The notes below the pieces were generated by a model. The model was not told where the DNA came from, searched no databases, and worked only from the letters and a program-made list of their open reading frames with translations. This document shows positions 1-64,000 of a DNA stretch of 64,000 nt, in pieces (the first letter of the stretch is position 1; every line of letters starts with the position of its first letter). The position numbers and the translations under genes were made by a program. This DNA is from a virus: the IMG/VR virus record IMGVR_UViG_3300009593_002680; one strand, written 5' to 3'.

Positions 1-828
1 ATATTCGTCTTTGGATTTTTGTCTATCTGCTTTACGTTCATCATGCTTAACTATGTCGAGCCAATCTGCTCCTGTTAGTTCACCTTCGTCACAGCCAAAA
101 ATACCAACGCCATCACATTCAGTGCCTTCTTCGTACTCTTCTGTTTCATCATTGTACATTTCTTCTTCACCATCCATAAAGCCATTTCCACCACAACCTG
201 GACATATACCTTGCATAATACTTTCTTGGTCATCTTTGTCAAATTTATCTAAGTCATCTTGCATGTTATCGTATGCTTCTTGTCTTTCTTCAGCATCGTA
301 GTAATCATCAGGCTCACCTATCATATTATCTGCATAGTCGCCTCTTGCTGGATTGTAGTCTGGAGCACCTATGGATGCTTCATCAGTTTCAGTTTTACCT
401 AAAACTTTCTTCTTAAATTTATCACTAACATCTGCTGGGTGGTCTGGATTATCTTTGTTTAATGAATAGTACCCAGGACCTTTAAGATTTTTTATAAAGT
501 CTGATAATTTTTTACCACTTTTATCAAACTTTTTGATTTGATCTCTTATGCTTATATCGTCTGTTGCTTCGGCATGCATAGCCGCCATATGGTCTTTGTA
601 TTTTTTAGTACCTTTTTTGTGTGGGGATTTGCCTTCTATAACTTCAAAATCACTAGTACCTGTACCAGTGTAACGTGATGCTGTTCCACCATGTTGTGCT
701 CTGGCTTTTTCTATTGCACTATTCTTATGCATAGCAGTAACTTTATAAGTTTTACCGCTTATTTTGTGCTTAACAGTATAGTGCCTGAAAGATTCTTCTA
801 GTGTTTTATAAAAGTCTGATAGTTTCAT
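1..828 (-). CDS. Acidic/basic modular protein, probably virion-internal, running off the window edge
   Basis: Not in the ORF track because it is truncated. ATG at 828 lies 6 nt after TAAATA. The frame is open to position 1 (MKLSDFYKTLEESFRH...CPGCGGNG...), with a DnaJ-like CxxCxGxG motif and a D/E-rich tail. Confidence 0.75.
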   Translation of the reverse strand, partial: MKLSDFYKTLEESFRHYTVKHKISGKTYKVTAMHKNSAIEKARAQHGGTASRYTGTGTSDFEVIEGKSPHKKGTKKYKDHMAAMHAEATDDISIRDQIKKFDKSGKKLSDFIKNLKGPGYYSLNKDNPDHPADVSDKFKKKVLGKTETDEASIGAPDYNPARGDYADNMIGEPDDYYDAEERQEAYDNMQDDLDKFDKDDQESIMQGICPGCGGNGFMDGEEEMYNDETEEYEEGTECDGVGIFGCDEGELTGADWLDIVKHDERKADRQKSKDEY

Positions 829-834
829 GTAAAC

Positions 835-840
835 TATTTA
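835..840 (-). promoter_or_regulatory. T4-like late promoter (TAAATA), leaderless geometry
   Basis: TAAATA-gtttac-ATG on the minus strand. Confidence 0.6.
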
Positions 841-855
841 TCACTTTTAGGAGAT

Positions 856-1101
856 TTACTTGTCTTCTTGTAGTTCGTCTTCTTGGTCTTTTCTTTCAAC
901 CCATACAAGATTAATGCCTCTACGTTGTAGTTCTTTAATACATTTTACTCTTGTTTTAGGTTTGTATGAACCTTTTTCTTTATTGACGTATTCGAAAAGG
1001 AATTCTGTTGATTTTGCTTTGATGTAGTCATGTTCCCAATGCCACTTTGTACGGCTACCTTTTGCATATTTTTTCATTGATGGACCGAATTTTACTGGCA
1101 T
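856..1101 (-). CDS. Hypothetical basic protein
   Basis: 81 aa ORF with a GGGAG RBS, in a same-strand run. Confidence 0.65.
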   Translation of the reverse strand: MPVKFGPSMKKYAKGSRTKWHWEHDYIKAKSTEFLFEYVNKEKGSYKPKTRVKCIKELQRRGINLVWVERKDQEDELQEDK

Positions 1102-1103
1102 TG

Positions 1104-1262
1104 TTATCTCCCTTGACCTCTGTACTTCTTATGAGAACGTTTTTTATGCTTGTTCATAGTAGATGTTGATATCTTACAACGTCTACCGCGACCGCCTTGT
1201 CCTATGGAACTACATTTCCTTGTAGGTGTTATAGTACTTACTTTTCTTGCCGCTCTAGCCAT
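1104..1262 (-). CDS. Small basic protein (52 aa) ending HKKRSHKKYRGQGR
   Basis: Below the track cutoff. GAGGGG RBS, upstream TAAATA. The C-terminal KYRGQG motif is one I recognise from small basic proteins of marine T4-like phages. Confidence 0.7.
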   Translation of the reverse strand: MARAARKVSTITPTRKCSSIGQGGRGRRCKISTSTMNKHKKRSHKKYRGQGR

Positions 1263-1337
1263 TACCCCTCATGGTTGAACAATTCACTATGAACTGTTTT
1301 GATGTATGTATTTATTTAAAAACTATTTTAATGGAAA

Positions 1338-3923
1338 CTAAACTGGAAATTTACCCATATGACCCGGGTCATATTTTCTGTAAGAAGGTGCAGGTTGTGT
1401 AGGTTGTTGTCTTTGTTGTTGCTGTCTTTGTTGTTGTGCTTGTTCGGGATCTTGTTGTTGTCCTAATTGAGAACCATGTTGTTTAGTTGCTTGTTGTGGT
1501 TGTTGTATTCCTGCTCTTTTTTGTAAGTCTGCTATATCTTGTTGTTGTTCAGGTTGTTCAGGTTGTTCAGGTTGTTCAGGTGTAATTCCTTGGAATGCTT
1601 GTTCTATTTCTTTTTTTGTAACTCCTGATTTAACTAAAAATGCTTTTACTTCTTCTGAATCTGTTGGAGAACCTGATGCTTGATAATCACTTTGTAATTT
1701 TTCAATATCTAGAGCACCTTGGCTACCTGTAAGTTTTTTAACTTGATTTAAAAAGTTTTGTATAGCAGGACTGCCCATTACTGGTTTTAATAAAGCACTC
1801 ATTCCAGCACTTACGGCACCACCTACTGCTTTGGCTCCTTTGGCAACTGCACCACCAACGGCACCAGTAGCCTTTCTGTAAGCACCACCAATTTTCTTAG
1901 CAATATCCATAGGACCTTCTGCTAATGCTTTTGAGGTATCTTCTATTAATCTGTGTTCTTGTAAATGTTCAAACCCTTCTAGTATAATTATGTTTTCTTT
2001 TATCCAACTGTTATACCATTCTAACATCACAAACACAGCAAGTTCAGGACCTAAGTCTTCTGTGAGTTGAACAAAGTCCTCACCAACTTCTTCTGTTAGT
2101 GCTATGGTCCATTCGTTATTAAACTGCATGGATTCTTTTTGTTCTTGTGCACCTTGTACAAATTGTTTTTTAATGCTTTCATCTGCTGTTCCCATTGCCG
2201 CAACTGCTATTGGTACAGCCGCCGCTTCAACATATTTTTTCACAGAGTTTTCTAATTGTTTTTTTACTTTTGCTGGTTCCCATATAAGATCCGATGCTTC
2301 TCTTTCTATACCAGCTCTAGCGGCATTGTTTATTCTATTTTGTTGAAACATGTCTTCAATACTACTGTATTTTGCACCGTTTTCTTTTGCCTGTTGCATT
2401 AAATCTTGATATGCTCTCTCATACCACATAGGAGTTTCATATGCAGTTCCTTGCCATCCATGCATAACAGAAGTTAAGCCAGTTTCATGATTTGTTACCA
2501 TTAATTCAAAAGCACTTTGGAATTGAACATCTGGTAAACCAGGTAATCTAATATCTACAGAATTAAAGTATATTGAATGTTTTCCATCACCTGCTTTTTC
2601 AATTATAGCATCACCTATGTCTATACCACTGTCTGTTATAACCTTTGTAGCCTCCGCCGCCGCAGTATCTAAACTTGATTCTTGGGCTATGACATTAAAT
2701 ACTGCACCAACTTCAGTCCTATAGTCACTCATATATTGATTTATTTCCATTGCTTTAACAACTTCTTGAATATCTTTTGCAGAAGCATCATATTGTTCAC
2801 CAAGTTTATATATATTTTGAACTATTGTTTCGTCTAAAGGAGAAGCAAGGTCTAAATCAATACCTGCTTTTGCTAAATCTTCGGCACTGATTGGTTCTAA
2901 ACCTCTGTCTGGTCTTTCCCAATCTTTTTCAGTACCGTCAAGCGAACTTCTAGGTAAATCTTGCGTACCTACTAAATCAAATTCTTGTTGTAATACCTCT
3001 GTACCACCTAATTCTTCTATTTTTGCATCAAGGAAATCAGAAGCATCTGAAATTGCTTTTTGACCTACTTCATCTATTTTATCCATACTTGCTTCTAATT
3101 GGCTAAAAACTCTTGCTGTGTCTAAAAGTTCTCTTGCTGATTCTTGGTTTAAATTATCTATACTTGTTGCACTCATGGCTTCTAAATCATTTAAGTTTAT
3201 TTCACCGTTAGATTTAATTGGGATAATTTCTGTGATAGTTTCATCTGGGAATACTTCGGTTGCAAGTTCAGAAATACCTAAACCTATAGAACCTGCAATA
3301 GCACCTGCAACAAAACCAACTCCTGCATCTTTACCAATGTCTGCTACTGAGCCACCTGCCGCGGCTGTAATGGCACTATCAACTACTGTTCTAAATAAAG
3401 CCGCACTACTAATAACTCCTAATACTGCAGGACCACCAGCACCAGCAACACCCATGCCAATTGTTATAATAGTAATCATTAATCCTTTAAAAGCGGCAAG
3501 GTCTTCATCATTTTTTATTTGTGATGCTCCGTTTTTAATAGAACTTACTACAGCACTTGCTTTAGAACCTGCTGGTTCAGGTAATCCAGCAACTAATTTT
3601 TGCAATTTATCCATAGGTACTGCATTACCTACTTTGGATAATATACTGTTTAGTTTTGGATTACTTGTAATTTTAGTAAAAATTGGTGTAATAAGTCCAG
3701 CAACTTTTTTCATTGCCGGACCGGCTTGCATCATATCAGAATTTCTAGTATCTGATATTTTTTGGAATACTGATTGTATTTGTGCAGGTTGTAGTTCTGC
3801 TTCTTCTAACTTATTAAGTTCTGCAATGATTGTTTCAACATCATTTCTAACATCAACAGGCAGTTCTTGCCATGCTTCGTTAATCATAACACTTTCGTTA
3901 ATGATGTTTATATATTCTCTCAT
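1338..3923 (-). CDS. Large virion-associated (possible ejection/internal head) protein with Gly/Ala hydrophobic segments and a Q/PEQ-rich tail
   Basis: 861 aa ORF in the late-type minus cluster. It has hydrophobic GLMITIITIGMGVAGAGG segments and a low-complexity C-terminus. Function is inferred. Confidence 0.7.
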   Translation of the reverse strand: MREYINIINESVMINEAWQELPVDVRNDVETIIAELNKLEEAELQPAQIQSVFQKISDTRNSDMMQAGPAMKKVAGLITPIFTKITSNPKLNSILSKVGNAVPMDKLQKLVAGLPEPAGSKASAVVSSIKNGASQIKNDEDLAAFKGLMITIITIGMGVAGAGGPAVLGVISSAALFRTVVDSAITAAAGGSVADIGKDAGVGFVAGAIAGSIGLGISELATEVFPDETITEIIPIKSNGEINLNDLEAMSATSIDNLNQESARELLDTARVFSQLEASMDKIDEVGQKAISDASDFLDAKIEELGGTEVLQQEFDLVGTQDLPRSSLDGTEKDWERPDRGLEPISAEDLAKAGIDLDLASPLDETIVQNIYKLGEQYDASAKDIQEVVKAMEINQYMSDYRTEVGAVFNVIAQESSLDTAAAEATKVITDSGIDIGDAIIEKAGDGKHSIYFNSVDIRLPGLPDVQFQSAFELMVTNHETGLTSVMHGWQGTAYETPMWYERAYQDLMQQAKENGAKYSSIEDMFQQNRINNAARAGIEREASDLIWEPAKVKKQLENSVKKYVEAAAVPIAVAAMGTADESIKKQFVQGAQEQKESMQFNNEWTIALTEEVGEDFVQLTEDLGPELAVFVMLEWYNSWIKENIIILEGFEHLQEHRLIEDTSKALAEGPMDIAKKIGGAYRKATGAVGGAVAKGAKAVGGAVSAGMSALLKPVMGSPAIQNFLNQVKKLTGSQGALDIEKLQSDYQASGSPTDSEEVKAFLVKSGVTKKEIEQAFQGITPEQPEQPEQPEQQQDIADLQKRAGIQQPQQATKQHGSQLGQQQDPEQAQQQRQQQQRQQPTQPAPSYRKYDPGHMGKFPV
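1544..1579. repeat. 9-bp tandem repeat (GTTGTTCAG)x4 encoding PEQ repeats
   Basis: Four perfect copies seen directly. Confidence 0.9.
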
Positions 3924-4189
3924 TTAAACTGTTTACTCTCTGATTTAAGTTTTTTAACTTCTTTTTCCAGTGTAACTATTCTTTTTGCTAGTAATGGATA
4001 TTGTGCTAACCATTTTTCTTCTCTACTAGCAATTTCAATATCATATCTTTTTGCTACCCACTCCATAGTGTTGTCCATTTTTACTTGAAACCATACACCT
4101 ACTTTTGTGTTTTTAAACCATTGATAAAAACTACTTCCTATTATACTCGATAAAATACTTTTTAATGTTAGTATGAATAACCAATGCAT
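3920..4189 (-). CDS. Hypothetical protein, hydrophobic N-terminus and coiled-coil C-terminus
   Basis: 89 aa ORF translationally coupled to both neighbours. Confidence 0.7.
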   Translation of the reverse strand: MHWLFILTLKSILSSIIGSSFYQWFKNTKVGVWFQVKMDNTMEWVAKRYDIEIASREEKWLAQYPLLAKRIVTLEKEVKKLKSESKQFK

Positions 4190-5520
4190 TACTTCTCTCT
4201 ATTTTCCCACTCTAAATCTTCTAAGTCCATTTCAAGTTCTTCTATCTTGTTTGCTACTTCTTTGTATTTGTCTTCAAATACTTCTTCCATTTCATAAATG
4301 GCGGACTCTAATCTACTTTTTGCATCATATACTTGACGTTCATGGTAGTCTAATTCTTTTTCATCTATACCCAATTTATCTGCAAGTCCTGAAAGACCAA
4401 CCAATATTTCACTTGTAGTATTCTCATATTTGATTGCTTTAGTAATATCTCTTGCTTCACTATGTCCAAATTCTAATTTGTCTGCAATAGGTTGTAGTTT
4501 TTCTATTTCTTGTTGTATTCTTTGTTTTGTTGCTTCTTCTTCTAAAGGCTCTAACTGCCATCTGCCTGTCGGTCTATTATGGCTTCTAGGATCTGCTTTT
4601 TTACTAATCATTTGTGCTAGTTGTTTAAGCAGTTCATCGTCGTCTTGTGCTTCGTCTTTTAATTTTTTAAGTATAGAATCTATAACAGCACTTTTTTGTG
4701 CAATAAAAGTACCTTCTTCTAGTTGTGATATATCCATATGTTGCATAACGTCATATACTACATCACCGCTATTAACAACATCTATTACTCTACCACTAGC
4801 AAAGTTTCCAATTGGTTGTCCACCTACTTCCATTCTAGGGTCAACACAATCTTCAACATTTAATCTTTCTAATTCTTGATATATTGCATATCCCAAATCA
4901 TCTGTGTTTTCAAATTGTCCTTCTTCTCCAGCAAAGTCATCTACTAATTTTTCAATACATGCATGTTGGATAATACTTCTTTCTTCGCCTTCATCTAATT
5001 GTTTTTGAATTTCTTTTTTTGCATCTTTTCTGTTATAGTCTTTTGGTGACTTGTGGGCACCTGCTCCACTCATGTTTCTTGAATGTTTTGCTACTGGATT
5101 ATTTTGTTTTGGCATTTTATCCTTCTTTTTACTTTCTACTATTTCTGGATCTATTTCTTGTGCTGTGAATTGTTGCATTAAATCAACAATGTCATCATCG
5201 TGGTCTATAATTTTATAGTCTTGGTCAATAATAAGTGCCACATTGTCTGCATAACCATGATTCTCACCACTTAAAATGTGCATACCATTACTTAACTCTA
5301 TGTGGTCATCTTGATTTACCCATCGGTGTATTGCGGCTTCAACTTCTTCATGTGGAAGTTTGTCCAACTTAGGCTCTGTATTAAGTTTGGTTACATCTTC
5401 GCCAACAAGTTTACCTTGATAAGGATGAGGACTCTCATGCCCTGTATTAGGTTTAGTTTTTTTAGGCTTTTTGCTTTTAGCCTTAACTTGTTTTGCTTCT
5501 ACTACATCACCTATTTTCAT
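4189..5520 (-). CDS. Modular protein, probable internal head protein
   Basis: 443 aa ORF made of short basic and acidic modules separated by xxE-(A/S/G) sites. Confidence 0.7.
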   Translation of the reverse strand: MKIGDVVEAKQVKAKSKKPKKTKPNTGHESPHPYQGKLVGEDVTKLNTEPKLDKLPHEEVEAAIHRWVNQDDHIELSNGMHILSGENHGYADNVALIIDQDYKIIDHDDDIVDLMQQFTAQEIDPEIVESKKKDKMPKQNNPVAKHSRNMSGAGAHKSPKDYNRKDAKKEIQKQLDEGEERSIIQHACIEKLVDDFAGEEGQFENTDDLGYAIYQELERLNVEDCVDPRMEVGGQPIGNFASGRVIDVVNSGDVVYDVMQHMDISQLEEGTFIAQKSAVIDSILKKLKDEAQDDDELLKQLAQMISKKADPRSHNRPTGRWQLEPLEEEATKQRIQQEIEKLQPIADKLEFGHSEARDITKAIKYENTTSEILVGLSGLADKLGIDEKELDYHERQVYDAKSRLESAIYEMEEVFEDKYKEVANKIEELEMDLEDLEWENREK

Positions 5521-5996
5521 TATACACTCTCTAATCTTACCATTAATCTTTCAGCACGGTTAGTTACTTGTTTGTGCCATCTTGAATCTCTGCCTTCTAC
5601 TGCGGCTGTTTTCCAATCGCTTTCTAGTATTGCGGCATGCATTTTTTTAAATTTACTTAATCTTGTTCTTCCCATGTTAAACATCATATTAACCAGGATT
5701 TCTTGTACTTCTCCTGGTAAGTTTCCAAACACCCCGTCTTCGTATAGTAACTCACATTCACTAACTGCTGTGTCGAGGTCTTTTTCAAAACATTCTTTTG
5801 TTCTTTCTTCTGAGACTGGTGTACCAACTTCTTGTCCGTATTCGGGGTCTGATTCGAGGACGAGATGCCCGACACCAAATGTTGGGTACCCGAGATGGTC
5901 TTTATAGATTTCATTAACAACTCCTTCGTCTATTTTAAGTTGTTCAAATACTGCTTCTCTATTCAATTTCGTATCCTTAAATAAATTTTTAAACAT
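5520..5996 (-). CDS. T4-type lysozyme (GH24 muramidase)
   Basis: LKIDEG...YKDHLGYPTFGVGHL catalytic E/D/T pattern and LVNMMFNMG. Start moved to 5996, after TAAATA, because the track start runs through a terminator. Confidence 0.9.
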   Translation of the reverse strand: MFKNLFKDTKLNREAVFEQLKIDEGVVNEIYKDHLGYPTFGVGHLVLESDPEYGQEVGTPVSEERTKECFEKDLDTAVSECELLYEDGVFGNLPGEVQEILVNMMFNMGRTRLSKFKKMHAAILESDWKTAAVEGRDSRWHKQVTNRAERLMVRLESV

Positions 5997-6032
5997 TATG
6001 TGTGTATTTATCATGAATCCAGTATTTTGTTC

Positions 6033-6061
6033 AAAAAAAAGCACACCCTAAGGTGTGCTTT
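6033..6061 (-). terminator. Rho-independent terminator
   Basis: GCACACC/GGTGTGC stem with a U8 tract on the minus strand, downstream of 6086..6670. Confidence 0.85.
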
Positions 6062-6085
6062 AAATTCTTTTTCTACTTATACTTG

Positions 6086-6670
6086 CTAGGTAATTGCACC
6101 GTAATCTCTTGTGATATTACTTTGTATTCCAGCCTGTGTTAGCACTACTGCTGTTACAGTACAAGTACCATTACTGGCACTACCTGCCGCTACAGTGGCT
6201 TTTACGTCTGTTGCAGAACTGTAAATATGCTGATGCGTACTTTGAAATTGGAATGTTTGCGTCATATCAGCATCACCTGTACCAAAATGTCTATCAGTAT
6301 CTCCATCATCTCCAACAATAATTGTTGTTGTGTCATCAGCACTAACCCACGGACTTCCAATGTCAACATGTATGCTGTAAATCATAGAATTTGCAGGTGC
6401 TTCAAACAAAGTTGTTGTACCTGAATTGTATGCTATTGACGTACTAACGTATTGTGCTATAGTTTGGGTTGCACTATCAAATTGCCCTTTTGTAAAAAAT
6501 GCTGTAGCCTGAGTTGCATCAGCACCTTTAACTTCAACAAGAGTAGAGCCGTCATTGTCAGTGAATGTAAATTCATTATCTGTAGTGTTTGTGAGAAGTT
6601 TTAATCCGCGTTTTCCGAACTGTACTAAACTGCCTAGTCCTTTTAACCCGAAGTTGTTGATATCTGCCAT
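6086..6670 (-). CDS. Virion structural protein (beta-rich), paralogous to 57621..58688 and 58688..61315
   Basis: N-terminal QFGKRG motif, C-terminal TxxVGDxGDTDR domain, GGAG RBS and upstream TAAATA. Confidence 0.75.
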   Translation of the reverse strand: MADINNFGLKGLGSLVQFGKRGLKLLTNTTDNEFTFTDNDGSTLVEVKGADATQATAFFTKGQFDSATQTIAQYVSTSIAYNSGTTTLFEAPANSMIYSIHVDIGSPWVSADDTTTIIVGDDGDTDRHFGTGDADMTQTFQFQSTHQHIYSSATDVKATVAAGSASNGTCTVTAVVLTQAGIQSNITRDYGAIT

Positions 6671-6719
6671 TTGGTTACTCCAATATTATAATCGATTATA
6701 GTATTTCTACTATTAGTAT

Positions 6720-7469
6720 TTATCGAAATTTTGAATCGATGTACTTTATAAGGCAGTCCGCAAGAACTTGTATGCCTTTATCATTAGGATGGTGGTCTAT
6801 TATTTTACTATGGTCAGTCATGTTAATATGCAGAGCAGGATCACCTTGTAAGGCATGACTCAAAGGAAACCAATCTATTATTTCGTTAAAACAATAAGAT
6901 GATTGGTTTGAATTTATTAAATGCTGATGAAGTCCTTTTATTCTTTCTTTTTCAGTATTGATACCATCTTTATTTACTCCTCCATTTGGCAATGAATGTT
7001 GAAAATGTATTGTTCCCCATATAACTGTAGAATTTGGAATTAACTTTTTCCAATTCATAATTTTTTCTAACGATTGCATATCAAGAGTATGAAATAAATC
7101 TTTTACAATCATTTTCTTTATTGTTTTATTAAGCATTCCTCCATCTACACCTGTATGTGGATCATGACGTAAATGCTCAGGTAATATACTGTCTATACTT
7201 CCTATTATACCTTGCATGGGATAAAGTATTGGAAGTCGCCATGGTGTTGTCATACCAAATATGATTAAAGGCTTTTTAAATTGTTTCATATTGTCAGGAG
7301 TATGTTGTAATGGTTGTAATGCAATTTCATAATTACTAGAACCACCCCTGGCTAAATTTGCATGTGGTACTTCATAATGTCTAGATAGCAAGTTGGGCCA
7401 CATATCTCCGTCTACAGTCTTGTGATATTTTGTAAAACTATCTCCACATGCTATAATACTATCAAACAT
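6720..7469 (-). CDS. SGNH/GDSL-like hydrolase
   Basis: ACGDSFT...GSSN...HHP motifs. Confidence 0.75.
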   Translation of the reverse strand: MFDSIIACGDSFTKYHKTVDGDMWPNLLSRHYEVPHANLARGGSSNYEIALQPLQHTPDNMKQFKKPLIIFGMTTPWRLPILYPMQGIIGSIDSILPEHLRHDPHTGVDGGMLNKTIKKMIVKDLFHTLDMQSLEKIMNWKKLIPNSTVIWGTIHFQHSLPNGGVNKDGINTEKERIKGLHQHLINSNQSSYCFNEIIDWFPLSHALQGDPALHINMTDHSKIIDHHPNDKGIQVLADCLIKYIDSKFR

Positions 7470-8278
7470 TACAGTCCTCTTATTCCTTTTTCAAATATAT
7501 CTGCCATTAAACTTATTCCATCTAAGTTTGGATGTCCATCAGTGTCTGTTAGCCAATATTCTCTTTTCGTATGAAATAGTCTTTGCATAGGTTCCCAATT
7601 AGTAAATTGATTAAAACATGACCCCTCATTGGGCCAGTTCATATCTTTATATTTTAAAATTGGAGGGTCAATTGTATTGTCGCCTATATTTTTTATATTG
7701 TTTAAAAATGCTTCAGGGCCGACACGTTCATGTATAAATCCCCACAGTACAGTAGCACCAGGTATTAATGATTCATATTGCATTGCCAATTTAACTGCTT
7801 GTATAGTTGAGTAAGTATAACAGTCAATACCATGTCCATCGTGAGTTTTCATGCTTCTACCCATTGCTTTAATAGGTAAGTGTTGTTGTTGATTAGTCCA
7901 GTAGTTACCATAGTTATTAGTATCAGCCATATACTGTGGGTCTATACTAAAGTGTGAATCTATCCGACCTTGGTCAGGATTAAAATAAGTCCAACGATCC
8001 ATTACAGTAAAAGCAAATATAATTAAAGGCTTTTTAGCATTACCCAAACCATTCCATTCAATTCCGCCTCTATCTTCTATTGGGCCTCCGTGCGGAGTAT
8101 TAACTGGTTGAAGTGCTATTGAAGTATTTGAAGAACCACCTTGAGCAATATTGGCAAAAGGTACTCCAAACCTTTCTGCTAACATTCCGGGCCAAGTACC
8201 TTTAGTCCCTAAACCAATTTGGTCTCGACAACCTTCTGTAAAACTATCCCCACATGCTAAAATAAAATCAAATTCCAT
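7469..8278 (-). CDS. SGNH/GDSL-like hydrolase, tandem paralog
   Basis: ACGDSFT...GSSN...DGHP motifs. Start moved to 8278 (TAAATA+5 nt+ATG). Confidence 0.75.
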   Translation of the reverse strand: MEFDFILACGDSFTEGCRDQIGLGTKGTWPGMLAERFGVPFANIAQGGSSNTSIALQPVNTPHGGPIEDRGGIEWNGLGNAKKPLIIFAFTVMDRWTYFNPDQGRIDSHFSIDPQYMADTNNYGNYWTNQQQHLPIKAMGRSMKTHDGHGIDCYTYSTIQAVKLAMQYESLIPGATVLWGFIHERVGPEAFLNNIKNIGDNTIDPPILKYKDMNWPNEGSCFNQFTNWEPMQRLFHTKREYWLTDTDGHPNLDGISLMADIFEKGIRGL

Positions 8279-8289
8279 ACTGCTATTTA

Positions 8290-8318
8290 TTGACAAATTG
8301 ATTAAAGTACATTATAAT
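8290..8318 (+). promoter_or_regulatory. Perfect sigma70 promoter
   Basis: TTGACA-N17-TATAAT, back-to-back with a minus-strand TAAATA at 8284-8289. Confidence 0.8.
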
Positions 8319-8603
8319 TAGTTAAGTTTGAGAATATATCAGATACAGTAAGAGAATGGCTAGAAGTAACCTTCGAACTTATATTTTTATGTTGTTCACA
8401 AATATGACTCCGGAGTCTTTGTGTTGACTGATTGGGGAACACTGAGTTCCTTCTTTATCTATCACATCTTAATGAGCGGTGAAATATCTTAATGTCAACT
8501 GGTTCAATACCAATCAGTTGCTAATATTTAATCAATTACAAGAAAAGGTGTATGAAATGGTATATTTTGATTAAATAATGGTATTAAACAGGAGTTATAA
8601 TAA

Positions 8604-8969
8604 GTGACATACGTTGTAAAGGGTGAATGTGTAGATTGCAAACACACCACTTGCGTAAAAGTGTGCCCAGTCGATTGCTTTTTTGAATTGGAGAATACAT
8701 TAGTTATTGATCCAAAAATTTGCATTGATTGTGCTATATGTGAACCCGAATGCCCGGTAGATGCTATTGTGAGTGATAGAAAGTTAAAACCTGAAGACCA
8801 AAAATGGTTGGATTTTAATGCAGATTACTCTCCATCTGGTGGAAAAATAAACCCTCCTGTTATAACTAAGGTAAAAGAGCCCATGCCTACGTTCGAAGAA
8901 GCCGCCAAATATACTGCTGATGAGCAATGGAGTAAAGTTAGCAGAATACCAGTCAAAGAAATTGACTAA
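8604..8969 (+). CDS. fdxA: FdxA-type (7Fe/8Fe dicluster) ferredoxin
   Basis: CVDCKHTTCVKVCPVDCF and CIDCAICEPECPVDAI closely follow the Azotobacter FdI pattern. GTG start. Confidence 0.88.
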   Translation: MTYVVKGECVDCKHTTCVKVCPVDCFFELENTLVIDPKICIDCAICEPECPVDAIVSDRKLKPEDQKWLDFNADYSPSGGKINPPVITKVKEPMPTFEEAAKYTADEQWSKVSRIPVKEID

Positions 8970-9008
8970 ATAACCATAAATTATCTGCCAGAAATCATGG
9001 CAAATAGG

Positions 9009-9037
9009 TTGACATTGACCCTATAATTCGTTATAAT
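9009..9037 (+). promoter_or_regulatory. sigma70 promoter
   Basis: TTGACA-N17-TATAAT. Confidence 0.8.
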
Positions 9038-9071
9038 ATATGTATATTTTAACAAGGAAGGTAGGAAATAT

Positions 9072-9449
9072 ATGAGTAACTTAAACACACAAAACCAAAG
9101 CAAAGACAAGATTGTTTCAGTAGATGGCTACTGGATTTCAACTGTTACTTGCTATAATGAAAACAATGATGATTCAGTTGTAGTTCAACTTACTGGATTA
9201 GAAAGTATGTGGTATAACCATGAGGAGAACATTGACCACCCAGAAGGTAGTGAATATCCAACTGGTGTTAATGTTGCTCATAGGAACGTAATGGTGAATA
9301 GAGTTGCTGATAGTATTTTAGCAAGAACTGGTATTAACATTAAAGATTATGATAGTGTTATCCATGCTTCTACTTCACCAGGTAGAAATCCAGATGGTAG
9401 TTTTATTGAATCTGGTTTTGAAGATAGAGTTATTAGGAACGTAGCCTAA
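9072..9449 (+). CDS. Hypothetical protein
   Basis: 125 aa ORF with an RBS, downstream of a promoter. Confidence 0.7.
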   Translation: MSNLNTQNQSKDKIVSVDGYWISTVTCYNENNDDSVVVQLTGLESMWYNHEENIDHPEGSEYPTGVNVAHRNVMVNRVADSILARTGINIKDYDSVIHASTSPGRNPDGSFIESGFEDRVIRNVA

Positions 9450-9473
9450 CAAAAAACAAAAAGGAGATCCAAT

Positions 9474-10031
9474 ATGGGTAGTATGGAAACACTTTATGCA
9501 GTATTAATGTCAATGATGTTGAGTTATGCACCTTATAATGCAACTGACGTCGTGATAGATAGAGATGAAGCATTTTGTTTAGCACAAAATGTTTTTATGG
9601 AAGCCAAAGGTGAAAACCTTGCAGGCAAATCAGCAGTAGCACATGTCACACTTAATAGAGTGGCACACAAAAAATATCCAAACACAATTTGTGGTGTTAC
9701 AAAACAAGCCAAACTAAGAGTTAATTGGAGAGGATACGAAGTTCCTATTATAGGTATGTGTCAGTTCAGTTGGTATTGTGATGGCAAGTCTGACAAGATA
9801 CAAGTCGTGTATGAAAAAGGAACTAGAAAAGGAAAAGCAATAGGACCAAACATGGAAGCCTGGAAACAAAGTGTTCAAGTTTCATTATTGGCTATGTATG
9901 GTGTAACAATTGATCCAACAAGTGGTGCGACACATTATTATAACCATAATATCAGTCAACCTAATTGGGGTCAAGTGTATCCAGTTGTTGCTATTTTAAG
10001 CAATCATACCTTCTTAGTTAGAACTGATTAA
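9474..10031 (+). CDS. SleB/CwlJ-like cell wall hydrolase (Hydrolase_2)
   Basis: CLAQNVFMEAKGE, VAHVTLNRV, QFSWYCDG, GATHYY and NHTF motifs. Confidence 0.88.
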   Translation: MGSMETLYAVLMSMMLSYAPYNATDVVIDRDEAFCLAQNVFMEAKGENLAGKSAVAHVTLNRVAHKKYPNTICGVTKQAKLRVNWRGYEVPIIGMCQFSWYCDGKSDKIQVVYEKGTRKGKAIGPNMEAWKQSVQVSLLAMYGVTIDPTSGATHYYNHNISQPNWGQVYPVVAILSNHTFLVRTD

Positions 10032-10079
10032 AACATTACTTTAAGATAAATACTCTTGTAGGAAAACACAGGAGTAGTT

Positions 10080-10538
10080 ATGTACGAGTACAGATGTAAA
10101 GTCATCAGAGTGATTGATGGCGACACAGTGGACGTAGACATCGATTTAGGTTTTGATATCATGCTCAGAGACGAAAGAGTTCGTATTATGGGTATCGACA
10201 CACCAGAAAGCAGAACTAGAGATAAAGTTGAAAAGAAATTTGGCTTGGCTAGTAAGGCTAGATTAAAAGAACTCATAGGTGGAAAATCAGGACCAATTCT
10301 AAAAACCCAGATTAACAAAAAAGGCGAAGACATGCGAGGCAAGTTTGGTCGTATATTAGGTGACTTTGTTACCGACGACGGCAGAATGGTAACTGAAATC
10401 TTAGTTGAAGAAGGACATGCAGTTGCATACTTTGGCGGTAGTAAAGAAGAAATTCAAGATAAGCATATGGCTAATCGTAAAAAGTTAATCAGAGAAGGTT
10501 TTATCGATATTACTGAAGAAGAAGCCGGAATAGTTTAA
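10080..10538 (+). CDS. Thermonuclease (SNase-like)
   Basis: VIDGDTVDVDIDLGF...RIMGIDTPESR...GKFGRILG. Confidence 0.9.
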   Translation: MYEYRCKVIRVIDGDTVDVDIDLGFDIMLRDERVRIMGIDTPESRTRDKVEKKFGLASKARLKELIGGKSGPILKTQINKKGEDMRGKFGRILGDFVTDDGRMVTEILVEEGHAVAYFGGSKEEIQDKHMANRKKLIREGFIDITEEEAGIV

Positions 10539-10568
10539 TCAAATTATTATTTCCAATTAAATATCCAT

Positions 10569-11144
10569 ATGTTAAAGTGGCAATCGACTATTGGATTTTT
10601 TAATCCAGAAAAAGCATCAACAGTTGAAGAATTAATAAAAACTTATGTTACACCTGATACAAATTGTATTGAGGTTGGAGTTTTTTGTGGAAAAAGTTTA
10701 ATGCATTTGCTAGAAGTAGGAAATCCAAAACATGTATTTGCAATAGATCCTTTTGAAGGCAAAATAAATCAAACTTTAAAGACTATAATAGATATGGATA
10801 TTGATTACAATATGCATTACAAGTATGACAAAGTTTTAAAAAGGTTTAAAGACTTTGATAATGTAACATTTTACAAAGATTACTCTCCCCTAACTGACCA
10901 AACATTTCCAGACATTGGATATGCATTTGTAGATGGTAATCACACTAAAGAAAATGTTTTAAAAGATGCAGAATGGATTTATTCTTTAATGACTAACGGT
11001 ATTATAGTGTTTGATGATTATGCTATAGAAGGTGTTAAAAATGCATTAGTGTATTTTGCAGAAAAGTACAAACTTGAACTAGTTGTATCTAACCCAACAA
11101 CATATAGTGAAACTATTGCCTGGATTATAGTAGAAAAAGGTTGA
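10569..11144 (+). CDS. Class I SAM-dependent methyltransferase (Methyltransf_24-like)
   Basis: IEVGVFCGKS, AFVDGNH and GIIVFDDY motifs. TAAATA+5 nt+ATG. Confidence 0.8.
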   Translation: MLKWQSTIGFFNPEKASTVEELIKTYVTPDTNCIEVGVFCGKSLMHLLEVGNPKHVFAIDPFEGKINQTLKTIIDMDIDYNMHYKYDKVLKRFKDFDNVTFYKDYSPLTDQTFPDIGYAFVDGNHTKENVLKDAEWIYSLMTNGIIVFDDYAIEGVKNALVYFAEKYKLELVVSNPTTYSETIAWIIVEKG

Positions 11145-11168
11145 CATTTCATATATAATCTATATAAT
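11141..11168 (+). promoter_or_regulatory. sigma70 promoter
   Basis: TTGACA-N16-TATAAT. Confidence 0.7.
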
Positions 11169-11190
11169 ATAAAAATTACAGGAAAATACT

Positions 11191-11484
11191 ATGTTAATTG
11201 AAGTTATAAAAGAAGGCGAGGTTGTTAGTTGTAGACTTACAACTGGTGAAGAATTAATCGCAAGATTAAAGAAAGATAATAGAGATAAAGGTTCTGTAGA
11301 ACTAACACAACCTCTTATAGTTGGTAGAGGACCTGAAGGATTTGGACTTATGCCATATATGATGACAGTTAATCCTGATACCACAGTAGAAATTAAAATG
11401 GAACACATTTTAAGTATGGCAAAGACTAACGACGAAATCACAAAAGGTTATACAAAACAAACAAGCAAGATAGAGACATTATAA
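11191..11484 (+). CDS. Sm-like fold phage protein
   Basis: VVSCRLTTGEELIARL...PYM pattern typical of Sm-like proteins of T4-like phages. Confidence 0.6.
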   Translation: MLIEVIKEGEVVSCRLTTGEELIARLKKDNRDKGSVELTQPLIVGRGPEGFGLMPYMMTVNPDTTVEIKMEHILSMAKTNDEITKGYTKQTSKIETL

Positions 11485-11978
11485 TGACAAAAAGATATTA
11501 TTCAGGAAAAACTTATGCACATAACACAGGACATAGTTGTGCATTTAGGCAATGGCGAGCAGATAGTCATTGTAATTTAATACACGGTTACGCATTACAG
11601 TTTGAATTCGTATTTGGTGGAGATGAACTTGATGAACGTAACTGGATAGTGGACTTCGGAGGATTGAAGCCACTTAAAGAATGGTTGAAATATATGTTTG
11701 ACCATACATACTTGTTAGCAAGTGACGACCCAGAGTTTGAAACATTTCAAATGTTAGCAGACAAAAATCTTATTGATTTAAGAGTTGTTGGCGGAACAGG
11801 TTGTGAAAGATTTGCCGAACAGGCATTTGATGAAGCAGACAGAATTGTTAAAGAACTAACTGAAGGTAGATGTTGGGTTCAAAAATGTACTGTTAGAGAA
11901 CATGAGGCAAATAGTGCCACAGTTGAATTAAATGACCATCAAAAAGTTCATTGGTCAATGAACCCTGAAGACAAATAA
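11484..11978 (+). CDS. queD: 6-carboxytetrahydropterin synthase (QueD/PTPS family)
   Basis: HSCAFRQW...CNLIHGY, VDFGGLK, FDHT and VREHEAN motifs. Confidence 0.85.
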   Translation: MTKRYYSGKTYAHNTGHSCAFRQWRADSHCNLIHGYALQFEFVFGGDELDERNWIVDFGGLKPLKEWLKYMFDHTYLLASDDPEFETFQMLADKNLIDLRVVGGTGCERFAEQAFDEADRIVKELTEGRCWVQKCTVREHEANSATVELNDHQKVHWSMNPEDK

Positions 11979-12547
11979 TATTCTACTTCATCTGAAGTTA
12001 TAGATTTCCTTCCTGGATTGTCTGGGAAAACACAACAAGGTTGAACATTATAGAAACTATTGTTTTCTTCACACCATAATCTTTTATAATATTTTCCTTC
12101 ACTATCAAGTTCTATCCAAATCTTATTTTCAAAGTCAACTAATACGTTTTCCATATCACGTCCTTCTTGAACATGTGCATGACGTTGCAGTCTATCTAAA
12201 TAATATCCATCATCACTGATACCATATATAGGCATAGCCATATTCCAACCATGTGTTTGTTCCCATTCTAAATATTCTTCTTCTGATAACTCTTGTAAAT
12301 GCCACATAGGTCTATATACACCTGTATTATCTGAGTAAGTTTCACTCAACCATTCTTTTTCTTGTTCCCAAGGGTCTTTATGCTCTGTTTTTACAAAAGT
12401 GTTTATTAAAACGTCATTAAAATACTTGTTAATAACTTTTCCACCATTAGTAGTAGTGTAATAAAGTTCTTGGTTGAATTGTCTTGAGTCAAAAACCACA
12501 CATTTTAATAGGTTTTGTGCGGTATCGTGTGTCCATGTAAGTTCCAT
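11948..12547 (-). CDS. Hypothetical protein
   Basis: Long ORF converging on queD. Start moved to 12547 (TAAATA+5 nt+ATG). Confidence 0.7.
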   Translation of the reverse strand: MELTWTHDTAQNLLKCVVFDSRQFNQELYYTTTNGGKVINKYFNDVLINTFVKTEHKDPWEQEKEWLSETYSDNTGVYRPMWHLQELSEEEYLEWEQTHGWNMAMPIYGISDDGYYLDRLQRHAHVQEGRDMENVLVDFENKIWIELDSEGKYYKRLWCEENNSFYNVQPCCVFPDNPGRKSITSDEVEYYLSSGFIDQ

Positions 12548-12604
12548 AATCATATTTATGTCCAAACTGTTTTAATTATACGCAAAATACCGATAAATAG
12601 TTGC

Positions 12605-14008
12605 ATGTTATTCGGTATATTAACTTTAATAACTGCTCTTGCCATCGCCGGAGTAGCCGCCTGGTTCAGTATTGCTGGACTTATGGCTATATTCAGTGCC
12701 GCCGCAACACCGATTGCTGTAATGGCTGGTACACTTGAAGTAGGTAAACTTCTGACAGCAAGTTGGTTATATAGATATTGGAATGAAACTTCATTTGCCT
12801 TGAAGGCATATCTGTCGACTGCTGTTTTTGTATTAATGTTAATAACCAGTATGGGTATCTTTGGATATCTTAGTAAAGCACACTTGGATCAAGCAAGTGA
12901 AAGTGGAGATGCTTTTGCTATTGTAGAACGTATTGACGGACAAATAGGCAGAGAAGAAAACAAAATATCAATACTTGAAGATAGAATATTAGGTATAGGC
13001 GGAACAGTAGATGTTAGCGAAAGCATTAAACAACAAGAAGAAATAAGAGATGGTGCATGGGAAAGAGTACAAGGAGACATTGATTATGCACAAGGACAAA
13101 TAAATCAACTTAGAGACCAACTAGCAGTTTTAGACAAAGCAGTAAATGACCTTAGAGAAAAAGGTGTAGAAGTAGTTACACTTGATGAGGGTGGAGCATT
13201 TAGACAAGCAGAAACAGAAAAAATAGATTATGTTGCACAGGCAACAGCATTATTTGAATCTCAAAAACCACAACGTGAAAGTATTCAAGCAGATATTAAT
13301 AAACAACAAGACAACATTGACAAGTATAGAGCACAGGCTCAAAAAGTTATAGACGATGCCAATGCAGAAATCAACAGACTAAGAAATAGTAATACAGAAC
13401 AACAAGATAGCAATTTAATTAAGATAGACGATTATAACAATCAGATAGATGAGATTTACGATACTATAGCAACACTTAAAGATGAGAAATATGAAGCAGA
13501 AAGTGTTGTAAGAACATTAGAAAAAGAAGTAGGACCAATTAAGTATGTAGCACAATTACTTTTTGGAGGAGACAGCGAAGATTTATTGGATAAAGCAGTA
13601 CAAGTATTCATTTTAATGCTAGTATTTGTATTTGATCCACTAGCAGTTATGCTAGTTATCGCGGCAAACCAAACGTTATTACGTTATGGAATCAACTTAG
13701 AAAAAACAGGTCCTGATATTAGAGATGAACTACAAAAAGATGTAGATTATGGTTCGGTAAAAGAACCAAGTGCGGTAGATGATGCCGCAGATGTTATGTC
13801 AGGTTATAAACAACCTGCACCTATGATTGTAGAAAAAGAAGTTATTAAGGAAGTGCCTGTTGAGGTCATCAAAGAAGTTGAAGTTGAAAAAGTTGTCGAA
13901 AAAGAAGTAGAAGCAGAAGTTGATTTAAGTACACCACCTGCTATTAAAGAATTAGAAAAACGACTTGCAAAGAAACTGAAGAAAGATGGCAAAAAAGATA
14001 ACAGTTAA
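12605..14008 (+). CDS. Multi-TM membrane protein with a long coiled coil and VEKEV repeats at the C-terminus
   Basis: Three N-terminal TM helices (GTLEVGKL), a coiled coil and a FVFDPLAV TM. Start moved to 12605 (TAAATA+5 nt+ATG). Confidence 0.8.
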   Translation: MLFGILTLITALAIAGVAAWFSIAGLMAIFSAAATPIAVMAGTLEVGKLLTASWLYRYWNETSFALKAYLSTAVFVLMLITSMGIFGYLSKAHLDQASESGDAFAIVERIDGQIGREENKISILEDRILGIGGTVDVSESIKQQEEIRDGAWERVQGDIDYAQGQINQLRDQLAVLDKAVNDLREKGVEVVTLDEGGAFRQAETEKIDYVAQATALFESQKPQRESIQADINKQQDNIDKYRAQAQKVIDDANAEINRLRNSNTEQQDSNLIKIDDYNNQIDEIYDTIATLKDEKYEAESVVRTLEKEVGPIKYVAQLLFGGDSEDLLDKAVQVFILMLVFVFDPLAVMLVIAANQTLLRYGINLEKTGPDIRDELQKDVDYGSVKEPSAVDDAADVMSGYKQPAPMIVEKEVIKEVPVEVIKEVEVEKVVEKEVEAEVDLSTPPAIKELEKRLAKKLKKDGKKDNS

Positions 14009-14891
14009 ACAAGCACTCGATAGTTTAAATACAAAGTATGCTAACACTCTAGTAATGTTAGATGATGCTTTGGATTTAATAGAAGATTTAGAAACACAGT
14101 TGGCTCAGAAACCTAAGGAGGTGGAAATTGAGGTCGAAAAAGTTGTCACAGTTGAGAAGAAGGTCGAGGTCCCAAAAGAGAAGTTGGTCACTATCGAAAA
14201 AGAGGTCCCAGGACCAGAACGAATCGTCGAAGTCCCCGTCGAAGTAATCAAAGAAATTCCTATAGAAGTAGAAGTAGAAAAAATTGTTGAAAAAACAGTT
14301 GAAAAGGAAGTGCCTGTAGAAGTTATTAAAGAAGTTGAAGTAGAAAAGATTGTAGAAAAACAAGTTAAAGTTAAAGTACCAGTAGAAGTAGAAAAAATTG
14401 TTGAAGTAGAAAAGATTGTAGAAAAAGAAGTAGAAGTAGAAAAGATTGTACATGTACCAGGACCAGAACGTGTTGTTGTGAGAACAGACAATGGTGAAAT
14501 AGATAAATTAAAAGTACAAGTAGAAGAATTAGAGAAGAAATTAAAAATTAAACCTAAAGTAGTTGAAAAACTAGTTGAAGTACCTGTAGAAAAAATAGTT
14601 GAAGTACCTGTTGAAGTAGAAGTTGTAAGAGAGATAGAAAAAATAGTTGAAGGACCAAGACGTCCTAAAGTTATAGAGAAAGATGCCACCGGAGACTTAT
14701 TAGGAGCGGCAACACTTATAGCAAACAGCGAAATGAATGTAAATGATTTAAGTACACAAGAAGTACTCACAATGCTTAAAGAATTAAGCCAAGAAGATGT
14801 AAATAAACAGTTAGGGTTTTGGGCAATACCACTACCGACAGACGGCGACCAAGACGACACAGACGACAAACCGAGGTATTTAAAGAAGTAA
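13986..14891 (+). CDS. V/E/K/P charged-repeat protein (EKIVEVP-like repeats)
   Basis: About 190 aa of VEKIVEVPVEV-type repeats. Confidence 0.8.
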   Translation: MAKKITVKQALDSLNTKYANTLVMLDDALDLIEDLETQLAQKPKEVEIEVEKVVTVEKKVEVPKEKLVTIEKEVPGPERIVEVPVEVIKEIPIEVEVEKIVEKTVEKEVPVEVIKEVEVEKIVEKQVKVKVPVEVEKIVEVEKIVEKEVEVEKIVHVPGPERVVVRTDNGEIDKLKVQVEELEKKLKIKPKVVEKLVEVPVEKIVEVPVEVEVVREIEKIVEGPRRPKVIEKDATGDLLGAATLIANSEMNVNDLSTQEVLTMLKELSQEDVNKQLGFWAIPLPTDGDQDDTDDKPRYLKK

Positions 14892-16163
14892 ATGGCAGAC
14901 AATAAAGATAAAGAAAATTTATCGTGTGGTTTTTGCGGTAAAAAACGTTTCGAAGTTAAAAAACTTATTGCAGGACCTAATTCATACATTTGCAATGAGT
15001 GTATCAGTATAAGTTATAAAATTATTAATGATGAAGATATAACAGAAGACCTAGACTTAGAAGTAATACCAACTCCAGAAGAAATTAAAGCACATTTAGA
15101 TGAAACAGTTATTAGTCAAGAATATGCTAAAGAAGTTTTAAGTGTATGTGCATATAATCATTATAAAAAGATATATCACGATACAGATGATATAAAATTA
15201 GAAAAAAGTAATGTGATAATGATGGGTGCAACAGGCACAGGTAAAACATTACTAGCACAAACATTAGCAGAAATGCTTAAAGTTCCTTTTACAATAGCAG
15301 ATGCTACAACATTAACTGAAGCAGGGTATGTTGGGGAAGATGTTGAAAGTGTATTAGAACGTTTATTGAATGCTTGTGATTGGAATGTTGATTTAGCACA
15401 AAAGGGTATAGTGTTCATAGATGAGATAGATAAAAAGGCCCGTAGCAAAGAATCTAACGCCTCTACAAAGGATATTAGTGGCGAAGGTGTACAACAAGCA
15501 CTCTTAAGATTAATAGAAGGCACAACTGTTAAGGTTACAACAAATGGTTCAAAACGTATGGATCAATTTATAGACTTTGATACATCTAATGTATTGTTTA
15601 TATGTAGTGGTGCATTTGTAGGACTAGAAAGCAAAATAAAAAGCAGAATGAAAGTTAAGAAAGTTGGCTTTAACTCAGATATATCAAAAAACAAAGTTAG
15701 TAAAGTAAAATGGCAAGACCATATAGACCAAGAAGACCTAATTAGTTATGGATTAATACCTGAACTAGTGGGTAGGCTACCTAATTTAATTACGTTAGAC
15801 GAGCTCACAGAGGACGACATGGTATCAATATTAAACAATTCTAAAGCAAGTGTTATACCACAAGTTAAGAAGTTGTTAGAATATGATGAAATAGAATTAA
15901 GTTTTGAACAGCAATATATTAAAGACATAGCCAAGATGGCATCTAAAACAAAAACAGGTGCTAGAGGACTAAAATCTATAGTAGAGAACAGTTTACATAA
16001 TATTATGTTCAGAGCGCCTAAACTCAAGGAAAATGGAGTTAAGAACATTTTCTTTAAACAATACCCAACAAAATCGGTTGACAGTTATCCTACATTAGTA
16101 TATACTAACGGTAATGAAAAAACTGATTCAGAATACAAAATTAAACTACGAGGTAAAAGTTGA
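14892..16163 (+). CDS. clpX: ATP-dependent Clp protease ATPase subunit ClpX
   Basis: C4 zinc finger, Walker [15 protein letters not shown] pore loop, [18 protein letters not shown] loop, GARGL. Confidence 0.95.
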
Positions 16164-16582
16164 ACAAATCTAAAGGAAGACAAGACAACAAGGATTTCAC
16201 AAAAAAGTGGAACAACAAAAGGCGAGATGACAAGCCTAAAAAAGAAGAGCACTATTTAGATAAGTTCAAATCATCAATTGAAGTTAGGAATAACGATGTT
16301 GGTAAAGCATTAAGGATTTTAAAACGTAGATTGGAAAAAGCAGATTTCCAAAAGGAAATGGCAAAGCAACAATATTATGAAAAGCCTAGTGCAAAACGCA
16401 ATCGTAAAAAGCAACAAGCAGTAAAACGTTGGCAGAAGTATGTACGTGATGCAGAAGCACGTGGAGAAATGAAACAATACTTACCCACAGGAACAAAGTG
16501 GATGAAATCAAAACGTAAAACAAGACGTGTTAGAGACTACAACGAAAAGATTGCTCGTATGCAGAGAAAACGTGGTTTCTAA
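16160..16582 (+). CDS. rpsU: Ribosomal protein bS21 with N- and C-terminal basic extensions
   Basis: IEVRNNDVGKALRILKRRLEK...YYEKPSAKRNRKKQQAVKR core. Confidence 0.88.
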   Translation: MNKSKGRQDNKDFTKKWNNKRRDDKPKKEEHYLDKFKSSIEVRNNDVGKALRILKRRLEKADFQKEMAKQQYYEKPSAKRNRKKQQAVKRWQKYVRDAEARGEMKQYLPTGTKWMKSKRKTRRVRDYNEKIARMQRKRGF

Positions 16583-17358
16583 TGCACAAAACAGTAGTCA
16601 TAGTTAGTGGAGGCTTTGATCCGCTACATTCAGGACACATAAGTTACTTAGAGTCAGCAAAACGATTAGGCGACCATTTAGTTGTTGCACTAAACAGTGA
16701 TGATTGGTTAAGTAGAAAAAAAGGCAGGCCCTTTATGCCATTTGAAGAGAGGGCAGGAATTATAGAAAGACTAGACATGGTAGATAATGTTTGGGGTTTC
16801 GATGATAGTGATGGAAGTGCTAAAAAGGCCCTTGAACAAGCCAAGAAGGCTTACACAACAGATAGAATTATCTTTTGCAACGGAGGTGACAGAACAAAAG
16901 ATAACATTCCAGAAATGGAAGTCGAGGGTATAGAGTTTGAATTTGGTGTCGGAGGTACAAACAAATCAAACAGTAGCAGTTGGATACTAAAGGAATGGCA
17001 ATATCCAACAGAACGCAGAGTATGGGGCGAGTTTAGTGACTTGTTTCAAGATAATGCAGTTCGTGTTAAGGAGTTGATAATAGAACCAGGGAAAGGTATT
17101 AGTTATCAACGGCACTTCAAGAGAAGTGAAATTTGGTTTTGCAGTAAAGGTGAATGCGAGATAAAGTATAGTGCCAGCAATCCAGATAATTTTACGGTGT
17201 TTACTTTAAAAACAGATGAAAACTTTCATGTAAAAGCAAATGAGTGGCATCAGATTGTAAACAGAAGTAAAGATCCATGTCATATTATAGAAATACAATA
17301 TGGTGAAGAAACAACTGAAGATGACATAGAACGTCTTGAGTATTATAACGGAGAATGA
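16582..17358 (+). CDS. Cytidylyltransferase (HIGH) fused to a mannose-6-P isomerase-type cupin
   Basis: SGGFDPLHSGH N-domain and RRVWG...ISYQRHFKRSEIW...IIEIQYG cupin. Confidence 0.88.
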   Translation: MHKTVVIVSGGFDPLHSGHISYLESAKRLGDHLVVALNSDDWLSRKKGRPFMPFEERAGIIERLDMVDNVWGFDDSDGSAKKALEQAKKAYTTDRIIFCNGGDRTKDNIPEMEVEGIEFEFGVGGTNKSNSSSWILKEWQYPTERRVWGEFSDLFQDNAVRVKELIIEPGKGISYQRHFKRSEIWFCSKGECEIKYSASNPDNFTVFTLKTDENFHVKANEWHQIVNRSKDPCHIIEIQYGEETTEDDIERLEYYNGE

Positions 17359-17801
17359 TGGAATTGAAAGCATTAAACAAAGAAGAAGTATGTAATATAC
17401 TTAATGAGATTGTGGAATACGAAATGGCTGGTGTTGTTAGATATGCTCACAGTTCTTTAATGGTTACAGGTCCTTATAGATTGCCTATTGTTGCATTTTT
17501 GCAAGAACAAGCAAATGAAAGTTTACAACATGCCTTACAGGCTGGTGAACTTATTACAGGATTTGGCGGACATCCAAGTCAAGTAATTGCAAAGATTACT
17601 GAATCGCATGACCATTCTATTAGAACAATATTAGAAGAAAGTCTAGAACATGAAACACATGCAGTAAATTTATATAAAAAGTTATTGACAGTAGTTGCTG
17701 ATGCAAGTATAATGTTAGAAGAATATGCTAGAGGACAAATTGGCTTAGAAGAACAACATGCTATGGAAATAACTAAAATGCTAAAAGATTACGCAGAATG
17801 A
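17355..17801 (+). CDS. Bacterioferritin/ferritin-like protein
   Basis: ExxxxxxY, NESLQHA, EHETHAVNLY and EEQH ferroxidase-like residues. Confidence 0.8.
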   Translation: MMELKALNKEEVCNILNEIVEYEMAGVVRYAHSSLMVTGPYRLPIVAFLQEQANESLQHALQAGELITGFGGHPSQVIAKITESHDHSIRTILEESLEHETHAVNLYKKLLTVVADASIMLEEYARGQIGLEEQHAMEITKMLKDYAE

Positions 17802-18199
17802 CACGAATTAATATTGTAGAACCAAAAGAATTAACTGACCAACATTTAGTTGCAGAGTATAGAGAAATTTTTATGGTTGGATCAGCACTACAACGTAGTC
17901 TTAAATCTAAGAGTTGGGACGTTAATAGTATTCCTAAACGATATACTTTAAATAAAGGGCATGTAAAGTTCTTTTACGACAAAGGTGAATACTTATTTAA
18001 AAGGTATGATGACATAAGAGAAGAAATGTTATCAAGGGGTATGAACCCAGATCCTAATCGTGTTTTTAAAACACACCAATGGCCCAAATCACTATATAAG
18101 GATTGGACACCTGAAAAATCAGATTACAAAATAATTAGAAAACGAATACAAGAAAGAATAGCACAGAAACCTGACTGGTATAGGAAAACACAGACATGA
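17798..18199 (+). CDS. denV: Pyrimidine dimer DNA glycosylase (T4 endonuclease V)
   Basis: MTRIN...LTDQHLVAEYREI...GHVKFFYDKG...RIAQKPDWY. Confidence 0.93.
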   Translation: MTRINIVEPKELTDQHLVAEYREIFMVGSALQRSLKSKSWDVNSIPKRYTLNKGHVKFFYDKGEYLFKRYDDIREEMLSRGMNPDPNRVFKTHQWPKSLYKDWTPEKSDYKIIRKRIQERIAQKPDWYRKTQT

Positions 18200-18642
18200 A
18201 ATTGAGTTATAAGGATTGCGGAAAAATAGGATTTACTTGTAGTACATTCGATTTATTACACGCAGGACATATCACAATGTTAGAAGAAGCCAAACATCAT
18301 TGTGATTATCTTATTGTAGGATTACAAACAGATCCTACTATAGACAGACCAGATAGTAAAAACGCACCAATACAAAGTTTAGTAGAAAGACAAATACAGT
18401 TAGCGGCTGTAAAATATGTAGATGAAATAGTATGTTATGCAACAGAGCAAGATTTAGAGGATTTACTTTTAACATTACCAATTAATGTTAGAGTGTTAGG
18501 AGTAGAATACAAAGATAAACAATTTACTGGTAAGCAAATATGTAAAGATAGAAATATCAAGTTAGTCTTTAATGGTAGAGACCATAGTTTTAGCAGTACC
18601 AGTCTCAGAAAAAGAGTTGCATCACATGAAAATTCTTCTTGA
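18196..18642 (+). CDS. Glycerol-3-phosphate cytidylyltransferase-like (TagD family)
   Basis: GFTCSTFDLLHAGH, LIVGLQTDP, VKYVDEI and SSTSLR motifs. Confidence 0.88.
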   Translation: MKLSYKDCGKIGFTCSTFDLLHAGHITMLEEAKHHCDYLIVGLQTDPTIDRPDSKNAPIQSLVERQIQLAAVKYVDEIVCYATEQDLEDLLLTLPINVRVLGVEYKDKQFTGKQICKDRNIKLVFNGRDHSFSSTSLRKRVASHENSS

Positions 18643-19063
18643 TTTACTAGAACGGTTAGGTAGAAAAAGAGTAATACTGGACCGAATACACCAAGAACCA
18701 TACTTAACTAGGTACTATTTGTTCCTAAAAGACAGAAAATGGTTCCCTTTTAACTTTTTCTTACACAATTTCCACAAAGGTGACCCCGATGACTTACATG
18801 ACCACCCTTGGCCCTATTGCACAATTATATTAAAAGGCGGATATTGGGAACATACACCCAAAGGAAAGTTTTGGCGTAAAGCAGGAACTATTAAATTTGC
18901 TGGTAGTAAGTCCTTACATAGGATAGAATTAGAGCCAAATGTAGATGTTTGGACTTTATTTTTTGTAGGACCACGTTTTAGAGAATGGGGATTCATCAAG
19001 AAAAACAAGTGGATACATAATGAGACCTATTTAATGCAAAAAAAGGTTGACATTGAACTATAA
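18626..19063 (+). CDS. Cupin-like phage protein
   Basis: LHNFHKGD..LHDHPW..ILKGGYWE motif, paralog of 45705..46217. Start moved to the ATG at 18626. Confidence 0.7.
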   Translation: MKILLDLLERLGRKRVILDRIHQEPYLTRYYLFLKDRKWFPFNFFLHNFHKGDPDDLHDHPWPYCTIILKGGYWEHTPKGKFWRKAGTIKFAGSKSLHRIELEPNVDVWTLFFVGPRFREWGFIKKNKWIHNETYLMQKKVDIEL

Positions 19064-19074
19064 AGAAGTATAAT
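19047..19074 (+). promoter_or_regulatory. sigma70 promoter
   Basis: TTGACA-N16-TATAAT. Confidence 0.75.
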
Positions 19075-19167
19075 AGTGTATAAGTTAAGGAATTGTCCTT
19101 AGCAAAATAAACAACTATGATAAAGTATATTTTTAAAATAGTTAATATGTTGAAATTAGGAGGTCAT

Positions 19168-19431
19168 ATGACTACAACAACATTCGTAAGTAAAGAAACT
19201 AAAGTTCTAACTGCTCTACAAGGTGGTGCTGAACTTACTTCTAAGCAAATAGCCGCAAGATTCGGCGCAGGAAACCCACAAGCAGTGATTCAATCACTAA
19301 GATTTAAAGGGTATCCAATCTATTTGAACACTCACAGTGATTCAAAAGGTAGAGTAACCAACAAATACAGATTAGGTACTGCTTCTAGAGAAGTAATTGC
19401 CGCTGGTTACCAAGCACTTGCCACTTCTTAA
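19168..19431 (+). CDS. Winged-HTH DNA-binding protein
   Basis: KVLTALQGGAELTSKQIAARF...VIQSLRFKGYPI pattern. Start moved to the ATG after AGGAGG. Confidence 0.7.
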   Translation: MTTTTFVSKETKVLTALQGGAELTSKQIAARFGAGNPQAVIQSLRFKGYPIYLNTHSDSKGRVTNKYRLGTASREVIAAGYQALATS

Positions 19432-19458
19432 GTAGCAAATAACCTTTACCGGTTAAAT

Positions 19459-19487
19459 AAAAAAGCACACCTAGGTGTGCTTTTTTT
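19459..19487. terminator. Bidirectional Rho-independent terminator
   Basis: A6-GCACACC-TA-GGTGTGC-T7, with the same stem as the terminator at 6033-6061. Confidence 0.9.
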
Positions 19488-19489
19488 AT

Positions 19490-19735
19490 GATTGATTGAA
19501 AACACATATGGAAAGAACACAAACAGATAATCATTAATATTGTGTTCGGCGTTTATTGTGGTTTTGTTGGATTAGACGTTGAAATAATGCATTCCAGTAG
19601 ACGTAGAAGCAACTCAGCCAATCTAATAGAAGAAAGTGTTGTAGATGAGTAACACTTTTTTCTAGCGGTATTCTTATTACCTGAACATCGAGAATAGTAG
19701 GTATTAACTACTTATTAACACATATAAAACACATT
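19490..19735. ncRNA. Candidate structured ncRNA or origin region with tandem hairpins, strand unresolved
   Basis: No credible ORF. Inverted repeats at 19515-22/19540-47, 19571-76/19622-27, 19633-40/19651-58, 19669-74/19691-96 and 19696-700/19708-12. Confidence 0.4.
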
Positions 19736-19829
19736 TATCCGGTAAATATATACACCAATCGAAAACAACACAACATAACCCACATGTGAATATCCTGTGG
19801 ATAACATGTTGAAAACTTTTAGGAAAAGG

Positions 19830-19858
19830 TTGACAACTACCCTTAAAAACTATATAAT
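19830..19858 (+). promoter_or_regulatory. sigma70 promoter
   Basis: TTGACA-N17-TATAAT. Confidence 0.8.
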
Positions 19859-19935
19859 AATAGATTACTGTGACAAAACAGACAGTATTTTTGTCGGTTG
19901 GTAGCAGTAATATAATAATAAAAAAGGAGGATTAA

Positions 19936-20577
19936 ATGAAAAATTTAATCAATATTGAGAATGGATTCAAAGTAGCAGTAATACTATTGCTTTCTATGAT
20001 TGCATTCGGGGCCCAAGCGGCTTCAGTGAGCGGAAACGTTGGTTACGGAAGTGATTACGTTTTCAGAGGTCAATCTCAAACACAAGGCGATAGTGCTTTA
20101 TCAATGGGTCTACACTTAGACGCAGGTAAAGGCATTTATGCTGGAGTCTGGGCATCAGAAGTTTCTTATGCTGGCAGTGATGCTGACAGAGAAACAGACA
20201 TGTATGTTGGTTGGGCTGGATCAATGGGAGACATTAGTCTTGACGTTGGTTACATCGACTATGCATATAGTGGTGATGGCTCTTTAGATGGTTCAGAGTA
20301 TTTTATCTCAGGATCATGGAAAGATTTGACTGTATCTCACAACATCGGAAACGATGACTTCAACGACTACACAGAAGTCTCATATAACGTAATGGACGCA
20401 GTTGATGTGTCTTATGGTTCATGGGATAATGTAGGCGACAATTGGTCAGTGAGTAGAAGTTTTGATTTACCTATGGGTATTGAAGGAACAGTTGCTTATG
20501 TGGACTTTGCCGCTGAAGACGGCTCAGGACTTGCAGACGAAGATACTTTTGTATTTTCAGTTAGCAAATCATTCTAA
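19936..20577 (+). CDS. TorF/TIGR02001-family outer-membrane beta-barrel protein
   Basis: Signal peptide, SGNVGYGSDYVFRGQSQT, YAGVWAS, ETDMYVGW and a C-terminal Phe. Confidence 0.85.
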   Translation: MKNLINIENGFKVAVILLLSMIAFGAQAASVSGNVGYGSDYVFRGQSQTQGDSALSMGLHLDAGKGIYAGVWASEVSYAGSDADRETDMYVGWAGSMGDISLDVGYIDYAYSGDGSLDGSEYFISGSWKDLTVSHNIGNDDFNDYTEVSYNVMDAVDVSYGSWDNVGDNWSVSRSFDLPMGIEGTVAYVDFAAEDGSGLADEDTFVFSVSKSF

Positions 20578-20620
20578 CATTAGTTAGATAAGTCCTTTTA
20601 AGTTATTAATAACATAAGAT

Positions 20621-20652
20621 AGGGTAATATTTAGGTATTGCCCTTTCTTTTT
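20621..20652 (+). terminator. Rho-independent terminator
   Basis: AGGGTAATA/TATTGCCCT stem followed by a U-rich tract. Confidence 0.7.
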
Positions 20653-20684
20653 GACTAAAAAACCACAATATATGCATATTCTGG

Positions 20685-20713
20685 TTGACAAATACCACAA
20701 GATGTTGTAATAT
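20685..20713 (+). promoter_or_regulatory. sigma70 promoter
   Basis: TTGACA-N17-TAATAT. Confidence 0.65.
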
Positions 20714-20746
20714 AAGCATATTAACTAAACATCATAGGAGTAAAAT

Positions 20747-20953
20747 ATGATAGACTTTAAAGAAATCGCTTTAAACACTTTAACTGGATTGTACTGGATA
20801 ACTATTCTAACAATAGTAGTAGTTGCATATGGCTACCTAATTAGCCTATTTAACCTACCTGAAGCAGTAGAAACACTTATATTGTTCTTGCCCTTAGTAT
20901 TATTTGCGGCTTACAATATGGGTGCATTAAGACGTATTAATTCAAAAAAATAG
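20747..20953 (+). CDS. Small 2-TM membrane protein
   Basis: 68 aa, AGGAG RBS, two hydrophobic helices. Confidence 0.7.
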   Translation: MIDFKEIALNTLTGLYWITILTIVVVAYGYLISLFNLPEAVETLILFLPLVLFAAYNMGALRRINSKK

Positions 20954-20954
20954 G

Positions 20955-20983
20955 TTGACATTTACCAGATAATCTGGTATAAT
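20955..20983 (+). promoter_or_regulatory. sigma70 promoter with a palindromic operator, leaderless geometry
   Basis: TTGACA-N17-TATAAT-7 nt-ATG, with TACCAGAT-A-ATCTGGTA at 20963-20979. Confidence 0.8.
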
Positions 20984-20990
20984 TGTTACT

Positions 20991-21431
20991 ATGACTATGC
21001 ATCTTGCACAGGGTCTTACGACTCTTAGGAATAAAAAGTATAAGCCTAAAATGACAAAGGCTAATGTAGCCAAATGGCAAGAAGGCTTAAGACTTAAAAA
21101 TAAAGAGCATAAAAGATTGGGTTTACCTAAGTGGTCTTTTGAGCAGTATGTTGATTACTGTCACGGAATATCACCTAAGGTAGACCCAAGAAGTAGAGAA
21201 GCATTTAAGCCTAGAAAAGATACGGTTGCTGATGAAAGAATGCGTGAGCAAAGAGAATATGCAGAAAAGTATCCTAGTATGCCTTTAACAGGCGGAGGTG
21301 GTACTGCTGAAGATATTGCATGGCAACGAGAGAAAGCAGAAATATGCAAGAACTATACTATTGCTCCTGCTTACAATAAAGGTGCATATCAAGTAATTGG
21401 TAAAAATAATATTAAGGATATTGGTAAATGA
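20991..21431 (+). CDS. Conserved phage hypothetical protein
   Basis: C-terminal TIAPAYNKGAYQVI motif familiar from T4-like marine phages. Confidence 0.75.
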   Translation: MTMHLAQGLTTLRNKKYKPKMTKANVAKWQEGLRLKNKEHKRLGLPKWSFEQYVDYCHGISPKVDPRSREAFKPRKDTVADERMREQREYAEKYPSMPLTGGGGTAEDIAWQREKAEICKNYTIAPAYNKGAYQVIGKNNIKDIGK

Positions 21432-21622
21432 CTTTTACAGAAGATGAAGCCAAAGTGGCAATTATGCGATTGAATGGTGAAATAGTTGATTGTAGTATTT
21501 GTTTTAAACCTATGCTATATAAACATTCACACAATGCAAGTCCTGTATCAGATAAAAGATGTTGTGAAAAATGTAATTACGATGTAGTAATACCTAATAG
21601 GATGGAAAATTACAATGCGTAA
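21428..21622 (+). CDS. Small Cys-rich protein
   Basis: CxxC...HNASPV...CCxxC, coupled to the upstream gene. Confidence 0.65.
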   Translation: MTFTEDEAKVAIMRLNGEIVDCSICFKPMLYKHSHNASPVSDKRCCEKCNYDVVIPNRMENYNA

Positions 21623-21707
21623 CCCATTACCAGATATAATTGTAACTCTAGCCATACTCACAATGATATTTGTAGCAGTTCAGAATTGGCAAGGAGTAAT
21701 GACTTGA
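21615..21707 (+). CDS. 30-aa single-TM peptide
   Basis: MRNPLPDIIVTLAILTMIFVAVQNWQGVMT fills the gap between coupled genes. Below the track cutoff. Confidence 0.5.
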   Translation: MRNPLPDIIVTLAILTMIFVAVQNWQGVMT

Positions 21708-21976
21708 GTAGAAACAATAATATAGAGTTAGCCAAACTAGATAGTGGCGAATATGTGTATGGAACTTATAATGAAGTAGAAGCATACGCAGATGTAAACA
21801 ATACTGTAGTAGATAGATATTTGGATCATGTAAATCCTTCTACAGTTTACAATCATTTTAAATGGGTAGGAAAAGGATTATCAGATCCTTATAGTGTTAG
21901 TGTACCATTTGACTATAGACAATCAAGAGCCAAAGGAAATTTTAATGCACGTGGTGTTGACCAGGATAAATTTTAA
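21704..21976 (+). CDS. Hypothetical protein
   Basis: TTG start 7 nt after AGGAG, in the same frame as track ORF 21686..21976. Confidence 0.65.
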   Translation: MSRNNNIELAKLDSGEYVYGTYNEVEAYADVNNTVVDRYLDHVNPSTVYNHFKWVGKGLSDPYSVSVPFDYRQSRAKGNFNARGVDQDKF

Positions 21977-21977
21977 T

Positions 21978-22139
21978 ATGGTAGAAAAAATTAAACATTG
22001 GGCCAATGTATGTAAAATACACTGGAGAGAAATTATTACATTGTCTATAGCATTACATTGGGCAGTAGACTTATTAATAATTGTTCCTATAACATTAACA
22101 ATAGGATATTTTACAGGAGTCCACTTTGGCGGACACTAG
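21978..22139 (+). CDS. Small membrane protein
   Basis: Hydrophobic C-terminal half. Start moved to the ATG at 21978. Confidence 0.6.
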   Translation: MVEKIKHWANVCKIHWREIITLSIALHWAVDLLIIVPITLTIGYFTGVHFGGH

Positions 22140-22257
22140 TGAATGGGACAAACATGTTGCCATATCAGAATTATTAGATGTGGATTTGAAGTGTCCACAT
22201 TGTGAAGAGGTTTTAAAGAAAGCAGATGAGCGAAGAAAACAAAGAACAGAAAAGTAA
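22126..22257 (+). CDS. 43-aa CPHC-containing protein
   Basis: TTG start after AGGAG; MADTSEWDKHVAISELLDVDLKCPHCEEVLKKADERRKQRTEK. Below the track cutoff. Confidence 0.55.
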   Translation: MADTSEWDKHVAISELLDVDLKCPHCEEVLKKADERRKQRTEK

Positions 22258-22492
22258 AGGTCAATGGCACGGAGGAAAAGGTTCTGTGCAAAAACCTAGT
22301 GACCAAGACAAGTATGCAGAGAATTGGGATAAGATTTTTGGTAAGAAAAAGACATTATCAAAACGTGAACAAGTATTATTAAACCCAAAACTGTATTACA
22401 ATAAAAACGATAAAGACTCAGGTTCACCCCAAGGTCCAGAAGGCACATATACAGATGATGCAAAACCAACACCTGGTGCTAAAGGAGACTAA
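22226..22492 (+). CDS. Hypothetical protein
   Basis: WHGGKGS...YAENWDKIFGK motif common in marine phage small proteins. Confidence 0.7.
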   Translation: MSEENKEQKSKGQWHGGKGSVQKPSDQDKYAENWDKIFGKKKTLSKREQVLLNPKLYYNKNDKDSGSPQGPEGTYTDDAKPTPGAKGD

Positions 22493-22719
22493 TGAATCAA
22501 AATGAAAAACCATATCAGGGCCTAGCCTGGTTTGCTACTACAATATTAATACTAGCGGCTAGTTTGGCAAGTTTTGTACCACACTTAGAATTACATCACT
22601 ATGCTTTTATTACTGCAAATAGTTTGTGGGTTTATGTAGGAATAATGTGGAAAGAACAAACTGTATGGGTTTTAAATGGCGGACTTACAATAATATATGT
22701 CTTAGGATTAGCATTTTAA
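22492..22719 (+). CDS. Small 3-TM membrane protein (paralog of 32253..32633)
   Basis: LAWFAT...WVYVGIMWKE..VWVLN pattern. Confidence 0.7.
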   Translation: MNQNEKPYQGLAWFATTILILAASLASFVPHLELHHYAFITANSLWVYVGIMWKEQTVWVLNGGLTIIYVLGLAF

Positions 22720-22721
22720 GG

Positions 22722-22749
22722 TTGACAAATAACAAAAGTAAAGTATAAT
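22722..22749 (+). promoter_or_regulatory. sigma70 promoter
   Basis: TTGACA-N16-TATAAT. Confidence 0.75.
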
Positions 22750-22787
22750 AAATTTATTAACATAAAGACCTAGGAGGGTCGCTCAAT

Positions 22788-23960
22788 ATGTCAAAAACTT
22801 ACGCAGATAAAAAGAACTCGAGGTTCCAAGAACAGGAAAGTAACTATGTTGATGTAAATCAACGTCTAACTGACTGTATTCAATTAAATCCTATTCTCTC
22901 TAAAAAACTTAAAAGTGGTGTAGCAGAATGGATAGGTAGAAACCCCAAGTTGAAAAAATGGGCCGACATGGCTCTTGTAACAGCCGCACCAACAGACTTA
23001 ACATTAGCAGATATCGATATAGATACTACAATGCAACGTCAAGTAAACTGGCGACACATACTTGCTATCTTACTTAAATTTAGCGAAAGCATGGTAATGC
23101 CTATACAATGTAATATTAATCCAGAAACAGGCAGACTAAATGCTTGGGACGGACAACACACAGTCATTGTGTTGTATATTATTGCAGTTTGGATATTTGG
23201 ATTAAATCCTAAAGAAGTAAAAATACCAGTAAACATTTACCCAAGAGCAAAACGTTTAGATATTAGACGTAACTTTATATTGCTAAATGGTGATGCTAAA
23301 GATCCATTAGATACAATTGATTTAGTTGAATCAATGATTATGGGTGTGAATGTTGATGGATCAGATGATGCTGAATGGGTAGAGATGTCAGAGAAACAGG
23401 CAATGATGGCAGAAGTTGGATTGTTCATGACACACAAGAAGTTGGGCGATGAAGATGAAGCAGGTGCATTTACACTATTAGCAGATACTGTTTACTCGAA
23501 AAAGAAAGACAAGCAGAAGCCTAAAGAAGTTACACAAATGTTCTGTGACTATTGGGCATACATTGACCAAGAACGTCCTGTACAAGCAAAAGAAGCCAGA
23601 CAGTTGTATGAGTTCTTTAACTTACTATACGAACAAGGCATCGATGTTACTGATGATTACTTGGTACAGTTTGCGGCATTCACAAAACAACACTTTAATG
23701 CAGACTTTAGCCCTGATGGTCAATTTTGGTTAAAAGTAAGAGCAAGTTTTGAGAATTGGTATAAAGCATTTCATAGAAAAGATCCTAATAAAATATGTCC
23801 TAAGACTGGAGACATTATAGCAAGAAACTATTGGGCTTCAGAAATATATACAGGACTACCTTTCTTAATTGCTCAAATGAATAAAAGTGTACCAGATATG
23901 CAAACACCGTTCTATGATGCTCCTAGTGGTTACAAACCTAAGGAAAATGAACTATGGTAA
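22788..23960 (+). CDS. ParB/Srx-fold (DGQH-motif) protein
   Basis: IDIDTTMQRQ...AWDGQHT...FILLN pattern of ParB/Srx-like N-domains. Confidence 0.7.
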   Translation: MSKTYADKKNSRFQEQESNYVDVNQRLTDCIQLNPILSKKLKSGVAEWIGRNPKLKKWADMALVTAAPTDLTLADIDIDTTMQRQVNWRHILAILLKFSESMVMPIQCNINPETGRLNAWDGQHTVIVLYIIAVWIFGLNPKEVKIPVNIYPRAKRLDIRRNFILLNGDAKDPLDTIDLVESMIMGVNVDGSDDAEWVEMSEKQAMMAEVGLFMTHKKLGDEDEAGAFTLLADTVYSKKKDKQKPKEVTQMFCDYWAYIDQERPVQAKEARQLYEFFNLLYEQGIDVTDDYLVQFAAFTKQHFNADFSPDGQFWLKVRASFENWYKAFHRKDPNKICPKTGDIIARNYWASEIYTGLPFLIAQMNKSVPDMQTPFYDAPSGYKPKENELW

Positions 23961-24403
23961 AGTTAAGACTCAGAGAAGAAGACGTAGAAAAGCCAGACAG
24001 GCTCATTAAAGAGCAAATGGGCATGAAATGTATGCTTGAAGATTGCGATGAAGAGTTGACTACTATGACTGGACCAGGTAGTAACATACTATGTAGAGAG
24101 CATCAATTAGAATGTGTTGAATATGGAGGTATGGGTAAACCAGAAAGACCTTGGACATTTTATAGAACTATGGAATGTGCAAAGTGTGGATATAACCCGA
24201 CTGAAGATCCACAGTTCGAAGAGATAGAAGATGAGTATCATAGACTTCGTGTAATGCGAGCCATTATGCATGGTGACCATATACACCTAAAGAGCCAAGG
24301 CGGTGCTAATACGAAGGATAACATACAGACATTATGTGTTAAATGCCATATGATTAAAACATATAAGGATAAGGATTATTTAGGTGCCAAACAAAACAAT
24401 TGA
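23954..24403 (+). CDS. HNH endonuclease with Zn-binding Cys motifs
   Basis: HGDHIHLKSQGGANTKDNIQTLCVKCHMIKT. Confidence 0.88.
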   Translation: MVKLRLREEDVEKPDRLIKEQMGMKCMLEDCDEELTTMTGPGSNILCREHQLECVEYGGMGKPERPWTFYRTMECAKCGYNPTEDPQFEEIEDEYHRLRVMRAIMHGDHIHLKSQGGANTKDNIQTLCVKCHMIKTYKDKDYLGAKQNN

Positions 24404-24764
24404 AGAATATCTAGAAGGACAGATTAACGATGACTTCAAAAACAGTATCTTAGTTATTTGTGCTCCTGTTAAAGATGATGGTGACTATGACTGGATTACA
24501 GAAGGTGCTGTACATAATGCTATACTGCCTATCACTAAATGGCTAGAAGATAATGATATAAGCGGTGAAATGCGTATGAACTATGGCTCACCTAAATTAG
24601 AATCAGTAGGTCATAGTCATGATTTTTGTGTAAATGTTTGGATAAGACCTAAAGAGAAAAAATTTACTGCTGAAGAAGAAATGGTTTTTAAATTAAAGTT
24701 TAATGACCTAATACCTATAACTGACCTTAAACCATATATGGATAAATTCCTATCAGGGAAATAA
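24384..24764 (+). CDS. Hypothetical protein
   Basis: 126 aa, GTG start, overlaps the HNH gene. Confidence 0.65.
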   Translation: MPNKTIEEYLEGQINDDFKNSILVICAPVKDDGDYDWITEGAVHNAILPITKWLEDNDISGEMRMNYGSPKLESVGHSHDFCVNVWIRPKEKKFTAEEEMVFKLKFNDLIPITDLKPYMDKFLSGK

Positions 24765-24770
24765 GTCAAT

Positions 24771-24794
24771 AAAAAAGCAGACCGAAGTCTGCTC
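24771..24794 (-). terminator. Rho-independent terminator with a UUCG loop
   Basis: GCAGAC-UUCG-GUCUGC followed by U6 on the minus strand. Confidence 0.85.
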
Positions 24795-24825
24795 TCTTAC
24801 TAGAATGTCTATTCTAAAATTGTAC

Positions 24826-25164
24826 TTATGTGCCGATTTCTAAAGGCTTTGCAGTACATACTGCTCCACTTATATCAACGGAATCAACTGTACCTAATGC
24901 TCTGATTCTTGCTTGAAGTCCTGAATCTAATGCACCTTCAATAATAAAAGTTTGCTCAGTGTTTGAATTGTGTAATCCACCTGCGGCTAATATAACTCTT
25001 GTTTCTTGAATAGCATTTAATACGGCTTGTTGAGCACCATCAGGTCCAGCACTACCGTTAATTGCATTAATGTAATCAATTGTGAAGATAGAAACATCTT
25101 TACCGATTACCTCAGATGCAGAACCTGTAGTAGTTGCACTTGGGTTTGTTTTTGCTATTGCCAT
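24826..25164 (-). CDS. Small virion structural protein (possible capsid decoration), paralog of 25284..25652
   Basis: Own TAAATA promoter, AGGAG RBS and terminator. Shares IGKD..IFxID and ALGTVD motifs with its neighbour. Confidence 0.7.
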   Translation of the reverse strand: MAIAKTNPSATTTGSASEVIGKDVSIFTIDYINAINGSAGPDGAQQAVLNAIQETRVILAAGGLHNSNTEQTFIIEGALDSGLQARIRALGTVDSVDISGAVCTAKPLEIGT

Positions 25165-25234
25165 TGTTTTCTCCTAATTAGGTTAGACTTTTACGTCTTG
25201 TTACATGTATTTATGCAATATAGGGATTTTAGTC

Positions 25235-25265
25235 AAAAAGAAAGGAGCAATAATGCTCCCTTCTT
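25235..25265 (-). terminator. Rho-independent terminator
   Basis: GGAGCA/TGCTCC stem with a U-rich tract on the minus strand. Confidence 0.7.
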
Positions 25266-25283
25266 CTATAATAATTTTAAGAC

Positions 25284-25652
25284 TTATAGGTCAAATGCGG
25301 CAACTGTTGCTGATGCAAGGTTAATTCCATCTACAGTTCCTAATGCTATAACAACATCTTCTAAGTGAGCCGCTAGGGTTTCACTGTTTGTTCCGTCGTA
25401 TGTATCAGTTCCGTGTTCACCTTCAAAAAGAATTTTAAGTCCTTGTCCAGTTCCACCTGTGTTATCAACTGTACCAATTGCTAAAGGTGTTAGACCTTCG
25501 TTTTGAATTGCTTTCATTGTTGCGTCTACGGCTGAGCCTACTGCCAATTTAGCAGAACAGTCTGCGCCGAAATCTATTTGGATACCCGCAAGTACTTTAC
25601 CACCTACGTGTCCAGCGGCTACTGCCGCGCCTGAGTTTTGAGTTTGTGCCAT
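25284..25652 (-). CDS. Small virion structural protein (possible capsid decoration)
   Basis: TATAAATA promoter, AGGAG RBS, Ala/Gly/Thr-rich, ends ALGTVDGINLASATV. Confidence 0.7.
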   Translation of the reverse strand: MAQTQNSGAAVAAGHVGGKVLAGIQIDFGADCSAKLAVGSAVDATMKAIQNEGLTPLAIGTVDNTGGTGQGLKILFEGEHGTDTYDGTNSETLAAHLEDVVIALGTVDGINLASATVAAFDL

Positions 25653-25776
25653 TTTATGACTCCTAATTTGTTGTGGAAACTACATTGTTGTATATTTCCT
25701 AGTTGCTATTATTTATATAAAATGCCCAAAAAAACAAGGTTTTTAAAAAAATAATACAAAAAGATGTAAAAAAAGG

Positions 25777-25824
25777 TTGATTTTTGCCAATAAAGTACTA
25801 TATAATACATATAGATTATAAATA
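25777..25824 (+). promoter_or_regulatory. Tandem sigma70 and T4-type late promoter with upstream A-tracts
   Basis: TTGATT-N18-TATAAT (25777-25806), then TATAAATA (25817-25824). Confidence 0.7.
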
Positions 25825-26200
25825 TCTTTGCAATTACAAAAGTAAGGGCAACAGGATCGTAAGTGAATGACGTCTACTACAATTGAAATTGCATGTATTA
25901 TCAACGGAAAGGTAACACAAGGTAATTGGATCGTAAGTGAAAAAAACCGACTGGTGACCAAACAAAGAAGATAATACATTATTAAGACATAGTCTTAAAA
26001 AGAGCTCGGACAAAGCGAAATCTTCGGACTAGTGGAGTTTTAAAAAGAGCTCGGACAATGTCTACTTGGGTTGCCCAACAAAGGACTTTAATTGGCAAGA
26101 GTTAAAGAAACCAAGAAGTGCAACAAGTAGGAAGAAGGGACAGGACACACACTAACGAATGCCCCTTCATCCCGCGAACTTTTTATTCGCCATATGGGTT
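25825..26200 (+). ncRNA. Candidate structured, GGA-rich ncRNA or long leader
   Basis: Two pairs of direct repeats (14 and 19 nt), long-range closing helices and 11 GGA motifs; see findings. Confidence 0.55.
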
Positions 26201-26244
26201 TAAAAAGTTGGAATAGATAAACTTGCTAAATATAGGAGATTATT

Positions 26245-26682
26245 ATGAATAAGCAAATCCGATTCACAACCGAATCACTATCCCCACTATATAAAATGAG
26301 TATAGGTTTTGACAGACTAGCAGAACAGTTTTTCAATGACCCTACTTTCTCAAATGCACAAACAGGCTATCCGCCTTATAACATTGCCAAAAAAGAAGAT
26401 GATATATATGAAGTCACTCTTGCAGTAGCAGGATTCAAAAAAGACGACATTGATATTTCACTTGAAGATGGCACACTTATTATAAAAGGTGAAAGCAACG
26501 TGCTAGATGAGTCCGTTGAATATCTTCATAAAGGTATTGCTGAAAGAAACTTTATTAGAACTTTCAAACTTGCAGAGTTTGTTGAAGTTAAAGAAGCAAA
26601 ACTTGAGGACGGTATTTTAAGAGTTTCATTATTTAGGAATGTTCCTGATGCCATGAAACCGAAAAAAATCGAGATATCATAA
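26245..26682 (+). CDS. Small heat-shock protein Hsp20 (IbpA-like)
   Basis: IGFDRL, YPPYNI, LAVAGF, YLHKGIAERNF and AKLEDGIL motifs. Confidence 0.95.
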   Translation: MNKQIRFTTESLSPLYKMSIGFDRLAEQFFNDPTFSNAQTGYPPYNIAKKEDDIYEVTLAVAGFKKDDIDISLEDGTLIIKGESNVLDESVEYLHKGIAERNFIRTFKLAEFVEVKEAKLEDGILRVSLFRNVPDAMKPKKIEIS

Positions 26683-26732
26683 AATTGCGGTAAATATGTG
26701 GGTAGCAGTATTTTCTGCTACCTACAATAATT

Positions 26733-26936
26733 ATGGCAAAAAAAGACAAAAGAAAGACGTTAGTTTATTTGATTCCTGAAGGTGAAACAAGGGACAGTCA
26801 TACCTATCATTATACAGCATTGAAAACAAAAAGGTTGACAATTGAAAATATTAAGTTAAAATTAAGAAAGTATAATCCGGTAAAGCGAAAACACGAAATG
26901 TTCGTTGAAGCAAAATTACCACCACATAGTAAATAG
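26733..26936 (+). CDS. rpmG: Ribosomal protein bL33 (zinc-free type)
   Basis: MAKK...LxLxxxG..Y...K.KR...KLKLRKYNPVKRKHEMFVEAK pattern, no CxxC. Confidence 0.82.
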   Translation: MAKKDKRKTLVYLIPEGETRDSHTYHYTALKTKRLTIENIKLKLRKYNPVKRKHEMFVEAKLPPHSK

Positions 26937-26943
26937 GTACAAT

Positions 26944-27243
26944 ATGACACAAGAAGCAGTTAAAACTAGAGCAACAACAGAATTGCGTTATCCTCCAAGG
27001 TTTGATGTAATTGTTTTTAATGACGATTACACTCCAGTTGATTTTGTAATTAGACTGTTAGTTGAGATATTCAATAAAAACGTTGAAACTGCTAAAGAAG
27101 TTACAATGCAAATACACGAACATGGACAAGCAGTAGCAGGTTCATATAATTGGGAAATTGCAGAGCAAAAAACCACAGAAGCAATAGCAACTGCTAGAGC
27201 AAGTGGTCACCCTTTACAACTTAAAACCAAACAGGTAGAATGA
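26944..27243 (+). CDS. clpS: N-degron adaptor ClpS
   Basis: [14 protein letters not shown]...[12 protein letters not shown]...EIAEQK...HPL. Start moved to 26944. Confidence 0.92.
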
Positions 27244-28700
27244 GCATAGATAATCTTGAGAAAAATAAGAAATACCAAGAAGGGTTCGTAACTGAATTAG
27301 AGAGCGAATCTTTTCCAGCGGGTCTTGATGAACAAGTTGTAAGAAATTTAAGTGCAATTAAAAATGAGCCCGAATGGTTATTGGAGTTTAGATTAAAAGC
27401 ATTTAAAAGATGGGAGTCTATGTCGGAACCAGAATGGGGAGAACTAGATTACGAACCCGTTGACTACCAAGCATTAAGTTATCACTCTGCACCAAAGAAA
27501 TTTGACAAAGATGAAATACCACCAGAGATATTTGAAACATTTGAAAAGTTAGGTGTACCATTACATGAACGTGATGCATTATTAGGCTTAGATACAGAAA
27601 AGCCAAAACCAGATAACCTTATTCCAACAGTAGCCGTTGACGCAGTATTTGATAGTGTTAGTGTTGCTACAACATTTAAAGCAGAACTAGAAAAACATGG
27701 TATTGTATTTTGCAGTATCAGTGAAGCAGTACAGGATCATCCTGAACTAGTTAAAAAATATTTAGGTAGTGTGATACCTTACACAGACAATTACTTTGCT
27801 ACACTGAACTCTGCTGTATTCTCAGACGGTACCTTTTGCTATATACCTAAGGGTGTAACATGCCCAATGGAACTCAATACATATTTTAGAATAAATGCTA
27901 GAAACACAGGACAGTTTGAACGTACACTTATTATAGCAGACGAAGATAGTTATGTAAGTTACTTAGAAGGTTGTACTGCTCCAGCATATGATGAGAATAC
28001 ATTACATGCCGCCTGTGTAGAATTAATTACATTAGATAATGCAGAAATAAAATATTCCACAGTACAAAATTGGTACCCAGGAGATGAAGATGGAGTAGGT
28101 GGAGTATATAACTTTGTAACAAAACGTGCAAAGTGTGAAGGCAAGAACAGTAAAGTTAGTTGGACTCAAGTAGAAACAGGAAGTGCAATTACATCGAAAT
28201 ACCCTAGTTGTATTTTAAAAGGAGAAGGTAGTGTAGGAGAATTTTTTAGTGTTGCAGTTACAAAAGGCAAACAACAAGCAGACACAGGCACTAAAATGAT
28301 ACACTTAGGAAAGGATACCAAAAGCACCATTATATCCAAAGGCATAAGTTTTGGAGATAGTACAAATACATATAGAGGTGCAGTAAAAATAAATCCGGGT
28401 GCCAATGATGCATCTAATTATACAAAGTGTGATAGTTTAATGCTACAAGACAGTAGGGCATTAACTATACCATATGTTACAAGTCAAAATGATACTGCAA
28501 CTGTAGAGCATGAAGCAAGTGCAGGAAAAATAAGTGAAGAACAAATGTATTACTTGGCAACAAGAGGTTTTAGTGAGGATGATGCGATGAATTTAGTAGT
28601 AAATGGATTCTGTAAAGATGTGTTTCAAAAACTACCATTAGAATTTGCCGCTGAAGCCAATAAACTATTGAGTATAACACTAGAAGGTGCCGTAGGATAA
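27240..28700 (+). CDS. sufB: Fe-S cluster assembly scaffold SufB
   Basis: [44 protein letters not shown] and EHEAS motifs. Confidence 0.97.
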
Positions 28701-28703
28701 TCG

Positions 28704-28732
28704 TTGACATTAATTACCAAAGGTAGTATAAT
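28704..28732 (+). promoter_or_regulatory. Internal sigma70 promoter for sufC, leaderless geometry
   Basis: TTGACA-N17-TATAAT-6 nt-ATG. Confidence 0.8.
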
Positions 28733-28738
28733 ACGCAG

Positions 28739-29434
28739 ATGTTAGAATTAAAAGACTATTCAGTTAATCCTATACTTGAAGGTATAAACATTGAGTTTGA
28801 CGTAGGTCGAACTTATATTGTTATGGGTGCTAATGGAGTAGGTAAAAGTACATTGTTGCATAGTATTATGGGAAGACCTGATTTAGATGTAAAAGGTACA
28901 CTTAAACTTAATGGTCAAGATATCAGTGAACTTGAAGTAGATGAAAGAGCAAACCTAGGAATGTTTGTAGGGTTCCAAGCACCAACAAGTGTTCCTGGAT
29001 TAAGTAACTTTCAATTTATGAAACAAGCATTAAACACTGAAGGTAAAGATATTAGAGAAACATTAGAAAAATTCAAAGCATTAACACATACTTTAGGATT
29101 GCCTGAAGGTTGGGACAAGCGAAACTTAAACACAGATGCTAGTGGTGGTGAGAAAAAGAAAAATGAGTTAATACAAATGAGCATGTTGCCTACAAAGTTA
29201 GCCATGTTAGATGAACCAGACAGTGGTTTAGATGTTGATGGTATTAAAGCATTATCAAAACAATTGAATGAATGGAGAACAGCCGACAATACACTTATTG
29301 TTGTAACACACTACGAAAAACTTATAGAAAGTCTAGATCCTGATGCAATTCTTGTGTTAAAGAAAGACCACATAGTTGGTGGTGATAAAACGTTAGCACA
29401 GAAAATATTTGCAGAAGGGTTTGATAGTGTTTAA
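28739..29434 (+). CDS. sufC: Fe-S assembly ATPase SufC
   Basis: GANGVGKST, SGGEKKKNE, LDEPDSGLDVD and VVTHY motifs. Confidence 0.93.
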   Translation: MLELKDYSVNPILEGINIEFDVGRTYIVMGANGVGKSTLLHSIMGRPDLDVKGTLKLNGQDISELEVDERANLGMFVGFQAPTSVPGLSNFQFMKQALNTEGKDIRETLEKFKALTHTLGLPEGWDKRNLNTDASGGEKKKNELIQMSMLPTKLAMLDEPDSGLDVDGIKALSKQLNEWRTADNTLIVVTHYEKLIESLDPDAILVLKKDHIVGGDKTLAQKIFAEGFDSV

Positions 29435-30704
29435 AAATTTATACAGTTCAAATATATTAACAAAACAAAATGGATTTGAAAGTTTTTATAAACTTGAAGA
29501 CATCCTCGATTTTGTAACATCTCCGATATACTTAGAAGAATTAGAAAATTCTGAATACAAGAAAAAGGTTCCAGGGTTACATAAACATTATGTAGACAAT
29601 TTATATTACCTACGTGAAATAGGTTTACCTTCTAATAAAAACGAACAATTTAATTTTAGTAATATTAATAAATTAAAAAACATAGATATTTTAAATACTG
29701 AATCGAGAACTATTAGTGGCGTAGATGATTTAGTAAAGTATGAATATCTAGCAACTGAGAAAAATACAGTAGTTATAACAGATGGTCATATATTAAGTAG
29801 TACAGACGTTAGTACAAAGAAACCATTTAATGTACAAATACTAGATAACATAAAATATAACAAACAAAAGCAAGATGAGTATGTTAAAATTATTGAACAT
29901 ACAAATGATTTTAGAAACTTAACATACGCATTATCAACTTTTCCTAATATAATAATTTTTCCTTCGGGAAGTAAAGATAACTTTTATAAGAATCCATTTA
30001 CTATTGAATATGTTAATGGTACTGATGATCCTGTATTACAAGCAAACACTAGTATAGTTGATATACAATATAATACAAAAGTTAAATTAAGAGAACGTGT
30101 AAAAAGTCTTGCTGGACAAATGAACTATGTAACATACATTGTAAGAGAAGATGCAGAGTTAGAAATTGTTAGAAACTCAAAAGACTTAGGTGGTTGGACA
30201 TTGTTTGATAGTAGGTTTGTTTGTCACCCAGGTAGTAAAGTTACAGTAAAGTTTAAGAACGAAGGTAGTCAATATTCACAAGAAAATTTTTACTTTAAAT
30301 GTAGTAGTCATGTTGAAGTAGATTTAGTTGGTAGAAACAATATTAAAAAAGGAAATGATTATCATCAGTTTGTACAAGTAAAAAGTCAAAACGATAGCAA
30401 CAAAAGTGTAATAGATATAAAAAATGTTGGTAACGAAAATGCCAATACAAGTTTTATAGGAAAGTATGATGTTAGTCCATTTAGTATAGGGTTCGATGGA
30501 CAGATGAGTAATGAGAATTTAATGCTAACAAAAAATGTTAAAATGCATACTCGTCCAATATTGGATATTCATACCAAAGAAATTGAATGCTCACATGGTT
30601 GCACGATAAGTAATATTAATAAGGACCATTTGTACTATCTGCAAAGTAGAGGATTTAGCAGACAAAAAGCAAATGACATTTTAGTGGACAGTTTCCTATG
30701 TTAA
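29409..30704 (+). CDS. sufD: SufD-like Fe-S assembly protein (divergent N-terminus)
   Basis: C-terminal MHTRPILDI..EIECSHGCTI...YLQSRG; lies between sufC and sufS. Real start may be the GTG at 29427. Confidence 0.85.
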   Translation: MQKGLIVFKNLYSSNILTKQNGFESFYKLEDILDFVTSPIYLEELENSEYKKKVPGLHKHYVDNLYYLREIGLPSNKNEQFNFSNINKLKNIDILNTESRTISGVDDLVKYEYLATEKNTVVITDGHILSSTDVSTKKPFNVQILDNIKYNKQKQDEYVKIIEHTNDFRNLTYALSTFPNIIIFPSGSKDNFYKNPFTIEYVNGTDDPVLQANTSIVDIQYNTKVKLRERVKSLAGQMNYVTYIVREDAELEIVRNSKDLGGWTLFDSRFVCHPGSKVTVKFKNEGSQYSQENFYFKCSSHVEVDLVGRNNIKKGNDYHQFVQVKSQNDSNKSVIDIKNVGNENANTSFIGKYDVSPFSIGFDGQMSNENLMLTKNVKMHTRPILDIHTKEIECSHGCTISNINKDHLYYLQSRGFSRQKANDILVDSFLC

Positions 30705-31930
30705 AAGCATACAAAAAAGCAAAATCAATAAAACAAATACGAGCATGTTTTCCTGCTCTAGCATATAGTGATATAACTTACTTAGATAATGCGGCTAGTA
30801 CTCAAACAGTAGATAGTAGTATTAAAGCAGTAAGTGATTACCATTATAACTACAGAGCAAATGTGCATAGGGGTGATTTTAAAACAAGTCATATTGCAAC
30901 AGACTTATATGATGAAGCAAGAGAAGAAGTTGCAAAGTTATTAAATTGTGAAGCATACGAAATTGCATTTACAAGTGGTACTACAGAAAGTTTAAATATG
31001 ATTGCAGAGCATTATGCTAATGATGATAGACAAGTTATTATAACACACTTAGAACATCACAGTAATAGTTTACCTTGGATGAAGCAAGGACGTAATGCAG
31101 AAAATGGCGGACTACTTGTTTGCAAAGCAACTGATGTTGGTGATGTTAGTATGCAGGATTGGGAAGAAATATGTTCTGAAAATCCTGGAAGTATTGTATC
31201 ATTTTTAACACAAAGTAATTTAAGTGGACACATGTTAAAATGGAACCAAATGGTCCATATAGCAAAAGAACATGATTGTGAAGTTATACTTGATGCTTGT
31301 CAAAGTATTGCACACCAACCAATAGATACTAAAATGAATAACATAGATTGGATTGCTTTTAGTGGACATAAAATGTTTGCTAGTACAGGAGTTGGTGTAT
31401 TATTTCACAGAGGTGGATTTGCAGATATAGTATCACGTTTAGGTGGTGGTACAGTTAGTTATGTAGATTATGATAAAGGATATACATTAAACAATGATGT
31501 TAGTCAAGTAGAATCAGGAACACCTAATATTGCAGGAGTACATAGTATTGGTGCCGCGGCTAAATGGATTCAAGAAATAGGATATAAAGAGATACAAGAA
31601 TGTGAAGCAGAATTTTTCTATATGCTTAAAGATAAAGGTCTTTTTGATATAGAACAGTTAAAACTAATTGGCGATCCGTACCCTAGAAGTGTTTTTAGTT
31701 TTGTTGTAGACCCAGAGTTAGATTACAATGCAAGTGATTTGGCTGGATTTTTAGACTTAACTGATGTATGTGTTAGAACAGGACACATGTGCGCCTATCC
31801 GGCAAGTATGAGATATAATCATTCAGGAAAAGGTATTTTTAGAGTTAGTGTTGCACCATACAATGATGAACACGATTGCGTTAAGTTAGTAGAGGGACTA
31901 TGGAAAGCGATAGAGAAACTGGAGAAGTAA
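30698..31930 (+). CDS. sufS: Group II cysteine desulfurase SufS
   Basis: YLDNAAST, EHHSN, FSGHKM (PLP Lys), ESGTPNIAG and VRTGHMCA (catalytic Cys). Confidence 0.92.
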   Translation: MLKAYKKAKSIKQIRACFPALAYSDITYLDNAASTQTVDSSIKAVSDYHYNYRANVHRGDFKTSHIATDLYDEAREEVAKLLNCEAYEIAFTSGTTESLNMIAEHYANDDRQVIITHLEHHSNSLPWMKQGRNAENGGLLVCKATDVGDVSMQDWEEICSENPGSIVSFLTQSNLSGHMLKWNQMVHIAKEHDCEVILDACQSIAHQPIDTKMNNIDWIAFSGHKMFASTGVGVLFHRGGFADIVSRLGGGTVSYVDYDKGYTLNNDVSQVESGTPNIAGVHSIGAAAKWIQEIGYKEIQECEAEFFYMLKDKGLFDIEQLKLIGDPYPRSVFSFVVDPELDYNASDLAGFLDLTDVCVRTGHMCAYPASMRYNHSGKGIFRVSVAPYNDEHDCVKLVEGLWKAIEKLEK

Positions 31931-32256
31931 GTCCACCTGAGAACTTACAAGACCAATTAGTAGAACAAATTATAGCAAACTTGCGTAGAGTTTACGATCC
32001 AGAGATTAATCTTAATGTTTACGACTTAGGTCTTATATATCAAGTAGCAGTAAATAAAGAATATGATGCTAATGTTATAATGACATTGACATCGCCTAAT
32101 TGCCCGGCGGCTGAAATTATTCCAATGGAAGTAGAGTTTGCCACTAGAGCAGTAGAATGTATTAATAAAGTAAAAGTAACATTAACTTTTGATCCACCAT
32201 GGAATCCAGACACCATGATTAGTGATGAAGGCAAATATCAAATAGGTATATTATGA
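31900..32256 (+). CDS. sufT: DUF59/SufT (MIP18-like) Fe-S maturation protein
   Basis: VYDPEINLNVYDLGLIY...MTLTSPNCPAA...FDPPW. Confidence 0.88.
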   Translation: MESDRETGEVSPPENLQDQLVEQIIANLRRVYDPEINLNVYDLGLIYQVAVNKEYDANVIMTLTSPNCPAAEIIPMEVEFATRAVECINKVKVTLTFDPPWNPDTMISDEGKYQIGIL

Positions 32257-32633
32257 GTATTAAAAAAGAGTTTAACATACAAGAGACGCCACCTACACCT
32301 TCTCCTGATACTGTAATACAAACTGATAAAGGTCAAGAGTTTAGTATTGGAGAAATACAGCATTCAAAAAGAATTCTTAAAAGTGCTACACCCAAAGGCG
32401 ATTTGAGTTGGTATGTTAAATGGATTAGTAGTGTTTTTATTCTTGTAGCAGTTACTTTTAGGTCCCAAGGACCAGAATGGAATTTTTTAGACCAAATATT
32501 TAGTTTAGTTGGTTGCCTAGGTTGGACCTGGGTAGGACTACTATGGAAGGATAGAGCATTAATTATTTTAAATTCTATTCTAGTATTCATATTAGGTTCA
32601 GCATTATTAGGTTCTATTTTGCAATGGCTATAG
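32253..32633 (+). CDS. Small 3-TM membrane protein
   Basis: WYVKWISS...GWTWVGLLWKDRALIILN pattern. Confidence 0.7.
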   Translation: MSIKKEFNIQETPPTPSPDTVIQTDKGQEFSIGEIQHSKRILKSATPKGDLSWYVKWISSVFILVAVTFRSQGPEWNFLDQIFSLVGCLGWTWVGLLWKDRALIILNSILVFILGSALLGSILQWL

Positions 32634-34108
32634 ATGTACTAAATTTAGATTGTGTTGACGAAAGAAATGGAAACACATATAAGTTTGATGTTTCAAATCC
32701 AGAAACATTTGGAAATGTTTTTTCATTAGCATTACCAGATGGTATGCAAGGGCATACTTTAGTAGAAAGTATGGGTATTCACAGAGGTGGCGTTACACCT
32801 GATAATTCCATTGAACAAGAAATACTAACGGTATCCTTTTTCCTTGCTACAAGTGGCAGATATGATTTAATAACTGGTGACGGACCACATTGGCGTTTAC
32901 ATGAACAACAATTAGATTTTTTAATTAGTTATTTAGAACAACTAGATGCTGGAACAGTAACAAGACCGTTAGCAATAAACTTCTGCGATGAGAGTCCACA
33001 ACTAGAAGAAATAATAGAACAAATACATTCGTGTATGCAATTATTTAACACACCAACAGACAAAGTATTTTTATGTGGAATGAACTTTGATGGACAACAA
33101 ACATGTAACAAGTATGCTAAAAAAGAAAATGTTGACCCATTAAAATATGTACCTTTTTATAATATGCATGGACACATGCGTTGGCAAGATTTAGAAAATA
33201 TACTTGATAGAGTCGAACACACAATATATTATAATAACGATTGTGATGATTGGAACACTATCAAAGGAAATACGTTTACTTTTTTAAATAGACGTTTTGC
33301 TAATGTTAGAGCATTGGCTTTGTGGGCATTATATATTGAAGGCTCTTGGAAGTATAAAAGTATTGTAAGTGCTTTCCCACCATTGACTTATTTTAAAATT
33401 GGTAAGGAAACAAAAAATGCTACAGCATTTTGTACATTAGAATTAATGGATTCTTTAACTAAGAAACATACACCATTATATAAAAACCAATTACATGAAA
33501 CATCTTTTAAAGACTTTGCTAACAAATATAGATTAGGACAATCATTAGAAGGTGATGCTCCATATATTGGAGGAGAGGAAAGTAAGTGGGCACCTAACAT
33601 GAATGATAGTTACTTGTGGTACACAGTAGAATCTGTTGCAGACCAAAAAGAAACAAATACATTCTTTACAGAAAAAACATTAAAGCCAATGATGTATGGA
33701 CAAGGTTTAATATTACTTTCACAACCAGGTATGATATCTAAATTTAAACAATTAGGTTTTCATACACTAGCAGAAGAATTAGGATTTTGTGAAGAGTATG
33801 ACAACGAAGAAGATTTAGGTATTAGAATGCAAATGATATCACAAGAAATAGTTAAACTATGTCAAGTGCCGTTATCAGTTATGCATGAACGTTGGCTTAC
33901 TGCAAAACCAAAAATAATTGAAAATAAAAAACGTGTTGCATGTATGCTAACAAATATACCAAACAACTATTGGACAAACGTAGTAAAATACTGCGATAAC
34001 AATATAAGAGAACCGTACGATAGTAAGTCTTTGTTTAATGTTAAAACACCAAACATATTAAAAGACTACCAAAATCTATTTAACACGGACGAAATACAAG
34101 ATAAGTAA
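32624..34108 (+). CDS. Hypothetical protein with a glycosyltransferase-like C-terminal motif
   Basis: YTVES...FFTEKTLKPMMYGQ...GF..L...YD motif resembling GT10-like phage proteins. Confidence 0.55.
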   Translation: MAIDVLNLDCVDERNGNTYKFDVSNPETFGNVFSLALPDGMQGHTLVESMGIHRGGVTPDNSIEQEILTVSFFLATSGRYDLITGDGPHWRLHEQQLDFLISYLEQLDAGTVTRPLAINFCDESPQLEEIIEQIHSCMQLFNTPTDKVFLCGMNFDGQQTCNKYAKKENVDPLKYVPFYNMHGHMRWQDLENILDRVEHTIYYNNDCDDWNTIKGNTFTFLNRRFANVRALALWALYIEGSWKYKSIVSAFPPLTYFKIGKETKNATAFCTLELMDSLTKKHTPLYKNQLHETSFKDFANKYRLGQSLEGDAPYIGGEESKWAPNMNDSYLWYTVESVADQKETNTFFTEKTLKPMMYGQGLILLSQPGMISKFKQLGFHTLAEELGFCEEYDNEEDLGIRMQMISQEIVKLCQVPLSVMHERWLTAKPKIIENKKRVACMLTNIPNNYWTNVVKYCDNNIREPYDSKSLFNVKTPNILKDYQNLFNTDEIQDK

Positions 34109-34140
34109 CGTTATCATTTTTAATAATATGGAGACAAAAA

Positions 34141-34743
34141 ATGGCAATTGAAATGACAGTACCTATGGTACAATTTAACAAACGTGCTATTCCTGAGGGA
34201 AGAGTGGACATGGATTGGGTTTCAGAAACCAGCGAAGATATTTTTGCAAATAGACGAGTTGTTGTCTTTTCACTACCAGGAGCATTTACTCCAACATGTA
34301 GTAGTACACATTTACCTGGATACGAAGCAAGGTATAACGAAATACTAGAACAAGACGTTGATGACGTTTATTGTTTAAGTGTAAATGATAGTTTTGTAAT
34401 GAATTCATGGTTTAATAGTTTGGCTATTGAAAATGTAAAACCTATTGCAGATGGTAACGGAGACTTTACACGTCATATGGGTATGTTAGTTAAGAAAGAA
34501 GCAGTAAACTTTGGTTTAAGAAGTCAAAGATATTCTATGGTTGTAGACAACGGTCTAGTAGAAATGATTTTTGTAGAGCAAGGTAAAGAAGATAATTTTG
34601 CTGACGATCCTTTTGATGTTAGTGATGTAGACTCAATGCTAACTTACTTAACAAGCATTAAAGACGTAAGAAGAGATGCTATTGAAACAGCACAACAGGA
34701 AGCCGACCAGCAAGATGAAACTGAGACTGATATTTCAGAGTGA
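34141..34743 (+). CDS. Peroxiredoxin (Prx5 type)
   Basis: LPGAFTPTCS..HLPGY, SVNDSFVM, ADGNG and RSQRYSM motifs. Confidence 0.93.
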   Translation: MAIEMTVPMVQFNKRAIPEGRVDMDWVSETSEDIFANRRVVVFSLPGAFTPTCSSTHLPGYEARYNEILEQDVDDVYCLSVNDSFVMNSWFNSLAIENVKPIADGNGDFTRHMGMLVKKEAVNFGLRSQRYSMVVDNGLVEMIFVEQGKEDNFADDPFDVSDVDSMLTYLTSIKDVRRDAIETAQQEADQQDETETDISE

Positions 34744-35626
34744 ATCTGGGCAAGGATCTAACCACTTAGATTTTAAATTATACGACACACCTATAGTAGA
34801 AAAAGTTATAGAAGTCTTGAATAGAACAAAGCAGGACATTCACGGTTCTGTTGAGTATCGTATAGATACAAAGTTTGCTCAATCAGAACAAACTTCTTTA
34901 GAATTAGCAATGGAAATGAATCGTATCATTGACGAAGTTAATACTTTAGGAAGTGTTGAAATACCTGATAGTTGTTACTTAGAAACATCAATAGAACCTC
35001 ATTTACAAACAGATAAACTTAACCATTTACACCTAATATTCCAACTGTATAGTGAAGAACACGGATTTGGCGACCCTACACAGGTATTGCTAGAACGTGT
35101 AAACATATTAGTACACATGTTAGAAAGTGCTCCAGTTGAAATGGATCAAGTGTTTATAGTAGCAAAACAGGACCGTTTTAGACCTAATTCAATTGAAGGA
35201 ATAGATTTAAACTTAACATCACAAGACTATATGTCTAAGTTTCCTTGGGGCATGTGGGGATTTTTAGAACTAGATTACAATACAGTTGGTAAAGATTTAA
35301 GTGCATGTTTTGGTACTAATGATGTTGTATTAGCAAATAAACCAGAAGAATTAAGACAGCAAGAAGTTTATAGTCCTGCATTTGCTGTTAATTTTTGTGA
35401 AGGACCACATAACAAAAATACAGAAGAATACGATAAAGACTTAATTAACAAGTTCCATATATGGTGTAAAGAGAATGAATTACCTTATAATTACACAAAT
35501 CCGGAATATAGATTGGGTAGAATCAGATTAGGAGAGATTATAGGGGATTGGACTATGCAAAGCATTCAAGAGTTTGTAACACACTATCCTAATATAATTG
35601 AAATAGTTGCTTTAAATGATAAATAA
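34715..35626 (+). CDS. Hypothetical protein
   Basis: Long ORF. Start uncertain (track gives 34676). Confidence 0.7.
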   Translation: MKLRLIFQSESGQGSNHLDFKLYDTPIVEKVIEVLNRTKQDIHGSVEYRIDTKFAQSEQTSLELAMEMNRIIDEVNTLGSVEIPDSCYLETSIEPHLQTDKLNHLHLIFQLYSEEHGFGDPTQVLLERVNILVHMLESAPVEMDQVFIVAKQDRFRPNSIEGIDLNLTSQDYMSKFPWGMWGFLELDYNTVGKDLSACFGTNDVVLANKPEELRQQEVYSPAFAVNFCEGPHNKNTEEYDKDLINKFHIWCKENELPYNYTNPEYRLGRIRLGEIIGDWTMQSIQEFVTHYPNIIEIVALNDK

Positions 35627-35659
35627 GTACTGTAAACGATATCCACTGGAGAAAAATAA

Positions 35660-36508
35660 ATGGCTAACATGACTTTACCCACAGAAGCAGAAGTAAGAGC
35701 AATAGACACAGGTGCTTTTGTATGGGATGATTTACTAGACGGATTGCTATCACAAGCACAAGGTCAAGTAATTAAAGCAGTATGCGACAGAATGGACGCA
35801 GGTGAAACTGTATGCATAGTAGAACCATTCCAAGCAACAGGTAAAACTGCAAAATTTATAAACGATAATGTTACAGGTGCAAATAATTTAAAAATTGTTA
35901 CTAGTGACTCATACGTTGACACTTACTTAACAACAAGTGATTATTTTAAAAATACAGGAAATGTTGCAAACGTATATAAGCATGATACATCTGCGGCAAC
36001 GGAAATCATTTACAATGGAGACGGCGATGCTGTTTCTATCAAGTTCTGGGACGCCAATACAGACCCAGCAAATCCAACACTTAAAAGAGAACATGCATTT
36101 GCAGATACACCAGTAGCATTAGGTACAAACGATTTATCAAACTTTACTATTGTTTGGCCCAGAGAAACACAGATTAAAAACAATGCAGACGAGAACTTAG
36201 GTTCAGGCGATAATGTAGGTGATTTTAATCCTGATGTTTGGGTTATTGTTCCTTGGATTGTTAATCTAGGTAATCCAGAATTTGACCTAGACATTAATAA
36301 AAGAACATTTGCACAAATTTTTAACAAAATGGAATCAGGTGAAGTTTTTATAGTAATGAACTTCCATATACCAAATGTTAATCAGGCATTTTGGGCGGCA
36401 ATGAATGCCATGACTGCTACAGGTAAAAACTGGAGTACTGAATATGTACTTAACAGTGAATCTGATAACTCAGGTTATTGGCAAGCGGCACTAGTGAAAA
36501 AAGGTTAA
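35660..36508 (+). CDS. Hypothetical protein
   Basis: 282 aa, GGAG RBS, upstream TAAATA. Confidence 0.7.
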   Translation: MANMTLPTEAEVRAIDTGAFVWDDLLDGLLSQAQGQVIKAVCDRMDAGETVCIVEPFQATGKTAKFINDNVTGANNLKIVTSDSYVDTYLTTSDYFKNTGNVANVYKHDTSAATEIIYNGDGDAVSIKFWDANTDPANPTLKREHAFADTPVALGTNDLSNFTIVWPRETQIKNNADENLGSGDNVGDFNPDVWVIVPWIVNLGNPEFDLDINKRTFAQIFNKMESGEVFIVMNFHIPNVNQAFWAAMNAMTATGKNWSTEYVLNSESDNSGYWQAALVKKG

Positions 36509-36557
36509 TATTACCATTTCTACATAAAAGTAGTTAAATACCCACATAAATATTGTT

Positions 36558-37775
36558 ATGAAACTCGCTATCACCGGAGTGGGTATAGTCTCGCCTTTAG
36601 GCAATACACTTTCCGAGAATGTAGAAAACTTAAAGGCAATGCAGGTTCCTATTCAGGATTATAAACCTCAAGGTCATTTTAGTGATTGGATTTTAGAAGT
36701 AGAAAAAGCATTTCATTGCAATTATGAAGATGTTGACTTAGATGGCTTAATAGAAGCAAAGAATAAACGTTGGTTAGACCCTACTGTTATTACAAGTATG
36801 ATAGCAGTTGATGAAGCAGTACAGATGAGTGGTTTAAACTTTCCAAAGAATACACCAGTATTTGTAGGAACTATTAGAGGTGGTGCACCAAACCTAGCAA
36901 AGTATGGACAAATACTACATCAAAACAGACGTAAAGTACATCCACAGATATTATTAAGTAGTTCACATGAGTACGTTAGCAATCATGTAAGCAGTCATTA
37001 CAAATGGACTGGTGCAAGTATGGGTACTAGTGGAACATGCATTAGTGGAGTACAAGCATTAGACCTTGCTAGAAAGTATATGATGACAGAAGATTATGAT
37101 TGTGCTATTGTAGGTGCAACTGATTTTATGACTAGTTCAATGAGTACAATATACTTTCAATTGTTAGGTGCAATTAGTAAAGCAGGTAGAAGTGTACCTT
37201 GGGACGAAAGTAGAGATGGTTTTGTTATGGGAGAAGGAACAGTTTATCTAGTAGTTGAACCTTTAGAAAAAGCAAGAGAACGAGGGGCAAACAATATACG
37301 TTGGGTAGTAGATGGATTGGGTATTGCTAACGATGGTGCCCATGCTACCCAACCAGATTTAGAAGGCACTGGTGCCAGGATAGCAATAGATAAAGTATTT
37401 GAACAAGCAGGAACTACTGCTAGTGATTACAATGTATTAAATGCACATGCTACTAGTACACCATTTGGTGACCCTGTGGAATATAACGTGTTGAAAGATT
37501 ATTTCTCAGAGGGAAGTCACTTATACGGCAATAAAGGTCAAGTGGGCCATTTAATGGGTGCTAGTGGTTTAGCAGAAGTTGTATTAGGTGCAGAAGCAAT
37601 GAAGCAAGGATTTATACCAGCAAATGCTGGACTAGAAAAACCATTCACAGATGATGGTTATTTTGACTTATTAACACAACCAAAAGAACAAAAATACACA
37701 AGGATGTTTAAAACATCGTTTGGATTTGGCGGCAGAAGTGCGGCAGTGAGTGTAGTAGATGAAAGAGAAGTTTAA
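36558..37775 (+). CDS. fabF: Beta-ketoacyl-ACP synthase (FabF/FabB family)
   Basis: TCISG (Cys), GFVMGEG, NAHATST (His), GHLMGASG (His) and SFGFGG. TAAATA+5 nt+ATG. Confidence 0.88.
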   Translation: MKLAITGVGIVSPLGNTLSENVENLKAMQVPIQDYKPQGHFSDWILEVEKAFHCNYEDVDLDGLIEAKNKRWLDPTVITSMIAVDEAVQMSGLNFPKNTPVFVGTIRGGAPNLAKYGQILHQNRRKVHPQILLSSSHEYVSNHVSSHYKWTGASMGTSGTCISGVQALDLARKYMMTEDYDCAIVGATDFMTSSMSTIYFQLLGAISKAGRSVPWDESRDGFVMGEGTVYLVVEPLEKARERGANNIRWVVDGLGIANDGAHATQPDLEGTGARIAIDKVFEQAGTTASDYNVLNAHATSTPFGDPVEYNVLKDYFSEGSHLYGNKGQVGHLMGASGLAEVVLGAEAMKQGFIPANAGLEKPFTDDGYFDLLTQPKEQKYTRMFKTSFGFGGRSAAVSVVDEREV

Positions 37776-38262
37776 ACAAGCATTTATGACAGTGGCACAA
37801 CAGTTTGCAGAACTGAGTAGTGCCAAACGAGCCCAAGTAGGTGCTATTATTGTTAAAGATAATAGAATTATTAGTATTGGATATAATGGAATGCCTAGTG
37901 GTTGGACTAACGATTGTGAAACAACAGAAACATGGAATGACGTTCCTCACATGAGAGAAAAGTATTTAGAACAAGGAGCAGTAATGCATAGTTCTCCCCA
38001 TGGTAACACATGGAGTAGATTAAAAACAAAACCAGAAGTATTACATGCAGAAACTAATGCTATTGCAAAAGTGGCACAAAGTAATGATAACTGTAAAGAT
38101 GCTTCTTTATTCTGCACACATGAACCTTGTATAGAATGTGCTAAACTAATATATCAATCAGGCATAAAAGAAGTTTATTTCAAAAATACATATAAAGCAG
38201 ACAAAGGTTCCGGCAGAGACTTTTTAGAAAAAAGTGGGTGTGTAGTGGAACACATACAATGA
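37759..38262 (+). CDS. dCMP deaminase
   Basis: IISIGYNG, LHAETNAI and PCIECAK motifs. Confidence 0.92.
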   Translation: MKEKFKQAFMTVAQQFAELSSAKRAQVGAIIVKDNRIISIGYNGMPSGWTNDCETTETWNDVPHMREKYLEQGAVMHSSPHGNTWSRLKTKPEVLHAETNAIAKVAQSNDNCKDASLFCTHEPCIECAKLIYQSGIKEVYFKNTYKADKGSGRDFLEKSGCVVEHIQ

Positions 38263-39188
38263 AAGTAAATCCTACTAATGCAGGAGTACAAATTGACTGC
38301 AATATATCTAACCTTACAGAACAAGATTATCAAGACATCAATGAAATATATTTAGATAAATTGCTTATTACTTTTATCAATCAACCTTTTGAATCAATAC
38401 CTTTTGCAAAGTTAGTATCTAAAATGGGTTCCTTTGCAAATTGGGAACAAATGTTATGGAAACAAGATGGTTCAAATATAGGTAAAACAGAATATCAAGA
38501 CCCTTTTACTTTTGAAGAAGTAGATAACGATTACCCACTACAAAGAGTTACAGGTGAAAAAACAGATAAAGGATTGCCAACAGGTATATTTGGTAATGGT
38601 GAATTAGATTGGCATAGTAACATGAATGGTGATATGGATCGTGCTAGGGGTGTAGCATTACAAGGTGCATGGCATAGTGAAGGAACACATACTGCATTTA
38701 TGGATACAGTAAAAGCATACGATGATATGTCAGATGAATTGAAAGAACGTTGTGAAGGTGTAATAGGTAATTATGAATATGCTCCTGAGAATTGGGCAAA
38801 GGGAGTAGCAACACCGCAACTACAAATGATGAAAGGCTTTGGGTTAGTTAATAACAAATACACAATGCCTTTAGTACATGAAGGTTTTAATGGCAAGAAA
38901 GGTTTATACTTTCATTATCATAATAATTGCCAGTTCGAAGATAAAGAACTTAAAAAAATATTAATGGAACATTGTTTCCAAGACAAATACATTTATCAGC
39001 ATAAATGGAACCCAGGCGATATAGTAATATCTGACCAAGTTCTAACTTTACATAAAAGGGTGGAATGGAATCCAGAGATTATAGCAAAGCGAGTGCTACA
39101 TAGGATAACATTCCACTACGATAATATGATAGAAAACTATTTTGAAAAATACACTAAAGTAAAGGAAACTGACAAGTTAGAGTATTAA
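38259..39188 (+). CDS. TauD/TfdA-family Fe(II)/2OG dioxygenase
   Basis: DWHSN, GTHTAF, AYDDMS, HKWNPGDIVISD..LTLHKR and RVLHR. Start moved to 38259. Confidence 0.8.
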   Translation: MKVNPTNAGVQIDCNISNLTEQDYQDINEIYLDKLLITFINQPFESIPFAKLVSKMGSFANWEQMLWKQDGSNIGKTEYQDPFTFEEVDNDYPLQRVTGEKTDKGLPTGIFGNGELDWHSNMNGDMDRARGVALQGAWHSEGTHTAFMDTVKAYDDMSDELKERCEGVIGNYEYAPENWAKGVATPQLQMMKGFGLVNNKYTMPLVHEGFNGKKGLYFHYHNNCQFEDKELKKILMEHCFQDKYIYQHKWNPGDIVISDQVLTLHKRVEWNPEIIAKRVLHRITFHYDNMIENYFEKYTKVKETDKLEY

Positions 39189-39189
39189 C

Positions 39190-39912
39190 ATGATTTTCGT
39201 TGACGAAGATAATCACGCAGTAATTTTAAGTGCTAGAAAATGTGGATTAATGACGTTACAGCATACTGTTACTGAACCAAATAGACTTGGTCATAGATAT
39301 GTAAACAAAAGTTTTTCTATGCCATTTTCAATTAATAGAAGTTTAGACCCTTGGGTAGAAAACACTGATATTATGAATGAAAATAATATTGAAAATCCAT
39401 TAGATATTGGGTATCCTACTTTTGATAAAAGTTCATGGGCAGATTATGACATTACACTTTTTATTAGAGACCCTTATGAAAGATACATATCAGGTCTTTG
39501 GACTTGTTGGTATATTAAGTGGGTAGGAAATACAGAATGGTGGTCCCAGAGAGACTCAAACCTTCGATGGGCAAATAATGATGAAAGAACACTTGAACAA
39601 TTTGAAGAATGGTATGAAGCCTTAGTAGAAGTAATGCCTGAATATCATTTTCAAAATGGACATCTTAGACCTTTTTTACATAAAACAATTGGAATGGAAT
39701 GTCGTACATTAGAAGTTGTTAATTCTAGTAATTTAGATTGGTGGTTAGCAAAAGAAGGTTTCCCACATAAACACATGAATATATCAAACCCAGCAGAAAA
39801 GCAACATATTCAAGAGTATATTGGACGAAATCATAAAGAAGGTATAATGAAAATGTTAGAAGAAGAGTACGAAATTTATAATAAAATAAACCAAATATTG
39901 ACCGTTTTTTAG
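39190..39912 (+). CDS. Sulfotransferase-like protein
   Basis: ARKCGLMTL (5'-PSB-like), FIRDPYERYISG (3'-PB) and HMN motifs. Confidence 0.7.
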   Translation: MIFVDEDNHAVILSARKCGLMTLQHTVTEPNRLGHRYVNKSFSMPFSINRSLDPWVENTDIMNENNIENPLDIGYPTFDKSSWADYDITLFIRDPYERYISGLWTCWYIKWVGNTEWWSQRDSNLRWANNDERTLEQFEEWYEALVEVMPEYHFQNGHLRPFLHKTIGMECRTLEVVNSSNLDWWLAKEGFPHKHMNISNPAEKQHIQEYIGRNHKEGIMKMLEEEYEIYNKINQILTVF

Positions 39913-39913
39913 G

Positions 39914-39942
39914 TTGACTTTGAATAAAGGATACAGTATAAT
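39914..39942 (+). promoter_or_regulatory. sigma70 promoter, leaderless geometry
   Basis: TTGACT-N17-TATAAT-6 nt-ATG. Confidence 0.8.
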
Positions 39943-39948
39943 AAACCT

Positions 39949-40188
39949 ATGAGCAAGAAATCTAAGACACAAATGACTAAAGCAGAACTTATACAGTTAA
40001 GTACTGACTTAGAAAAGACTGTAAAAGAACAAGCAGTTGAAATAGAGGCACTACGAGCCGATAGAATTGCGTTGGATACAACATTAGTTGATCCTGATAC
40101 AAGTTTAATTATTAGTGGAATGAATGCTAGAATTAAAGCATTAGAAGAAAAATTGCAAGTCATGGATAATAGGAAGGAATATGAATAA
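39949..40188 (+). CDS. Small coiled-coil protein
   Basis: 79 aa with a heptad pattern. Confidence 0.7.
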   Translation: MSKKSKTQMTKAELIQLSTDLEKTVKEQAVEIEALRADRIALDTTLVDPDTSLIISGMNARIKALEEKLQVMDNRKEYE

Positions 40189-40570
40189 AGTTTTTGTATA
40201 TGGCACACTTAAAAGTGGTGGGTCAATTAGAGGATTAAGTAACTTTGGAGACGGTGCTGTTATTGTTGGAAAAGCAACAACGACATATCCTGATTATAAG
40301 ATGATAGACTTGGGTGCTTTCCCAGGTGTACTTATGGGAGGAGAAAATAAAATCCAAGGTGAGGTTTGGGAAGTATCAGATGATGTTGCAGAACAATTAG
40401 ATGCAATAGAAGGATACCCAGATTTTTACAATAAAGTACCAACTGAAACTTCAGAAGGTAAAGCAATGATGTATTTTTTACCTAAAGACTACGATGGAAA
40501 ATATCCAGAGCATGAAGATTCACAACAAATTAGCCTAGAAGGCGACACACTATTTTGGATAAATGGATAA
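40181..40570 (+). CDS. Gamma-glutamylcyclotransferase (AIG2-like)
   Basis: VFVYGTLK, LGAFPG, IQGEVW and LDAIEGYP motifs. Confidence 0.9.
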   Translation: MNKVFVYGTLKSGGSIRGLSNFGDGAVIVGKATTTYPDYKMIDLGAFPGVLMGGENKIQGEVWEVSDDVAEQLDAIEGYPDFYNKVPTETSEGKAMMYFLPKDYDGKYPEHEDSQQISLEGDTLFWING

Positions 40571-40895
40571 AAGAGGGCAAGTTTACGAAATGAAGGATTT
40601 AGAAGATTTGGTTGAGTCAGTTGAGAAATGGCACCAAGACAGAAACTTAATTGACGGCTCTACAGATAAAGACCAAGTTTTAAAACTCATACAAGAGATG
40701 GGAGAACTATCTGATAATGTATGTAAAGGAAACGATATCAGAGATGATATTGGAGATATGTTAGTTGTTTTAATTAACATAGCAAAACGCAACAATCTAA
40801 CATTAGAAAATTGTTTAGAAGTTGCATGGAATGATATTAAAGACCGTAAAGGCAAAATGGTTGATGGTATCTTTGTTAAAGAAGGAGACAGTTAA
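40563..40895 (+). CDS. MazG-like nucleotide pyrophosphohydrolase
   Basis: KLIQEMGEL...DDIGDMLVVL...IKDRKG. Confidence 0.88.
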   Translation: MDKRGQVYEMKDLEDLVESVEKWHQDRNLIDGSTDKDQVLKLIQEMGELSDNVCKGNDIRDDIGDMLVVLINIAKRNNLTLENCLEVAWNDIKDRKGKMVDGIFVKEGDS

Positions 40896-41032
40896 TGAAC
40901 ACTTTTTTACTTATAGTTTTAGGAATTATCATTGGATGGTTTATTCCTAGACCTTATTTTATTGGAGACCTTGAAGAAAGATGGATTGGCCCAATAAAAG
41001 ATAAAGTTCCTTACCACTTACGTTGGTGGTAA
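40895..41032 (+). CDS. 45-aa membrane peptide
   Basis: MNTFLLIVLGIIIGWFIPRP..., coupled to the MazG stop with a GGAG RBS. Below the track cutoff. Confidence 0.65.
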   Translation: MNTFLLIVLGIIIGWFIPRPYFIGDLEERWIGPIKDKVPYHLRWW

Positions 41033-41033
41033 T

Positions 41034-41393
41034 ATGGAATTAGCACTGATAACTTTGTTAATAATCAAACACGTTATTGCAGATTACTTTATGCAATATA
41101 GTTGGATGATAAAAGACAAAGGTACATATGGTGCATGGGGTGGCATCGCCCATAGTGGTTGGCATGCCATTCTAACATTTTTAGTATTATCACTATTTAA
41201 CTTACCCACACTTTGGATTATTTTAATGGCTATATTAGATGGTGTTGTACACTATCATGTAGATTATGCTAAAAGTAATGTTTGGAAAACTAAAGGATAT
41301 ACTCCTGCACACCAAATGTATTGGGTAACACATGGAGTTGACCAACTCTTACATTTATTAACTTATGTGGCGATTGTGGCATTATGCGTATAG
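41034..41393 (+). CDS. DUF3307-like membrane protein
   Basis: KHVIADYFMQ...HSGWH...HYHVDY.K...DQLLH. Confidence 0.8.
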   Translation: MELALITLLIIKHVIADYFMQYSWMIKDKGTYGAWGGIAHSGWHAILTFLVLSLFNLPTLWIILMAILDGVVHYHVDYAKSNVWKTKGYTPAHQMYWVTHGVDQLLHLLTYVAIVALCV

Positions 41394-42436
41394 AACGAGA
41401 TATAAAATTAGATTACAAAGACGTATTATTACGTCCTAAGCGAAGTACAATGGGAAGTCGAAAAGAAGTTGACTTAACTCGTACATATAAATTTAGAAAC
41501 AGTCAAAGAGAATACACTGGTATTCCTATAATGGCGGCTAACATGCAAGGTGTTGGTACATTTGGAATGGCAGAAGAACTTATCAAAGTTCCAATGTTTA
41601 CTTGTTTAGATAAAACTTATCAACCTGCAGACATTTGGGATTGGCTAGGTAATCATGTACACAAACCAGACTTATGCAGAAATGTTGCTATTAGTACAGG
41701 CATAACAGATATAGATGATGAACGTGTTGAAGCAACACTTAAATTATGTAGAAGTGTACAATATGTAAACATAGATGTTGCTAATGGTTATAGTGAAAGA
41801 TTCTTAGACTATGTAGCACGTTTTAGAGATAAACATCCAGAACTAACAATTATTGCAGGTAACGTAGTTACTGCAGACATAACAGAAGAACTATTATTAA
41901 AAGGAGCAGACATTGTTAAAGTGGGCATTGGGCCTGGTAGTGTTTGTACTACTAGGATTAAGACTGGCGTTGGATATCCACAACTATCGGCTGTCATGGA
42001 ATGTGCCGATGCCGCTCACGGTCTTGGTGGACACATCATTGCTGACGGCGGTTGTGCTAGTGCTGGAGATGTAGTTAAGGCATTTGGTGCCGGTGCTGAT
42101 TTTGTAATGCTAGGCGGAATGATGGCAGGTACAAAAGAAGGTATTGGTTATGAAGTCAGAGATGGCGGTAAAGTAGAATTTTTTGGTAGTAGCACTACTA
42201 ATGCACAGGAGGAAACAGGTGGAGTTAAAGAACATAGAACAAGTGAAGGCAGAGTTGTATCGTTACCATACAAAGGTTCCGTTACTAATGTTATCACAGA
42301 CGTTTTGGGAGGTTTGCGTAGTGGTTGCACTTATGTTGGTGCTAACAAACTAAAAAATCTTAGTAAGTGTACAACATTCGTACAAGTACAGAGTACACAT
42401 AACCCTGTATTTGAAGAATTACAGATAGGTGAGTGA
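41384..42436 (+). CDS. guaC: GMP reductase
   Basis: [43 protein letters not shown] and [11 protein letters not shown] motifs. Confidence 0.95.
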
Positions 42437-42716
42437 GAAAGATAATGCTCACAATGAGCGAATATATTACAATAAAGAAGGCATGATTATACCAGATAGT
42501 AAAAAAGCAGAACACATTATATGGGAACTAAAGTTTGAAATGAATAACCCACGTAATGATGGTTGGACAGGTTCAGATATGAAGAAAAGATTATGGGATA
42601 TCAAAAATGCAGTAGATAAAGCATTATTAGATGCGCCAACATATTCTGGAGAAGAACCATATGAAGATATATATGTAATGAAGGTATTAAAAGGCGAAAG
42701 GAAAGAACTTAAATGA
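42429..42716 (+). CDS. Hypothetical protein
   Basis: 95 aa, coupled to both neighbours. Confidence 0.65.
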   Translation: MSEKDNAHNERIYYNKEGMIIPDSKKAEHIIWELKFEMNNPRNDGWTGSDMKKRLWDIKNAVDKALLDAPTYSGEEPYEDIYVMKVLKGERKELK

Positions 42717-43504
42717 AATTAGGCATTATTGGTAAAGGCTTTGTAGGCTCAGCAGTAGCGAACGGCTTTGACCGAGATGTCGAACAGTTTGTGGTGGACC
42801 CACAATTTTCAGACAACACACTTGAACAACTTGTCGAGTTTGGGCCACCACTTCTTTTTATTTGTGTTCCAACACCAATATCAGAAGATGGTAGTTGTGA
42901 TACAACTATTGTAAAAGATGTATTAATAGAATTATCTATGCGAGACTACAAAGGTGTTTGTGTAATAAAGAGTACAATTATACCAGATTATTTACATGAA
43001 TTCAAAAAAGAGTTTGATTTAAAAATAGTTTACAATCCAGAGTTTTTAACAGAAGCAAATGCAAATGAAGACTTTAAAAATCCTCCATTCCAAGTATTTG
43101 GTGGTAAGTGGAGAGATTGTGAAGTAGTAGAAAAAGCATATCTCAGACACAGTTCAGTTAGAATTGTCCCTACATTTAAAGTAGACTTAACAACAGCAAG
43201 TTTATTAAAGTACACAATTAACAGTTGGTTAGCAACTAAAGTAACATTCTTTAACGAACTAAAAGTATTGCATGAGTTAGGCAGTAGTATGGTTAGTTGG
43301 GAACAATTCACAGACATGTTAAGTAGAGATGAACGTATAGGCAACTCACACATGCAAGTCCCAGGACCAGATGGCAAAGAAGGATTTGGTGGACATTGTT
43401 TACCCAAAGACACAGAAGCATTACTTAACTATGCAAACAAAAAGAATATCAAAATGAGTGTATTGCGTAAAGCAGTATCCACAAACAAAAAGATTAGAGA
43501 TTAA
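42713..43504 (+). CDS. UDP-glucose/GDP-mannose dehydrogenase family (lacking the C-terminal domain)
   Basis: GKGFVG, ICVPTP, IKSTI, NPEFL, KYTINSWLATKVTFFNE and GFGGHCLPKD motifs. Confidence 0.88.
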   Translation: MKLGIIGKGFVGSAVANGFDRDVEQFVVDPQFSDNTLEQLVEFGPPLLFICVPTPISEDGSCDTTIVKDVLIELSMRDYKGVCVIKSTIIPDYLHEFKKEFDLKIVYNPEFLTEANANEDFKNPPFQVFGGKWRDCEVVEKAYLRHSSVRIVPTFKVDLTTASLLKYTINSWLATKVTFFNELKVLHELGSSMVSWEQFTDMLSRDERIGNSHMQVPGPDGKEGFGGHCLPKDTEALLNYANKKNIKMSVLRKAVSTNKKIRD

Positions 43505-43511
43505 TCTAAAT

Positions 43512-43556
43512 TTAACATAATTGTAACATTTCTTTAACATTATATTGATAAATAAT
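43512..43556 (+). promoter_or_regulatory. Three TAACAT direct repeats at an 11-bp period (OmpR/PhoB-family box) with a downstream -10-like/TAAATA element
   Basis: TAACAT at 43513, 43524 and 43535. Confidence 0.6.
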
Positions 43557-43672
43557 TTATGGAACAGTATGCTAACGAGCGGAAAATGTTCTAGTAGAAA
43601 TTAGACAAGAAAGCATAAAACACACCATTAGGTAATAAGTTTGTAACTTTCTAAACAACCAAGGGGTTTAGA

Positions 43673-43999
43673 ATGAAACTTATTATTGCAATCATGCTCA
43701 CGAGCATGTTCATTCAACAGGCGCAAGCCAACACTTATATAGAAGTTAAAAATGAATTACCATTTAGAGACTTCAAATCTCAACAAGACATTACCCATTA
43801 TAGATTAGGATATAAATTCGATAACAACATGTATGTCGAAGGCGGACCTATGACTGATGGTAAAAGTTTTGAAGCCGGTTATAAATTTACAAGAGGAAAC
43901 TGGACATTCAAAGGAAAAGTTGAGGCAAAAGACAGAAACGACAGAGACTTTATAGGAAGTAAAGTGGAAACTGAAATACGTTATACATTTGGAGATTAA
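43673..43999 (+). CDS. Small exported beta-strand-rich protein (outer-membrane barrel-like)
   Basis: Signal peptide ending AQA, alternating aromatic strands, ends IRYTF. Confidence 0.65.
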   Translation: MKLIIAIMLTSMFIQQAQANTYIEVKNELPFRDFKSQQDITHYRLGYKFDNNMYVEGGPMTDGKSFEAGYKFTRGNWTFKGKVEAKDRNDRDFIGSKVETEIRYTFGD

Positions 44000-44000
44000 C

Positions 44001-44945
44001 ATGGATATGATGACTTTATTATGGACTTGCGTAGGTTTTGGCTTTGCAAGTTATACTGTTATAGCCAACGACAGTATTCAAACATTAGGAACATGGATAC
44101 AGTCAAACAAAGAAAAGTTTGATTGGACTACATTATGGCTTGGTGCAAGTAGTGTACTGCTATTTGCATTATGGTATGGCTGGACTGTTAATGGTGGAGA
44201 CATCGCATACGGCAGGCTAGATAGAATTCCATACATAGAACCACAGTGGTATCATGCATTAGCACCAGGTGTATTGCTTGTATTAACACGTTTTGGTGTA
44301 CCAGTAAGTACATCGTTCTTAGTGTTAAGTGCATTTGCTAGTACGTTTGTTTTAGAGAAAATGCTAGTAAAAAGTTTTGCAGGATACGGAGTAGCGGCAG
44401 TTAGTGCCTACATTATATGGGCAGTAGTAACAAAATGGATGTCTAATATACAAGTAGGTGGTAGCGAACGTAATTGGCGTATAGCACAATGGACAGTTAC
44501 AGGTTGGTTATGGTGGACTTGGTTATCACATGACATGGCTAACATGGCAGTATTCTTACCACGTGAAGTAGATGCTTTAACATTAGCAGGTATATCAGCA
44601 TTGTTTATTGCTGGTATGGGTTGGATGTTTAAAGAGCAAGGTGGTAAAATACAAAACGTTGTTATCAGTAAAACAGATACTAACTATGTAAAAAGTGCTA
44701 CACTAATTGACCTAGTGTACCTAGTAATCCTTTGGTACTTCAAACAATACAACAATATACCGATGTCAACAACATGGGTATTCATTGGATTGTTAAGTGG
44801 TAGAGAACTTGCTATTGCAACCTTCAGTGGCGGTGTTAAAAACCTCAAAGAAGTTTTCCCAATAGTAGCAGGTGACTTTGGTAAACTAATGGTTGGTGTT
44901 GCGGCATCAATGGGTATTATCATAAGCATACATACTTTTGCCTAA
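44001..44945 (+). CDS. Multi-TM transporter with PiT-like (PHO4) signature repeats
   Basis: IANDSIQTLGT and SHDMANMA match the two PiT G/S-AND/HD-xAN motifs; also GVPVSTS and IPMSTT. Start moved to the ATG after GGAG. Confidence 0.6.
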   Translation: MDMMTLLWTCVGFGFASYTVIANDSIQTLGTWIQSNKEKFDWTTLWLGASSVLLFALWYGWTVNGGDIAYGRLDRIPYIEPQWYHALAPGVLLVLTRFGVPVSTSFLVLSAFASTFVLEKMLVKSFAGYGVAAVSAYIIWAVVTKWMSNIQVGGSERNWRIAQWTVTGWLWWTWLSHDMANMAVFLPREVDALTLAGISALFIAGMGWMFKEQGGKIQNVVISKTDTNYVKSATLIDLVYLVILWYFKQYNNIPMSTTWVFIGLLSGRELAIATFSGGVKNLKEVFPIVAGDFGKLMVGVAASMGIIISIHTFA

Positions 44946-44989
44946 AAGATAAATACTATTATATACACGTTAAGTATAGGAGTTTAAAC

Positions 44990-45619
44990 ATGTTTAGAGA
45001 AATGCTAAAAAAGGCGATACATAAAAGTCAACACGTTCAACGTAACTGGGACCTTTCTAAATCGATACCGGAAGAAGATATAGAAATGATTGCAGAAGCA
45101 ATTACACAGGCACCTAGTAAACAGAACGTTACTTTTTTTAAGCCATACTTTATCACTGATAGAGAAAAAATTGAAGCAGTTCACAGAGAAACACCAGGGT
45201 TTTACATTGAAGACGGTAAACAAGGTGCTAAAGCACCAAACGGAAATCGTTTAACAACAAACCCACAAGTATTAGCAAATCTCTTAATAGTATTTGCAAA
45301 AGACTTTGATAGTGAAGATGCAAAAACTAAAACAGACGTTTCCCACGTGGAACACGTTATGGAATCAGATATGCATCAAGCAATTGGTGTTGCGGCAGGG
45401 TACACAAACCTTACTAGTGCATTGTTAGGATACAGCACAGGGTGTTGCAGTTGTTGTAACAAAGATGAAATCCAAAGGATATTAGATATTCCACATAAAC
45501 CAGTTCTTTTAATGGGAGTTGGTATTGCGGATGATAGTAAGCCTAGAAGAGAACATCATTTTCACAGCCACTTAACATTCCCGACTAAAAGAAAAAATAT
45601 AAGTGTAGATACACTCTAA
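44990..45619 (+). CDS. Nitroreductase-family flavoprotein
   Basis: QRNWD, QAPSKQN and LGYSTGCC motifs. Confidence 0.75.
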   Translation: MFREMLKKAIHKSQHVQRNWDLSKSIPEEDIEMIAEAITQAPSKQNVTFFKPYFITDREKIEAVHRETPGFYIEDGKQGAKAPNGNRLTTNPQVLANLLIVFAKDFDSEDAKTKTDVSHVEHVMESDMHQAIGVAAGYTNLTSALLGYSTGCCSCCNKDEIQRILDIPHKPVLLMGVGIADDSKPRREHHFHSHLTFPTKRKNISVDTL

Positions 45620-45639
45620 TTATTTTTAGTCTCGAGATT

Positions 45640-45671
45640 AAAAGCCAGTTCGTTGTAACTGGCTTTTTTTT
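45640..45671 (+). terminator. Rho-independent terminator
   Basis: AAAAGCCAGTT/AACTGGCTTTT stem followed by a U tract. Confidence 0.85.
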
Positions 45672-45704
45672 GGTCGATAAATATATACTTTACAGGAAAC
45701 ACAC

Positions 45705-46217
45705 ATGTGGCAGAAAATTTTTTGGTGGTTAGCAAAACGAAGAGGCACAGAAACCTTGACGAATATATACACCGACCATGAATATATGCATAGAGTTTTC
45801 CTCGGTAGACAAATTCATAAAACAGGTATAGCAGGAGACTATCACGGTGGTAGAGTATGCTTGAATCTTATTCTTGGAAGTGACCTACCAACAGAACACA
45901 ATCACCCTTGGGGTTACTTCACACTCATACTGTCGGGAGGATACTATGAAGTGAGAGGCAAGGAAAGAAAGTGGCGAGGTCCAGGCTGGTTTGCTTGGAG
46001 AAGTCACAATGATTTCCATAGAGTTGAAATACCTGAAGGTGGACATGCTGTAACATTTTTTGTAAAAGGACAACACGGAAAAATGGGCTCCTTCTTCATG
46101 GACGAAGGTAAACCTACAAAGGATTTAAAATTCTGGTTACGTCGTGGCGTATCTAGAGAAAAGATTGGTGCGATGATTAAATTGAAATCGCCCGAGGAGA
46201 TAAAACGTGATAAATGA
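45705..46217 (+). CDS. Cupin-like phage protein
   Basis: SD..EHNHPW..LILSGGYYE...FHRVE, paralog of 18626..19063. Confidence 0.7.
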   Translation: MWQKIFWWLAKRRGTETLTNIYTDHEYMHRVFLGRQIHKTGIAGDYHGGRVCLNLILGSDLPTEHNHPWGYFTLILSGGYYEVRGKERKWRGPGWFAWRSHNDFHRVEIPEGGHAVTFFVKGQHGKMGSFFMDEGKPTKDLKFWLRRGVSREKIGAMIKLKSPEEIKRDK

Positions 46218-47145
46218 TATTTTAGAAATGACACCTGGTGATGTAGAAATAGATGAATGGTTTCAAAAGAAATTACAAATACATATTCAATCAGGAGTAT
46301 ATCCAACTGAAGATATACTAATAGGTATTAAAAATAATATTGTTACTAAATTAGTAGAATATAAAGATGAACATCAACTTAATGATGTTGTAATAGGAAT
46401 GAGTGGCGGAGTTGATAGTGCCTTAACAGCGGCTTTGTTTAAAGAAGCAGGTTGGACAGTACATGGAGTTACATTACCAATACATCAGAAACAAGAAGAA
46501 CAAGATAGAGGACAAGAATGTATTGATGCTTTAGAAATAGAATCACATACATTTGACTTAACAGAACAATTTGATAGTATGGCAGAGTTTTTACAACATA
46601 AAGAAGTTTCAACTTATAGAGCACAACAAAGGCAAGGTAACATAAGAGCAAGACTTAGAATGATAACTTTATATACATTAGCACATGAACTAGGTGGTAT
46701 TGTAGGAAGTACAGATAATTTTAGTGAATTAGCATCAGGTTTTTGGACATTACATGGTGATGTAGGTGATGTTGCACCTATACAAAGTTTAAGCAAAAGT
46801 TGGGAAGTTCCTATGTTAGCAAAAATGTTAAATATCCCTGAAAGTACAGTAAAAGCAGTACCAACAGACGGTTTAGGTATCAGTAATAGTGATGCAGACC
46901 AACTAGGTTGTAGTTATTTAGAGTTCGATATTGCCCTATTTGAGTTGTTATCGTTACCAAGAATAGACAAAAATACGATTGAATTATACATAAATAACAT
47001 TACGGACAATAAAGCGAAAAGAATTATTGAACTAGTTTATAACAGAGTTAAAAATACAACGTATAAAAGAGCGAATCCGTATAATGTAGAACATCCTATT
47101 TATAGTAATAGGTTCGAATACTTAAACATATTAGACAGGAGTTAG
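46207..47145 (+). CDS. nadE: NH3-dependent NAD+ synthetase
   Basis: GMSGGVDSA, NIRARLRM, STDNFSE, TLHGD and PTDGL motifs. Confidence 0.92.
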   Translation: MINDILEMTPGDVEIDEWFQKKLQIHIQSGVYPTEDILIGIKNNIVTKLVEYKDEHQLNDVVIGMSGGVDSALTAALFKEAGWTVHGVTLPIHQKQEEQDRGQECIDALEIESHTFDLTEQFDSMAEFLQHKEVSTYRAQQRQGNIRARLRMITLYTLAHELGGIVGSTDNFSELASGFWTLHGDVGDVAPIQSLSKSWEVPMLAKMLNIPESTVKAVPTDGLGISNSDADQLGCSYLEFDIALFELLSLPRIDKNTIELYINNITDNKAKRIIELVYNRVKNTTYKRANPYNVEHPIYSNRFEYLNILDRS

Positions 47146-47147
47146 AA

Positions 47148-47402
47148 ATGGGTTTATTTAGATGGTTAGCAGATTTCCTTGGATTTGATAGTTCAAGAGA
47201 AGTTGTTAAAGCACAAGCACCTAAGGCTAAAGCAAAAGCACCAGCGGCTCAACCTGCATCTGAGAAAGTTACTAAAGCAAGTTTAAGCAAACTTACTAAA
47301 GCACAAATCGAAGAGAAGGGAAGAGAATTTGGAGTTGAACTAGACAGACGTAAGAAGAAAGACGACCTAGTTGCCGAAGTACTCAAAGCCTCCAAGAAGT
47401 AG
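47148..47402 (+). CDS. Small basic protein with a Rho_N/HeH-like C-terminal motif
   Basis: LSKLTKAQIEEKGREFGVELDRRKKKDDLV. Confidence 0.65.
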   Translation: MGLFRWLADFLGFDSSREVVKAQAPKAKAKAPAAQPASEKVTKASLSKLTKAQIEEKGREFGVELDRRKKKDDLVAEVLKASKK

Positions 47403-47419
47403 GTACTAAATACTTGTAG

Positions 47420-49285
47420 ATGAAAGATTTACAAGTAGCATTAGTACAACCAAACTTCAAGATAGGTGGCGGCAGTTTCGTAGGATATTGGCTACCTTAT
47501 TCAGTAGGGTGTCTATGGAGTTACGCAAATCAGTACGAATGGGTACAAGACTCTTTTAATCTAAAAGAGATTATATTCAAAAGAGAGCAACCAGACAAAC
47601 TTGTTAAGAGATTGCAAGATTGTACGGTTGCTTTTTTCAGTAATTACATGTGGAATTGGGAATACAATAAGCATGTAGCAAAACAATTAAAACAAGCAAA
47701 TCCAAACATTTTAATAGTATTTGGTGGTCCACAAGTTACAAATAGACCACAAGAAGAACTATTCTTTGAAAATCACCCTTATGTAGACTCAATTGTACTA
47801 GGAGAAGGCGAAGAAATGTTTATTGATATACTAGAAGCCATAAAGGAAAACCGTGCGTTAGATGACGTCTATGAAGGCGGCAGACTAGAAGATTTAGACA
47901 TTCCTAGTCCATATTTAACAGGAGTATTTGACGATATTATTGCTAATAACGATGGATATGTGTTTAATGGCACGTTAGAAACTAATAGAGGTTGTCCTTT
48001 TGCATGTACATTTTGTGATTGGGGAAGTTTAACTTATGCTAAAATTAAGAAGTTTCCTATACCAAAAGTAATACAAGAACTAACTTGGATGGCAGAAAAC
48101 AAAATAGACTATGTTACTATAGCAGATGCTAACTTTGGAGTATTCACAGATAGAGATTTAGAAGTTACAGAAAAGTTAGTTGAGTTACAAAATACATATG
48201 GTTATCCAAAAGTTGTAGATGCAACTTGGTATAAAAATAGTAGTGATGAGATATTAGAGATTGTTAAAAAGTTTATTAGTAGTGGATTTAATAGAGGACT
48301 TACATTAAGTGTTCAGAGTATGGACTTTGATGTATTAGAAGAAATAAAAAGACGTAATATGGAAATGTCTGACCTAGCAATGATATTTGACAAATGTAAT
48401 AAAGAGAATATTCCAAGTTATACAGAACTTATATTAGGATTACCAAAAGAAACATTTGAAAGTTGGAAACGTGGATTGTGTGATGTAATTAAAGCAGGAC
48501 AACATAATGCTATTGAAAGTTGGTTAGCACAATTACTAGAAAATGCACACATGAATTTACCAAGTCAAAAAGAAGAACATGGTCTTACTAGTGTTATTGT
48601 TGAAAACTATATAAGTGGATTTGAAGAAGAGGATAATATTCCTGAAAAAGTCGAACTAGTTACAGGAACAAAATACATGCCAACACCTAAGTTTATAGAC
48701 AGTTGGTTGTATGCTTGGGTAATTAATAACTTCCATAACTTTGGTTGGAGTCAAGCAATAGCAAGAATAATTTACAAACATAAAGGTATAGAGTATGAAG
48801 ATACATATGATAAACTATTCCTAGCATGCCAAGAAGACCAAGGTACAGTTGGTAAACTATTTAATGAAGCCAAACAAAACATATCTTACTATTTACAAAC
48901 TGGCGAAAGCAAAGGCTTTAGTGGACATACTTTAATGTGGGAGGCACAAAAAGACTTTCACATGAACGAAGGACATATAAGAGAATTTGTAAAAAAACAT
49001 TTAACACAAGAATTTTGTCAACTAGATAATTATTTGTATCAACACTTATTAGAGTTCCAACATTCTTATGTTACAAGTCCAAAAGAATCATATCCGTTCC
49101 AGGAAACATTTGGATTTAACTTTTATGAATACATGAATAACATAGAAGATGAACTATTAACATCTCAACAAACTTATAATATAAACATGTTAGAGAATGT
49201 AAAAGATGATGAATACTTCAACAGACTTTACTTTAGACGTAGACAAGGTTGGGGAAAATCCGTAATAACCAAAAATAACCATTAA
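47420..49285 (+). CDS. Cobalamin-binding radical SAM enzyme (class B-like)
   Basis: N-terminal B12 domain (VFGGP, LGEGE) and RGCPFACTFCDW CxxxCxxC motif. Confidence 0.9.
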   Translation: MKDLQVALVQPNFKIGGGSFVGYWLPYSVGCLWSYANQYEWVQDSFNLKEIIFKREQPDKLVKRLQDCTVAFFSNYMWNWEYNKHVAKQLKQANPNILIVFGGPQVTNRPQEELFFENHPYVDSIVLGEGEEMFIDILEAIKENRALDDVYEGGRLEDLDIPSPYLTGVFDDIIANNDGYVFNGTLETNRGCPFACTFCDWGSLTYAKIKKFPIPKVIQELTWMAENKIDYVTIADANFGVFTDRDLEVTEKLVELQNTYGYPKVVDATWYKNSSDEILEIVKKFISSGFNRGLTLSVQSMDFDVLEEIKRRNMEMSDLAMIFDKCNKENIPSYTELILGLPKETFESWKRGLCDVIKAGQHNAIESWLAQLLENAHMNLPSQKEEHGLTSVIVENYISGFEEEDNIPEKVELVTGTKYMPTPKFIDSWLYAWVINNFHNFGWSQAIARIIYKHKGIEYEDTYDKLFLACQEDQGTVGKLFNEAKQNISYYLQTGESKGFSGHTLMWEAQKDFHMNEGHIREFVKKHLTQEFCQLDNYLYQHLLEFQHSYVTSPKESYPFQETFGFNFYEYMNNIEDELLTSQQTYNINMLENVKDDEYFNRLYFRRRQGWGKSVITKNNH

Positions 49286-49310
49286 ACTTAACACATCAGT
49301 TAATGATTGA

Positions 49311-49489
49311 TAAATAAGGGTGGAAGATTAATAGCAATCCATCTTCCACAACAGAGGGTTGGCTCTGTCGGTGTACGCAATTTGTACACAATACGAAGAG
49401 CACAAAAGTTTAGGAACTTTTACCCCTGAGCATAGTCCGTAAGGATATGTGAATTGGGTGCTAATAAATTTAGACTCAGGAGAAAAGAA
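49311..49489 (+). ncRNA. Highly structured 5' leader (cis-regulatory RNA candidate)
   Basis: TAAATA followed by four consecutive hairpins and a junction whose closing helix overlaps the SD. Confidence 0.6.
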
Positions 49490-49687
49490 ATGTCTATCAT
49501 CACAGATGAAGTGAATGGACAAAAATCTTTCTTTGTAAATGCAAGAACTTCTATCAAGGAGTTTAAAGACAAATACTGCCCTGATGGACATACGTGTGAT
49601 AATATCCTCACGTTTGGGCTCTTGGTTGGTTGTTTTGTTTTCATGTATATTGCAATGAGACCGATTTTTTATCCTTTCGGCTTCTAA
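49490..49687 (+). CDS. 65-aa single-TM protein with CxxxxxC
   Basis: AGGAG RBS, YCPDGHTCD, C-terminal TM. Start moved from 49454. Confidence 0.7.
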   Translation: MSIITDEVNGQKSFFVNARTSIKEFKDKYCPDGHTCDNILTFGLLVGCFVFMYIAMRPIFYPFGF

Positions 49688-49724
49688 AAGAAATCAGAGA
49701 ACAACACCGTTCTCCCTTAACATT

Positions 49725-49752
49725 AAAAGCACTCTTCGGAGTGCTTTTTTTT
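49725..49752. terminator. Rho-independent terminator with a cUUCGg loop
   Basis: AAAAGCACTC-TTCG-GAGTGCTTTTTTTT. Confidence 0.92.
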
Positions 49753-49755
49753 AGG

Positions 49756-49784
49756 TTGACATTAGACCTTGTTTCAACTATAAT
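49756..49784 (+). promoter_or_regulatory. sigma70 promoter, leaderless geometry
   Basis: TTGACA-N17-TATAAT-7 nt-ATG. Confidence 0.8.
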
Positions 49785-49791
49785 ATACTTT

Positions 49792-49983
49792 ATGAAACAT
49801 CTAATCAAGTGGATGAAAATATCTGCGTTTATTAACTTTTACCTATGCGTAATTATGACTTTTGTTTTAATTGCGTTAATTGTTGATATAGGATTAGATA
49901 GTTATTGGCACGGTACAGAGTTTAAAGCAAAACTACTTAATGAAGTAGAACAAATTGAATGTACAACAACAGGTTCTTGTTAG
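49792..49983 (+). CDS. Small membrane protein
   Basis: Start moved to 49792 because the track start spans a terminator. One TM. Confidence 0.65.
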   Translation: MKHLIKWMKISAFINFYLCVIMTFVLIALIVDIGLDSYWHGTEFKAKLLNEVEQIECTTTGSC

Positions 49984-50285
49984 TCAATAACAAAATAGAC
50001 TTATATGTACGTTCTGTACAAATTAAACTATTCGTAATAGGTATTATACATTTAATAGCATTTGCATACTTTTACCCTACATTATTCTATTATACGGTAG
50101 GTACACCGTTTATGATATTCGTAATCTTTTATATATGTTTCTGTCATCATTCCTTGATGGAAGAGTATCAAAGACAAGAAATGTTCTATTATAAATTAAT
50201 GTTAAACAAACATCCTGAACATGCAGAAGCATTAACATTAATGATTTTCGATTCTACACAAGATAATCAGATAAAATCCTGGTAG
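49959..50285 (+). CDS. 2-TM membrane protein
   Basis: 108 aa with two hydrophobic helices. Confidence 0.65.
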   Translation: MYNNRFLLVNNKIDLYVRSVQIKLFVIGIIHLIAFAYFYPTLFYYTVGTPFMIFVIFYICFCHHSLMEEYQRQEMFYYKLMLNKHPEHAEALTLMIFDSTQDNQIKSW

Positions 50286-50344
50286 CAAAGCATAAATATA
50301 TACTGTTATATAGCAGATGGCTTATAACCTAACTAGGAGAAGAT

Positions 50345-50623
50345 ATGAATAAACTTTATTCACTTCTTGGTATCCTTGGTTTAGTATTATTACCTTCATG
50401 TGCCTCAGTTGGAGCAGTTATTGAAGGAGGAAAAGATTTCACAACAGGCGTGATTGATAGTTCTGTAAGAGGTGTTGCTACAGTTAGTTCAGCAGTCTTA
50501 ACAGATGTATCAGAAATAACATCAACAGCGGCGAAAGTCACGAGTGGTGTAGTAGAAACTGTTAGTGAAGAAATAGATAAACAAACCGACGAATTACAAG
50601 AAGACACTCCAAAAAAGGATTAA
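50345..50623 (+). CDS. Lipoprotein with 11-mer amphipathic repeats
   Basis: Lipobox LLPS-C19, AGGAG RBS, upstream TAAATA. Confidence 0.8.
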   Translation: MNKLYSLLGILGLVLLPSCASVGAVIEGGKDFTTGVIDSSVRGVATVSSAVLTDVSEITSTAAKVTSGVVETVSEEIDKQTDELQEDTPKKD

Positions 50624-50727
50624 GTCTGTTCTCTAATAGCAAAGAGAACAAGGACAACTCTAGCGATATAAAACTTTTAATCAAACAGATTAAAAAGTAT
50701 TGCGAAGAGAATCCTAAGGAGTGCTAA
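50611..50727 (+). other. Candidate programmed -1 frameshift site and 36-aa -1-frame extension
   Basis: In-phase A AAA AAG (50611-50617), a hairpin starting 6-9 nt later, and a -1 frame with no start codon open to TAA 50725-50727. Confidence 0.7.
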
Positions 50728-50741
50728 CTACATAACTACGG

Positions 50742-50770
50742 AAAAAGGGTCAGCAATTGGCCCTTTTTTT
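50742..50770 (+). terminator. Rho-independent terminator
   Basis: AAAAAGGGTCA/TGGCCCTTTTT stem with a U tract, just after the -1 frame stop. Confidence 0.85.
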
Positions 50771-50842
50771 GTGCGTAAAAAATCAACATTAATAGATAAA
50801 TACTGCTATAATAAAAATTATTATAGTTATGTAGGAGTAATT

Positions 50843-51634
50843 ATGGGATGGTTAGCAGACTGTTCCGAAAGCGAACGAGCGTCAGTTCTGGCGAAGTTGG
50901 CTGGTAGGGCATATCTCAGTGAGCAAGAGTTAGCAAAGGCTCAAAAACAAATTAAAATGAAACGTAAGAAAGCGGTTCTAGTTAAGGATGGTGATGCAGA
51001 AGCATGGGTGTTTTTTACTAGAGATGATGGTATTATTGTTTCATGCAGAGGCACAGAACCAACAAAGTTTAGTGACATACTAGCAGATTTAAAAACATAT
51101 CCAATTAGACACCCACGTAATGGTAGAGTACATCACGGATTTTATGAGTACACACAATTAATATTCGATGAAGTCTTAGAAATAGTTAAAGCAAACAGAA
51201 AAAACAACGAAAATGTTTATGTTGTTGGACACAGTTTAGGTGGAGCAATGGCTGTACTAGTTGCAGAACAATTAACACACGAAGGTATTCCAGTGAAGGA
51301 ACTTAGAACTTATGGGCAACCAAGAGTAGGTAATAGAAGATTCCGTCAGCACTTAGAAGGTTGCGATATTGGTGCATACATTCGTTATGTTAATAACAAC
51401 GATATAGTACCAAAGGTACCACCAAGTTGGTTATTGTTTGTTCATGGCGGAAGGCTTATGTATATCAATCATCATGGGGTAATAAGAACTAGTACTTTCT
51501 GGCAAAGAGTCAAAGACCAATTTAGAGGTATTTGGGCGGCGGCTAAAAGGTATAAATTCTTTGATTTTGTTTCGGATCATGCTATGCCACTTTATATAGA
51601 ACATTGCCAATCAATTGCTAAAGACGATAAATAG
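50843..51634 (+). CDS. Class 3 lipase (alpha/beta hydrolase)
   Basis: RGTE, VHHGF, GHSLGG, TYGQPRVG, NNDIVP and DH motifs. Start moved to the ATG after AGGAG. Confidence 0.9.
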   Translation: MGWLADCSESERASVLAKLAGRAYLSEQELAKAQKQIKMKRKKAVLVKDGDAEAWVFFTRDDGIIVSCRGTEPTKFSDILADLKTYPIRHPRNGRVHHGFYEYTQLIFDEVLEIVKANRKNNENVYVVGHSLGGAMAVLVAEQLTHEGIPVKELRTYGQPRVGNRRFRQHLEGCDIGAYIRYVNNNDIVPKVPPSWLLFVHGGRLMYINHHGVIRTSTFWQRVKDQFRGIWAAAKRYKFFDFVSDHAMPLYIEHCQSIAKDDK

Positions 51635-51655
51635 TATTAACATAGGAGATATATT

Positions 51656-51820
51656 ATGTTAGATTATATTAAATCAAGAATAAAAGAAAGGACTAGTTGG
51701 GACGGTGGTGTTATCATTGCTGGTTCACTAGCAATAATCCTGTTCGGTGGCATTGTTAAAATTGCGGCATGGGCCGGTTTAGCATATGGCATTTGGACAA
51801 TAGTTAAGAAAGAGGACTAA
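51656..51820 (+). CDS. 54-aa 2-TM membrane protein (holin-like topology)
   Basis: AGGAG RBS, TAAATA, KERTSWDG motif. Below the track cutoff. Confidence 0.7.
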   Translation: MLDYIKSRIKERTSWDGGVIIAGSLAIILFGGIVKIAAWAGLAYGIWTIVKKED

Positions 51821-51823
51821 TCA

Positions 51824-52246
51824 ATGGCAAGTTTTGCAGAAGAAAAAAGACTTAGAGCACATTTAGAATTAATCGCAGAAGGTGGTACTTATGCTGGATA
51901 TTTTAGTCAAGGTACTAATGCAGACGGCGACGCAAGTGCATACTTTATTACTAACGACTCAGATATAACAGCGGCGGAGGCATTATTAGATGCCAAGATT
52001 GCAGAACTATCAGATGTTGGTGGTGAAACAGCAGGTGGCGAAGGACCAAGCGAATTTACTGGATATACAGCAATTCACTTTGATAATTCAATTAGTGATG
52101 CTGGAGTAGATTATAGAACTTGGTTTGTAGATGCAAACGGAGACTACTTTAAAGCAGATAATGGCAATAGTGATACTATAGCACAGATTACAGATTCAAC
52201 TGAAATCAATACACTACTTACTGACAGCGGATACGTTGTAGTATAA
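51824..52246 (+). CDS. Acidic hypothetical (virion-like) protein
   Basis: 140 aa in a late-type run. Confidence 0.7.
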   Translation: MASFAEEKRLRAHLELIAEGGTYAGYFSQGTNADGDASAYFITNDSDITAAEALLDAKIAELSDVGGETAGGEGPSEFTGYTAIHFDNSISDAGVDYRTWFVDANGDYFKADNGNSDTIAQITDSTEINTLLTDSGYVVV

Positions 52247-52251
52247 GACAA

Positions 52252-52638
52252 ATGAAACTAGATGAAGTACTAGAAGCAGTTAAGCGAAAGAAACGTCTAG
52301 ACGCAGAAGCCGGAGGCGGTGGAGGCGGTGGTGCTGGAGCAGGCGGAGGAGCAGGCTCAGGTGCTGGAGCAGGAACTGGCGGTGGTGCTGGTCCTGGTAA
52401 TAGTTCAGGCGGTGGTGCTCATGGAAATTCAAGTGGAGGCGGCGGGTCTGCAGGCAGTGGCGACACTGGTTCCGCTGATTCCACACCATCAGATACAGGT
52501 AAATCAACCCAAAGTTATTTCGTACCTTGGGGTTGGGCACCTGCCAAATTAAAGAAAAAGAAAAAGAAGAAAAAGAAAACATCAAACACTGGTGCTCCAA
52601 AGGCGCCAAAAGGTGACCCATATAAAGACCATAGATAA
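52252..52638 (+). CDS. Gly-rich protein with a poly-Lys tract
   Basis: MKLDEVLEA..., G-rich core and KKKKKKKK. Confidence 0.65.
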   Translation: MKLDEVLEAVKRKKRLDAEAGGGGGGGAGAGGGAGSGAGAGTGGGAGPGNSSGGGAHGNSSGGGGSAGSGDTGSADSTPSDTGKSTQSYFVPWGWAPAKLKKKKKKKKKTSNTGAPKAPKGDPYKDHR

Positions 52639-52648
52639 TTAAATACTA

Positions 52649-52677
52649 TTGACTTTTAATAAAGTCGGTTGTATAAT
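52649..52677 (+). promoter_or_regulatory. sigma70 promoter, leaderless geometry
   Basis: TTGACT-N17-TATAAT-7 nt-ATG, with inverted repeat GACTTT/AAAGTC over the -35. Confidence 0.78.
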
Positions 52678-52684
52678 AGATACT

Positions 52685-53035
52685 ATGGATATTACCTATT
52701 TAAACGAATTAGATCCAATGGATTTTTACGAAGCAATTATAGAACTTGCTGAGGGCGATTCAATACCAGAAATTCAAACAGAAGATAACATGGTTTATGG
52801 CTGTCAAAGTCGTGTATGGGTAGTTATTAAAGAAGATACCGTAGTGTTTGATAGTGATAGTTCCTTTGTTAAAGGCTTATTAACAGCCATAACATCACAA
52901 TTAAACACATTAAAAGACATACAAAACGTGTCTATAGAGCAGTATCCATTCCTTAATAAAGACACAGTATCCTATCAACGTTTAAAAGGTGTTGATTCTT
53001 TCATGACTAAAGTCAGAGAGATATCTACACGATAA
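52685..53035 (+). CDS. sufE: SufE-family sulfur acceptor
   Basis: YEAIIELA...VYGCQSRVW...[10 protein letters not shown]...SYQRLKG. Start moved to 52685. Confidence 0.85.
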
Positions 53036-53054
53036 ATATAGTAAAGAGGATAAA

Positions 53055-53672
53055 ATGAATTTTGTACCATATGTAATAGAAAAAACAAGTGCTGGAGAAC
53101 GTAGTTACGATATCTACAGTAGATTATTGAAAGAACGTATTGTGTTTTTAAATGGAGAAGTAACAGATACAGTATCAAATAGTATTTGTGCTCAGTTGCT
53201 CTTTTTAGAAGCAGAAGATCCAACAGCAGATATTAGTTTTTATATTAATAGTCCTGGTGGACAAGTAACATCAGGTATGGCAATGTATGACACAATGCAA
53301 TATATTAAACCAGATGTGTCTACTATTGTAATGGGCCAAGCGGCATCAATGGGTAGTTTACTTGCTCAGGCTGGTGCTGAAGGTAAAAGGTTTTTGTTAC
53401 CTAAGTCCAGAACAATGATACATCAACCAAGTGGTGGTGCAAGAGGAATGGCGTCTGATATTGAAATTCAATATAAAGAAATTGAACGTATGAAGAAAGA
53501 CCTTACAGAAATTTATGTATTGCATAATTCAAAAGGTAAAACATACGAAGATTTTGAAGCAGGAATGGACAGAGACAATTTCCTAACTGCTCAAGAGGCT
53601 CTTGATTGGGGTCTTGCTGACGAAATAATTGTTAAAAGGGATGACAATGAAAACCAAAAAGATACAACTTAA
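53055..53672 (+). CDS. clpP: ATP-dependent Clp protease proteolytic subunit
   Basis: [25 protein letters not shown] (Ser), MIHQP (His) and RDNF (Asp) motifs. Confidence 0.97.
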
Positions 53673-53874
53673 TAAGTCTTCAGACTTTAGAGAACACCAA
53701 CAGGACTTAACCGAACTTAATGCAGACGGTAATAGAGAACGTGGACATTATGGTGAGGATTTAAAGAAAGAAGAAGTACACGAAAATTGTGGAACGCCTG
53801 ATTGTTGTGGCGGATGTGATACAGCATCTACAACACCTGAAGAACTTGAAGAGAAGTTAAGTAATAATGGCTGA
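53647..53874 (+). CDS. Small protein with a [13 protein letters not shown] motif
   Basis: Cys cluster at the C-terminus. Start uncertain. Confidence 0.65.
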
Positions 53875-54727
53875 ACTTAATTTTATAGAGTACAACGTAA
53901 ATTCAAGTACTCATAATGTAGAAAACGTTTCTATTGCTTTACAAGGCTTAGGCTTTAATAAGATTAGCATAAGCAACAATGGAAAGGCTTCAATGTGGGC
54001 ATCAAATAAATGTGTAATGTTACTTAACACATTAAGTAGACCCACAGGACTATCTGGTATAGGTTTTAATTCCACAAACAGTTTAGTTGGTAGTAGTTAT
54101 TGTGATACAACAGGACTTAATGTTGCAACAATAAATGAAACAAACATTTATACATATCCTGTAGAACAGTTTAAAAGTACATATGATAAACATTTTAAAA
54201 CTGTAGGCGAAGCAGGAGTTGAACATCCATTAGATTATTTTGCTGGAGTTGTTTTTAATTGTGAAGACATTAATATTTTAAATAACATTAATGATAGTTT
54301 AAAATTTAGAACAGTTAGAAAAAGTCCAAATTATATTACTTCAGTATGTGAACATAACAGATTTAATATTATGTGGAATGTAAATAATATAGATTTTGGT
54401 ATGCATACACTTGTTATTAAAACAGATGATATAGTTGATTTAACATCTAAACTTGTTGCTAACGGATTTACTAGTCCTAAGATTTCAAAACAGCAAAAGA
54501 ATGTTATAGCAGACATTTACAAAAAGAACAAAAATTTACCTCCTAAACATATTACAGATGGATGGGAGTTTAACTTGGCAGGTAAAGATAAAAGTTATGT
54601 ATTAGAGAAAAACTTTCCATCTATATTGCCAGGACTAGATTTGATTATAAGTGAAAGACATAATCACAATGGACTCAATGAAGAGTCTATATATTATTTT
54701 GAGGAAACGGACCCAGTGATAGCATGA
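53867..54727 (+). CDS. Hypothetical protein, possibly VOC/HPPD-like fold
   Basis: N-terminal FIEY...LQGLGF pattern only; weak. Confidence 0.5.
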   Translation: MAELNFIEYNVNSSTHNVENVSIALQGLGFNKISISNNGKASMWASNKCVMLLNTLSRPTGLSGIGFNSTNSLVGSSYCDTTGLNVATINETNIYTYPVEQFKSTYDKHFKTVGEAGVEHPLDYFAGVVFNCEDINILNNINDSLKFRTVRKSPNYITSVCEHNRFNIMWNVNNIDFGMHTLVIKTDDIVDLTSKLVANGFTSPKISKQQKNVIADIYKKNKNLPPKHITDGWEFNLAGKDKSYVLEKNFPSILPGLDLIISERHNHNGLNEESIYYFEETDPVIA

Positions 54728-55074
54728 TGGAAATGTTAGGAATGGCGGAAGATTTATATAAAGTGCATCAATTATTATCAGAAGAGCAGTTAGTTAGAAT
54801 ATTCGGAAGTACTGCCGTAAGTTTACAACATAAAGCACAATACTTTGGTGAACTTTGGGATAGTTGGGAAGAACATCAAGTAGTGTTACCAAAAAAAGCA
54901 GTAGAAGGATATAGTAGATATAAACTAGAAGTAGAATACATGGACACAAAAACAGTTATAAAAGATTTTTGTAACAGACACAAGTTAGAAGAAATGGTAG
55001 ATTATCAGATAAAAGGTAATGTTGTTAGATTTGCTGATTCTCAATATGCTTTCCTATTGAGGTTATCAGTATGA
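54724..55074 (+). CDS. Hypothetical protein
   Basis: 116 aa, coupled. Confidence 0.65.
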   Translation: MMEMLGMAEDLYKVHQLLSEEQLVRIFGSTAVSLQHKAQYFGELWDSWEEHQVVLPKKAVEGYSRYKLEVEYMDTKTVIKDFCNRHKLEEMVDYQIKGNVVRFADSQYAFLLRLSV

Positions 55075-55403
55075 CTAATCCATTTGTAGACTTTACAGGA
55101 TATACTACTGATGATTTATTAAAAGAAAATCAAAAGTACACTAAACAATTATATAAAATGGACAGTTCTAGTCCATTGTATCAATACCTATTAGACATGC
55201 GTGAACAATGTCAGCAAGAATACAATGAACGTATGTTTATACAAGCAAACAAAGATAAGATTAAAGACCAAGAACAAGTTCTTAATATTGGTGAAATAGA
55301 ATCAGTTGATTATACACCAAACTATTTAGACGATGAAGAATTATTTTTAAAAGCAGTTGTTGATGCTTACTCAGAGAAGGACAATGAAAAAGGTAACACT
55401 TAA
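55071..55403 (+). CDS. Hypothetical protein
   Basis: 110 aa, coupled. Confidence 0.7.
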   Translation: MTNPFVDFTGYTTDDLLKENQKYTKQLYKMDSSSPLYQYLLDMREQCQQEYNERMFIQANKDKIKDQEQVLNIGEIESVDYTPNYLDDEELFLKAVVDAYSEKDNEKGNT

Positions 55404-56127
55404 ATCTGCTTTAGAAGTACAAACTATTGCAGTATTTGGTAACAAAGATTCTACTGAAATAGTGGCTATTCAGCCAAATCAATATACTATATCCTGGGGT
55501 ATGTATGCTACACTTGATGAAGGTCAAGACATAGAAGAATTAAGTTTAGAACAAAATATAAGTTATCAAAGAATATGTCACTTTTTAAAATACTATGTAA
55601 ACAACAGTTTATGGTATGACCAATTTTGTTGTAGAACTATAGAAACACATTTTGCTTCTACAGACAATGTATTTTTAGTTACACCAGATGTTAATATAAC
55701 ATACTTAACAAACTGTTTATTTGCCAAATTTAATGCAATATGTAAACCTAGTATAACTGTATCCAGAATATCTGTATTGGATCATGATACAGGAATAGCA
55801 TATGATTATGAAGATGACTTTGGAGAAGTTCCTGATGTCCTACCTTACCAAAAGGACTTTATGGGAGAATTAAGCATATATGATAAATGCTGGTGGGAAC
55901 GTGATGACATTAGTTCATATGATAACTATGCATTGGATAAAGAAGAACAACAAGAAGTAAGAAAACAATTAAGTGACGCCCAAGATGTTTTAGATGAAGA
56001 TTTTAATGCTATTGAAAAAGAAGTTAAAAGCCAAATGGGCCAAGCAGGAATGATTGAAACAGGCGAAGTAGTTGACTTAGAACAACATAGACGTAAAAAG
56101 AATAAGTGGACTCCAAAGTTAGTATAA
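55384..56127 (+). CDS. Hypothetical protein
   Basis: Long acidic ORF. Start moved to the ATG after GAAGGA. Confidence 0.7.
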   Translation: MKKVTLKSALEVQTIAVFGNKDSTEIVAIQPNQYTISWGMYATLDEGQDIEELSLEQNISYQRICHFLKYYVNNSLWYDQFCCRTIETHFASTDNVFLVTPDVNITYLTNCLFAKFNAICKPSITVSRISVLDHDTGIAYDYEDDFGEVPDVLPYQKDFMGELSIYDKCWWERDDISSYDNYALDKEEQQEVRKQLSDAQDVLDEDFNAIEKEVKSQMGQAGMIETGEVVDLEQHRRKKNKWTPKLV

Positions 56128-56132
56128 AAAGG

Positions 56133-56161
56133 TTGACAGATACATTAATATCACATATAAT
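56133..56161 (+). promoter_or_regulatory. sigma70 promoter, leaderless geometry
   Basis: TTGACA-N17-TATAAT-6 nt-ATG. Confidence 0.8.
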
Positions 56162-56167
56162 ACGAAG

Positions 56168-56659
56168 ATGTTAGATAAACATAATAGATACATTAGTGAT
56201 GAGAATACAGGCATAGATATGCTATACAAAGGTATTGATTTGTCTAAAGCAGAATTCGGCAACACCAGTGATTTATTGAAGTTTCAACAATTAGCAGAAG
56301 ATTTGGACGTAAATTTACTAAAAATCTTAGGTGAAGATGACTATGACCGTATAAATACATATAACATTCCAGAACACTATAAAAGTTTAGATGTTAAAGA
56401 GTATGTTAGGAAGTTAGTATCCGAAGGTGATTCCGACCAGACAGGAAGGGTAGAAATGGAACTAACTGAATTTGAAACCAGGAATTTATTTCCAGTGTTG
56501 AGAATACTAATATATATTATTGAGACAATGCGTAAACATAGTTTAGTTTGGGGTGTAGGAAGAGGTAGTAGTGTAGCAAGTTATGTTTTATACTTACTTG
56601 GTGTACACAAAGTAGATAGTTTAAAACATAATTTAGACATAAAAGAATTCTTAAAGTAG
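56168..56659 (+). CDS. Split DNA polymerase III alpha (DnaE) fragment
   Basis: RVEMEL.EF...VWGVGRGSSVASYVLYLLG...D.LK..L...FL; ends before the PDxDxD motif. Confidence 0.85.
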   Translation: MLDKHNRYISDENTGIDMLYKGIDLSKAEFGNTSDLLKFQQLAEDLDVNLLKILGEDDYDRINTYNIPEHYKSLDVKEYVRKLVSEGDSDQTGRVEMELTEFETRNLFPVLRILIYIIETMRKHSLVWGVGRGSSVASYVLYLLGVHKVDSLKHNLDIKEFLK

Positions 56660-56668
56660 AGGAATAGA

Positions 56669-57103
56669 ATGACAGATAAGAAATCAAACAGAGGCATTAT
56701 TGTTGATATGGAGGCATTAATTGCCGCACAAGGTGACCAACCTGCTGTAGGCAACATGAATGTCAATGCAAATGGAGACGTTATAGGGCCAGGTGGCGAA
56801 GTTATCCAAAAAGCAGAAGATAGAGTTAGAGCCTACTATGAAGAAAATCCATTAAGTAGTACCGCTAAGGCTACCTTAAAAGGTCCAATGCCTGACCAAC
56901 CAATCCAAGACGAAACTGACGCAAGTCCAGAACTTAAGACTGCTGAAGCACAAAAAACTGAACAAGACCAAAGTGTTATGAATGCAGTTGAAACTCCAGC
57001 AGAAGAAAGAAAAGTTGTAAGTTATAAAGAAGTAGAATTACCAAACGGTGATATTGAAATGGTACCAGTTTACGAGGACGATTGGAACGATGACGACTCT
57101 TAG
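56669..57103 (+). CDS. Hypothetical protein
   Basis: 144 aa with a GAGG RBS; AVGNMNVNANGD.IGPGG motif. Confidence 0.7.
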   Translation: MTDKKSNRGIIVDMEALIAAQGDQPAVGNMNVNANGDVIGPGGEVIQKAEDRVRAYYEENPLSSTAKATLKGPMPDQPIQDETDASPELKTAEAQKTEQDQSVMNAVETPAEERKVVSYKEVELPNGDIEMVPVYEDDWNDDDS

Positions 57104-57449
57104 AGCATACAAAGACAACATATTATGCATTGAAGGTGATTTTGGAGACAAAACTACTGAGGCAGGCATAATTATAAAATCCACAATAGGTTCAGACGAA
57201 GGTATTGCACCACGTTGGTTCAAAGCATTTGAAGTTGGGCCAGATATTGATTGGGTTAAACCAGGTCAATGGCTATATGTAGAATATGGCAGATGGACTG
57301 AAGGTTTTACTGTAAAAGATGATAGACTAGAAGCAGACCAGAAGATTTGGAAAGTAGATCCAGATGCATGTATGCTTATATCAGATGATGAACCAGAAAA
57401 CCAAATTAACATTGGTAACATATCCTCAATGAGACCAGACGATATTTAA
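57090..57449 (+). CDS. GroES-like co-chaperonin
   Basis: LRAYKDNIL...KTTEAGIII...VGP..VKPG. Start moved to 57090. Confidence 0.75.
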   Translation: MTTLRAYKDNILCIEGDFGDKTTEAGIIIKSTIGSDEGIAPRWFKAFEVGPDIDWVKPGQWLYVEYGRWTEGFTVKDDRLEADQKIWKVDPDACMLISDDEPENQINIGNISSMRPDDI

Positions 57450-57450
57450 T

Positions 57451-57624
57451 ATGAAATTTCCAGAACCAAATAACAGAACAGGATTATCCACAATAGGACT
57501 AGCAGGTTGCGTAGTTCTTGCAGGAGTTATATTTACTGACTTATCAGCATGGTGGATACTTGCTAGTATATTCTTACTTCTTATGGGAGTTGGATTAGAA
57601 AGCGGTAGGTCTAATAACGATTAG
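57451..57624 (+). CDS. 57-aa 2-TM membrane protein
   Basis: Hydrophobic ORF below the track cutoff; its stop abuts the converging gene. Confidence 0.6.
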   Translation: MKFPEPNNRTGLSTIGLAGCVVLAGVIFTDLSAWWILASIFLLLMGVGLESGRSNND

Positions 57625-58688
57625 GCGTAAGTCAACGTAACAACGGCAGTACCAGTCGAACTACTGTCAGCATCAAAATAAACTAACACACTTGTATCAG
57701 TAGCATTACTGTAAGTGTAATTTGGTGTAGTTTCATAAGTATAAACATCTTTTAGATCCAAGTCTGCGTTTGTCATTAACCTATCAGTATCACCAGCATC
57801 ACCAACTGTAAGTGTTGGAGCACTACCGTCAAATGCAGTTGTAACATCTACAGTAATAGTTTGTACTTTCTTACCAGTACTAATATTACCAATTACAACA
57901 CTAGCACCTGTTGTGTGTACGACAGTTGTTGTAAGTGTTCCAGCATCTGTTGTGGCACTATCGGCTGTACCAATAAGTGTTAAATGTCCTGCGTTGGCTG
58001 GGTCAGCCTGATTAGCAATATACATTCTGTATTCACCGTCTCCACCATCATCGACTTTAATAAAGTCTCCGGTTTCAATATCTGTTGCGGCATATAAGGC
58101 TGTAAGATTTGCGTATGTTCTGTAAACCATGCTACTACCAGTTGAAGTAACACCTGTGTTACCAACATAAACTGCACCAGCAACATAAATTACATTACCA
58201 CTAGTTGTACCTATTGCAGTTGGTAAGTTACTACCAATAAAGTTTAGTATTCCTGATTGATAATCAAAGTACCATTCGTCATTACTACCTGATCCTGTTT
58301 CAAATAATTGTGTACCATTTGTTTGAGGATTGTTTGTACTTGTTGGAGCGGCATATACTTTTAATTGATATGTGGAACCAAATGTAGGTGGTATCCAATT
58401 TGTTACACCTGTACTCCAAGTTCTTTGGTCAGAAGATGCACCATCCTCTGTTGTTTCTTTAGCACCACTAACACTATCTAAATACACGTTAGCAATACTT
58501 GAATTTGCCGCTGGAATAGTTCCTGGAATACTTCCTGACTGATTCCAAATGTCTGCGTCTTTAATTATAAAGTTACTTGCATTTGGTTCGTTAGGTGCTT
58601 TTTTGTTTGCATTAGTATCTGTTTTTGTTTTACCAAAACCAATCTTCTTCCAAAGTAAATCAATTTTTTGACTATCTGATATTGCCAT
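57621..58688 (-). CDS. Virion structural protein (tail/baseplate-associated)
   Basis: T/S/G/N-rich; C-terminal domain shared with 6086..6670. Confidence 0.75.
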   Translation of the reverse strand: MAISDSQKIDLLWKKIGFGKTKTDTNANKKAPNEPNASNFIIKDADIWNQSGSIPGTIPAANSSIANVYLDSVSGAKETTEDGASSDQRTWSTGVTNWIPPTFGSTYQLKVYAAPTSTNNPQTNGTQLFETGSGSNDEWYFDYQSGILNFIGSNLPTAIGTTSGNVIYVAGAVYVGNTGVTSTGSSMVYRTYANLTALYAATDIETGDFIKVDDGGDGEYRMYIANQADPANAGHLTLIGTADSATTDAGTLTTTVVHTTGASVVIGNISTGKKVQTITVDVTTAFDGSAPTLTVGDAGDTDRLMTNADLDLKDVYTYETTPNYTYSNATDTSVLVYFDADSSSTGTAVVTLTYA

Positions 58689-61315
58689 TATTCAATACTC
58701 AATGCTGTTAGAGAGTCACCACTCTCAAGTTTAATTCTTACAAGTATATTATTACCTGTACTATTTGTTGCGTTTTGGTCACCTAATGTTAATGTAAATG
58801 TATCATTACTATAAGTTGTTCCGTCTATAATTCTATCACCTGATGTAAATGCAACACCATTTGAACCATTACCACCATTACCTGTATCAGCACCTGGAGT
58901 ACCTGATCCACCATATGTAATACCTGCATCTACCCAACCATTCAATGTACTTGCATCGTCAATGTCTGTACCTGGAGCGGCTATAAAGAAGCCACTTACT
59001 TTACCTGTTAATCTTACAGTAAAGTTTGCCATTGTTGCTCTTCTAAATGCAAAAGTAAAGTATTGTGCTCCACTTCTGCCTGAGTTTAAATCTGGACCAG
59101 TTGGTAAGTATGCTGTTCCACTTAAATCTGTTGTGAAGTGAGTTATCTCTCCCCAACGTGTTACTGCTTCTTGTGTACCTGCTATTGTTTGTGAACCTGT
59201 CCATACATTTGCTGTATAGTTATTCACACCTGAACCATATGCAGGAGTATCTGAAGCGGCACTAAATCCTGTAATTCTTTTACCATCGTCATCATGTGTA
59301 GCACCTAAACTATCACTTACTGCTATTGCTTCTTCATCAATACCTGTGCTACCGTTGAATGCTTGAACATATTTTCCTGTAAATTCTTGATAACTTCCAT
59401 TACCATTTACACTAAATGTTCTTGCTTTAATTTGTTCTATACCAATTCCACCACCATTAACATTAATAGTTAAGTCACCAATTGCGTATGCGGCACCACT
59501 GTTAGCACCTGTGTTTGCTTTAGGTGTGCCACTGTCTAAGAATGTTGTACTACCATCTAATTGTGCGTATGTAAAGTATTGAGTACTTACTGTACTACCA
59601 GTTGTACTTTCTTGATTAGTTCCGTTTGTTACTGTGAATGGAGTTGATGTTTGTGCATAACATTGTCCTATCCAATCATATATTGTTGCACCTGCTAATG
59701 TTAATGTAGCATCATTTGTATAATAAGGAACACCTGAAATGTATTTTAATGTTCCAGCACTTGCCTGAGTAAGTGTTGCTCCAGATAAAACAGTTGTTGG
59801 TGCTGACACAACATCATCTTTTACAAAACTTAATACATTAGTATTACCTGCTGTACTATGACTTAATTTGTATGAGTGAGAACCAACAGCCAAACTTGCT
59901 GTAGACTTACTTACTTTTGCTTTAAAACCTTGATATAGTCCTGGACTATATATTGAACTAGCAAATGATGTACTTGCACCTGCTGTACTTAAAAATTGGT
60001 AATCACTTTCTCCTGTTATTACTAGACTTGTACTTGTTCCACTATCATCAGCATTACTTAATGCTATAGCACCATCTGCCGATCCATCTACTATTGCTGT
60101 TAATGTTCCTGCATCACCATTGTATGCAAAACTAGTTAATGTAGTAGATTCTGTATCTGATCCAGCACTTGCATTTGTAATTCTTGTTACACTTGATCCA
60201 ACTGCAACACTATCTTCTGTACTATTGTCAGTATAACCATGTGCAAGTCTTGGACTACTACCTGAACTACTTTCTCCAAATGTAATTGTTTTACTACTTA
60301 ATCCACTTGGTGCGGCAATACTGCCATTGTAAACTTTTAAACTATCTGTTGTTGTACTGCCAACCTCACCTGGGTCTGCTGTACTATGAGCAGTCTGTTG
60401 CATTGTAATAGTTCTTACACCACTACCACTATCTGCTGTATAAGTATGACTTGCTCTTGCTTGTCCAACATCACCTGTACCACCTGAAGTTACTGAAGTA
60501 TTTGAACTACCATCTCCCCAGTTAATTTGATATGTACAAGTTGCGGAACTTGAATTTGTTGTTGTATTTTTTAAATAAATTGTTTCACCAGCATTAATTT
60601 CTCTACTATTACCTGTTAAAGCACTACCACCTGAACTAGCAACATATAATTCAAAGTCTGCTACAGGAGTTGCTGTATATAAAGTGATAAAGTTTGATTT
60701 TGTAATACTTGCAGTTGATCCTTCTCCAGAACCACTGTTATTAAATGCTGTAATAACTACATCATATGGTGAATTTGTATTATCAGTGTATGTATGACTT
60801 GGGGTACTATCAGTTGTTGCTGTAGTTGTATCTCCATCTCCCCAATCAATAGTATATCTATCTGCATTACCAACTACTGTTGTTGTTAATGTAACTGCTA
60901 AAGGGTTACCACCTGAACTTGCACTAGTTGAGGCATCTACACTTTTAACGTATGTATTATTTCTTATGTTCTCAGTAGTTTCATTTAATCTATCTATTGC
61001 TTCTGCTACAGTAGTTGAACTTGTTAAACTTGTTGTACTACCTGGACTACTAAAACTACCATCACCACCAGATCCTAGTGTAATATTGTAAGCATTTGTT
61101 GATATATTGGCAACTTCGGCATCTAATTGTGCCTTATTTACTGCGTCTGAATCTATTACGGCATTTGCAATTCTCATATTGCCTAACGTAGTGCCGTCTG
61201 CCGCGGTTACTTGCATAGCCGCCGTTGTAGCATTTGCTACTAATCTTGGGCCTCTTTTTCCAAATTGTATGTCAGTTGATACACCTTTTTGACCGTATCG
61301 ATATTCGTTTGCCAC
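58688..61315 (-). CDS. Large PKD-domain virion protein
   Basis: Two WGDG PKD motifs (YTIDWGDG, YQINWGDG), QFGKRG N-domain, TAAATA promoter and AGGAG RBS. Confidence 0.8.
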   Translation of the reverse strand: MANEYRYGQKGVSTDIQFGKRGPRLVANATTAAMQVTAADGTTLGNMRIANAVIDSDAVNKAQLDAEVANISTNAYNITLGSGGDGSFSSPGSTTSLTSSTTVAEAIDRLNETTENIRNNTYVKSVDASTSASSGGNPLAVTLTTTVVGNADRYTIDWGDGDTTTATTDSTPSHTYTDNTNSPYDVVITAFNNSGSGEGSTASITKSNFITLYTATPVADFELYVASSGGSALTGNSREINAGETIYLKNTTTNSSSATCTYQINWGDGSSNTSVTSGGTGDVGQARASHTYTADSGSGVRTITMQQTAHSTADPGEVGSTTTDSLKVYNGSIAAPSGLSSKTITFGESSSGSSPRLAHGYTDNSTEDSVAVGSSVTRITNASAGSDTESTTLTSFAYNGDAGTLTAIVDGSADGAIALSNADDSGTSTSLVITGESDYQFLSTAGASTSFASSIYSPGLYQGFKAKVSKSTASLAVGSHSYKLSHSTAGNTNVLSFVKDDVVSAPTTVLSGATLTQASAGTLKYISGVPYYTNDATLTLAGATIYDWIGQCYAQTSTPFTVTNGTNQESTTGSTVSTQYFTYAQLDGSTTFLDSGTPKANTGANSGAAYAIGDLTINVNGGGIGIEQIKARTFSVNGNGSYQEFTGKYVQAFNGSTGIDEEAIAVSDSLGATHDDDGKRITGFSAASDTPAYGSGVNNYTANVWTGSQTIAGTQEAVTRWGEITHFTTDLSGTAYLPTGPDLNSGRSGAQYFTFAFRRATMANFTVRLTGKVSGFFIAAPGTDIDDASTLNGWVDAGITYGGSGTPGADTGNGGNGSNGVAFTSGDRIIDGTTYSNDTFTLTLGDQNATNSTGNNILVRIKLESGDSLTALSIE

Positions 61316-61363
61316 TCATTACTCCTGAAGGATTTATATAAACATTATTTATCAAAATATAAC

Positions 61364-61392
61364 TTGACTTTAGTTCTAGAGAAGTGTATAAT
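61364..61392 (+). promoter_or_regulatory. sigma70 promoter
   Basis: TTGACT-N17-TATAAT, divergent from a TAAATA promoter. Confidence 0.75.
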
Positions 61393-61419
61393 TAGAACAT
61401 ACAAAAAATGGAGGCTTAA

Positions 61420-61650
61420 ATGAGCAAAGAATTTAATACATCAGCAACTTTCAAAAAAGGAGCAAGAGTAGTGTCAGATTATAAAAATGATATGATTTTT
61501 GAACAACCAAGGGACGGACTAGTACAACAAGAGTTCGTTACATTTGAACATGTGGATGCAGGTATGAAACGTACTACAATCACTAGGAAGTTTACCAAGA
61601 ATGGTAGTTATGACGATGTTGAAGCGATAACTATTTTACCTAGGAACTAA
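61420..61650 (+). CDS. Hypothetical protein
   Basis: 76 aa with a GGAGG RBS. Confidence 0.7.
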   Translation: MSKEFNTSATFKKGARVVSDYKNDMIFEQPRDGLVQQEFVTFEHVDAGMKRTTITRKFTKNGSYDDVEAITILPRN

Positions 61651-61657
61651 AAAAAAT

Positions 61658-62581
61658 ATGAAAGATTTGTGGGTAGAGAAATATCGTCCTAGTAGCATAG
61701 ATACTTATGTATTCAGAGACGATAATCAACGTAAGCAAGTAACTGGTTGGAAAGTAGATGGGGCATTACCACATCTATTGTTCAGCGGTGCCCCTGGCAC
61801 AGGAAAGACAACACTTGCAAAAGTGCTATTGCAGGAGTTAGATGTAGACAGTATGGATATACTAGAAATAAATGCATCTAACGAAAATAGTGTAGACACT
61901 ATTAGAAGTAAAATTACTAACTTTAGTAGCACAATGCCTTTTGGTGATATGAAATATGTATTGCTAGATGAGGCAGACTATATTACTCCTAACGGACAGG
62001 CGGCTTTACGTGGTGTTATGGAAACATATCACACAAGTTGCAGATTTATTTTAACTTGTAACTACCCACAAAGAATCATACCAGCATTACATAGTAGATG
62101 TCAAGGATTCCATATTGAAAAATTAGACATCAAAGAGTTTACGGCTCGTATTGCAACAATTTGTATAGAAGAAGGTGTTGAAGTAGATTTAGAAACACTA
62201 GACACTTATGTTCAAGCAACATATCCTGATTTGCGTAAAGCAATTAATTTAACACAACAGAATGTAGTTGATAATGTATTACAGAAACCACAGGACGGAG
62301 ATGGTAACACATCAGATTGGATGCTCACAGCAATAGAGTTATTTAAAGCAGGTAAATATAAAGAAGCAAGAACAATGATAGTGAGCCAGGCAAGACCTGA
62401 AGAGTATGAAGAAGTGTACAAGTTTATGTACAGAAATATTAATCTGTGGGGAGACACAGATTTAAAACAAGACCAAGCAATAGTTATTATCAGAAATGGT
62501 ATTGCTAAAAGTGTAGCAGTAGCAGATCCAGAAATTAATTTAGCGGCTACATTGGTTGAGTTAGAAATGAACAGTTTATAG
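61658..62581 (+). CDS. Sliding clamp loader AAA+ subunit (RFC/gp44-like)
   Basis: LWVEKYRP, GAPGTGKT, INAS, LLDEAD, ILTCN and HSRC motifs. Confidence 0.93.
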   Translation: MKDLWVEKYRPSSIDTYVFRDDNQRKQVTGWKVDGALPHLLFSGAPGTGKTTLAKVLLQELDVDSMDILEINASNENSVDTIRSKITNFSSTMPFGDMKYVLLDEADYITPNGQAALRGVMETYHTSCRFILTCNYPQRIIPALHSRCQGFHIEKLDIKEFTARIATICIEEGVEVDLETLDTYVQATYPDLRKAINLTQQNVVDNVLQKPQDGDGNTSDWMLTAIELFKAGKYKEARTMIVSQARPEEYEEVYKFMYRNINLWGDTDLKQDQAIVIIRNGIAKSVAVADPEINLAATLVELEMNSL

Positions 62582-62590
62582 GAGAATGGC

Positions 62591-62854
62591 ATGAATACTG
62601 TAATAAATCGTATTAAAGATTGGTGGCACGGCTTATGGGTCGAGCATTACGAAGTAACAGTATGGTTCGAGGACCAAGTAGTAACAAACTTGGAAGACAA
62701 CACTCAAACTACAACAAGAAGTAAAAAGGTATTTAATTTAAAAAGTATATCAAAGAAAACACAAACACATTTTATTGGTGTTGATTTAGATGGTCATCCA
62801 ATGGAAATCAAAACTACAAAACCTTTCGACTTCCATATTGTTAAGAAGTGGTAA
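62591..62854 (+). CDS. Hypothetical protein
   Basis: 87 aa with an AGGAG RBS. Confidence 0.7.
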   Translation: MNTVINRIKDWWHGLWVEHYEVTVWFEDQVVTNLEDNTQTTTRSKKVFNLKSISKKTQTHFIGVDLDGHPMEIKTTKPFDFHIVKKW

Positions 62855-63451
62855 ATGCACCTAATAGAGGAAAAGGAACTTAATCACGATTTGGCTGAAG
62901 ACCACTTTATGGTCTTAATGAATTATGCGGCATTAAGTGAATCTCAAATTTTATTAAACGAATTCATGCAAACTAAATCAAGTACACTTGATAAAATTAG
63001 AAGCATGACTGATGTTATAATACATTCACATGATGTATATGACTTACACCCTAGAGGCAAAGAACACAAACAAGACCTAATAGAACAATTAGAATATAGA
63101 GAAGTAGAAGATGTTATGTTCCATAGCACTACTCCTTTAGAAGTTAATCAACCCAGTATAGAAGAAAACGGCCCATACGATTTAGTGTATGTAAATTTAC
63201 CTTGGCGTTTAGAACAAAGTCCTAATACAGTAGAAATGGTTATATCAGAAACAATTAAGTTATGGTATTGGGCATTACAACCAGGTGGTGTAATGATTAT
63301 ACCTGATTATAATAAAGCAAACATTAGACGTAGCACAGATGCTTGGGTAAAAGCAAAAGGTTGTAAAACAGAAAAATACTATAATACAAATTGGGATAGG
63401 GAAGATTTAGAAGAAGACTTTTTTATGATTGCCCTACAGAAGGATGGCTAG
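62855..63451 (+). CDS. Degenerate methyltransferase-like protein
   Basis: YDLVYVN...LQPGGVMIIPDY C-terminal motifs. Confidence 0.5.
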   Translation: MHLIEEKELNHDLAEDHFMVLMNYAALSESQILLNEFMQTKSSTLDKIRSMTDVIIHSHDVYDLHPRGKEHKQDLIEQLEYREVEDVMFHSTTPLEVNQPSIEENGPYDLVYVNLPWRLEQSPNTVEMVISETIKLWYWALQPGGVMIIPDYNKANIRRSTDAWVKAKGCKTEKYYNTNWDREDLEEDFFMIALQKDG

Positions 63452-64000
63452 ATTTACAGAACAAGATGTTGACATTATTATTGAAAAAGATTCGTTCAAC
63501 ATATTCCTTAAAGACTTAAAAACAGAACTTAACATATCTAAAGTCTTTATTATTGCAACAAGCAGTTTAGACCAAGACAAAATTAATCACGTAGTAGATA
63601 ATGCAAGATTTGATAATGTTGTATTTTACTTGAATAGTTTTACAGATCCTACAGAAGAAAGTGTTAAAGAAGCCACTAGAGCATTTAGAAATAGTCAAGC
63701 AGATACTATTATTGCAATAGGTGGTGGTAGTGTTATTGACCTAGCAAAAGCAATAGTGTATGAAAACCTTACTACTAGACCAAGTCTTATATTAGTACCT
63801 ACAACTTATGCTGGAACAGAACTTACAAAAGGTTTTATGATTGTAAGACCAGACCACACAAAGAAAAGTGTATATGATAAAGGAGTTCAACCAGATGTTA
63901 TTATAGTAGACCCTACATTAGCACTTACACTACCAGAAAAAATAAGTAAGGTCGTGGCACTTGATGCCTTAACTCATTGCTTAGAAGGTGCCGTAAGCAG
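63444..64000 (+). CDS. Iron-containing alcohol dehydrogenase family, truncated by the window edge
   Basis: Not in the track. DTIIAIGGGSVIDLAKA, VPTTYAGTE, P..IIVDP.L and DALTHCLEG motifs. Confidence 0.88.
   Translation, partial: MARFTEQDVDIIIEKDSFNIFLKDLKTELNISKVFIIATSSLDQDKINHVVDNARFDNVVFYLNSFTDPTEESVKEATRAFRNSQADTIIAIGGGSVIDLAKAIVYENLTTRPSLILVPTTYAGTELTKGFMIVRPDHTKKSVYDKGVQPDVIIVDPTLALTLPEKISKVVALDALTHCLEGAVS

What the first reader, a model, noticed from the sequence alone, without database searches (positions are those of the whole stretch)
50345..50770. Candidate programmed -1 frameshift giving two isoforms of a phage lipoprotein
Seen in sequence: the lipoprotein gene (lipobox LLPS-C19) ends CCA AAA AAG GAT TAA. 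This places A AAA AAG (50611-50617) in the correct X XXY YYZ phase. A perfect 8-bp hairpin follows (TGTTCTCT 50627-34 / AGAGAACA 50643-50); it can be extended by GTC/GAC to start 6 nt after the heptamer. The -1 frame reads GLSLFSNSKENKDNSSDIKLLIKQIKKYCEENPKEC and stops at 50725-27, just before the terminator. That frame is closed by TAA at 50578-80 and has no ATG/GTG/TTG, so it cannot start on its own. Established knowledge: A AAA AAG plus a 3' stem-loop is the strongest bacterial -1 signal (dnaX, IS3-family elements), and phage frameshifts are best known in tail chaperone and capsid genes. Inference: a 92-aa and a 127-aa lipoprotein are made, and the long form carries a C-x6-C periplasmic tail. 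I do not know of this arrangement in a phage lipoprotein.
Basis: partly seen in the sequence, partly recalled or inferred. Interest (0 to 1): 0.82.

Follow-up and report, generated by a model that had tools for sequence, protein, structure and literature searches.

The report
Conserved -1 frameshift in phage lipoprotein
A small lipoprotein gene of uncultured marine T4-like phages ends in a textbook ribosome slip site that very probably makes a short and a 35-residue-longer protein from one mRNA; the mechanism is known, but I found no published report of it in this gene family.

Summary
The 92-aa lipoprotein gene (50345-50623) ends CCA AAA AAG GAT TAA. A AAA AAG (50611-50617) is in X XXY YYZ phase and a hairpin starts 6 nt later. 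The -1 frame stays open for 36 more codons, to TAA 50725-27, just before a terminator-like hairpin.

One sequence alone could be chance. Relatives from marine viral metagenomes settle it:
- **Slip site kept:** 45 of 47 distinct tail-bearing sequences keep A AAA AAG or G GGA AAG in phase, 0-1 codon before the stop. Both are among the three best E. coli -1 motifs.
- **Tail is coding:** in 46 of 47 it lies in the -1 frame, and it is under purifying selection. Its invariant Y-C-x3-P-x2-C motif is written with synonymous codons.
- **Co-loss:** two groups of homologs without the tail also lack the heptamer.
- **No fusion:** no genuine in-frame fusion appears among 1.8 billion protein representatives.
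- **Hairpin:** it covaries.

Two lipoprotein isoforms (92 and 127 aa as precursors) are therefore very probably made by -1 ribosomal frameshifting. The protein's function is unknown.

I found no publication describing this. This scan had already reached the same conclusion on relatives in other genomes. Reads could not be checked, and nothing has been tested experimentally.

The parts
50335..50339 (+). Shine-Dalgarno AGGAG, 5 nt before the ATG
   Evidence: Read from the sequence.
50345..50623 (+). Lipoprotein gene, zero frame. It encodes the 92-aa short isoform, ending ...TPKKD.
   Evidence: ORF list. There are 143 homologs at 55-100% identity in marine metagenomes and 109 viral-contig relatives, of which 80 loci were kept.
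50345..50401 (+). Signal peptide with lipobox L-P-S-C. Cys19 (TGT, 50399-50401) would be the lipidated first residue of the mature protein. Ala follows at +2.
   Evidence: Translation. Cys19 and Ala20 are invariant, and the C-A-S-V-G-A-V-I-E-G-G-K stretch is invariant or nearly so, in 34 homologs.
50611..50617 (+). Slippery heptamer A AAA AAG in X XXY YYZ phase (CC[A AAA AAG])
   Evidence: The heptamer is in phase in 41 distinct homologous sequences and is replaced by G GGA AAG in 4. The codon before it always ends in the required base: CCA, GAA, GCA, TCA; GAG or GCG.
50621..50623 (+). Zero-frame stop TAA, one codon after the heptamer
   Evidence: In all homologs with a heptamer, the stop lies 0 or 1 codon after it.
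50624..50655 (+). Stem-loop 6 nt after the heptamer: GTC + TGTTCTCT, loop AATAGCAA, then AGAGAACA + AG bulge + GAC
   Evidence: z -2.9. Covariation across 12 relatives: 93% of cells are paired, 3 pairs carry compensatory changes, and 0 of 500 shuffles reach the covariation score. Other clades carry different stems at the same place.
50617..50727 (+). -1 frame extension. It has 36 codons (GLSLFSNSKENKDNSSDIKLLIKQIKKYCEENPKEC) plus TAA, and is reached only by slipping at the heptamer. The long isoform is 127 aa.
   Evidence: There is no start codon in this frame. pN/pS is 0.23-0.38 in this frame, against 0.58-2.3 in the other two.
50665..50724 (+). Conserved core of the tail: an amphipathic helix (DIKLLIKQIKKY) followed by the C-x6-C loop (CEENPKEC)
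   Evidence: Y, C, P and C are invariant in 15 aligned tails, in 34 distinct tails, and use synonymous codons. The AF2 model of the tail has a helix at residues 17-33 and mean pLDDT 95-97 over the last 18 residues.
50742..50770 (+). Terminator-like hairpin (A5-GGGTCA / TGGCCC-T7) 15 nt after the -1 frame stop
   Evidence: RNA fold. It was not flagged by the consensus scan. In relatives the equivalent hairpin plus T-run also follows the tail's stop. In tail-less relatives it follows the zero-frame stop directly.

Best explanation
The gene is decoded in two ways. Most ribosomes read CCA AAA AAG GAT and stop at TAA, giving a 92-aa prelipoprotein (74 aa after cleavage at Cys19).

A fraction pause with the two Lys-tRNAs on AAA AAG, held up by the stem-loop that starts 6 nt downstream. 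They slip back one base onto A AAA AA. They then read GGA onward for 36 codons and make a 127-aa prelipoprotein (109 aa mature).

Both forms share the signal peptide and lipid anchor, so the extra tail is exported. The tail is a variable linker, an amphipathic helix and a Y-C-x3-P-x2-C loop, and its two cysteines can be oxidised outside the cytoplasm. The slip sets a fixed ratio of short to long form.

What is shown: the signal, its phase, its conservation, and protein-level selection on the -1 frame.

What is inferred: that slippage is ribosomal, that both isoforms accumulate, that the protein sits in the outer membrane (Ala at +2), and that the cysteines form a disulfide.

The biological role is unknown. 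My guess is an envelope protein whose minor long form carries a binding or cross-linking module.
For: 1. **Signal in the window.** The heptamer is in phase, the hairpin lies 6 nt downstream, and the -1 frame is open for 36 codons without any start codon.
2. **Conservation across relatives.** Among 92 loci with a readable gene end, the window included, 73 loci (41 distinct) have A AAA AAG plus an open -1 tail. Another 9 loci (4 distinct) have G GGA AAG plus the tail. Four further loci fetched afterwards also have A AAA AAG plus the tail.
3. **The two heptamers are top motifs.** PMC4066793 lists C_CCA_AAG, G_GGA_AAG and A_AAA_AAG as the most efficient -1 motifs in E. coli. A switch between two of them in the same phase is what selection for slipperiness predicts.
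4. **Synonymous sites are constrained.** The codon before the heptamer always ends in A, or in G for G GGA AAG. It is CCA, GAA or GCA, and GAG or GCG. For Ser it is TCA, the one Ser codon of six that fits; I predicted this before looking.
5. **Co-loss.** Seven loci (4 distinct, in two groups with different C-terminal endings) lack both heptamer and tail. L024 is 90% identical in protein to tail-bearing L018, yet reads CCT AAA CAG. DNA homology ends at the stop and a terminator follows directly.
6. **The tail is a protein.** pN/pS is 0.23-0.38 in the -1 frame, against 0.58-2.3 in the other frames. Third positions vary most. The invariant Y, C, P and C are written with TAT/TAC, TGT/TGC and CCA/CCT/CCC.
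7. **Frame relation is kept despite indels.** Tails of 33-40 codons in the main clades, and about 58 in the distant L081, are all in -1.
8. **No conserved start.** Five distinct tails have no ATG/GTG/TTG at all.
9. **No real fused form.** None of 134 called homologs carries the motif in frame. A profile of the tail against 1.84 billion representatives found only fragments of the -1 ORF and P0138. P0138 comes from a Pilon-polished contig with 6 indel sites, mostly in homopolymers, in about 470 nt.
10. **Hairpin.** Compensatory changes occur in the window's clade. At least five unrelated stem sequences sit at the same place, 5-7 nt after the heptamer, with z -2.4 to -5.1 in most.
11. **Transcription unit.** Terminator-like hairpins follow the tail's stop rather than the zero-frame stop.
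Against: - There is no experimental evidence: no reads, RNA, ribosome profiling or peptides.
- The host is unknown, so motif efficiencies measured in E. coli are an extrapolation.
- Two exceptions exist. L091 has A CAA AAG (only the A_AAG tetramer is left) with an intact -1 tail and hairpin. L092 has a deletion that removes heptamer and hairpin and leaves the tail in the +1 frame.
- In the second clade ('...EKK*') the downstream structure is weak (z -1.4 to -2.4). In the distant L081 no hairpin lies near the site.
- The window has no SD-like upstream stimulator.
- Tail-less homologs show that the long form is dispensable in some phages.
- The loci are related, so counts of sequences overstate the number of independent events.
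Confidence: 0.85

Rival explanations
1. Transcriptional slippage: RNA polymerase adds one A in the A-run, so a fraction of mRNAs encode the long form in a single frame. The protein outcome would be the same as with ribosomal slippage.
For: The run is A6 in the window and A7 in the '...EKK' and '...EKKD' clades. One inserted A would give exactly the same long protein.
Against: The conserved feature is the phased X XXY YYZ pattern, not run length. Four distinct sequences use G GGA AAG, with runs of only 3. The base before the heptamer and the position of the zero-frame stop are constrained in phase. A covarying hairpin 6 nt downstream fits a ribosomal stimulator. From established knowledge, productive slippage by bacterial RNA polymerase needs runs of about 9 or more A/T.
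Confidence: 0.05
2. The tail is a separate small gene translated on its own, by a non-canonical start or by termination-reinitiation after the lipoprotein stop. It gives a free peptide of about 20-35 aa and no long lipoprotein.
For: Many relatives have an ATG or TTG inside the tail frame. A gene caller annotated a 49-aa GTG-started product in L081.
Against: There is no ATG/GTG/TTG at all in the window's tail or in four other distinct tails. Where starts exist, they sit at different places and cut into the conserved helix. The variable linker between heptamer and core never contains a stop, and the tail is in -1 in 46 of 47 distinct sequences despite indels. This rival gives no reason for the heptamer to be kept, or to be lost together with the tail. 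A free peptide would have no signal peptide, so the conserved Cys pair would sit in the reducing cytoplasm.
Confidence: 0.04
3. No recoding takes place. The 100 nt after the stop is a structured 3' UTR or small RNA, and the open -1 frame is a by-product.
For: The region 50605-50780 folds far better than shuffles (z -8.5), and several hairpins are visible.
Against: Much of that z-score comes from the terminator hairpin. There is no Rfam match. Substitution patterns are those of a protein in the -1 frame, and the invariant residues use synonymous codons. Only the first hairpin is conserved, and the core of the tail is conserved as amino acids rather than as pairs.
Confidence: 0.03
4. Assembly or sequencing error in the A-run: the real gene is one continuous 127-codon ORF.
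For: Homopolymers are error-prone. One long-read contig (L093) shows exactly such an artefact, in the opposite direction.
Against: The same out-of-frame arrangement is found in 45 distinct sequences from many independent short-read assemblies (JGI, ENA, Tara, Logan) with run lengths A6, A7 and G3A3. No clean in-frame version exists in 1.84 billion representatives.
Confidence: 0.01

Closest known systems
E. coli dnaX tau/gamma -1 frameshift
   Same: It uses the same heptamer, A AAA AAG, read by the shift-prone Lys-tRNA, with a stem-loop a few nt downstream. Two products share their N-terminal part at a set ratio.
   Different: In dnaX the shifted frame stops almost at once, so frameshifting makes the shorter protein. 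Here it makes the longer one. dnaX also has an upstream SD-like stimulator, which is absent in the window. The dnaX details come from established knowledge and were not tested here.
IS3-family (IS911, IS3, IS150) OrfA/OrfAB frameshift
   Same: A AAA AAG or G GGA AAG lies near the end of the upstream ORF, followed by a downstream hairpin or pseudoknot. The frameshift product is the C-terminally extended fusion. The zero-frame stop lies close after the site. PMC4066793 tested these motifs with IS911 and IS3 stimulators.
   Different: The extension here is a 36-codon tail with no start of its own, not a whole second gene. The gene is an exported lipoprotein, not a transposase.
Phage T7 gene 10A/10B and lambda G/GT
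   Same: These are phage genes in which a -1 slip just before the stop gives a minor, C-terminally extended isoform at fixed stoichiometry. Lambda G/GT uses G GGA AAG, the alternative heptamer found in this family. This is established knowledge.
   Different: Those are virion capsid or tail-assembly proteins made in the cytoplasm. This is a small secreted lipoprotein of unknown role, and there is no sequence relationship.
T4 PseT.2 o-spanin (the protein, not the recoding)
   Same: It is a small outer-membrane lipoprotein of a T4-type phage with a predicted C-terminal helix and two periplasmic cysteines near the C-terminus that are needed for function (PMC6139136). The long isoform here has the same general layout.
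   Different: No sequence match to any spanin family was found in PHROGs. No recognisable i-spanin gene lies beside it. The Cys spacing is C-x6-C, whereas PseT.2 has Cys at positions 87 and 98. The cysteines exist only in the frameshifted form. This is a resemblance only.

Membership tests
Programmed -1 ribosomal frameshift site (X XXY YYZ type, as in dnaX / IS3 family) | Slippery heptamer X XXY YYZ in phase with the upstream ORF | tested here: met
   A AAA AAG at 50611-50617 is in phase. It is in phase in 45 of 47 distinct tail-bearing relatives, as A AAA AAG or G GGA AAG.
Programmed -1 ribosomal frameshift site (X XXY YYZ type, as in dnaX / IS3 family) | The -1 frame is open from the site, encodes a conserved polypeptide and cannot start on its own | tested here: met
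   The frame has 36 codons and no ATG/GTG/TTG. pN/pS is 0.23-0.38 in the -1 frame. Invariant motif Y-C-x3-P-x2-C.
Programmed -1 ribosomal frameshift site (X XXY YYZ type, as in dnaX / IS3 family) | Stimulatory RNA structure about 5-9 nt downstream | tested here: met
   The window's hairpin starts 6 nt after the heptamer (z -2.9). Compensatory changes occur in its clade. Different stems sit at the same place in other subclades. The structure is weak in the '...EKK' clade and absent near the site in L081.
Programmed -1 ribosomal frameshift site (X XXY YYZ type, as in dnaX / IS3 family) | Signal and extension gained or lost together; no in-frame fused relatives | tested here: met
   All 4 distinct tail-less sequences lack the heptamer. 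The only apparent fusion is a long-read indel artefact. Exceptions are L091 (degenerate heptamer) and L092 (deletion).
Programmed -1 ribosomal frameshift site (X XXY YYZ type, as in dnaX / IS3 family) | Frameshift product demonstrated (reporter, western blot, mass spectrometry) | not testable with these tools
   The phage is uncultured.
Bacterial lipoprotein (signal peptidase II substrate) | Signal peptide with positive n-region and hydrophobic core, ending in a lipobox with an invariant Cys | tested here: met
   MNK, then a hydrophobic stretch, then L-P-S-C19. Cys is invariant in 34 homologs. Lipidation itself is not testable here.
Two-component spanin, o-spanin subunit | Membership of a known o-spanin sequence family | tested here: not met
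   PHROGs gives no spanin family, even at E up to 1. Pfam gives nothing.
Two-component spanin, o-spanin subunit | Adjacent, overlapping or embedding i-spanin gene (type II membrane protein with a periplasmic coiled coil) | tested here: inconclusive
   The upstream neighbours are small membrane proteins of unknown family. None looks like an i-spanin, and only 64 kb of the genome was seen.
Transcriptional slippage site | Long homopolymer run (about 9 or more A/T) | tested here: not met
   Runs are A6 in the window, A7 in some relatives and G3A3 in others.

The most novel reading that the evidence does not exclude
The frameshift sets a fixed ratio between a plain outer-membrane-anchored helix and a minor long form. 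The long form's C-terminal helix plus disulfide loop would tether or cross-link it to a partner in the envelope, in a spanin-like or Braun-lipoprotein-like 'free and bound' pair. That would be the first case of recoding used to set the stoichiometry of a secreted envelope protein during phage infection.
Probability: 0.15. Interest if true: 0.75.

Novelty: new member of a known kind. Interest (0 to 1): 0.6.

Why it matters
Known phage frameshifts sit mostly in tail-chaperone, capsid and a few replication genes. This would add a secreted lipoprotein to the list.

It also offers an unusually clean natural data set:
- heptamer switching between two top motifs;
- co-loss of signal and tail in near-identical relatives;
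- a covarying stimulator that lies inside the sequence it helps to decode.

The family is widespread in uncultured marine T4-like phages. It is always annotated as a roughly 90-aa hypothetical protein, so the long isoform is missing from every catalogue. The conserved helix plus Y-C-x3-P-x2-C module is a small, testable periplasmic motif of unknown function.

Tried and rejected
- **Cultured phages:** blastn and tblastn against 50,697 phage records found nothing, so no cultured relative or existing annotation is available.
- **Cellular genomes:** no relative was found in 185,579 species genomes.
- **Own genome:** no whole genome is held for this window.
- **Rfam:** only sub-threshold chance matches.
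- **Protein families:** Pfam and PHROGs give no family for the lipoprotein or the tail. The ESM Atlas gives only its own viral clusters plus a weak DUF6726 lead at 0.88, which I did not pursue.
- **AF2 of the short form:** one long helix at pLDDT 55. This is too poor for a fold search, so none was run.
- **RNAalifold on all subclades together:** I replaced it with per-sequence folds and a pair count within one subclade.
- **Longer homologs:** P0011, P0037, P0050 and P0056 are N-terminal start-call artefacts, not fusions. P0044 is an error-laden sequence.
- **P0138:** it looked like an in-frame fusion, but comes from an indel-rich Pilon-polished contig.
- **Upstream SD-like stimulator:** a lead from earlier notes. 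It is absent in the window's clade and only a weak AGGA or GAGGA is present in part of the other clade.
- **Literature:** four full-text searches and four papers gave no report of a frameshift in a phage lipoprotein. Only the first 300,000 characters of the Atkins 2016 review were searchable.
- **Complex prediction:** not run, because I claim no specific binding partner.

Full report
**1. Observation**

- The ORF 50345..50623 encodes a 92-aa protein. It has a signal peptide ending L-L-P-S-C19 and is preceded by AGGAG.
- It ends CCA AAA AAG GAT TAA, so A AAA AAG (50611-50617) is in X XXY YYZ phase.
- Six nt later a stem-loop forms: GTC+TGTTCTCT, then an 8-nt loop, then AGAGAACA+AG+GAC (50624-50655). 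Its MFE is -12 kcal/mol, z -2.9.
- The -1 frame is closed upstream by TAA at 50578-80 and has no ATG/GTG/TTG. It runs 36 codons beyond the slip to TAA at 50725-27.
- A strong hairpin with a U7 run follows at about 50742-50770. The simple consensus scan did not flag it as a terminator.

**2. Is it more than chance in one sequence?**

Not by itself.
- The window (34% G+C) holds 5 in-phase A AAA AAG among 86 gene-like ORFs.
- By my own estimate, a 36-codon open frame has roughly a 6% chance at this composition.
- The other four sites are followed by -1 frames of only 3-9 codons, against 38 here.

The case therefore rests on comparison with relatives.

**3. Relatives**

The protein has 143 homologs at 55-100% identity, all from marine metagenomes and almost all 87-97 aa.
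- IMG/VR gave 109 viral-contig relatives, of which 80 loci were kept. Look-ups by protein added 17 more loci.
- None is in cultured-phage records or in cellular genomes.
- Neighbouring genes in these loci include gp32-like and UvsX-like proteins, recognised from their translations.
- The window itself carries SufB/D/S, ClpX, FabF, a radical-SAM enzyme and a class-3 lipase.
- Together these point to large, uncultured marine T4-like phages.

**4. The slip site is conserved and switches between top motifs**

Gene ends were tallied over 92 loci, the window included. The four loci added (read) come on top and also have A AAA AAG with a -1 tail.

| Gene end | Loci | Distinct sequences |
|---|---|---|
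| A AAA AAG in phase, open -1 tail carrying [YFW]-C-x3-P-x2-C | 73 | 41 |
| G GGA AAG in phase, same tail | 9 | 4 |
| No heptamer, no tail | 7 | 4 |
| Exceptions (L091, L092) | 2 | 2 |

- PMC4066793 names C_CCA_AAG, G_GGA_AAG and A_AAA_AAG as the most efficient -1 motifs in E. coli.
- The codon before the heptamer always ends in the required base. It is CCA, GAA or GCA before A AAA AAG, and GAG or GCG before G GGA AAG.
- For proteins ending ...SKKD and ...SKKE, I predicted TCA, the only Ser codon of six that fits. Both loci had it.
- The zero-frame stop always lies 0 or 1 codon after the heptamer.

**5. The tail is a protein read in the -1 frame**

- Thirty-four distinct tail sequences align with invariant Y, C, P and C (the same in 15 representatives). 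In the window's clade the motif is D-I-K-x-L-[IV]-x2-I-x2-Y-C-x2-N-P-x-E-C.
- Nei-Gojobori proportions give pN/pS 0.38 and 0.28 for the two clades in the -1 frame, and 0.23 for the core. The other two frames give 0.58-2.3. Third codon positions vary most.
- The invariant residues are encoded by TAT/TAC, TGT/TGC and CCA/CCT/CCC.
- Tail lengths differ (33-40 codons; about 58 in the distant L081), but 46 of 47 distinct tails are in -1.
- Five distinct tails, the window's included, have no ATG/GTG/TTG at all.
- An AF2 model of the tail gives a confident helix followed by the Cys loop, with mean pLDDT 95-97 over the last 18 residues.

**6. Signal and tail are lost together**

- L024-26 and L028 (ending ...PKQD) and L085-87 (ending ...SKPE) lack both the heptamer and the tail. 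A terminator hairpin follows their stop directly.
- L024 is 90% identical in protein to tail-bearing L018. The DNA is alike up to the stop, but CCA AAA AAG has become CCT AAA CAG, and homology ends right after the stop.

**7. No fused forms**

- None of 134 called homologs has the motif in frame. The longer ones are start-call artefacts.
- A profile of the tail searched against 1.84 billion representatives gave 7 hits:
  - four contig-edge fragments of the -1 ORF;
  - the GTG-called piece of L081;
  - a Sinimarinibacterium secreted protein with four repeats of the motif (see section 11);
  - P0138, an apparent fusion.
- P0138 comes from a Pilon-polished contig that differs from L002 at 6 indel sites, mostly in homopolymers, in about 470 nt. 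It is an artefact.

**8. The stimulator**

- In the window's clade a hairpin starts 5-7 nt after the heptamer in every sequence. Most have z between -2.4 and -5.1; one is weak (L018, z -0.9).
- At least five unrelated stem sequences occupy this place.
- Within the 12 sequences that share a register, 93% of cells pair and three pairs show compensatory changes, one of them with five pair types. No shuffle of 500 reaches the covariation score, and slid controls fall to 45-56% paired.
- By my own reading of alignment A5, the pairs at columns 18-39 and 24-33 join third codon positions of the -1 frame. If so, the stem is built from the wobble sites of the sequence it helps to decode.
- The peptide encoded by the stem region is not conserved between subclades (LSLFS... 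against VSHSD...), while the hairpin is.
- In the '...EKK' clade the structure is weaker (z -1.4 to -2.4). A weak SD-like AGGA or GAGGA lies 9-12 nt upstream in part of that clade. In L081 no hairpin is near the site.

**9. Exceptions**

- L091 has A CAA AAG with an intact hairpin and -1 tail. Only the A_AAG tetramer is left, and PMC4066793 counts Z_ZZN tetramers as a weaker class of frameshift motif.
- L092 has a deletion that removes both heptamer and hairpin and puts the tail in the +1 frame. It is probably a defective variant or an assembly fault.

**10. Mechanism and rivals**

The best reading is tandem -1 slippage of the two Lys-tRNAs on A AAA AAG, helped by the hairpin. It would give a 92-aa and a 127-aa prelipoprotein.

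| Rival | Why it is disfavoured |
|---|---|
| Transcriptional slippage | Would give the same protein, but the runs are A6, A7 or G3A3, and the constraints are in phase |
| Independent translation of the tail | Does not explain the missing starts, the always-open linker, the fixed frame relation or the co-loss |
| Pure RNA element | Contradicted by the codon-level pattern |
| Homopolymer sequencing error | Excluded by dozens of independent assemblies |

**11. What the protein may do**

- The short form is predicted as one long helix at low confidence (pLDDT 55). It has strongly conserved ends: C-A-S-V-G-A-V-I-E-G-G-K, and Q-T-D-E-L-Q.
- Ala at +2 suggests outer-membrane sorting. This is an inference from the E. 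coli rule.
- The tail's Cys pair makes sense only outside the cytoplasm, which fits its being fused to an exported protein.
- The same [WY]-C-x2-N-P-x2-C-E unit is repeated four times in a Sinimarinibacterium hypothetical protein that appears to have a signal peptide. The match is weak (E 3e-4).
- The layout recalls the T4 o-spanin PseT.2: a lipoprotein with a C-terminal helix and two essential periplasmic cysteines (PMC6139136). No sequence match was found and no i-spanin partner is visible, so this is only a lead.

**12. Novelty**

- The mechanism is textbook.
- I found no report of it in a phage lipoprotein in PMC5009743 (first 300,000 characters), PMC4066793, PMC10885494 or the full-text searches.
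- This scan had already flagged relatives in other genomes, and its follow-up agents reached the same verdict. I re-derived the evidence independently here.

Noticed in passing
L003:1145-3172 (also L002, L006, L014, L017, L021, L094): In many related phage loci the lipoprotein gene is followed by a secreted DUF5658-like protein of about 145-185 aa. After that comes a membrane protein of about 680 aa with a CHASE2 sensor domain and an adenylate/guanylate cyclase domain (Pfam E 1e-39 and 1e-19). A phage-encoded sensor cyclase beside this lipoprotein may hint at a shared envelope or signalling module.
   Followed up: partly
P0142 (Sinimarinibacterium flocculans hypothetical protein, 136 aa): A bacterial protein that appears to have a signal peptide carries four tandem copies of the unit [WY]-C-x2-[NH]-P-x2-C-E, which ends the phage tail. 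It has no Pfam family and no other homologs of similar length (74-238 aa). The motif may be an undescribed small periplasmic disulfide module.
   Followed up: partly
window 52252-52638 (+): A 128-aa ORF with a long Gly/Ala/Ser-rich stretch and a run of 11 lysines (an A-rich homopolymer-like tract). It could itself be prone to slippage or to assembly error.
   Followed up: no
L091:291-700 and L092:100-480: Two natural variants of the frameshift cassette. L091 has a degenerate heptamer, A CAA AAG, but keeps the hairpin and the -1 tail. L092 has a deletion that removes heptamer and hairpin and leaves the tail in the +1 frame.
   Followed up: partly
window 49630-50285 (+): Two small membrane-protein genes lie just upstream of the lipoprotein and keep this position in several relatives (L001, L002, L011, L017, L055). 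The first ends in E-C-T-T-T-G-S-C in the window and in L011, another C-terminal Cys pair. No family was found.
   Followed up: partly
window 50771-51634 and 51656-51820 (+): In the window's closest relatives (L001, L011) the lipoprotein is followed by a class-3 lipase (Pfam E 2e-25) and a 54-aa single-pass membrane protein. In other clades the neighbours are different, so this pairing is not a fixed module.
   Followed up: partly
window 27240-31930, 14892-16163, 36558-37775: SufB, SufD-like, SufS, ClpX and a FabF-like ketoacyl synthase are encoded in the same window. This is an unusually rich set of host-like metabolic genes for a phage. Relatives carry IscU- and IscA-like genes beside the lipoprotein (L024, L055), recognised from their translations only.
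   Followed up: no
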